This document shows positions 1 to 38,049 of a DNA stretch of 38,049 nucleotides, in pieces (position 1 is the first letter of the stretch; every line of letters starts with the position of its first letter). The stretch lies in the NCBI RefSeq assembly GCF_004010195.1, contig NC_057718.1, positions 40,523,273 through 40,561,321 on the forward strand, given 5' to 3'. The notes under the pieces were generated by a model that saw nothing but the letters and a program-made list of their open reading frames with translations, made no database searches and was not told the DNA's origin. This DNA is from Chiloscyllium plagiosum (taxonomy: Eukaryota). Position numbers and translations under genes: made by a program.

Positions 1-157
1 TAAGATAGGCAGATTTTGAATCAGTAAGGGAATCAAGGATTATGAGGAGAAAACAGGAAAGTACAGTTGGAGATGATCAGATCTGCCATGACTTCATTGA
101 ATGGAGGAGCGACTTGATGGGCTGAATGGCCTAATTTTGATCCTACGTCTTATGGTC
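1..157 (+). mobile_element. CR1-clade LINE 3' end fragment
   Basis: Typical shark CR1 3' UTR (atctgccatgacttcattgaatggaggagc...gggctgaatggcctaattttgatcctacgtcttatggtc); runs off the window start. Confidence 0.7.
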
Positions 158-1585
158 CATGCTCCTCTCTGCATCCCCTAGAATCCCTTATGTTCCCTGT
201 GCCTCCCAATACTCCTGTCCCCACCCATCTGGCTCTTTACTGATCCTACAGCAACTCATTATAACCCATGCCACTCACACAAGCTCCTTGTCCCTTCCAA
301 CTACCATGATAACCCTACTATCTGCAATGGGCAAACCTCAGTTGGCATGATATGAAATTAAGTAATTTGTCTATTGATGATGTTATTATTTAAGGAAACG
401 CAATCCCTGATTATAAAGAAGACGTAATGCATTGACATTTCCTCAACTATGACGATAAGCATTTCTTTTTGAAGTTGTTTGACAGATTTGGTAGTTTTTT
501 TGACATCTTTGGCAATTCTTTCATTGGTTGATGGTTTTTCTGACAGTTTTGATTATTCCAATAGGTTCATGTAGCTTTTACATAAATGTGTGTATACTTC
601 TAACAATTCCAAAGTTCACTTGACCCTGCAAAGTGTATTTGACCTTGCCCTGCCCAAGGGCACCTGATATCCCTCATGAATCATGTGGAACCATATGCAA
701 AGAAGTACCTCTGCTCTCAAAGGTGTACTCTGATTGCTTAAAATAACGTCATTGTAACTGCCTTACTCCGATCTGGTCTGCTTTGTCAACTCTGGGTTTC
801 AACTAGAGGAGATGCCAAAATATGATTTAACTGAAGACAACAGATCAATTACATCCATCATTGGTGGATAGTGATCTTAGTGATCAAGCCTTCTACATTC
901 ATGTTTAGAAACCATGCATTGGTGATGCCTGAGCTATCACCAAAGACACCCCAATGAAAATCAGAATTGATGCATTTGAGGATGGGACTTTAGATTTTCA
1001 TTGTGATGGAGAGGGGCTTACTTATGCTGAAAATGTGGTTGTTTGCTCTTGAGCAATTTTCTGTTAAATTGTAACATATCCTTTTATAACATGCACTAGA
1101 ACTTGCTGGCAGCAATGCTTATTTGGTTGTTAACATCACAGCCCTTATGCACTTTTCCTGTTCTGCACCATTTTAATTGATGGATTTATTACTGTTTTGC
1201 AGATGTTCGTTCATACATGCATATCCTAACTAAAAGACTGAAGTTGTTTTCTGATGATATCTCATGTACTTCTGCTGTATTTTGATTTGATTTTGCAGAT
1301 GGTCCATCTCCCCTTAGGTCAGCCAACACATTCCAGCTGGATTGGTGCCTGAGGGACACTAAAGTTGTATGAGATGGGGCTTTCAACTGGAGTTCACTGG
1401 GTTATAGGACCGTTTCCTGTCAGGATTGCAAAGCAAGCTTTCAGCTTCCAGGTTGTCAACTTCTACACTTTTGCTGCTGTGCAAGATTTTGCTGCTTGTG
1501 TTTCTTCTTCTGGGAGTCATTCTTAGTTCTTTCCTTTTGAGGGAAGAAGACTTTGATGAGGAGAAGACACAGCCTCAGTAATCAC

Positions 1586-2150
1586 CAGAGAACATCTCCG
1601 GGACACCCGCATCAACCAACTCCACTGCCCCATGGCCAAACACTTCAGCTCCCCCTCCCACTCCACCAAGGACATGCAGGATATGGGCCTCCTCTATTGA
1701 CAAACCCTAACCACCCAACGCCTGGAGGAAGAACGCCTTATCTTCTGCCTTAGGACCCTCCAACCACATGAGATGAATGTGGATTTCACCAGTTTCCTCA
1801 TTTCCCCTCCCCCACCTTATCCCAAATCCAACCTTGCAACTCAGCACCACCCTCATGACCTGTCCACCTGTCCATCTTCCTTCCCACCGATCTGGTCCAA
1901 CCTCCCCTCCAACCTATTACCATTACTCCCACCTTTATCCACCTATCGCACCCTCAGCTACCTTCCCCCCAGCCCCACTCCATCCCATTTATCTCTCCAA
2001 CCCCTTGGCTTACAAGCCTCATTCCTGACGTAGGGCTTTTGCCCGAAACGTCGATTCTCCTGCTCCTCAGATGCTGCTGACTTGCTGTGTTTTCCCAGCA
2101 CCACACTCTCGACTGTGACTTCCAGCATCTGCAGTCCTCATTTTCTCCTC
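1586..2150 (+). mobile_element. Penelope-like element 3' fragment (GIY-YIG C-terminus, C-rich UTR, pLTR family A)
   Basis: Translates REHLRDTRINQLHCPMAKHFSSPSHSTKDMQDMGLLY*QTLTTQRLEEERLIFCLRTLQPHEMNVDF, a PLE GIY-YIG C-terminal pattern. Diverged 15-bp TSD cctcagtaatcacca (1573-1587) / cctcattaaccacca (2147-2161). Confidence 0.85.
2021..2056 (+). ncRNA. Degenerate minimal hammerhead ribozyme (PLE family A)
   Basis: attc-CTGACGt-a-GGGC-tttt-GCCC-GAAAC-GTC-gatt; conserved A9 of CUGANGA is T at 2031. Confidence 0.55.
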
Positions 2151-3289
2151 ATTAACCACCATTGTTGAGACAACATCAATTACTGGGTGTCTCAGAAGAG
2201 ATTAGCTAAGGAGGTGCTGTCAGTTGGGTCTGCAGGCCGAACTGAGAGGCAATGCAGAAGATGGCTATGCTTGTTTCAGAAACCTATTGCAGACCCATGT
2301 AACCTTCTGATAATAGGCTGCCTGTTGCTGGGACAAGGGTTGAATCGCAGCACTTCAAGAAGATGGGTCACCATCATCTTCTCACGAGTAATAAGAGTAG
2401 ATGATACACACCACAAATGTTCACACACCATGAAAGATTAAGAAGAAATCTAAAATATAAGAAAAGCTCTTACACTTTTTCTTCATGTTGTTTGTTAGCC
2501 ATTTTGGCACGTCTGTTCTTTATCATATTCTTACTACATTATCTATGAACCTCATTTCTTTCATTGTTGCCATAATTTTGCCACATGCCTCAAGTTTTTC
2601 GCCTTGTTATTGATCAGCAGACCTCTGTTTGCTTCATTAGAATACAGTGATGTTGTATCCAATCCATCTTGCACTCAAAGATTTCCCACTGTCAGACCTT
2701 GTCCTTCCTGTTCAGTATCAATATATTTGACTCTTTGTGATTCTTTTCTCCTTGTGTGTAGAATTTAACTGTGTTATAAAGTTGAATTTTACCAGATATC
2801 AGGCCAGATTTGGCTGGTTTCTTGGAGGACTCTCTCCATGAGCTGAAACAGGCTGTGTGCTGCTGTCTTCCCAATCTTGCCTCATTACCTATGCATCATG
2901 TCCCTGTGGCATACGGCTCATTGGTCTCCCCCTCACCACAGACAAAAGTACTGGTCACTGCCAGGACCTCGTGTGTTTCCTGGCACCAGTGCCATCTTTA
3001 AAGTACTGCCATGCACCCAGTCAAGTGCTGCCATTGTTCCTTCAATTGCCTGGACCTGATGAGCAGAGGGAGATTGACTCCCTGCTTTGCTACTGGGCAC
3101 TTAGAAATGTCAATGATTGATGGAGGCCAGGAAAAGCAAGCAGCAAGCTGTGGCTTTCACCCTGGGGAATTGTCACCATCGAGTTTTTATGCAGAGGATG
3201 GGAGAAAGGGAAACTGCAAATCAATGAAGTGAGCTGATGTAAAAATGAGAATGTTAATGTACACTAGTGCATGCAAACACACCTCCTGC

Positions 3290-3685
3290 CTTGGAAGTAT
3301 TTGTTAATTGTTAAAAGTACTGCATTGGCTGATGTGGTCCTTATTTTCAGTGCTCATATTTGGCCAGTGGAACAGTTCTGTTGCCTTCCTCAGATCAGAG
3401 TCCATTCCTTACTGGTTTATGTGGGTGTGCAACAACATCCCTTTGAACATCACCTTTGGGGTCCTTCCTCTTTCTCCTTTGTACAAGATGCCATCTCAAT
3501 ATCACTTCATTTCGATGTGCTTAATACGCTGTTGTTGCAGCAGGTGTGGCCCTGTTCCTTTGTGGCCATCCTTTCATCATGATTTCTTGCAGTACTTGTC
3601 TAGTTTGCTTGATTTGAGCAAGATGTTTGATTTTCAGATTCTGCAGGTTTGTGACTTTCAGAGCATGATAAACTATTGCTTCTCA
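3290..3685 (-). mobile_element. Ty3/Gypsy pol relic (integrase zinc-binding region)
   Basis: Minus strand: LQEIMMKGWPQRNRATPAATTAY*AHRNEVIL, frameshift, DGILYKGERGRTPKVMFKGMLLHTHINQ*GMDSDLRKATELFHWPNMSTENKDHISQCSTFN. Matches the Gypsy GWP...DGILYKG.R...H...WP.M...C pattern. No LTRs recognised. Confidence 0.75.
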
Positions 3686-3689
3686 TTGT

Positions 3690-5270
3690 ATCAAGCAGAT
3701 TTCACACCCTGTCTCAGCATTGTCCCCTGTCTTGGTGGTGAATTCCAAGTACTCACAAGCCTGTGGTTGAAAAACATTTTCAACTCCCCTCTAAACCTCC
3801 TGCACCTTAAAACTGTGCCCCTTGATATAGACTCCTCTAATAATGAGCAAGGTTTCTCCCCATTTACCCTGTCTGTGCTCCTCATAAATTTGTGCGCTGC
3901 AATCAGATCCTCCTCAGCCCTCTCTGCTTTAAGGAAACCAACACCAGTCTATCGTGTTTTTTTTCATAACTGAATTGCTCCGAATAAACAGCATCCCGGT
4001 TAGTCCTCTCTACACCCTCTCAAGTGTGAACGCATTCTTCCCATAATGTGGTAACCAGAACTGCACACAGTATTCCCACTGTGGCTTAAGTAACATTACA
4101 TTCAGCTCAGTCATAACCTCATTGCTCCTGCATTCAATGTCTTAACTATTTTATCTATTTGTCTTGCTGTCTTCATGGATCTATGGACATGTACACCAAG
4201 GTCCCGCTGATCCTTTGTACTTCCTGGAATCCTACCATTCAACAGGTACTTCCTTGGCTTGTTAGTCCTCCCAAAATGTATTATTACATACTTTGCAGGA
4301 TTAAATTCCATTTGTCACTGTAGAGCCCACCTGACCAGCCTACCCATATTGCCCTGTAGTCTAAAACTTATCTCTTTGTTATTTACCTCAACACCATTCA
4401 TTGTGTTAAATGTGAACTTAGTGATCATGCCTTCTCCATTCATGTTTAGACTATTGATATACACATCAAATAGCAAAGAACCCAGCACTGAACCTTATAA
4501 TATCTCACTGGATATGAATTTCCAGGTACAAACATACCCTTTGACCACAACTCTGCTTCCTGCCACTAAGTCAATTTTGCCAAATTGCCATGGATCCCAT
4601 GAGCTCTTAAGTTTCCTAACCAGTCTGCCACATGAGACATTGTCAAAAGCTTGACTGAAGTGTGTGTAGACTACATCAACTGCATTACCCTCATTTATAT
4701 ACCTAGTCACCTCCTTGAAAAATGTCATTAAATACATAGACATGGTGCCCCCATCCCCCAACAAAGCCATGCTGACTATCCTTGATTAATCTATGCCTCT
4801 CCAACTGGAGATTAATTGTGTCCCTCAGAACTTTTTACAGTAGTTTCCCACTCTGATTTCCCTGCCATTGATGTTCGACTCCCTCCTTTTGATTTGAAAA
4901 CAGAGCCCTAGCAATCTCCTCCGTTGCCTGTCACTGGAGGTTACATCTCATCTATTTTTAAACCTACTAAAACCACTAATACCTGCTCCCCCTCAATATT
5001 AATTTGTTCAATGATCACAGACCCCTCTTCCTGATTTCTATGCCTACATTGCATTTATATTCACAATAGAAAAGGACAAAGTATTCATTTAGAACCTTAG
5101 CTGTGTCTTCTGACTCCACACATAGATTGGCTCTTAGGCCTTTAATGAGCAGTAACTTTCCCCCAGTTATCATTTTGTCCTTAACACACTAAAAAAACTA
5201 TGGATTTTCCTTATTGTTATCTGCCAGTGGTTTTATTCATGTCCCCTCTTTACTCTACTAATTTCTTCAA
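3690..5270 (-). mobile_element. Degraded CR1 LINE ORF2 (RT)
   Basis: Minus-strand peptides NAVDVVYTHFSQAFDNVSCGRL, MEFNPAKYVIIHFGRTN...RDLGVHVHRSMK and FFNHRLVSTWNSPP. Confidence 0.85.
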
Positions 5271-7464
5271 AATGGCTGAAATACACCTGTACACGTATGT
5301 CTTAATCTTATGCCCACTTTGTTATGTGGAGCTCAAATCCAGACTCTTGACCACCTCAGGTAGCAGCAGAAATCAATCCCACTAGTGACTGTGCTGCACA
5401 AGCTAACTGTTGGTACTTGAAAACTTTCACCACAGTTGCCAAATAGATTCAAGTTCCCATTGCCTGTACATGGTACAGGAGCTGCTCACTTCAAAGCCTT
5501 GACCATTGAACATCATGCAGTGCTAAGGATGATTAGGCTGCGTACCCTAATTTTTGTAGTTGTTGATACAGACATTTGCTCCCCACACCTCATGCTTAAT
5601 AGTGAGCACATATTTGCAAGGAACATATTTACATTGAAGAGTCACCTGTCTATGCACCTTTAGAAGGTTTTCGCATCCCTTTCACTTTGTCTTGGTACAG
5701 TCCCAAGCTTTACAGCTGGGTTGGAGAGACCCTGTCCTATAATGAGTCCACTTACATTGGTGTTTTAGTCAGGTGACTCCTGGGACACTTCTGCCTAGAT
5801 GGGCAGACATGCTGTCATTGTCCTGGCCAGAGGCAATGTCTCACCCTGCCAGTTGGAACTTCAAAAGGGTTGAGATGGAAGGCAGGGTGGAGGAGAAGGC
5901 ACAACTACCTCTGGAGTGTCCTAAGAGGAGACATCTGGGAAGCCTGTCAATGACTCCTTCTTTGCTGGGCACCAGCTGACACCACTCTGTCTGAGGAAGG
6001 GGCACCTGGAACAACTCAAGGTTTCTTGTCTGCAGTCCCCAGGCCATAGGGTGATGAGTGGGGAGAAACCCTTCATGAATTCACCAAAATTGACACTTAG
6101 CCAATATCTGGTAAGCATCAGCCCTGTGAGAGCATGATAATTTCCTCTCATCAGTTATACTATGTACCAAACAGTGCGGATGAATGATAGCACTTGTATA
6201 ATGACATTTAACTGTTCTGTTTGGGCACAGGCAACAATTTAATGCCCAGTAAATCTTTATTTTCCAGACTGTGTATTGTTTAGAGGTTGAAAACCTGACT
6301 ACAAGCATGCTGCAAAAATATAAAAGGCAAGAAAAAAGTAAAAGAATTGAAAATTTTCATTGTGGAACAATTGCCATTTAGCGTCTGGTCTTAGAAGATT
6401 TAATAAGAGAATTATTTTTAAGGAAAAGGGTGATGCAATTCTTATATTCATCTTGAAATTTTATTTATCTTCAAGTTACAACTTACAAAGAAGAAACATG
6501 TTACAAAACATTCTGGCACTGCAGATATCATAGAAATTCAAGTGGCCTTTCAGAATAGCTTATTCATAGAATTGGTTGGCTTAAGTACTGCAATGTGGAA
6601 ACAATACTTGTTTGAATGATAGTGTGCACATAATAGTTCACACACTGTCAATGAAATAGTCAGATTTTAGAAACAATGGAGGGTGTCAAAAATAATTTTG
6701 ACAGTGATAAATACTAATTCTGCTTAGAGCTAGGTAGTAGACAAAAGTGAAAAGTTGACTTCTAGTTTTTTACACAAAAGTATCATCTGCAGTTTTTAGC
6801 TCTTTTTGTGTCTTTTTTCCTATGTAAATGGCTGACGTGCACTCAGCTGCCAGCTGATCCTGCAGAATCAAAGAGAAGATTCTGGCAGTCTCAACTTTAT
6901 TTTACCACATCAAGAACATTCCATGGATGCTCCCTGGAAGGTTACAATCACTTCAATCCAGCATGATACAAAAAATGTTGGCATTTGTCAACACTTTCTT
7001 TAGAATCTTCACCTGGAATCCTTTTATTCTTTTTAATGTAAAACATCTGACTCAAAAAAAAGTCTTAATTGGCATCTATTGACTTTGAGAACAAATCGTG
7101 TGTATGGCAGCAGTGGCATTCATTTATTTTTTACTTAACCCATTTGTATCTCAACCGACTGATCAAGGCTGTTGCTTTTATTGGGATGGCTTCTGATGCT
7201 TGTTTATGTTTTCAGATACAGTGCCAATTCCATTCTTGCTTACTTCCTTAAATGCACAGTCTATGCTCCCTTCTGGAGCCACCTTTGCATTTTCTAAAGT
7301 TCACAAATTCTTTATAGTTACCGAGAATGATGTCTGCAGCCACAATCCACCAATTTGTTCAGTGGGATTACTCTCTGAAGATTTGGCTTAAGATTGGCTG
7401 AGAAATAGAAATACCTCTTTTTGTTTGATCTTTAATATTAATTATGATGTAGAGCAGAATGGTA

Positions 7465-7625
7465 AAACCATAGAATGGTACAACACAAAAGGAGACTAGT
7501 TGTTTCACCATGCCAACTTGTTTGTAGATATAAAGAAATAATCCCACCCCACTCTACTTCTCTACTCTTTCCCCATATCCTATATCAAATCTTTCCCCTT
7601 CAGTTATGCATCTAATTCCCTTTTC
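7465..7625 (-). mobile_element. Old CR1 3' tail remnant
   Basis: aaccatagaatggtacaacacaaaaggag...tttccccatatcc...atctaattcccttt resembles the reverse complement of CR1 3' ends. Confidence 0.45.
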
Positions 7626-8229
7626 GTTAAGAGAAATACATTGCAACATTGTATAAATCGGTAATGAGTTAAAGTGGCATTAACATTGTGGTATGGTTCT
7701 GTTTTTGACCAAATACAAGTAAAGATAAATACTAAGAAAATACTAGAAGAGTACTTAAAAGATATAAACTCCTAAAAAAGACTAGCTATTATTTCCATAC
7801 TGATACAGAGAATACTAATGTGGAAGATTTCTGCTCCATGTTCACTATTTTAAAGTGTATATAAACAAACAATTTAATCATCATTGTTGTGAATAAATTA
7901 GGAACTGAAGAAGTGAAATATTACTGTGTTCATTTTGTACAGAATCTGGTAATTTATGAATGGCACAGTGCCAGGTCTAGTTTTGCTTTGTTGCACCCTC
8001 AATCCTCGATGGAATGAGATAATTCTATCTACAAAGTTAATGTTATTTTGGTGGTAACTAGACTTAAGTAGTGAAATTGCTTTCAGAGTAAAGCATTAGG
8101 CCAGAGGGAAATAAATAGTAATGGAAAACAACTTTGGACGTGTTCCCAATCTGAATAACATTGCTGTAGGGACTGAAGCAAATGTGAATACTAATATGTG
8201 CTCAGCTTCATCATTTACTTTTCCTTTTG

Positions 8230-9340
8230 TCGCACAGCTGAGGAAGCGGTTCTAATCTGATGTCAAAGTTAACAATCCATTCGATAGTTTTAGATGATAA
8301 TGTGTGAATCGCGGTGATTCCTCCAGGACAGAAGCTTAGGATGTGGCCAATGTTCTGACTTCAATGGCCACAACTGAGATTTGAGGTGTTTCTCACATTC
8401 CACTCTCACCCCATCCTCAAGTGTTTGAAGATTGTCCATATTTTCCATGGATGGATGAAACTTAGGACTTCATCAAATGAGTAACCAGATCGGGCTCGAT
8501 GTTTCCACTTCACCAGGAGATGTGCCATTGAGATGTGGGATGGTCCTCAGTTTACAGGTGTGGAGTGTGTTCCTGTATGGACTACCGCATTTCAGACAGG
8601 TGCCAGTGGCATTCCTTTGTGAAAGATGATTTCTCTGCAGACATCAGGATGGTCTCAACATCCCAGCAATAATTCTCATGACTTCCCGGTGGTGACCATC
8701 CACCACATCTGTGTGTTGCCTCACAAACCATGCTGAGCAATGGCATTACTCTTGGTTAGACAAGGTCAAGAGAAGCAATGTGTAGTGTTTTGGCTCAGGC
8801 GGCAGTCACCAGTTTCTGGATGAGATACACTATCATCTTAACCTTGGTTCTGGTGTCCTGAAAGTGTAGCAAGCAGACAACTATATGGGCAAGAGTAATG
8901 CCAAGATATCCTTCTGTTTGGTGGACAAGTCATCAATCATAGTACTGGGCACAAAGGTCTTCCCAGGCTTTTGAGTTGTTCAAATGAGAAGGTGAAATAG
9001 TGATGTTGGCAGAGCTTGTTCAAAGTGTCCTTTCTCTAGATCTTCAGGAAGAGTTTTCTCCGTACTCTGTTGTATGTTAGTCTGGAAAGCCATGGCCAAG
9101 TTGTCGGGGTATGTGATGAGTTTTATCGGAGTTTTATCTTCAATTGGCATATCTGCTGAAGCGAGACTGTCTGTGACCTACTTCCTGTGGAAACCCACTG
9201 CTGATTATATGTGGGCAGCTGATTTAGTCTCCAAGGTACACATGGAACTGCTGGTCGCTGATCATGAAGCTGATTATTTGTCGGGTTTTCATACTGCATA
9301 GAATCTTGGAAAGCTTCAGCAATGTGTCTTTTTTCAACAC
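8230..9340 (-). mobile_element. Vingi/Ingi-like non-LTR retrotransposon, degraded 3' part
   Basis: Minus strand: LKLSKIL...FHVYLGD...SGFPQ (RT), LITYPDNLAMA (decayed YADD), YLGITL...LIQKL, and C-terminus WKIWTIFKHLRMG*...SCGH*SQNIGHILSFCPGGITAIHTLSSKTIEWIVNFDIRL (decayed zinc knuckle plus Vingi-type terminus). Confidence 0.7.
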
Positions 9341-9558
9341 AGTGCCATATTCAAAGGGAGTAATATGGCAAATTTCTCCTTTTAAAATAGTTCTCCAGCC
9401 TGAAAATCTGCAAACTAAAGCTGTCAAGAATGAGGAAACCCCATTTAGAACGTTTTCTCGAGGGGGCAACAAAACCAAGAGACAGGACCAGCAACAAGAA
9501 TATACAACTTCAACATTGAAGGCCTATCCTGTGCAAAGCATGAGTTACTCATAAAAGA

Positions 9559-9604
9559 ACTCACAGACAATGTGACAGACTCACAGACAATGTGACAGAC
9601 TCAC
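9559..9604. repeat. 20-bp tandem duplication
   Basis: actcacagacaatgtgacag x2.3, perfect. Confidence 0.9.
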
Positions 9605-9865
9605 CCTGCACAAAACACATCTTGCGGACCCCTGCATAATTTTTGGGTACCACTCTTTGCAAGCAAAAATAAAATGATTCACTGCCTAGCCACTTATACC
9701 AAGGAAAGCCTAACCAAAAATTGCAAGATACCTGAAAATCCACTAATTTAGGGGCTAACTGAGACATTCAGTTACTCCACATTGCCATCACAATGAATAC
9801 ACATTGCAAGGACTGAAGTAATCTTAAAACATTAGGCTTCAGGGACCAAAATTGTTAATTGTAAA

Positions 9866-10127
9866 ATTAGATTAGATTAGATTAGATTAGATTAGATTAC
9901 AGTGTTGAAACAGGCCCTTCGGCCCAACAAGTCCACACCGACCCGCCGAAGCGAAACCCACCCATACCCCTACATTTACCCCTTACCTAACACTACGGGC
10001 AATTTAGTATGGCCAATTCACCTGACCCTGCACATCTTTTTGGATGGTGGGAGGAAACCGGAGCACCCGGAGGAAACCCACGCAGACACGGGGAGAACGT
10101 GCAAACTCCACACAGTCAGTCGCCTGA
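9866..10127 (-). mobile_element. HE1 SINE (V-SINE), 5'-truncated
   Basis: (ATTAG)n tail 9866-9899, then near-identical reverse complement of the HE1 at 36803-37122; lacks the tRNA head. Confidence 0.92.
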
Positions 10128-11294
10128 TAAAAATGTTCTTTTCATTTGGGAGGCAAATGGTTCATGTCACACACCATTGGGAGTCTTGTTGCTCTGCATT
10201 TCTATCAGACACAGATTGCATAAATAGATTGAAGCAATTTTGAACTTTGTTTGGGAGGACAGACAGAACTGTGCCATCTCTTTAACAAAGACCTCTGCAT
10301 GATATATAACATCCATAGAGAACTGTCAGATAAGAATGGTTCCTTCCAAACTAACACTGGCACATGTTCTGGGCTAAAAGATGAGCTTCTTAAAGGGCAG
10401 CATGTCTCAAACTGAGTTGTAAATTTAGGCCAAAAGCAATCAGCATCCAATATTCTGCTTAGCTTGGCAAACGTGGGTAAGCATAAATTCTAACCACAGT
10501 TTCAGTCACACTCACAAGAAAACTGAGCTAAGTCCAATGGATTGATTTATAGCTATGTACTTAGTTAAAACTATGCACTTTAGCCCAGACTTTAACTGTT
10601 GAGCATGAGGCTGGCTAATGAGCGTCAGACTTGGCCAAATTTCAAATGTGGAGGCCTGACCATTTTAACTCCTGTATCACACTTCAATAAGTTAGCTCTG
10701 ACTCCCACACAAACCTGTTGATGACGATGTAGTGTCACAGGGTGACAGCAGTTGGATACAACCAGAGGTAGCTGCTCGTGTTTGGCCAGAATTGTCCCCT
10801 GCTAAATAAGTCTGAAAGAAGGCTGGTTTGAAGACAATGGTGGGGATGTGGATTATCTGGAGTAGGGTACATCCTGAGGTTCAATGCTAACATCCTAAAA
10901 TAGGGAGGGATTAAAGGAGAGTGAGATTAATGATGAAAGAAACCTGGCAAATGCAACAGCAATCTGCTCACTTTGAGATTTAACCAAGGAGATATTGGAT
11001 GTGTGCAATCTTCCTTGCTTTTAGCAAGGCAGGTCCTTCATTACACTATTTGATGAGGCTTTGTGCCTCTAATTTATCCAGAAAATAAATTCTCGTAGTC
11101 TTGAGGGACACTAGGATGGGTGAATCCATGCACTAAGTTCCAACTTGGCCAGGACGAGTAGGCTTGCTTTCTCTTCAACCAGCTTCCCTCCTGTGATTAG
11201 ACACCCTCAGTTACATCCCTGCACTCACCATTGAATCCACTCAGATCCTAAAAGATTGGGCCTACCACCTGACAATTGGAACTGTCCAGTGGCT

Positions 11295-11730
11295 GGGTCA
11301 GAGGCTAGGAACTTGGCAGCGAGTAACTCACTTCTTGACTCCTAAAGGCCTCTCCACCTTCTACAAGGCACAAGTCAGGAGTGTGACGAAATACTGCCCA
11401 CTTGCATGAATGGGTACAGAGCCAACAAAACTCTAAGAAGCTTGATGCCATTGAGGCCAAGCTGATGCACAGCTGATACACAGGAACACCACCACTGACA
11501 AATTCCCCTTCAGACCAGTCTTGATCCTAACTTGGAAATATATCGCTGTTCCTTCAGCGTTGCTGGGTCAAAATCCTGGAACTGCCTTCCGACAGTAGTG
11601 TGGGTGCACCTAACCATCATGGACTTCAATGGTGCAAGAAGGCTACTCACCACCACCTTCTTATGGGCAATGAGGGATGGGCAATAAAAGTTGGCCTCAC
11701 CAGTGTCATTCCACGAAAGGATAAAGAAAA
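11295..11730 (+). mobile_element. L2/Crack-like LINE 3' fragment
   Basis: Encodes LSTFYKAQVRSVTKYCPLA; 3' end caccaccttc...gggcaatgagggatgggcaataaa is shared with 19255-19410 and 24995-26025. Confidence 0.7.
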
Positions 11731-12801
11731 ACTATTCACTGCTCCACTGTTCCCACTGACTAAAACGTACCTATTAAATGCGTGTTTGGAATACATCTGA
11801 TTAATTACAGATTACCGTGATTTCAACTCTGACCCTCCCTTCCCACAAACCCAGGGATAAAATCGGTCTATCTGAGTAAGCTCCTCTGATTTGGAAATAT
11901 GAATTAGGGCGCGACAGTCAAATTGTTTTGAGATCCCAGGAACATTATTACATTAGAATGCTCGGTTTATTTAATACTTAGACTTAGGATCAAACGTTTG
12001 AAAGAGAGAAAAAAAAACAAATTGAGGAAAAAAGTCTTTGTGAGTTCTTGCCAGATTGTATTGCCTTTTTCTTTTGCCCAAGGGAGTTGGAAACAGTGAA
12101 CCTTTCTCTTCAGAAAGAAAAATAATTCACTTGACCTTCTAATGCAAGACCTGGGATGACCTCTTTCCTCTTGTCCTCAGCTGTAAACAGTGACTTGGAA
12201 TAAAATCTCTGTTCTCTAGGGTCTGAACTGGAAACTCAGTTCAGTTGCAGTGATGGCTTAATTTCCCTTTGTCATCCCTACATCTAACTGCCTTCCTAAG
12301 ACCAAAGAACCCGATTCTGAGTCAGCAAATGACACTTGGATGACACCTAGAAGGTGTCCTGTAACTAAAGACTTTGAGGAAGGGCAGGAAAAGACAGAGC
12401 TCACAAAGGAAATGATATCAATTGGCCAGCATAGCATTGAGAAGTATCGTTCAGTGAAACAATAGAGACGAGGAATTTGACCTCCTTGTGTGGGAGCTCA
12501 CTAAAACGTGCAAATAATCCCAAACTGAAAGATTCTATTTTTGGGCAAGAGCAAAGTGTTGGGAAATCTGAAAGAAAAAATGCGCTGGAAATTCTCAGTA
12601 GGTCTGACAGCAACAAATTGAACAGGCTGAATTCTGGAGATTTGTTTATAGGAGACAGGAGGACTGGCAACATGGTGGAGTCAGACATCAAGAAGGGAGC
12701 CATTTTCCAGTGTTGACCATGAAAGGTATGATGAAGGACCAGTCACCCACACCTTCCCAGAGCAATTTGCTCATGAGACAGGGACCATTCATACTGTCCT
12801 T

Positions 12802-12870
12802 CAGTCATACAGCATGGAAACAGACCCTTCTGACCATCTCATCTGCAATAACTGGATGCCCTAAATTGAT
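12802..12870 (-). mobile_element. CR1/HER1 3' tail fragment
   Basis: cagtcatacagcatggaaacagacccttc is the reverse complement of the CR1 tail at ~14025-14060. Confidence 0.55.
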
Positions 12871-13138
12871 GGAACATAGAACAGTACAGGCCCTTCCGCT
12901 CTCAATGTTGTGCTGATCTTTTATCATACTCTAAGATCAAACTAACCTACATACTATCTTCCTTGTGCCTATCCAAGAGTCACTGAAATGTCCCTATGTC
13001 CAAAGGCGCAGCAATCTTTTCCCTTGCTTCCCATGGTAACCTTGGGTATATCCTATCTGACCCAGGACACTTATCTATGCTCATGATTTTCAAAATTTCC
13101 AGCACATCCTCCTTGTTAACATTAACTTGTTTGAGAAT
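12871..13138 (-). mobile_element. CR1 LINE piece (tail plus ORF2 segment), left part of a split element
   Basis: gaacatagaacagtacaggccc tail, then ORF2-like sequence that resumes at 14063 after the + strand CR1. Confidence 0.65.
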
Positions 13139-13140
13139 AA

Positions 13141-14062
13141 TACAGTTAGTAAGTTTGCAGGTAACACCAAAATTGGAGGTGTAGTGGACAGCGAAGTAGG
13201 TTACCTCAGATTACAACAGGATCTGGACCAGATGGGCCAATGGGCTGAGAAGTGGCAGATGGAGTTTAATTCAGATAAATGTGAGGTGCTGCATTTTGGG
13301 AAAGCAAATCTTAGCAGAACTTATACACTTAATGGTAAGGTCCTAGGGAGTGTTGCTGAACAAAGAGACCTTGGAGTGAGGTTCATAGCTCCTTGAAAGT
13401 GGAGTCGCAGGTAGATAGGATAGTGAAGAAGGCATTTGGTATGCTTTCGTTTATTGGTCAGAGCATTGAGTACAGGAGTTGGGAGGTCATGTTGCAGGAC
13501 ATTGGTTAGGCAACTGTTGGAATATTGCATGCAATTCTGGTCTCCTTCCTCTCGGAAAGATGTTGCGTAACTGGAAAGTGTTCAGAAAAGATTTACAAGG
13601 ATGTTGCCAGGGTTGGAGGATTTGAACTATAGGGAGAGGCTGAACAGGCTGGGGCTTTTTTTCCCTGGAGTGTCAGAGGCTGAGGGGTGACCTCATAGAG
13701 GTTTACAAAATTATGAGGGGCATGGATAGGATAAATAGACAAAGTCTTTTTCCTGGGGTGTGGGAGTCCAGAACTAGAGGGCATAGGTTTAGGGTGAGAG
13801 GGGAAAGATATAAAAGAGACCTAAGGGGTAACCTTTTCACACAGAGGGTGGTACATGTATGGAATAAGCTGCCAGAGGAAGTGATGGAGGCTGGTACAAT
13901 TGCAACATTTAAAAGGCATTTGGGTGGTATATGAATAGGAAGGGTTTGGAGGGATATGGGCCAGGTGCTGGCGGGTGGGACCAGATTGGGTTGGGTTATC
14001 TGGTGGGCATGGACAGGTTGGACCGAAGGGTCTGTTTCCATGCTGTACATCTCTATGACTCT
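13141..14062 (+). mobile_element. CR1/HER1-like LINE, 5'-truncated
   Basis: VSKFAGNTKIGGVVDSE...MEFNSDKCEVLHFG; TRGHRFRVRGERY...FTQRVVHVWNKLP; tail ctctatgactct. Confidence 0.95.
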
Positions 14063-15240
14063 ACATCAGCCTGTTTAATGCTGTCCTCACAAACGACAAG
14101 GTCCCTCTCACTAGTGAATACTGAAGCAAAGTATTCATTAAGGACTTTCCCTACCTCCTCTAAGTTCATGTACAAGTTCCCTCCACTATCCCTGATCAGC
14201 CCTATCCTCACTCTGGCCATCCTCTTGTTCCTCACATTAGTGTAGAACACCTTAGAGTTTTCCTTAATCCTACCCGCCAAGGCTTTTTCATGCCCCCTTC
14301 TAGCTCTCCATTCTTCAGTTCCTTCCTGGCTACCTTGTAACCCTTTAGAGCCCTGTCTGATCCTTGCCTCCTCAACCTTAAGGAAGCTTCTTTCTTCCTC
14401 TTGACTAGATGTTCCACATCTCTTGTCATCCAAGGTTCCTTCACACTACCATCTGTTCCTTGCCTCAGTGGGACAAACTTTTCTAGAACTCGCAGCAAGT
14501 GCTCCCTAGACGACCTCCACATTTTGTCATGCATTTCCCTAACAATATCTGTTGCCAAGTTATGCTCCACAGTTCCTGCGTAATAGCATTTTAATTCCCC
14601 CTCCCCCAATCAAATGCTTTTCCATACTGTCTGCTCCTGTCCCTCTCTATGACTATAGTAAAGGATAGGGAGTTGTGATCACGGTCTCCAAACTTTTCTC
14701 CCACTGAGAGATCTGAGCACCACATCCAATATGGCCTTCCCTCTAGTTGGGTCAGGAATCCTTCATAGACACACCTGACAAAATCTGCTCCATCCAAACG
14801 AATTGCACTAAGAGGTTTCCAATCAATATTAGGGAAATTGAAGTCACCCTTGACAACAACCCTGTTACTTCTGCACCTTTCCAAAATCTGCCTCCCAATC
14901 TGCTCCTCTATGTCTCTGTTGCATTGGAGCGGGGGTGGGGGTGGTGGGTCCCCTCACCCCAGTAATTGTTGGGCCAGCTATCCCAGCAGCTCTGACAGAC
15001 CTGTCACTAACCTCATAGTAACCTGATTAATGTTGCTACCTTTGAGCATGTGGTCTCCACCCATACTAACTCAATAGACAAACCCTCCTTAATGACCTCC
15101 CCTTCTGCAACTGTGATACTATCCTTGATGAGCAATGCCGCTCCCCCACCTCTTTTAACTCCCTCCCTATTCCTTTTGAAACATCTAAACCCCAGAACAT
15201 CCAACAACCATCCCTGCCCCTGTAATATCCAAGTCTCTCA
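14063..15240 (-). mobile_element. CR1 LINE ORF2 endonuclease/tether region
   Basis: FKRNREGVKRGGGAALLIK, VVVKGDFNFPNIDW, GDRDHNSLSF, RIKENSKVFYTNVRNKR. Confidence 0.9.
14950..15053 (+). repeat. 104-bp copy of 16574-16677 embedded in CR1
   Basis: Direct alignment, 7 mismatches in 104 bp. Confidence 0.9.
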
Positions 15241-15267
15241 TTGGCTAACAGTTGACCCATTTCCTGG

Positions 15268-15463
15268 GAATTGGTTTAGCTCAGTTGGCTGAATTGTTGG
15301 TTTGCAGAGCAGTATGATGCCAACAGTGTGGGAAGAACTCTCCTTCTCAACCTCTTCCCTTGCCTGAGGTTTGGTGTCCCTCAGGTTAAATCATCACTAG
15401 TTGCTTCTCTCTAATGAGAGAGGAGCCCCTGTCGTCTGGTAAGCCTATGGTGATACAACAACA
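15268..15463 (+). mobile_element. Old tRNA-derived SINE (not HE1)
   Basis: A-box-like ttagctcagttgg, hairpin cctgagg...cctcagg, ends ...ctatggtgat(aca)n; B-box region apparently lost. Confidence 0.5.
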
Positions 15464-15465
15464 AC

Positions 15466-16422
15466 TCATATTCCTCTAAATCCTTCCCATTGATATACCC
15501 ACCCAGATGCCTTTTAAATGTTGTAATTTTTATTACCTGCACCATCTTCTCTGGCAGCTCATTCCATACAAGCACCACCAACTGTGTGAAAAAGTTACCT
15601 CTCAGTACCTTTTTAAATTGTTCCTCTCTCACCTTAAACCTATGCCCTCTAGTTTTGGACTCCCCAACCCTGGGAAAAAAATATCTTGGCTATCCATGCT
15701 CAACGTGATTTTATAAACTTCTATAAGGTCATCCCTCAGCCTCCAACACTCGAGGGAAAACAGCTCCCAGCCTATTCAGCCTCTCCCTTTAGCTCAAACC
15801 GTCCAACCCTGGCAACCCCCTTATAAATCTTTTCTGATCCATTTCCAATTCAACAACATGTTCCCTATAGTAGGGAGACCTTGTTCAGATGGGCCAATGG
15901 GCCAAGGAGTGGCAGAAGGAGTTTAATTTAGAATTGAACTCAGTATTCTGAAAGTGGCTTCACCAATGCCCTGTGCAGCCACAACATGATGTCCCAGCTC
16001 CTGAACTCAGTGTATTGGCCAATGAAGGCAAGCATTCCAAAAGCCTTCTTCACTACCTTGTCTACCTGTGACTCCACTCCCATGGAACTATGCACCTGCA
16101 CCTCAGGTCTCTTTGTTCGGCGATGCTCCCAGGGCCATTAACTGTCATTAACTGTGTAACTTCTGCCCTGATTTACCTTTCCAAAATGCAGCACCTCACA
16201 TGTATCTAAATTAAACTCCATCTGCCACCCCTCGGCCCATTGGCCCATCTAATCTAGGTCCCATTGTACGCTGAGATAACCTTCTTCACTATCTACTACA
16301 CTTCCAATTTTAGTGTCATATGCAAACTTACTAACCATTCCTCATATATTCACATCCAAATTATTTATATAAATGACAAAAAAGAGTGGACCTAGTACCA
16401 ATGCCTGTGGCACACCACTCAT
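15466..16422 (-). mobile_element. CR1/HER1-like LINE, truncated
   Basis: SGVPQALVLGPLFFVIYINNLD and FFTQLVVLVWNELPE on the minus strand. Confidence 0.9.
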
Positions 16423-16573
16423 TGCAAGATCACCAGGTAAACTCTGATAGCCATCCACCGAGTGTCTTGCAAGCTCCCCTCTGATTATTGGGCGATCCAT
16501 GGCCCATGGTGGAGAGTCCAATGGCAATGGATGCACCATGTCCAGGGTATTGTTGCCCTTAAAACCATAGTTA

Positions 16574-16677
16574 CCCCTCACCCCAGTAATTGTTGGGCCA
16601 GCTATCCCAGCAGCTCTGACAGGCCTGTCACTATCTTCTTAGTAACCTGATTAATGGTGCTGCCTCTGAGCATGTGG
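16574..16677 (+). repeat. Second copy (probable donor) of the 104-bp segment
   Basis: Matches 14950-15053. Confidence 0.9.
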
Positions 16678-19254
16678 GCTGGGTTGTTTCAGAAGCTGGT
16701 GAAAGAAATGGAGTTAAATATGTTGTGAGGCAGACTTAACATTCCCTATAGAACATCTTTACCTAAAGTGTCGCTGCACCGGCAGAGATTACATCAATAG
16801 TGACCACTATAGATTAGCCAACAACCACTATCTCCATCCACTAGGTACTGAAAAATGATTACACTGGATTTACCTCTACCAGGCATTAAATAGCAGCCAA
16901 TTTGCACATGTGTACAACAATCACAGAATCCAGAAATACCATTACATGTGCGCAGGGGCTGCTATGGCTCTTTTTGTCTCATTTTTGATGTTTAGAATAA
17001 CTCCAAATTTTAATCAGATAGGTTATGCTTGGGACCAGTTGAAGACCTTTCCAAAGAGGATTAAAGTAGTCCAAGGTAAACCACTTTGGCTTATGAATTC
17101 AATTTGAAGCTTGTGCCTGAAAATTAGTCAGCTTCTGAAGTATTAGACAGCCTTTAAAATTGCTGAAATAATCCTTATTGGCATTTTGAGTTTGAGGCAG
17201 AACAATTCAAGAAATTTAAAGATCCAATTGCAAGGAAGAAAGTGAGGGTTTAGCCAGTGAAAATGACCACAAATACTGCAAGGACTCTTTGTGGCTGTAA
17301 ATAACAAGATGGTAAAAGCAAAAAATACCAATAACCTCTAGCAGCAATTCATACAGCTACTGGACCAGATACACTTGGTTGGCATAGTAAATGATAAACA
17401 AGCACATGAGGAAAATTTACTACAATTCAAATAATCAATTATTGGAAATACATAGTGACTCATTGTCAGAAATAGAAAATGTAATTTTGAACAGTGGTTA
17501 AAATATCATTACTAGAAGCAAACATCTTTTACAGGTGGTAACAGATCTACTGCTTGTTTTTATTAACTCACCTAAGATTAAGGAGACCTTACTAGTCTGA
17601 ATCTGTCTCTTCTTTCCCTATGTGCACTGGGTTATACAGATAGGGGGCAAGTGTTTTCTAGGCAAACATGTATTCACTTAAGAGGAGGCAATGGAAATAT
17701 GCAATGAATGCAAAAGCTGTTTATTAAACCCTGAACATTCAAAGCCATTTTCTATGATGTGACTATATTAATTAGGAAGTGCAGTTGCTCATGTTCGCAA
17801 ACCATTATGATCAAATGTTTGAAGTCGAAGACTGCAATGCTTAATAAACATACCAAAGGTATCACAGAAATATAACTGCTGTCTGTGCTAATGAGGACTA
17901 GCTACTGATTGATGGGGAGGCACAGAAAATTGAACTACAAAGTGTATTTCATGTGAGCACCAAGCTCTTACCTCAACATACCACAGATGTGAAGTTGTTG
18001 TTTTATATAGTTAACCTCAAGATCCCTTATGATTTGGATAAAATAGCACAAAGTCATGGGCCTAGAATGTGAAATTTGCTGCAATAATTGAGTTGAGCAG
18101 CATAAATACATTTCAGGAAAGGCCTGACAAGTATATATACAAGGGAGAAAGAAATAGAAGATTATGCCCCCAGGATTAAAAGCAGAATAAGCATCATTGT
18201 ACACCATTTGGGCTGAGTGGCCTAATTCTGTAAATTCTGTGAAATTGGCTAGTGTTAATGTGAACTGGTAAGAAAGGTGATATGGTTAGTTGGGGCCATT
18301 AGAACTGTGGGGGGGGGGGGGGTGACCAGGCTGAGGGGCCCATCAGCAAGCAGGAGGAGGACTTTGGGCAAGGAGTGGTAGATATTCAGGAGAGAACAGG
18401 GACTGGGGCAGCACACAAACTGGAAGGAAGGGAAGTTGATTGGGAGCAGGAGGGAAGGGATGACGATGCAGGTTCCTGTAGTGAAATATGCCAGGACGGC
18501 CAAAATGACATGTCTCCATCAGCAATTAGTCAGTTATTGTGTGTGTGTGTTTGGAAATTTGAGGACAGGAGGCAATGATGCATTTACATCTGGACTGCTG
18601 TCTTAGTGATGATAGCACGTGACAATTTGAAACAGAATCAGAACTGAGAACCTGAAACTCTCTCGAGGCTGAAGAGGACAGGAGCTCCAATAGGGGCAGT
18701 AATTAACAATATCTTCAAGGATGGCAACTAGAATTGGCCTGATTACTAAGTAACTTCTCTTTGATCCCAGATCCTTCTCCAATGTTACATAGGTTTCATG
18801 ACCTGAAAAGGCCTGGCAAATGTTATGGCTAGAAGTTACTATTGACATATATTTCTCACACTGCAAACATTGCACCTTCGGGTAAGTTTAGAGCTTTCAC
18901 AAAAGTGAGAGTGCAGATAATTTTTTTTTGTCTTGCATTCATTTTATCTTGCCACTCATCTATGAAGTACCTTGTGACATTGTTTGAAGTTGGAGTCTCT
19001 GCACAATTTCAAGTATTTTTCTGCCTGATTTTCAATACTCGCTAGACTTAGGATTTCCAGTGAGCCTAGACAGAGAATTAATTAAATCTTTCTGGATAGT
19101 GAAGGGATTTGTTTCGCAATCTAGTAAGTATTGTACTTGTCAATATTAGGAGGGCAGAAATGTTTCATACATTTTCACACTTCACATCAGTGCAAATAAT
19201 GAAAGCAGAGTAAACCCCTCTCTATTTTGTCCAACAATAGAGCCAACCTCAAAT

Positions 19255-19410
19255 AAATTCCCTCCTTAAGGGCATTGTGGGTCTACCTACAGCACATAGA
19301 CTGTGGCGATTCAAGATGGCAGCTTATCTCTGCCTTCTCAAGGGCAACTAGGGATGAGCAATAAATGTTGGATCGCCAGCGATGCTCACATCTCATAAGT
19401 GAATAAAAGA
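19255..19410 (+). mobile_element. L2/Crack-like LINE extreme 3' end
   Basis: ccttctcaagggcaactagggatgagcaataaatg...gaataaaa, homologous to 11590-11730. Confidence 0.6.
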
Positions 19411-20739
19411 ACACTCTCATAGCAACAGTCAAGCATTGTTATGTTCTAATAAAAAGTGACACTGATTGACAATGAACAATGAACTGATGAGAGCTTTATG
19501 AATACTATGAATTTATTTTAGCATACAGAACTAAGCTGAGACTGTGCAATACACTTTGCAAAGAATCTTTGCAAACAGTGAGGACACCATTCATCTGTGT
19601 CGAATTTGAACGAAGAAACCAGAATTAAATGAGCAATGTTGTTACTTGTGATACCATCTAATCTCTTCAGAGAGAAAAGTCACTTTAGAATAAATCTGTT
19701 ACTATCTAAACTATTGTACAGTTCAATTACAGGTAATTTAGCTTTAGATCTAACCATTTCCAAATGTTTTGTATTTGCAGAATTTACTGTGCTGATTGTC
19801 TGCAAGGCATCCTTTGGGAGATAAGGACAATATCTGCTGAAATTTGCCATTAAATATTTTGCAAATAAATAGAGACCAACCCAGAATTGATGGAAGGAAT
19901 TTTACTGTGAGTGAACTTTTGAATGGGGCAGGAGGAAAGTGAAATCCTGGGAAACTATGAGCATGTGGGGAAGCTGGCTCCAACTCATTGCCTTGTGTAA
20001 TAATCCTATTGAAGGCTGCTCCCGCCAGCAGGATCAGATTCAGCAACATGGAACAGGAAGTAGTATGGTTGGTGAGCTGGGGAGGAAGAAAGCGGTGAGG
20101 AAGGGGGTTGGTAAAGCAGGGAAAAATTGGGAAATGGAACTACCCCTGAGCCAGTCCTCACTTTCCCAATCATCCCTCTCCTGGTCAGCTTCACTTCTCT
20201 GCTAGCAATGAGCTGGTGAACACTTTGCTGAAAAGCATAGGAAATAAACAGTTATGATCAGAGTCAAATAACATATTTAAAGTAGCGTTCATAGAGTGCA
20301 AGCAATTAGTGAACGTTGGCATGCAGCCTTGATATTGCAACATTTGGTGTTCGGGCTGCTGTCCACCTTTTCCCTGGATGAAGATCACTTTGCAAAGCAT
20401 GCATAACATGCCACTAATGCTTGAGGTGAGCTACCTGAATCATCACACTTGAAATGCTGAGCTGCTGCATTGCCCGCATTAATTCTGTGCATCTTTCATG
20501 GATATGGAGCTCTTATGGAGAGTTACCTTTATCATGGACAATCTTGACCAACACTGCTGAACGTGTGAAATTTCTATGGAGATATTAGAAATAAGTTAAT
20601 AGATGTTGTAAAAGTAGAAATGCTTGATGCTAACATTGTGAACATAATTCGGGCTTCAATAAAATCAAATCGATGTGACTGTTGTATATCATATAGTGTC
20701 CAATATTTACTTCTGTCACCAGGTAGCTGAAAGGATCAT

Positions 20740-21550
20740 ATTTCTGACAGCCATGCAGGCCAAGCCCCCCACTGGTCTTCTGTGTCACCTCCTCTGCAGA
20801 TATCATTTAATAGAAGACTTAATGGGCATGTCCAATTCTCAGTCACGCTTTGCTGTTCTCTGCTCTCTTTTTCCAGAAGAAGAGAAAGAAAAAGACCTGA
20901 GTGAGAGTACTGTGTGTTCACTGAAGTGATAGTGAACACCTGTAATAAGTGACTATGGAAGAGGGGCATGACATTGCATAAGGATGAGTGTCAGTTTTGG
21001 ACAGATGAGTGGGGGTATGAGGAAATGTGGAGACAGATGGATTCCCCTACATGATAAGTCAGTGTGAGGAGTGATGCACTGGTGTAATTCTGAGAAGGCA
21101 GAGTGAAGGATTGAGTTGCATGTACCTCAGGATGTAGTGTGGTACTCACCTTTAATGCTCTGTTTCTGACACAATACTACTTCAGCATTGAATCCAAGAG
21201 TGCGGCACCAAATGTAACCAACTGGCCAATCTCCAAATAGTGTTCTTTGAATTACCTGCTGACTACTTCCCATTGAGAGACAAAAAAAACTGCAGATACT
21301 GGAATCCAAAGCAGACAAGCAGGATCCTGGAAAAACACAGCAAGCCAGGCATTATAAGGAGTAGCTTCTGATGATGCCTGACTTGCTGTATCCTGATGAT
21401 GCCTGGCTTACTGTATCCTTCCAGCCTCCTGCTTGGCTTCTCCCCATTAACAAGGAAGAGGCTCCCTCCAGGCTCTTTGTGCCAGACCTGAACAGCAAGT
21501 TAGAGAACTTCACTAAAATGAAACACAGTCATTGACTTTCTACCTTCTTC
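20740..21550 (-). mobile_element. Probable decayed PIF/Harbinger Myb/SANT-like gene (two exons)
   Basis: Minus strand: VFHFSE...LFLVNG...LEIGQLV...SWIQC* before a donor AAG|GTGAGT near 21144-21152; then pyrimidine tract and KRAENSKA*LRIG...AEEV. Heavily mutated. Confidence 0.4.
21275..21439 (-). mobile_element. Degraded fold-back PLE pLTR insertion (family E)
   Basis: Arms 21313-21352 / 21399-21438, 38-nt unpaired tail, CTGATGA in a 25-bp tandem duplication, putative TSD cttcccatt/ctccccatt. Confidence 0.6.
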
Positions 21551-22195
21551 TCTTGTCACCTCCAAATAATTATATGTTTTGAATGGCCTGTTAAACAGTG
21601 GCATTGAAATCACACCATGTACATCCTCATTAAGCCTGCTGCTGATAATTGATTGAGACACCTCATGTATTGATGCAGTGGCCCTGTTAAAAATTCGCTG
21701 AAGAACATGCGTCATGAACTTTGGTGTTTCCCACACAAGGCTGAGGGCATGTCTGCCAGCATGTCCGCACATTACACTCCAGGCCAGCATTCCTTCTCTA
21801 TTTCAGAAGCTGATCCAACTTCTGTGGCCTTACTGCATTTTCTGTTCCTTCTTTCAATCCTTTCATATCATTCATGAGGTCATATCCTTCTACATCATAA
21901 AATGGAACAGTTTGTGGAGACATTCATGCCCATTTCAAGAAAGATAATTTCAACAGAAAGCAGCTCACGGAGCTCATTGTGCTGAACTGAATGACCTCAG
22001 AAATCATATTCAAAGCTAATGAAATAGATTCTGTAACACTGACACTAATTATGCCAAGCTTTTACTTATGCTTCGTTGTATTTTATATATTTAACAAATT
22101 TTATTCTTCTTGTAGGTTTTCAAAAGAAAAGGTCATATTTGCAAATCTCACTGCCATTGCTCATTAATTATATTCAGCTGACCAGCTTTTTTATT

Positions 22196-22757
22196 GGCAT
22201 TTATATAAATGATTTGGATGTGAACATAGGAGGTATAGTTGGTAAGTTTTGCAGGTGACACCAAAATTACTGGTGCAGTGGATAGTGAAGAAGGTTATCT
22301 AAGATTACAAAGAGGTCTTGATAAGTTGGGCCAATGAGCTGAGGAGTGGAAGATGGAGTCTAATTTAGATAAATGTGAGGTATTGCATTTTAGAAAGGCA
22401 AACCAGGGTAGGACTTATACACTTAATGGTAGGTCTTGAGGAGTGTTGCTGAACAAAGGGACCTTGAGATGCAAGTCCAATGTTCCTTGAAAGTGGAGCT
22501 GCAGGTAAACTAGATGGTGAAGAAGGCATTTGGTATGCTTGCCTTTATTGTTCAGTGCATTAAGTATAGGAATTGGGATGTCATGTCGTAGCTGTATGGG
22601 GTATTGGTTATGCCACTATTGGAATATTGTGATCATTTCTACAATTTCTGCTAATAGAAACGATGTTGTTAAACTTGAAACAGTTCAGAAGAGACTTGCA
22701 AGGATGTTGCCAGGATTGTAGGGTTTGAGTTATAGGGAGAGGCTGAATAGAGTCCTG
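22196..22757 (+). mobile_element. CR1 LINE RT C-terminal fragment
   Basis: IYINDLDVNIGGIVGKF...; DVVKLETVQKRLARMLPGL. Confidence 0.9.
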
Positions 22758-23170
22758 GAGTCATAGAGATGTACAGCACAGAAACAGATCTTTCGGTCCA
22801 ACTCGTCCATGCCGACCAGATATCCTAAATTAATCTAGTCCCATTTGCCAGCACTTGGCCCATATCCTTCTAAACCCTCCCTATTCATATACTCATCTAA
22901 ATACCTTTTAAATGTTGTATTTGTACCAGCCTCCACCACCTCCTCTGACAACTCATTCCATACATGCATCACTCTCTTCATGAAAATGTTGTCCATTAGG
23001 TCCCTTTAAAATATCTCCCCTCTCACTCTAAATTTATGCTGTCTAATTTTGGACTTCCCTGCCCTGGGAAAAGAACTTGGCTATTCACCCTATCCATGTC
23101 TGTTATGATTTTATAAACTTCTATAAGGTCACCATTCAGTCACCAGCATTCCAAGAAAATAGCTATAGCC
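22758..23170 (-). mobile_element. CR1/HER1 3' end, 5'-truncated
   Basis: gagtcatagagatgtacagcacagaaacag is the reverse complement of the CR1 tail. Confidence 0.9.
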
Positions 23171-23690
23171 TTTTGGAGTGCAATTCCATAGTTCCTTGAA
23201 AGTAGAGTCATGGTAGATAGGATAGTGAAGAAGGCATTTGGTATGCTTTCCTTTATTGCACAGAGCATTGGGTATAGGCTTTGGGAGGTCATTATGCGGC
23301 TGAACAGGACATTGGTTAGGCCACTTTTGGAATATTGCATGCCATTCTAGTCTCTCTCCTATCGGAAGGATGTTGTGAGACTTCAAAACATTCAGAAAAG
23401 ATTTACAAGGATGTTGCCAGTGTTGGAGGATTTAAGCTACAGGGAGAGGTTGAATAGGCAGGGGCTGTTTTCCCTGGAGTGTCAGAGGTGTTGGTCAATT
23501 CAGAGGAATTGGTGGACGCTGGTACAATACAACATTTAAAAGGCATCTGAATGGATACACGAATAGGTTTAGAAGATTATGGGCCAAATGCTGGCAAATG
23601 GAACTAGATTAATTTAGGATATCTGGGTGGCATTACCGAGTTGGACTGAATAATCTGTTTCAGTGCTAAACAATTCTATGACCCTATGAA
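23171..23690 (+). mobile_element. CR1/HER1 3' fragment with internal deletion
   Basis: Near match to 13370-13680, a jump near 23490, then tail ttctatgaccctatga. Confidence 0.9.
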
Positions 23691-23754
23691 CATATATCTA
23701 AAGTTTTCAGAAATTCTGAACACCATCTGATTGTGCTAAAGTAAGTTGAGATAA

Positions 23755-24198
23755 CAGGATGATGCCAGGTGTGGAAGGTTGGAGTTATAAAGAAAGATTG
23801 GATAGGCTGGGACTTTTTTCATCGGAGCATAGAAAGTTCAGAGGTGACATTATTGAAGTTTATGAAGTAATGAGGGGTATAGATAGAGTTAAAGGCAAAT
23901 GTTTTTTCTAGATTGGGGGATTTCAAGACTAGGAGGCAAGTTTTTAAGGTGAGAAGAGAGAGACATTTAGAAAAAACATGAGGGGCAATTTTTTTACTCA
24001 GAAAGTGGTTCATATGTGAAATGAACTTCCTGAGGAAGTGGTGGATGTGGGTACAATTACAACATTTAAGAAGCATTTGATTGATTACATGAGCAGGAAC
24101 AGGCAGGTGGGACTAGTTTAGTTTGGGATTATGTTCGGTATGGACTGGTTGAACTGAAAGATCTGTTTCCATGCTGGATGGCTCTGTGACTCTATAAC
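23755..24198 (+). mobile_element. CR1 3' fragment, different subfamily
   Basis: RMMPGVEGWSYKERLDRLGLF...FTQKVVHM*NELPEEVV; tail ctctgtgactctataact. Confidence 0.9.
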
Positions 24199-24710
24199 TA
24201 CTTCTTTACTGTTTTATTTGTTTCATTAGCTTGGTGAACTGTTCAGCTTTTAATAATGCTGTGATAAAAACACTCTGAACCAGAGGATCTGCTTATAAAT
24301 ATCTTGCTGTGACATTGCACCTCATTTCCAGTTCATATTTTAAAATGAAATGAGCACAGCCATTTCCAGTTAATTGGTCTGTTCCTTTGTGTCAGATTTT
24401 GCAACATGACAAGGGAACTCGCATGCAATTATTTCATGCTTTTGGTTTGTGGGGATTATTGCATATAAATACAACTAGTACAAGTTTTACAATTAATCAA
24501 CCTGAAATAACAGGCAAAACTGATAGCCTGGAAATTCCTGCAGTGGTGTAAACCATAAGGTACACCAAAGTTTTATGGCTCTTGCTATGCTGGTGATGCT
24601 GGTGCCAACTTAGATTTGAGTTTCTGGTGAACTGAACCAGACTTAAGTCTAAATGTAAGACTCAATTTAAAAAGAAATACAATAATAAAATATTACTGTA
24701 ACAATCCATG

Positions 24711-24823
24711 GAATCATAGAATCCTTACAATGTGCTATTTGGCCAATTGAATCTACACTGACCTCTGAAGACCATCCCACCCTATCCCCGTAACCCTGCA
24801 CTTTTTTTTACCATGTCTAATTC
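24711..24823 (-). mobile_element. Older HE1-like SINE 3' fragment
   Basis: gaatcatagaatccttaca...ccctatccccgtaaccctgcac...ccatgtctaattca. Confidence 0.5.
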
Positions 24824-24994
24824 AAAGAGTCTCCATCCAAGTAAAGCCCAAGAAATGGTGCCGCAAGCTATGGCCCTCCAGAAGTAGCTTCTGTTGGGAC
24901 AACAGCTCCTGAGGGTGAGTTACCATCCCTAATAGGATAAATGTCCTGGTGACACCTTCCTAAATGGTCAGCATCAAGAAGCTGCCTCCCTAGG

Positions 24995-26025
24995 TCCCAT
25001 GTGGTTGCAGTCATACCTAGCACATAGGAAGATGGAAGTGTTCTTGGAGGTCAGTTATCTCAACTCCAGGACTCATCTCTAGGAGTTTATCAGCGGAGTA
25101 TCCTAGATAGAACTATTTTCGCTTGTTGCATGAATGACCTTCGCTCCATCTTAAGGTCAGAGTGGGATGCCGATGATGATTGCACAATGTTCAGGCCAAT
25201 TTATGACCACTCAGATACTGAAGCATTCTTTGTGCAAATGCGACAAGACCTGGATAATGTTCATATTTGGGATCACAATTGACAAGTAACATTCACACCA
25301 CACAAATGTCAGGGAATGACCAAAATAGAACCTAACTATTGCTACTTGACATTCAATGACACTACCATTGCTGAATCCCCTTATCCCCTTGGAGGGAGAT
25401 GGAGGATGCCATTTCCCAGAGACTTAACTGGACAAGCCATTAAATATAGAGGTTAGGAATCCTGCAGTGGATAACTTACCACTTAACTTCCCAAAGCCTA
25501 TCCACAATCTACAAGATGTAAGTCAAGAGTGTGGTGGAATATTCCCCACTTGCCTGGATGAGTGATCCTCTGACAACATTCAAGAAGCTTGACACAAGCT
25601 GGGAGGAAGCAGACCACTTAATTGGCACCGCATCCACAAACATTCACACCCTCCATTACTGATGCTCAATAGTAGAAGCATGTACCATCAGAATTTCACC
25701 AAGGTTCAGAAATTCACCAAGGCTCCTTCGGTAGGACCTTCCAAACTGTGACCATTTTCAGCTAGAATGACCAGGGGAGCAGGTACATGGAAACACTACC
25801 ATCTACAAGTTCCCCTCATCACTCACCATCTTGACTTTGAAATATAGCGCTGTTCCTTCACTGCTGTTGGGTCAAAGTCCTGGAACTCCCTCCGTAACAA
25901 CATTGTGGATCGATCTGACCCATTGTACTGCAGCAGTTCAACACCACCCTCTCAAGAACAGCTAGGGATGGACAGTAATTGTTGGCCCAGCCAGAAACAT
26001 CCACATCGTCCGAATAGATACAAAA
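24995..26025 (+). mobile_element. L2/Crack-like LINE RT plus 3' end, degraded
   Basis: WLQSYLAHRKM..., decayed GVPQGS and ADD motifs, LSTIYKM*VKSVVEYSPLAWM; 3' end as at 11590-11730. Confidence 0.8.
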
Positions 26026-27600
26026 ATTCATCTCCTACTTTTGGCTCTGGTGGAGGAGTGTCAGCCTTCACATTAAATATGGCCTTGAGTATTGAAACAG
26101 CCCACAAACAAACTGTTTGAATTTCTTTCCTGTCAGGTATGACACTCAAGAGAACAGAACCTTGCAAACTGCAACTAATTTTCTCACAATCCCGACCAAG
26201 TATGTTTTTCCATTCCGAATTGCCCAGTTTTGGGATTCTATTTCCTTTGAAGCAAAATGCCATCAACATAGCCTTTTCATATCCTTCCAGTGCTATTTTT
26301 TAATCAGCTTGAAATGTACCCCCTAGATGATGTTATATTTTGGTGTTGCTTTCAATGGTATTTATCTTGTATGTTCCTAACATCTGTTTTGACTTGTGCG
26401 CTTTTCTAAACTAGCTTTGATTACTAAATGGGAAAACTTAAAGAGACTTTAAAACAGAAGTAAATACAAATCAAGATTTGAGGGGGATATAAATAGAGTA
26501 CACGCCTTATTTAGAAGGATACTGTTACTAATATGATAACTCTGTGCTGTTTAATGAATGTACAGTGTGATATTTACACTATGTATGCCTTGATGATGTA
26601 TGGTGAAATATTAACCCTCTCCTGCCCATACGTTTGTGGCATCTTATTTTATGCTTCTTTCTCCTCCACTGGTCTCCTTCAGTGTTTTGCCCCTACCCTG
26701 CTCTTCTAAAACTTTTGAGTCTTTGCTCAGGTATTGGTCTGTTTGGGTAATTCCCAAAATCTTCCACCTAAATATCATTACTTGTATGAGTAAGTATGTA
26801 CTGGTAGGTCTATCCCACTGTTAAGTCCAACCCTGACCTCAACTGTCAGCCTGACATCCAATAGATATCACTGAATACTGAGCTTATTCTTCTCACCCTG
26901 AGGTACTGAAGCCAATAGTGATCTTCCACCATTTTGATTAGCAGGGACTGTGACAGGAACTGCAACCTTCCTGGCCTTCATGGATTGGCCAGTCGCTGAA
27001 TTATTGGGAATTACTTTGTACCTGGATCAGAGGAAGTTATTTTCCCTGTTGACCACTCCTGGTATCTTGTGATATTTGTGCCACTTCTACCACTATGTGA
27101 TTGTGGGTAAGGGATGTTTGACATAGTCCTCCTTTATCATTGCATTGTTTTGGGTCAATCTAATCATTAATGACAGAGGAAACATCACCTTCGAGTATCT
27201 GTGGAAGAGACATTGATCCTCAGTAACAAGCTGACTTGTTTCATGATTGCAATATGTATATTTGGTCAGGCATAACCTTAAGAAACTGGTACAGATATAA
27301 CTGCTTCCTCTGAAAGCTGGAGTATAACACCTTGTCTCCACCCACAGGCTGCGTGTGACCTCAGTAGATTGGGTGAAGCAAAGGTAACATGAACATTAAC
27401 TCCTTCAGAGCAATTATATTATATAACACAATGAACTAAATTTATTTGAGTGGATAAATGATAAATAAGTGGCTAAAAAAGTAAGTTAAGAGCAACAACA
27501 CATATATTACAGTGTCTCTTGGGGTTTGTCAACACTAATCTGACTTTATTTGACTATTTGATTTATTTAAAAGCAAGGACAAAAATACTTTTAACAAGAT

Positions 27601-27693
27601 AAACAAACTGCATTTGTTGGAGACCTGAAACGAAAACAGAAATTGCTGGAGAAACTCAACAGGTCTGACAGTAGTTCTGATGAAGAGTCACCA
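27601..27693. mobile_element. Fold-back PLE pLTR (family D), left part with hammerhead 5' half
   Basis: Arm 27635-27671 is the reverse complement of 28518-28554; CTGATGA at 27677-27683 then a-gagtc-acca-ga. Confidence 0.7.
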
Positions 27694-28490
27694 GATTTGA
27701 TTTGATTTGATTTAGACTTTATTGTCACGTGTACTGAAGTACAAAAGCACAGGAGCACGGTGAAAAGCTTTTAAAGTCACAATATGTGGCGCCATTTGAG
27801 ATACAAGTACCCAGGTACAAAATTTAAGAACAAGGTAGAAGAAATAAGGAACAAAGTTAAAAGTCAAACGTTACAGTCGTATAGAGTAAAAAGAAGTTAA
27901 AAATGAAACATTATTGTCCTTCTTAGTATTAAGTTGTAAGATAACAAAATAAAGTTCAAACATTGCCATTTTTCTTAAGTGCTTCGCCATGTTGGGACCT
28001 AGGTTCCTACAAGAGCTCGATCTCCTCTGTTTTGGCATGCTTTCCCCATGCTGGCTTGATCTCCCTGCTCTCATCATAAATACAGATGTCAGGGAAACCT
28101 CCATCGCTGCATTGGGCTCACTCCTGAGAACCCAGACTACCAAAGCCCCGATCCAGACTCTCAGCTGCTGCCACACTCTGGACAACCAAAACCCCGATCC
28201 AGGAGCCATCCATTTCGGGCCTCAGCCTTGCCTTTGGTCTGTGCGTTGAACATCAGAAACTCACTGAGATTCCCTGATTAGACCCCCAGTTACTGCCTCG
28301 CACTGAACATCTAGCCGACTGCCAAATTCAATGAGCCTGATACCGCTGCTGCCACTGCCTCTCTCCAGAAAGTAAATTTGCAGGGAAAAAAACTAAAAAA
28401 AAACTTAAACTAATAAAAAGAGAAAAGAAGAAATAAGAAAAGGAAGAAGAAGAGCAAATAGAATGGATAAGCCTCCTGCACCGCCATCTT
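27694..28490 (-). mobile_element. ~800-bp non-autonomous retroposon with Rex1-type 3' tail
   Basis: Minus strand starts AAGATGGCGG and ends tcagtacacgtgacaataaa...(tcaaa)n, shared with 33520-33552. Confidence 0.7.
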
Positions 28491-28554
28491 GTTAACTCTG
28501 TTTTCTCCTCACAGATGCTGCCAGACCTGATGAGTTTTTCCAGCAACTTCTGTT
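28491..28554 (+). mobile_element. Fold-back PLE pLTR (family D), right part
   Basis: gttaactctg...gatgctgccagacctgatgagtttttccagca, related to the family A pLTR gatgctgcctgacctgctg...ttccagca. Confidence 0.7.
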
Positions 28555-30184
28555 ACTCAAGGCATTAAATTAAATTGGCTTTTTCATTACTCATATGATC
28601 AAACATGTTCAATGAAATTACTGTAGGTGAAATTTGACCAACTGAAAGTTTGTATGGAAGTGTACAGTTAAATGTAATTATTTGCACAAGGTGTTTGTTC
28701 ATTGTTCTGCTCCCACCTTTAACACCATCAGCAGCCATGATTTAATGTTTTGCTAATTGTGAATAATCTGGCTAGCTAGTAGAGAGTAGTCTTCCGTTTT
28801 CTGCAGTCCCTCCCTCAACAAGGGATGTAACCCTCTCTGATTAAATGAACTTGGTGACAACAAACATTGTCCAATGTAGTCCTGCCAGTGAACAGAATTA
28901 CAGTGCTTTGCTCATGCCTCACACAGACACTGGACATTTCAGAACTACTTGCTGCTGGTGTTTTGTGATGACTGCAGTACTTTATAGCGCTAAATTTAAG
29001 TTGTGTCATTATGAAGATTAAAATAAAATAGGACCATAAAAGTTAACTGTCTGTTAAAAAAATGCTATTTTCCTGTCTTTGCACACTGTAATGTCATGCC
29101 AAGGTATGTTTTAAAACAAGCCCATTTTAAATAAAACCAGTAAGTCTTTTGAAGCAGCAATATTTTTCATCAAAACAGATGCTTGTTTTGAAAGCATTAC
29201 ACTTTACTGTAGCCAACACATACTTGAAACATTAAAAACAATGATGGTGATGATGGACATAGCCACACAGCTGCAAATGAGGTCATTCACCAGTTACATA
29301 CAGTGGAAGTGGTAGTTGTGCAGGCAATGTCAACCAAGTTAAAATTCCTGGTTGGAAATCTGAAGCTGAAAACTGAATTTACAAAAGGTTTATTACGCTG
29401 TAACTCTTAGGAACTGAACTGTCTTTTCTCCACTTACCAACAATAATCACTTTTTCAGTCCTGAATGGAAACAGGAAATGCATTCATTGCCTGTAGGTTT
29501 TGCAACGTTTATAATTGTTTCTAGGAACACAACCAATGAAGCTGGTTATTGTTGCTTGAGAAGATCTGAGACATTATTGAACTTTCTGTTGAAATTTGTT
29601 TTGTTCTCACATTTTTAATGTAATTATGCTTCATCTTGTCCAGATGTTGGCAGCATGTCAGAGATCACTATTTGTATATGCTGAGTGATTTCACAAAGAG
29701 ATCTCATCCTTCATGGATCATCTAACATCTATAGAGCTGCATATCATTGCCAAATTCATCAAACAATTACCCAACCATTTTCAGATAACAAACTATTGTG
29801 TGGCATAAACATTTGCAAAGTTTTCCAAAACTTTGGAAACAACTCCCAATTAGCCTTTAGAAGTACTCAGTAAAGTTTTGTAAAAGCTGCCTTAAGGACT
29901 GCACAGTCTCACAATGACTGTTTGTGATGTTACTGTACACAAACTCAGTGCATTCATAAGATTATATCTGCCTTAGCATCTCAGTTAAAACAATGAACAG
30001 AGGAATGTAGTGAAACCTTCTTGACCATTTGGCATTCAAAATAGAACATTATTATTTCATGGCTCAGAAATAATGTTAACTTTGAAAAAAATGAATTCAG
30101 TTACTTTCCTGCCATTACTTCATGATCTTTGATTTCCTCACTGGTTAATAATCAGTCTATCTCAGCCTTGGATATACCTAATGA

Positions 30185-30275
30185 GCTGAAATGTGTTGCT
30201 GGAACAGCGCAGCAGGTCAGGCAGCATCCAGGGAACAGGAGAATCGACGTTTTGGGCATAAGCCCTTCTTCAGGA
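30185..30275 (-). mobile_element. 91-bp PLE pLTR insertion (family A) with hammerhead core
   Basis: Perfect 11-bp TSD atacctaatga (30174-30184, 30276-30286). Minus strand CTGAAGA-a-GGGC-ttat-GCCC-aAAAC-GTC (G12 changed to A). Confidence 0.9.
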
Positions 30276-30588
30276 ATACCTAATGACCCAACCTTGATCA
30301 CTCTCTGCGGTGAAGAATTGACTGACCCTGAGAGAAAAAATTCCTCCTCAGCTTTGTCTGAAATGGGCAACCCCTCACTCTGAGTTTATGCCGCCAGGTC
30401 CTACACTCTCCCCAAGGGCAAATAGTCGCTCCGCATACACCCTATCAAGCTGCCTAAGAATTTTATATGTTTCAATTATGGCTCCTCGCATCCTTCTAAA
30501 ATCCAATAGTACAAATCCAACCTACTCAACCTCACCTCATGAGAAAAATCCCTCCATATTCAGAATCAACACAGTAAATGTTTTCTGG

Positions 30589-30647
30589 ACTGACTCCAAA
30601 TCAACTGACTCCAAATCAACTGACTCCAAATCAACTGACTCCAAATC
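30589..30647. repeat. 15-bp minisatellite x3.9
   Basis: actgactccaaatca repeated perfectly inside the CR1. Confidence 0.95.
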
Positions 30648-31132
30648 CTTTCTTAGATAAGTGGACCAAAACTGTTCACCATAATGCAGATGTGGTTTGA
30701 TTAGTTGTGGCCAAGGCCTCCCTTTTTTCATCCTCCATTCCTCAGAAATGAAGGACAACAATCCATTTGTCTTCTCTATTACCCACTGAACTTGCATACT
30801 AGCTTTTTGTGGTTCTTTCTTGAGGACAAGCAGATCCCTCTATTCTGCAAGCATCTTTACCCCCTTCAAAAAAAAATTTAGCACCTCTATTCTGCCTGCC
30901 ATTTTCCCATGTTACATTCCATCCACTGAATTTTTACTCACTCACTTAATCAGTCTGTAAACCCCTGCAGACTTTTCTGTCATCCTCACCATGTGCCTGC
31001 ACATCTACTTTTATGCCATCTGCAAACTTGGCTAGAATACTTCACTTTCAATATCCAAGTCATTAATATATACTTTAAATAATTGTGGGCACTCTAGCAT
31101 TCTACTAGTTTCAGGTTGACACCCAGAAAATG

Positions 31133-31657
31133 TTCCTAGGAGCGACAATCACTAACAATCTGTCCTGGAGCACCCACATTGATGTAGTGGTCAAGATGGC
31201 ACAAAAACATCTCTTCTTTCTCAGATGGCTAAGGGAATTCAGCACATCCATTAATTTTTATTGATTCACCATGGAAAGCATTCTATCTCAATGCATCATG
31301 GCCTGGTATGGCAACTGCTCTACCCAGGACAGTAAGAAACTACAGAGAGTTGTGAACATAGCCCAGTCCATCAAGCAAGGAGCCTTCCATCCATTTCCTT
31401 CATCTACATTTCTCACTGCCTCAGAAAGGCAGCCAACATCATCAAAGACCCCTCCCACACTAATTAAAATCTCTTCCAACCTCTTCCACCAGGCAGAAGA
31501 TACAAAAGCTTAAACACATGTACCAACAGGTTCAAGAAAAGCTTCTTCCCCGCTGTTTTAGACTACTGAATGGACCTGTCAAATTTCAAATCTAATGTTG
31601 ATTTTGTTTTTTGTGCACCTGCTTTGCAGCTTTAAATTTGTATACCTTGCTCTGTTC
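31133..31657 (+). mobile_element. Rex1/Babar-like LINE, RT C-terminus and 3' UTR
   Basis: FLGATITNNLSWSTHIDVVVKMAQKHLFFLRWLREF and MESILSQCIMAWYGNCSTQDSKKLQRVV. Confidence 0.85.
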
Positions 31658-32514
31658 AAGATTCTGGGTAATCCAAGATGGAGAAGAGGAAACATTTCTT
31701 GTTGTAACAGCTGCTCCTTTATTGAGGTATTGAGGTGAGCCTGACGTCAGTGGTGGGCAAGTTGTTGGAGGAAATCCTGAGGGGCAGGATGTACATGTAC
31801 GTGGAAAGGCAAGGACTGATTAGGGATAGTCAACATGGCTTTGTGCATGGGAAATCATGTCTCACAAACTTGATTGAGTTTTTTGAAGAAGTAACAAAGA
31901 GGATTGATGAGGGCAGAGCAGTAGATATGACCTATATGGACTTCAGTAAGCCGTTTGACAAGGTTCCCCATGGGTGACTGGTTAGCAAGGTTAGCTCTCA
32001 CGGAATACAGAGAGAACTAGCCATTTGGATACAGAACTGGCTCAAAGGTAGAAGACAGAGGGTGGTGGTGGAGGGTTGTTTTTCAGACTGGAAGCCTGTG
32101 ACCAGTGGAGTGCCACAAGGATCGGTGCTGGGTCCACTACTTTTTGTCATTTACAGAAATGATTTGGATTTGAGCATAAGAGGTACAGTTAGTAAGTTTG
32201 CAGATGACACCAAAATTGGAGGTGTAGTGGACAGCGAAGAAGGTTACCTCAGATTACAACAGGATCTGGACCAGGTGGGCCAGTGGGCTGAGAAGGGGCA
32301 GATGGAGTTTAATTCAGATAAATGCGAGTTGCTGCATTTTGAGAAAGCAAATCTTAGCAGGACTTTTACACTTAATGGTAAGGTTCTAGGAAGTGTTGCT
32401 GAACAAAGAGACCTTGAAGTGCAGGTTCATAGCTTTTTGCAAGGTTTGAGAAGGTTTGTGACTCAGGTTGAGGTTTAGGGTATAGGTTTGCTCACTGAGC
32501 TGTAGGTTTGATAT

Positions 32515-32554
32515 CCAGACATTTCATTACCTGGCTAGGTAACATCATCAGTGG
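32515..32554 (-). ncRNA. Minimal hammerhead ribozyme, mirror copy with one stem III change
   Basis: Same as the + copy but GAAAT-GTC instead of GAAAC-GTC. Confidence 0.7.
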
Positions 32555-32664
32555 CGACCTCCAAGTGAAGCGAAGCTATTGTCTCCTGCTTTCTATTTAT
32601 ATGTTTACATATTTACATGTAAATAGAAAGCAGGAGACAACAGCTTCGCTTCACTTGGAGGTCG

Positions 32665-32704
32665 CCACTGATGATGTTACCTAGCCAGGTAATGAAACGT
32701 CTGG
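32665..32704 (+). ncRNA. Minimal type I hammerhead ribozyme, intact core
   Basis: CCA-CTGATGA-t-GTTACCT-agcc-AGGTAAT-GAAAC-GTC-TGG: stem I CCA/TGG, 7-bp stem II, palindromic ACGT stem III, predicted cleavage after C32701. Confidence 0.85.
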
Positions 32705-33443
32705 ATATCAAACCTACAGCTCAGCGAGCAAACCTACACCCTAAAGGTTCATAGCTCCTTGAAAGTGGAGTCACAGGTAGATAGGATAGTGAAGAAGGCA
32801 TTTGGTATGCTTTCTTTTATTGGTCAGAGTATTGAGTACAGGAGATGGGAGGTCATATTGCAGCTGTACAGGACATTGGTTAGGTCAATGTTGGGATATT
32901 GCGTGCAATTCTGGTCTCCTTCCTGTCGGAAAGATGTTGTGAAACTTGAAAGGGTTCAGAAAAGATTTATATGGATGTTGACAGGATTGGAGGATTTGAA
33001 CTATGCGGAGAGGCTCAACAGGCTGGGGCTGTTTTCCCTGGAGTGTCGGAGGCTGAGGGGTGACCTTATAGAGGTTTATAAAATTATGAGGGGCACGAAT
33101 AGGGTAAATAGGCAAAGTCTTATCCCTGAGGTGGGGAGTCCAGAACTAGGGGGCATAGGTTTAGGATGAGAGGGGAAAGATATAAAAGAGACCTGAGGGG
33201 CAACATTTTCACGCAGAGGGTGGTACGTGCATGGAATGAGCTGCTAGATGAAGTGGTGGAGGCTGATACATTTAATTGCAACATTTAAGAGACATTTGGA
33301 TGGGTATATGAATAGGAAGGGTTGGAGGGATATGGGCTGGGTGCTGGCAGGTGGGACTAGATCAGGTTGGCATATCTGGTTGGCATGGATGGGTTGGACC
33401 GAAGGGTCTGTTTCAATGCTGTACATCTCTATAACTCTATTAC

Positions 33444-33552
33444 TCTCTAATCCTCCGATGATCTTTGTATATTGTGATCTGCCTGTACTGCAGGCAAAAC
33501 TCAATTTTTCAGTGTGCCTCAGTACACGTGACACTAATAAATCAAATCAAAT
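33444..33552 (+). mobile_element. Rex1/Babar-like LINE 3' tail
   Basis: gatctgcctgtactg...ctcagtacacgtgacactaataaatcaaatcaaat; continuation of 31133-31657. Confidence 0.75.
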
Positions 33553-34017
33553 GGGCCCTTACCTATCTCTCCATCTTGCGTGATGGACTGGCTATGTTCA
33601 CAACTCTCTGTAGATTCCTATGGTCCTGAGTAGAGCAGTTGCTGCCAATCCTCTCTCCATGCTAATGTATTACCATCAACATCACGGCCTCTTAACTTAT
33701 TAAGTACCCTTATGTGGGGCACTTTATCAAATGCTTTTTGGAACCCCAAAATATGCATTTAACGGTCCCACTTTATCTATCCTGTTTGTTATCTCAAGAA
33801 AGGACTGCCATGAATTATCAACCATGATTTCCCCATCATGAAGCCATGCTGACTCTGTTTGATGATCATGTATTTCTGAATTCTCTGCTGGTATGGTCTT
33901 TCTAACAGCCTTTAACTTTTTCCCATTGACAGATGTTAAGCTAACTAGCCTACCATTGGCTATTATTTTGTTTCTCTCATTTTTTGAATAAGGGTATTAC
34001 TTTGGCATTTTCTAATC

Positions 34018-34231
34018 CCGTGTCTGCGTGGGTGCCTCCGGGTGCTCCGGTTTCCTCCCACAGTCTAAAGACATGCAGGTCAGGTGAATTGACCATGCTA
34101 AATTGCTCGTAGTGTTAGGTGGGAAATGGGTTTGGGTGGTTACTCTTCGGAGGGTCGGTGTGGACTTGTTGGGCCGAAGGGCCTGTTTTCACACTGTAGG
34201 GAATCTAATCTAATCTAATCTAATCTAATCC
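34018..34231 (+). mobile_element. HE1 SINE, 5'-truncated variant
   Basis: V-domain, HER1-like 3' end, (TCTAA)n tail; flanked by tctaatcc (34011-34018, 34224-34231). Confidence 0.92.
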
Positions 34232-34784
34232 AATCTTCTGGGATTTTCCAGAATTTAAGGATACTTAGACAATTGCTATGAATGCATCCACTATCTCACT
34301 AGCAACTTCCCTTGGAATTCTAGGACACAATCCATCCGGTCCAGGAGACCTTTTGGTCTTTAGTCACATTTGTTTCCCGGATACTACTTGTCTGTTGATA
34401 GTTATTGTGTTTATTTGCTCCACCACTTTAGCTCCTTGACTTGTAGAGTTGTTAGAATGCTATTAGTGCTGTCAATGGTATATGAGTTGGATTTTTTCCA
34501 ACTCATATACCATTTTCTGGTTTCTCATTATTATTTACTAACTGGCCTGTATTCTCTTTGGCCTCTCATTTCCTTTTCGTATAATTAAAGAAGCTCTATC
34601 TGTTCATTTCAAATACATTTGCTAGTCTGCCCTGATTGTACGTTTTCACATGTTTTATTGTTTTTTGATCATCTTAAAACTATTTTAAATATCTGGTGTA
34701 CCATTAATCTTTACTATATTGTAAGCTTTTACTTTCAATTTGATGCTATCTTTAACTTTCTTCATTAGCTATGATTGGTGTATT

Positions 34785-34964
34785 GAGGAGAAAGTGAGGT
34801 CTGCAGATGCTGGAGATCACAGCTGAAAATGTGTTGCTGGAAAAGCGCAGCAGGTCAGGCAGCATCCAGGGAACAGGAGAATCGACGTTTCGGGCATAAG
34901 CCCTTCCTGAAGAAGGGCTTATGCCCGAAACATCGATTCTCCTGTTCCCTGGATGCTGCCTGAC
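34785..34964 (-). mobile_element. 180-bp fold-back PLE pLTR insertion (family A)
   Basis: 14-bp TSD atgattggtgtatt (34771-34784, 34965-34978); 53-bp arms 34854-34906 / 34912-34964 with 1 mismatch. Confidence 0.93.
34904..34937 (+). ncRNA. Minimal hammerhead ribozyme core (family A)
   Basis: ttc-CTGAAGA-a-GGGC-ttat-GCCC-GAAAC-ATC-ga; core boxes intact, ACGT palindrome changed to ACAT. Confidence 0.7.
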
Positions 34965-35961
34965 ATGATTGGTGTATTCCCTTCCTAGAGTCCTTCTTCC
35001 TCAATGGGAAATATCTTTGCTTTGATTCATGAAATATTTTCTTAAACATTTTCATTGTTCTTCAACCATCTTTTACATTGACTCCTTTCCTAGTCCATTC
35101 CAGCTCTGACCTCATCACAATGTAATTACTCTTATTTAAGTTCAGCACAAATGTTTCTCATCCAAGTTTCTCACTCTCAAATTGAATGCTAAATTCTATC
35201 ATGTTATGATCACTGTTCCCTAGAGGGTTCTTTAACTCTGAGATCATTTTTTACAACTACCTGTTTACACGTTATCAATTCCAAAATTGACTAATTCCTG
35301 GTTGGATCCACAATACATTTTACGAGGGAAGTGTCCCAAATCCACTCAATGAGTTCTTCCTCATGGCAACTTTGCAGATTGGAAAAATCAAAATGGCATG
35401 AAAATTAAAGTGACCCATGATTATGCCACATCACAGAACTTTTAATGCAACTGAAAATCCACTATCAGTTGTGTTTTATACTCTGCTTTATTTGGCATTT
35501 AATTAATTCTTGCAGAATCAGTCCAACTTTTGTTTTTAGCTTCTGAGGTTTTACGTCCAAATCTTTTCCTTTTCCAGCATGTTTAACTCCAGAGTTGCCT
35601 TTCACATTGTAATTTTTCCTGTGGGTGTTTCCCTATACCTAGATCTACATGTGTCTTCCAAACACATTTTAAGTCCTAACAAAATTGTTATTTCTCATCC
35701 ATTTGTAAACTCCCACCTGCATCCCTGCAGGATGAACAATAATGTTGCTGTCTATTGCTGTTCTCCTTCTCTCAGATGCTGGCAGAATAACTGTGTGAAT
35801 TTTCAGGGATATCTTTGATATCATTCCTCTTTCAAAGTCCATTTCCATGACAATGTGAATCACATTCTTTCCAGGTAGGACTGTTGTTTGGTTACCCTTG
35901 AGACACCAACACTCTTTTATCATGGGAAGTGACTTGATACTTGAGAGTGTTACTATTTACA

Positions 35962-36065
35962 GTTAAAAATCACACAACACCAGGTTATAGTCCAAACCTG
36001 TTGGGCTGGTGTTGTGTGATTTTTAACTTTGTCCACCCCAGTCCAACACTAGCACCTCCAAATCA
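35962..36065 (+). mobile_element. 104-bp fold-back PLE pLTR insertion (family C)
   Basis: 8-bp TSD tatttaca (35954-35961, 36066-36073); arms 35961-35983 / 36006-36028; 37-nt tail; homologous to 37697-37795. Confidence 0.8.
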
Positions 36066-36325
36066 TATTTACAACACAACAATATCAACACTTCTCTAGG
36101 ACTTCTGATATTTATGGTCTATCCACTGTTAGCACTTCATTCTCTCCAAGTACCTTCTTCCAAGTGAAGCGATCTGGGTTCTCTTCAGTCTCTAATAAGC
36201 AAACCACTCAGGCTGGCTGTCAGGCAGGTGACAGAACAGGTCACATTAACCTCTCCATAGTATTTACAATTAATGACACGCTCTCAAAACATATCGATCT
36301 TATAAATAATTGTAGCATTACTACT

Positions 36326-36581
36326 TAGAATCATAGAGTTGTTACAGCATGGAAACAGACCCTTTAGTCCAACTCATCTATGCCAATCAGATGTCCTAAA
36401 TTAATCCAGTCCCATTTACCAGCATTTGGCCCAAATCACTCTAAACCTTTCCTAATCATGTACCCACCCAGATGCCTTTTAATTGTAATTTTATCAGCCT
36501 CCACCACTTCCTCTGGCAGCTCATTCTACACACACACATACCACTCTCTGCATGAAAAAAAATGCCCCTTAGGTCCCTTTT
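36326..36581 (-). mobile_element. CR1/HER1 3' end, left part of a split element
   Basis: tagaatcatagag...cagcatggaaacagaccc tail; breaks at aggtccctttt. Confidence 0.9.
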
Positions 36582-36588
36582 ATTGTTC

Positions 36589-36783
36589 TTCATTGTTCTT
36601 CAACCATCTTTTACATTGACTCCTTTCCTAGTCCATTCCAGCTCTGACCTCATCACAATGTAATTACTCTTATTTAAGTTCAGCACAAATGTTTCTCATC
36701 CAAGTTTCTCACTCTCAAATTGAATGCTAAATTCTATCATGTTATGATCACTGTTCCCTAGAGGGTTCTTTAACTCTGAGATC
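36589..36783 (+). repeat. 195-bp identical copy of 35051-35245
   Basis: Base-by-base comparison shows no mismatch. Confidence 0.95.
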
Positions 36784-36784
36784 T

Positions 36785-37122
36785 GGGCGGCACGGTGGCA
36801 ATGGGCGGCACGGTGGCACAGTGGTTAGCACTGCTGCCTCGCAGCGCCAGAGACCCGGGTTCAATTCCCGCCTCAGGCGACTGACTGTGTGGAGTTTGCA
36901 CGTTCTCCCCGTGTCTGCGTGGGTTTCCTCCGGGTGCTCCGGTTTCCTCCCACAGTCCAAAGATGTGCAGGTCAGGTGAATTGGCCATGCTAAATTGCCC
37001 GTAGTGTTAGGTAAGGGGTAAATGTAGGGGTATGGGTGGGTTACGCTTCGGCGGGTCGGTGTGGACTTGTTGGGCCGAAGGGCCTGTTTCCACACTGTAA
37101 AGTAATCTAATCTAATAATCTA
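36785..37122 (+). mobile_element. Full-length HE1 SINE (tRNA-derived V-SINE) with duplicated 5' 16-mer
   Basis: gggcggcacggtggca at 36785 and 36803; A box TGGCACAGTGG 36814-36824; B box GGTTCAATTCC 36858-36868; V-domain; HER1-like 3' end; TCTAA tail; CpGs retained. Confidence 0.96.
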
Positions 37123-37508
37123 AATATTTCCCCTCTCACCTTTAAACCTATGTCCTCTAGTTTTGAACTCCCATACCACACAATTTACCCTATCCATGCC
37201 CCTAATGATCTTATAAATCTCCATAAGGTCACCCCTCAATCTCTAATGCTCCATGGAAAATAACCCCAGCTTCCTCAGCCTCGCCCTGTAGCTTAAAGCC
37301 CCTCATCCTGGCAACATCCTTGTAAATCATTTCTGAACCCTTTGAAATTCAACCACAACTTTCATATAGTAGGGAGACCAGAATTGAATACAATATTCTA
37401 AAAGTGGCCTAACTAATATCGTGTATAACTGCAACATGACCTCCCAACTCCTATACTCAATGCACCAATAAAGGTAAGCATACCAAATGCTGCCTTCACT
37501 ATCCTACC
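37123..37508 (-). mobile_element. CR1/HER1, right part of the split element
   Basis: Resumes at aatatttcccctctcacc, contiguous with 36581 by comparison with 22997-23030. Confidence 0.9.
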
Positions 37509-37696
37509 TTGCCAAGTAAACCATTCTGCTTCACCAGCTTGATTGCATTTATAATGTCATAGAGTTGTACAGCATGGAAAAGACCCTTTGGCACAACTTC
37601 TGCCTAAAACCTTTAAGTTGTATCCCACTGGTTTAAGTGCCATCGGCATATGGGAACAGATTCTGTTTGTATGCCTTATCTAAACTTCTCATACCC

Positions 37697-37795
37697 TGGT
37701 TTGGAGGTGCTGGTGTTGAACTGGGGTGTACAAAATTAAAAATTGCACAACACCAGGTTATAGTCCAACAGGTTTATTTAGAAGCATTAGCTTCC
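37697..37795 (-). mobile_element. PLE pLTR fragment (family C)
   Basis: Reverse complement matches 35995-36065; ends at attagcttcc. Confidence 0.75.
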
Positions 37796-38049
37796 GACCT
37801 TTACACCGCTGAGGCTAAACGCCAGCTCGCGGACACCTCCTCCTACTGTCCCCTTGACCATGACCTCACCTCCCACCACCAAACCATCATCTCCCAGACC
37901 ATCCATAACCTCATCACCTCAGGGGATCTCCCATCCACCGCCTCCAACCTCATAGTCCCACAACCCCGCACCGCCCGTTTCTACCTCCTGCCCAAAATCC
38001 ACAAACCTGACTGCCCCGGCCGACCCATTGTCTCAGCCTGCTCCTGCCC
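37796..38049 (+). mobile_element. Penelope-like reverse transcriptase ORF fragment, open to window end
   Basis: DLYTAEAKRQLADTSSYCPLDHD...PQPRTARFYLLPKIHKPDCPGRPIVSACSC; PKIHK...RPIVS is the PLE RT signature; no stops. Confidence 0.93.

Follow-up and report, generated by a model that had tools for sequence, protein, structure and literature searches.

The window, a stretch of 38,049 nucleotides of Chiloscyllium plagiosum, contains several short inverted repeats without ORFs in which one arm runs past the other. The question is how such hairpins arise, and whether they are dead-end insertions or elements that spread by themselves.

Hairpins in the window and in the genome

Short hairpin-shaped inserts of this type are real and very common, and they are stubs of Penelope-like elements. 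The related features of the window are listed below (strand is given where one applies).

1586–2154, + strand: family A 3' end, older and longer, with upstream body, degenerate hammerhead and tail
21275–21439: family B hairpin, long arm left and short arm right; 29 related loci
27601–27698: left portion of the family C hairpin, the tailed long arm followed by the initial half of the sense-arm hammerhead
27699–28489: later insertion, about 790 bp long, that interrupts the family C hairpin within its hammerhead
28490–28555, + strand: family C hairpin, right part, remainder of the short sense arm
30185–30277, − strand: family A solo copy, bounded by the inner start site and a point 4 nt upstream of the hammerhead core
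32435–32745: family E hairpin, hammerhead in both 131-nt arms
34785–34964: family A hairpin, 69-nt overhang
35962–36065: family D hairpin, short arm left and long arm right; tail 36029–36065 (37 nt)
37697–37796, − strand: family D arm with tail, in a head-to-head joint with the adjoining RT fragment
37796–38049, + strand: Penelope-like RT fragment (P0001), a short piece with no significant Pfam match

The preliminary description had noticed a one-sided tail of about 34–39 nt in four families, and this was reproduced in the B, C, E and D hairpins (35–41, about 34, 39 and 37 nt). In the family B hairpin the long arm begins at 21275 and the short arm runs to 21435 under a strict reading or to 21441 under a loose one, a range that includes the 38 nt given earlier; its centre is rearranged and truncated, its hammerhead is not intact, and a 9-bp TSD with one mismatch flanks it (21266–21274 and 21440–21448). 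The family C tail (about 34–38 nt, from an 80% inverted match of 27635–27698 with 28494–28554) is the least certain of the window values, with no clear TSD. The family E arms (32474–32604 and 32615–32745) are 96% identical and reach 52 nt upstream of the hammerhead core, the tail occupies 32435–32473, and the TSD is 12 bp (32423–32434 and 32745–32756); this hairpin is inserted in a LINE-like RT frame, which resumes on either side of it. Both arms of the family D hairpin stop short of the hammerhead, and its TSD is 8 bp (35954–35961 and 36066–36073). The family A hairpin has a 14-bp TSD (34771–34784 and 34965–34978). Its 69-nt overhang, reported earlier as an exception, was measured again, as was the start of the solo copy at 30185, which corresponds to 34822 and lies 37 nt inward of the tail end; the solo copy carries its own 11-bp TSD (30174–30184 and 30276–30286). 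To the right of P0001, a gap of 2040 N is followed by a sense family A 3' end with tail, and a common TSD was looked for between this end and the family D arm at 37697 and not found.

A census of 139 evenly spaced genome regions gave the same picture. Tails measured 31–40 nt in 36 of 55 TSD-defined hairpins, with a median of 36, and exceeded 45 nt in 9 of the 55. Neighbouring arms were tail-outward in 111 cases versus tail-inward in 10; of 137 neighbours, 111 were head-to-head and 16 ran in the same direction. A TSD flanked 60 of the 100 hairpins that could be tested, as against 7 of 989 controls with swapped flanks. The arms are usually ORF-less stubs of 60–135 nt, family A TSDs are mostly 14–16 bp, and extrapolation from the census gives about 0.3 million hairpins genome-wide.

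Hammerheads and parent elements

The arms correspond to the 3' ends, minimal hammerhead plus tail, of longer elements. By descriptor, an intact minimal hammerhead was found in the window only in family E (both arms) and in the family A hairpin (one arm, with one core change); the family A solo copy has a GAAA to AAAA change, and the B, C and D copies have none intact. The earlier term "ribozyme-associated" is therefore loose for three of the four copies that define the tail rule. A minimal hammerhead is predicted in the terminal repeat of 6 of 7 family references, and the B and C consensus sequences also pass the descriptor, with weak or altered positions. An Rfam scan gave no hammerhead match, only sub-threshold microRNA matches that come from the hairpin shape.

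In families A and E, sense coding sequence for a Penelope-like RT and then GIY-YIG lies upstream of the pLTR. Pfam RVT_1 was matched above cut-off in family E (E-value 4.9e-8) and GIY-YIG just under cut-off in families A and E (1.4e-4 and 2.9e-3); the family A RT pieces gave no Pfam match. Upstream of families B and D, only endonuclease C-terminal motifs were recovered, and upstream of family C no parent coding sequence was recovered. The parents are known here as fragments in loci of 3–10 kb, many of them interrupted by assembly gaps. By their motifs, families A–D are putatively Neptune and family E putatively Poseidon. With RT and GIY-YIG upstream, an inverted 5'-truncated copy, a one-sided tail of 30–40 bp and a TSD, families A and E have the layout of EN+ Penelope-like elements.

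Arm pairing, junctions and the 5' boundary

Long and short arms were mostly paired with each other: 100 pairs comprised 57 long plus short, 1 long plus long, 4 short plus short and 38 others. In 45 young pairs, the short arm reached further 5' than the long arm in 25, the reverse held in 16, and 4 were equal, so plain fold-back copying of the long cDNA does not account for the short arm. The junction between arms was distinct in 42 of 45 pairs, and this comparison, suggested in the preliminary description, favours dead-end insertions. The junctions that recur lie on microhomologies of 2–4 nt beside the modal stop, in both polarities or in several haplotypes; the same junction occurred in the two polarities 2:2 in one sample and 4:2 in another. 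The centre of the 34785 hairpin is one of these microhomology junctions, which is carried by at least 4 haplotypes and was seen at 8 distinct loci in query-biased matches. Because matches to the whole family A hairpin are biased to the query junction and its TSD-like bases, they were left out of the frequency estimates.

These data bear on two other routes to a hairpin. The transcribed hairpin might be copied as a unit by a Penelope enzyme in trans, which would make it the self-propagating non-autonomous class considered earlier. With 0.3 million hairpins there would be many possible templates, a few junctions recur at very many loci (two of them about 20 and 14 times among the 100 matches listed), and the two arms of a hairpin share variants (14 of 84 variant sites within a hairpin, against 106 of 4792 for comparisons across hairpins). 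The diversity of junctions and the microhomologies, polarities and haplotypes of the recurrent ones leave this class unsupported and highly improbable: a one-tailed parent cannot yield a daughter tailed on the opposite arm, no fixed internal structure of the SINE or MITE kind is shared, and no clear A-to-G excess, as an ADAR signature, was detected in 48 young hairpins, where counts are small. Given the very common junctions, some clonal spread may nevertheless have occurred. In the self-priming route proposed in PMC3846280, as far as its available text goes, one cDNA from the tail end folds back near the hammerhead, copies itself and ends about 36 nt short at the target joint. The palindromic junctions described there and the variants shared between arms agree with it, and two common junctions can be drawn as fold-backs. 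It is improbable as the general route, since the short arm is so often the one further 5', as in the family A hairpin of the window, since short-type arms are common as solos (50 of 140 solo arms, the copy at 30185 having its own TSD), and since the inner end corresponds to the second RT start seen in vitro in the available part of PMC11167929. Self-priming could be the source of a minority of hairpins.

In 80 young family A arms, the stop rate was 5.9% per nt from −10 to +5 around the hammerhead core versus 0.13–0.20% per nt elsewhere, except for 2.9% at +6 to +12; this is a roughly 30-fold excess of family A arm ends at an initiator-like site immediately 5' of the hammerhead. The boundary is present in solo copies, and that of the window ends at the modal stop. 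The base preceding the stop site was G in 3955 and A or T in 2601 exact genome-wide counts, a ratio of 1.5 versus 0.35 from base composition. In the 10 G matches among the 100 listed, the upstream sequence was varied and non-native; one base further in, G:T was 13:34 by hand count. Older A subfamilies gave 20 G and 11 A among the 100 listed (hand count), and of our own arms ending at the site, 4 of 8 from young A carried the extra G and none of 8 from older A. Four A subfamilies, and D as well, have a TATA-like motif 30–32 nt upstream, with a spacer that diverges. Splicing was rejected as origin of the G, there being no AG acceptor and the upstream contexts being varied. Family D ends are scattered, with subfamily variants and no single sharp site. 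Family E arms, the window copy included, mostly read through the hammerhead; apparent E stops at +1/+2 came from other E subfamilies and were dropped. No RNA start peak was seen at the family A site in one raw run of poly(A) single-cell reads, and a drop in raw-read depth from 303 to 69 was mirrored by contigs of a likely DNA run. The sharp stop and the excess of untemplated G suggest run-off at a capped RNA start, and many cDNAs, mainly of family A, probably run off the 5' end of a capped RNA at the initiator-like site 4 nt upstream of the core.

The boundary could have a non-transcriptional cause under twin priming, namely RT stalling at a folded or protein-bound hammerhead, or 5' exonuclease trimming of the RNA. 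The boundary falls on the 5' strand of helix I, and the available text of PMC11167929 describes protein assistance of the hammerhead in vitro; the lack of an RNA start in the single-cell reads and the uneven G excess between subfamilies fit this explanation as well. RT reaches the 3' edge of the fold first and would be expected to stall there, where the young A rate is 0.18% per nt, and neither stall nor trimming explains the G excess and the conserved motif spacing; we regard this explanation as somewhat unlikely. Templates starting at the hammerhead cleavage site, as cleaved or circular RNA of the retrozyme kind, are extremely unlikely as the main route. Head-to-tail joints of a unit of about 130 nt in a few contigs point to them, as do 18 of 139 older A ends lying 26–40 nt downstream of the core start; however, that is a rate of about 1% per nt, barely above neighbouring bins, only 2 of 87 young A ends fall in the interval, the core upstream of the cleavage site is kept in most arms, and same-direction neighbours are few.

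Formation of the hairpins and known systems

The hairpins are likely the hammerhead-and-tail 3' ends of several Penelope-like families, inserted head to head as very short copies, and each was probably made anew by twin priming. Both strands of one staggered cut would prime reverse transcription at start sites about 36 nt apart, the two cDNAs being made separately on sense RNA of one source, and the cDNA 3' ends would then be joined through short microhomologies. The template could be the 5' pLTR copy of the full transcript or a short transcript from any promoter-retaining copy, and the stubs would then be akin to strong-stop products, about 130 and 95 nt in length. The present data show the layout with its TSDs, two classes of 3' end, long-plus-short pairing, junction diversity and the continuity of A and E with RT/GIY-YIG coding sequence; two internal RT starts and the cutting and extension of both strands come from in vitro work, in the available part of PMC11167929. 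The preliminary description had proposed a Penelope origin and two RT starts used on opposite strands of a staggered cut, and these parts fit the data, including the 57 long-plus-short pairs. The RNA end, where it placed the long start, is not a necessary position, both starts being internal to the RNA in the text seen of that paper. It is possible, if slightly doubtful, that a dimeric enzyme works at the two nicks simultaneously, one per fixed start, on capped 5' pLTR RNA, and that both cDNAs run off the cap and join head to head.

In L1 twin priming, the second target strand also primes on RNA; the inverted parts do not overlap there and the second start is not fixed, unlike the overlapping arms and fixed second start of the shark hairpins. 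Retroviral minus-strand strong-stop DNA likewise runs off a capped 5' end, as proposed here; it is primed by tRNA and is transferred, not integrated.

The inverted pLTR, the tail of 30–40 nt and the two RT start sites are published (PMC3846280, PMC8557442 and PMC11167929, in the parts available), so the mechanism proposed earlier is mostly known and its description as an under-described system does not hold. EN+ Penelope-like insertions such as Pen2a_Av, in the accessible text of PMC3846280 and PMC8557442, share the head-to-head inverted 5'-truncated copy, the tail at one end, the TSD, the pLTR hammerhead and the TATA/Inr-like motifs. The shark arms differ in being mostly ORF-less stubs at very large copy number, family A TSDs are longer than the 8–10 bp given there, and the shark data favour twin priming over the self-priming proposed in PMC3846280. 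For PAc (Poseidon of Anolis carolinensis), the text seen of PMC11167929 gives two RT starts bounding a tail of 30–40 bp, cutting and extension of both strands and an uncleaved hammerhead RNA as template, as in our reading of the shark; that text describes no head-to-head stub joining, fixed 5' stop or extra G. Priming there is reported to proceed without homology, versus a weak mean TSD overlap of about 2 nt at 13 young A junctions. The metazoan PLE minimal hammerheads in the accessible part of PMC4209133 have the same core, short helix I and palindromic 4-nt helix III; opposite-strand motif pairs 100–700 bp apart are noted in it as truncated PLEs, and that part holds no analysis of arm ends or junctions. 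Animal non-LTR retrozymes (bioRxiv 10.64898/2026.07.22.740005 and PMC7229834, available parts) are likewise non-coding, hammerhead-bearing and derived from PLE pLTRs, but they are head-to-tail tandem units with circular RNA, whereas the shark copies are head-to-head singles and tandem joints are rare. In the openly searchable literature, no paper on ORF-less shark PLE hairpins or a cap-G at pLTR ends was found; hairpins at such abundance and a fixed 5' boundary did not appear.

On the formation of inverted pLTRs and one-sided tails in Penelope-like elements, the shark copies offer an extensive natural data set by which twin priming and fold-back can be told apart. They show the two start sites used as a coordinated pair and predict one exact base as a capped start. 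In annotation, these stubs account for hundreds of thousands of hairpins that may be mistaken for MITEs or microRNA precursors. If the joint run-off reading is true, the roughly 0.3 million hairpins of the shark would preserve the opening step of the normal cycle by which inverted pLTRs are built, and would map the start site, RT starts and cut stagger of each family to the base.

Hairpin copies in the window

The window (handle G000:C9:40523273-40561321) belongs to a genome of 3.56 Gb, and about 37% of it consists of repeats also present in the genome sample. The five element positions in the preliminary description are all confirmed. Families A and E are Penelope-like groups, and B, C and D probably are as well; their 3' ends (hammerhead plus tail) form head-to-head hairpins. 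The long arm begins at an outer RT start and the short arm at an inner one, and the one-sided overhang of the long arm is the tail.

Copies of families A-E and an RT fragment in the window
21275-21439, family B hairpin: tail 35-41 nt; TSD 9 bp, one mismatch
27601-28555, family C hairpin (split): tail about 34-38 nt; without clear TSD
30185-30277, family A solo copy: inner start to exactly the 5'-stop A; TSD 11 bp
32435-32745, family E hairpin: tail 39 nt; TSD 12 bp
34785-34964, family A hairpin: tail 69 nt; TSD 14 bp
35962-36065, family D hairpin: tail 37 nt; TSD 8 bp
37796-38049, Penelope-like RT fragment

The shared tail of 34-39 nt proposed earlier applies to E, D and C, with B around this range, but not to the A hairpin. 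The A solo copy does begin 37 nt inside the A end, as had been claimed. The minimal hammerhead is intact only in the E and A hairpins; families B, C and D possess one, and their window copies lack an intact form. A low-copy insertion of about 790 bp with a short-repeat end (27699-28489) interrupts the family C hammerhead. The B hairpin centre (21368-21419) contains 25 nt of arm sequence duplicated in tandem; the CTGATGA there looks like a hammerhead core without being one. Elsewhere, about 220 nt are apparently duplicated 1.55 kb apart (35020-35241 and 36541-36782), adjoining a SINE-like copy (36784-37116) with 97% identity to an inverted copy at 9881-10127.

Paired starts across the genome

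A census of 139 regions of 10 kb each, spaced evenly (1.343 Mb without N), yielded 464 arms belonging to the five families. Neighbouring arms within 300 bp were tail-out in 111 cases, tail-in in 10 and same-direction in 16. TSDs flanked 60 of the 100 hairpins that had a long arm and could be tested, versus 7 of 989 swapped controls, and were mostly 14-16 bp in family A. Tails could be measured in 55 of the 60 TSD-bearing hairpins; 36 were 31-40 nt (median 36). Because nine of the 55 tails exceeded 45 nt, the 69-nt A hairpin is an ordinary exception. Of 100 pairs from families A, D and E, 57 were long plus short, one long plus long and four short plus short, and 38 had one end elsewhere. This shows that the two starts work as a pair rather than being drawn independently. 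Hairpins with one-sided tails are real and common; if the sample is representative, the genome has about 1.2 million arms in all and some 0.3 million hairpins.

The pairing fits the earlier proposal of two RT starts on both strands of a staggered cut. The mechanism is mostly already published in PMC11167929, where cutting of both strands and two RT starts were demonstrated for PAc (Poseidon of Anolis carolinensis). An endonuclease would make a cut whose stagger is suggested by the TSDs, and each 3' end would prime RT on sense RNA, with one cDNA beginning at the outer start and the other at the inner. Both cDNAs would extend towards the RNA 5' end, often reaching the likely cap, and would be joined with an apparent loss of 0-15 nt; retention of one arm would leave a solo long or solo short copy. 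An overlap of about 2 nt between junction and TSD in 13 young A hairpins weakly hints at primer pairing.

The 5' boundary and the origin of the arms

In young A, the rate of arm ends was 5.9% per nt in the stretch between 10 nt inside the first hammerhead core base and 5 nt upstream of it, 2.9% per nt over the following 7 nt and 0.13-0.20% in other places; of 80 arms, 16 continued for at least 60 nt. Older A and D arms showed a comparable rise on a higher background. A palindrome artefact was ruled out, since solo copies stop there too. The limit falls on an A in what we take to be an initiator-like context, and four A subfamilies as well as D carry a TATA-like motif 30-32 nt upstream. In genome-wide exact matches the preceding base was G in 3955 versus A or T in 2601, a ratio about fourfold that expected from composition, and upstream sequence was varied and non-native in 10 of 10 G rows among the 100 matches listed. 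By hand count, G:T was 13:34 one base further in, and older A gave 20 G and 11 A per 100 rows, T being native to one subfamily. Against a capped start, none of eight older sampled arms carried an extra G, family D had no single sharp 5' site and family E arms mostly read through the hammerhead. In RNA reads from one run, 107 loose ends lay at the stop site without a start peak, and depth mirrored DNA-like contigs. A capped RNA start at the family A stop is, on balance, rather probable. A literature search found no report of a fixed 5' stop or extra G at such ends. In the family E references, about 50 nt separate the core from a TATA-like box on its upstream side, which would place a start about 15-20 nt upstream of the core; one sampled arm ends at +22 (n=1).

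Whether hairpins are one-off insertions or spread themselves was to be read from their junctions. The 45 young pairs, which include a few wide-gap rows, had 42 distinct junctions. Of the two arms, the short one extended further 5' in 25 pairs and the long one in 16; in four they were equal. A fold-back copy cannot exceed its template, and therefore RNA mostly served as the template for both arms. The arms of one hairpin had 14 of 84 variant sites in common, versus 106 of 4792 for arms of different hairpins, which suggests that each event drew on one source; gene conversion could contribute. Recurring junctions lay on short microhomologies and were found with either arm carrying the tail, or in several haplotypes; that of the window A hairpin occurred at 8 loci (a query-biased count) in at least 4 haplotypes. 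Since some junctions are very frequent, a clonal minority is possible.

On another contig (G000:C1, e.g. 18547204-18547259), near-perfect palindromic centres have both arms at the 5' stop with a 4-nt overlap; about seven such pairs were among 100 matches listed. In a few contigs (sequencing run X15; locus L035:5363-5494), the 5' stop is joined directly to the tail end in steps of 132 and 127 nt; these are head-to-tail whole-stub units and may be a route to retrozyme-like arrays.

Parent elements and published systems

Many arm copies extend further upstream. In family E they lead into sequence coding for GIY-YIG and RT (Pfam RVT_1, E 4.9e-8; GIY-YIG, E 2.9e-3), and likewise in family A at loci L039, L031 and L183 (GIY-YIG, E 1.4e-4, 0.1 bit below cut-off); the family A RT pieces had no Pfam match. 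Families B and D have endonuclease-like C-terminal motifs upstream, and no coding sequence was obtained upstream of C. From motifs, E is presumably Poseidon-like and A-D Neptune-like. At 37697-38049 the RT fragment adjoins a tailed family D arm in head-to-head orientation. The 3' end of this fragment is probably a young family A end past a 2040-N gap (L031:2041-2228). This is either a two-family chimera or an A insertion into D; a TSD shared by the D arm and that A end was sought and not found. At four other loci (L019, L022, L028, L070), family A copies lie within or are joined to other Penelope-like bodies.

Inverted pLTRs (Penelope terminal repeats) with a 31-bp tail, TSD and TATA/Inr motifs were described in PMC3846280, which proposes self-priming. 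The layout was generalised in PMC8557442, inverted pLTRs with short 3' extensions are given as standard in PMC8969392, hammerhead pairs on opposite strands were noted in PMC4209133, and PMC11167929 linked the tail to two RT starts. The Drosophila arrangement differs, because its start is set back upstream by 46 bp and an intron of 75 bp (PMC2377424), and the retrozyme preprint concerns tandem arrays. The label of an under-described system is therefore not retained, since the main mechanism is already published. The shark hairpin families are new, but the type of system is already known, and what they add to the published mechanism is one testable refinement.

Follow-up and report, generated by a model that had tools for sequence, protein, structure and literature searches.

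In the window, the stretch of 38,049 nucleotides of Chiloscyllium plagiosum DNA analysed here (contig NC_057718.1, positions 40,523,273 to 40,561,321), a reverse transcriptase (RT) ORF fragment of a LINE, which we take to be of the CR1 type, lies at 31726-33169 on the + strand and is interrupted by an insert of 310 bp at 32435-32744. The fragment was matched by Pfam RVT_1 at 31978-32475 (E=8e-15), and excision of the insert restores the RT frame. The insert is bounded by an exact 12-mer, with the left copy, LINE sequence, at 32423-32434 and the right copy, whose first A is possibly derived from the arm, at 32745-32756; such a repeat is expected by chance with a probability of ~3e-5, allowing ±10 nt of slack at each end of the insert. 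A paralogous LINE at 13319-13463 presents the empty site (95% over 146 nt), and the 12-bp target-site duplication (TSD) claimed in a preliminary description of this DNA is borne out by both observations. Pfam searches with 118 of the window's 224 ORFs (at least 55 codons) detected LINE RT and endonuclease pieces only, and no host protein domain.

Architecture of the insert and neighbouring fold-backs

The inverted arms of the insert (32474-32604 and 32615-32745) are 131 nt long and 96% identical, with five mismatches, two of them at CpG, and a spacing of 10 nt. Length and identity agree with the preliminary description, but the arms belong to unequal units. The left unit (32435-32606, − strand, 172 nt), which is probably a terminal-repeat segment of a Penelope-like element (PLE), exceeds the short inverted unit on the right (32615-32744, + strand) by 39 nt at its 3′ end, and both 3′ ends face outward. 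The extra 39 nt form a one-sided, A+C-rich 3′ tail at 32435-32473 on the − strand (70% A+C in the tail region), the term tail being used as defined in passages of PMC3846280, PMC8557442 and PMC11167929. The centre had been described as a 10-nt loop; the spacing is correct, but it is made up of a 2-nt loop and an 8-nt near-duplication, the head-to-head junction ATATGT-TT-ACATAT followed by the near-duplicate occupying 32599-32620. Family sequence within the left unit ends at this junction, at 32606. A TATA-like box at 32595-32601 (− strand), identified by its match to the consensus, precedes an initiator-like TCACTT by 35 nt, and its copy on the + strand carries one change. The window contains no second copy of the 310-bp hairpin.

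The tail end (32435-32443) resembles the target sequence after the TSD (32757-32765), giving a 21-nt repeat with 86% identity including the TSD. This likeness may reflect a homology-guided choice of site, or chance.

Other fold-backs were observed in the window. A second hammerhead-bearing fold-back of a different family is located at 34771-34978 with a 14-bp TSD (34771-84 and 34965-78); its body, 34785-34964, follows the same plan, with the long arm on the − strand, a short arm of 56 bp and the centre at the hammerhead core. The second family has the same hammerhead core and a different, paired stem II. Single-arm copies of it at 30184-30276 (94%), flanked by a repeat of ~11 bp as judged by eye, and at 2022-2158 (84%) both begin a few bases before the hammerhead core, and a further 34-nt piece lies at 28514-28547. 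Short inverted pairs were also found at 21310-21441 (51 nt at 80%) and at 35961-36028 (23 nt at 100%), the latter with a related copy near 37713-37768.

Hammerhead motifs and predicted RNA folding

The right unit contains a minimal type I hammerhead motif at 32665-32704 on the + strand, with a predicted cut after C32701. The motif consists of a 3-bp stem I, the core at 32668-74, a 7-bp stem II, GAAA at 32694-97, the palindrome ACGT at 32697-700 and C17 at 32701. A bulged U (32675) follows A9, and the pair 10.1-11.1 is G-U (32676/32693) instead of the G-C that is typical of, and not obligatory for, minimal PLE hammerheads. The elements of the minimal PLE hammerhead core, namely CUGANGA, GAAA, UH, the bulge after A9, a long stem II and a palindromic stem III, were all found. 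The intact + strand hammerhead with a palindromic ACGT stem III was thus confirmed as first described, the bulged U and the G-U pair being additions to it. A second minimal motif lies on the − strand at 32515-32554, with a predicted cut after 32518. It had been regarded as a mirror copy of the first, and such a copy is indeed present, but read on the − strand it is a hammerhead in sense orientation, whose ACGT palindrome has decayed to ATGT at 32521. At 32526, which mirrors the G-U position, no variant was found among the mapping rows listed, and the same rows held no compensatory stem changes.

A minimal hammerhead descriptor gave two matches in the window, both in the insert, and 100 shuffles gave one match in total. 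A search with Rfam models returned no hammerhead match for the whole window (E≤1) or for the right arm (E≤10). Rfam microRNA matches below the gathering threshold were rejected as generic hairpin matches. Hammerhead patterns gave no matches in viral contigs and two in metagenome contigs, L001 and L002, which represent the same locus. This locus was rejected as a relative, being AT-rich (29% GC) with an unrelated hammerhead-like motif and without similarity to the window; the motif (L001 2642-2671, − strand, equal to L002 3084-3113) is minimal hammerhead-like, with a bulged base and an ACGT palindrome, in a contig rich in decayed palindromes.

According to passages of PMC4209133, metazoan PLEs can carry two minimal hammerheads on opposite strands, separated by 100-700 bp. 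The motif in the insert resembles the motifs described there in being of type I, with a 7-bp stem II, an unpaired base between 9 and 10.1, a palindromic 15.2-16.2 and a short stem I, and differs from them in having G10.1-U11.1 for the conserved G-C and a stem I of 3 bp instead of 4-5 bp. The earlier assignment to the minimal PLE type, of the kind that cleaves as a dimer, agrees with this description. The activity of minimal hammerheads is reported to be low even as dimers (PMC4209133), and that of PLE hammerheads to need the PLE protein (PMC11167929). In an unconstrained cofold of two motifs, a non-hammerhead duplex reached -29.9, against -15.5 for the partial dimer structure (stem I excluded).

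An ATG at the start of stem II (32674-32676, + strand; mirror 32545-32543) is a candidate ORF start, placed as in the anole element discussed below. The frame from this ATG is open to the element end on the + strand and contains one CpG-derived stop on the − strand; open frames of 37 codons are expected by chance 17% of the time. Counted from the ATG, the predicted cut site lies at +28, the 3′ end of the short unit at +71 and that of the long unit at +111.

The hairpin RNA was predicted to fold at -249.9 kcal/mol (z=-32), a value equalled by 0/100 shuffles, with a longest perfect duplex run of 56 bp. In RNA of the full element, the predicted pairing probability of stems I and II was 0.000 on both strands, and forcing the hammerhead fold cost ~70 kcal/mol. 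In the isolated 61-nt motif, the hammerhead stems were predicted with pairing probabilities of 0.83-1.0, at a stability no better than that of shuffles (z=-0.98). Read-through RNA of either strand contains the antisense arm ahead of the hammerhead; RNA started at the centre is free of the antisense arm and retained stem II (P 0.83-0.98). Masking of the ribozyme by its own antisense, as had been proposed, is thermodynamically supported for read-through RNA but is not predicted for RNA starting at the centre.

Family copies and relation to Penelope-like elements

Four public runs from four organisms (X1, X5, X15 and X21) were mapped on the reference 32360-32617, which covers the left half; X21 is an RNA run from a different organism than X1 and X5, which are DNA-like. 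The element family is high-copy: three contig runs gave thousands of matching records each. The family records leave the reference at 32606 into one common upstream sequence (35 in X1, 36 in X5 and 21 in X21), and the family depth collapses beyond this position. Since the records continue past 32606 with a common sequence, the hairpin centre is not a family end; the family as a rule extends beyond it, and insertion is therefore the likely moment at which the mirror arm was made. One family contig extends 1135 letters past the tail.

The right-arm base is the family majority in X5 and X21 at four of the five positions where the arms differ, the fractions in X1, X5 and X21 being 0.97, 0.98 and 0.95 at 32482, 0.86, 0.95 and 0.69 at 32521, 1.0, 1.0 and 0.93 at 32578, and 0.40, 0.66 and 0.66 at 32494, respectively; the fifth mismatch, 32600, is outside the mapping rows listed. 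It is therefore the left arm that has decayed, including its stem III palindrome; the imbalance in mutations, 4 vs 0 or 1 on the two arms, does not reach significance (p 0.125-0.375). The CpG of the stem III palindrome is variable in the family, with C>T at 32520 in 16-19% of the contig depth. At 32460-32461 in the tail, the insert has a pair of neighbouring bases in the reverse order from that in at least 96% of the family depth, and the family form, as judged by eye, extends a stem that closes an A+C-rich loop with the short-arm end.

Among the 24 pieces listed of 28,753, eight have at least 10 foreign letters past the 3′ end. Two of these eight end at 32434, a position confounded with the reference end, and four of the six others end within 32470-32479 (p ~0.002 if uniform). 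This suggests that the short-arm end is a recurrent family end, as far as can be judged from 24 listed pieces that were selected by the tool as the longest, some of them at joints, that carry 6-19 other letters and whose ends may reflect subfamily divergence. Piled-up starts or ends of molecules were not among the mapping rows listed. None of the 349 X21 reads (0/349) was at least 99% alike, so none can be assigned to the locus of the insert.

By these features, the insert is very probably a severely 5′-truncated PLE stub composed of two head-to-head copies of the hammerhead-bearing end, and it represents one decaying copy of a PLE insertion pattern that has already been described. The features of EN+ PLEs present in it are the head-to-head terminal repeats, the 39-nt one-sided tail, the 12-bp TSD, the 5′ truncation and a hammerhead that lies in the pLTR where the ORF would begin, the ATG being placed by analogy. 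An autonomous RT/GIY-YIG partner was not recovered, so that PLE membership rests on this anatomy; protein searches with the two short frames, which are weak evidence, found no homologue. In passages of PMC3846280 and PMC8557442, a typical Penelope insertion is given as having head-to-head inverted pLTRs, a one-sided tail of 30-40 bp and a TSD of 8-10 bp. The units described there share with the insert the inverted repeat, the palindromic junction and a TATA-like plus an initiator-like motif, and differ from it in a tail of 31 bp vs 39, a TSD of 8-10 bp vs 12 and the presence of an ORF body between the repeats, in place of which the insert has only the two units of 172 and 130 nt.

A further likeness in geometry is offered by Poseidon_Ac (PAc) of Anolis, as described in passages of PMC11167929. 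In PAc, the ORF begins at stem II, the cut lies 26 bp past the start codon, reverse transcription begins in a stem-loop rich in A and C, 111-118 nt from the ORF start, and a tail of 30-40 nt corresponds to the spacing of two RT start sites; in vitro, both target strands are cut and extended, and the main template is uncleaved RNA. In the insert as in PAc, an ATG is placed at stem II (cut at +28 vs 26 bp, distal end at +111 vs 111-118), the tail region is AC-rich and the cDNA runs through an uncut hammerhead. Inverted insertions do not occur in the passages of PMC11167929 considered here. Non-LTR retrozymes, in passages of bioRxiv 10.64898/2026.07.22.740005, are likewise non-coding and PLE-related with a type I hammerhead, but they are head-to-tail tandem units, and no such head-to-tail hammerhead units were found in the insert; because it is arranged head-to-head, its two hammerheads cannot share one sense RNA. 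The insert also departs from a MITE, which has terminal inverted repeats abutting both TSDs and a fixed interior, in its 39-nt asymmetry at the left and in the continuation of the family past the centre.

Formation of the insert and its predicted transcripts

The best explanation of the insert as a whole is that a PLE stub was formed by both target nicks priming reverse transcription, to which we assign a probability of roughly 0.48. The PLE RT-endonuclease would have nicked both strands of the LINE DNA 12 nt apart, and on a sense RNA that its hammerhead had left intact, reverse transcription would have begun from the top-strand end at the distal start site (+111) and from the bottom-strand end at the proximal one (+71). 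The template was likely a longer, uncleaved sense RNA, given that each arm extends ~90 nt across an intact cut site and contains the TATA-like box. The two cDNAs would have terminated at nearly the same point, for which the 5′ end of a single broken RNA used by both is the simplest candidate. Joining of their ends, with a short templated filler between them, would have followed, and the copy would since have decayed neutrally. Two-sided priming directly explains the ends at +71 and +111; as the way in which the stub was made it has about even odds and is slightly favoured over snap-back of the cDNA, which we hold possible with less conviction.

In the snap-back account, which taken as a whole is a tentative one, the same PLE stub would have begun as a first-strand cDNA (32435-32606) that folded over at the AT-rich centre and primed a copy of itself; either an endonuclease cut or capture by the second target end would then have resolved the product at +71. 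The near-perfect symmetry of the centre, with its 2-nt loop and 8-nt stutter at a non-terminal family position, speaks for this course. Self-priming is also the published reading of palindromic junctions, there on antisense RNA (PMC3846280), and the tail has been ascribed to EN-mediated resolution (PMC8557442), both in passages of these papers. In the insert, the 2-nt loop is part of the long arm, in agreement with snap-back, and two cDNAs stopping within ~2 nt of each other at a non-family end demand of two-sided priming a shared template end; taken as a 2-nt loop plus an 8-nt near-duplicate, the centre fits either course equally. On the other hand, the family sequence beyond 32606 is without the bases needed to start the fold-back, and an extra step is required for snap-back to stop at +71. 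In addition, the second fold-back (34785-34964) has a 5-nt loop in the short-arm orientation, which a simple long-arm snap-back would not yield; a single copy supplies this argument, and recombination can invert a loop that lies between inverted arms. No paper on twin priming for Penelope insertion was found, in a search that most subscription journals were outside of.

The origin of the inverted pLTRs and tails of PLEs is called open in passages of PMC8557442 and PMC3846280. A stub in which both junctions and the centre are readable within 310 bp is a clean footprint of this unsolved step, and the loop orientations and end positions of many such stubs could separate two-sided priming from snap-back, the single locus in itself having little weight.

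It is very unlikely that the 310-bp hairpin instead constitutes a non-autonomous family of its own, mobile as a unit in the manner of a MITE or a retrozyme. The clean TSD and the compact size would suit such a family, and non-autonomous PLE derivatives are known (bioRxiv 10.64898/2026.07.22.740005, in passages), but the records run past 32606 into other sequence, where the depth collapses, and no strand-change joint is listed at the centre, although contigs may drop hairpins. The window moreover holds neither a second copy nor tandem units as in retrozymes.

With the insert taken as a PLE stub, the hairpin is a by-product of insertion and no selected role is implied. By the predicted folds, its read-through RNA would be a long dsRNA in which both ribozymes are masked, and it would serve ADAR or Dicer as a substrate. 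The long dsRNA hairpin of the preliminary description is accordingly supported by folding, but as something that a known pattern of insertion brings with it and not as a distinct type of element. In the mapping, T>C places numbered 16 in X21, 4 in X1, 4 in X5 and 8 in X15. Those of X21 include 32507 and 32523, the latter mirroring core A14, with T>C in 9/45 X21 reads and in no contig of X1 or X5. As a lead, the excess in X21 would fit A-to-I editing of the family RNA, and it is accounted for just as well by private variants of a single expressed copy. Hyper-editing of Penelope in a lizard and ADAR editing of a self-folding palindromic Harbinger in a frog are described in passages of PMC5625713, and antisense small RNAs to a rotifer Penelope in passages of PMC3846280. 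The insert is like the edited palindromic repeats (PMC5625713) in that a single repeat would give a tight dsRNA in read-through RNA; Harbinger, by contrast, is a DNA transposon whose consensus itself is palindromic, whereas the palindrome of the insert was likely made per insertion.

That the hairpin is a selected regulatory device, either an antisense-locked ribozyme or a dedicated source of dsRNA for silencing the family, has slightly less to recommend it than a mobile hairpin family and is improbable. The predicted masking is complete on both strands, with perfect duplex up to 56 bp, and both the 16 T>C places in X21 against 4 and 4 in X1 and X5 and the hyper-editing of Penelope in a lizard (PMC5625713, in passages) could be read in its favour. 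Against this reading stand the location in a decayed LINE, the four private changes of the left arm, which include the stem III palindrome, and the finding of no host protein domain in the 118/224 window ORFs tested; as for the T>C places, X21 comes from another organism than X1 and X5 and carries private changes of types other than editing that are just as large (32521 A>T, 13/46; 32562 C>G, 7/36). A fold-back artefact of assembly or library, with which a best run covering 0.69 of the sampled words of 32200-33000 and mapping confined to the left half would be compatible, is hardly credible in view of the exact TSD, the five arm differences (two at CpG), the asymmetric tail and the filler at the centre.

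A broader proposal, speculative and unlikely as it stands, is that PLEs prime their inverted ends from both nicks, at their two RT start sites, and that the very short head-to-head stubs, abundant in the genome, would serve as a source of dsRNA for conversion of core A14 to I by ADAR and for RNAs that silence the family. Whichever way the X21 library is directed, its family reads were strand-biased over the element (32441-32602), with 69.6 vs 10.9 at 32477-85 and ~2:1 in the LINE flank.
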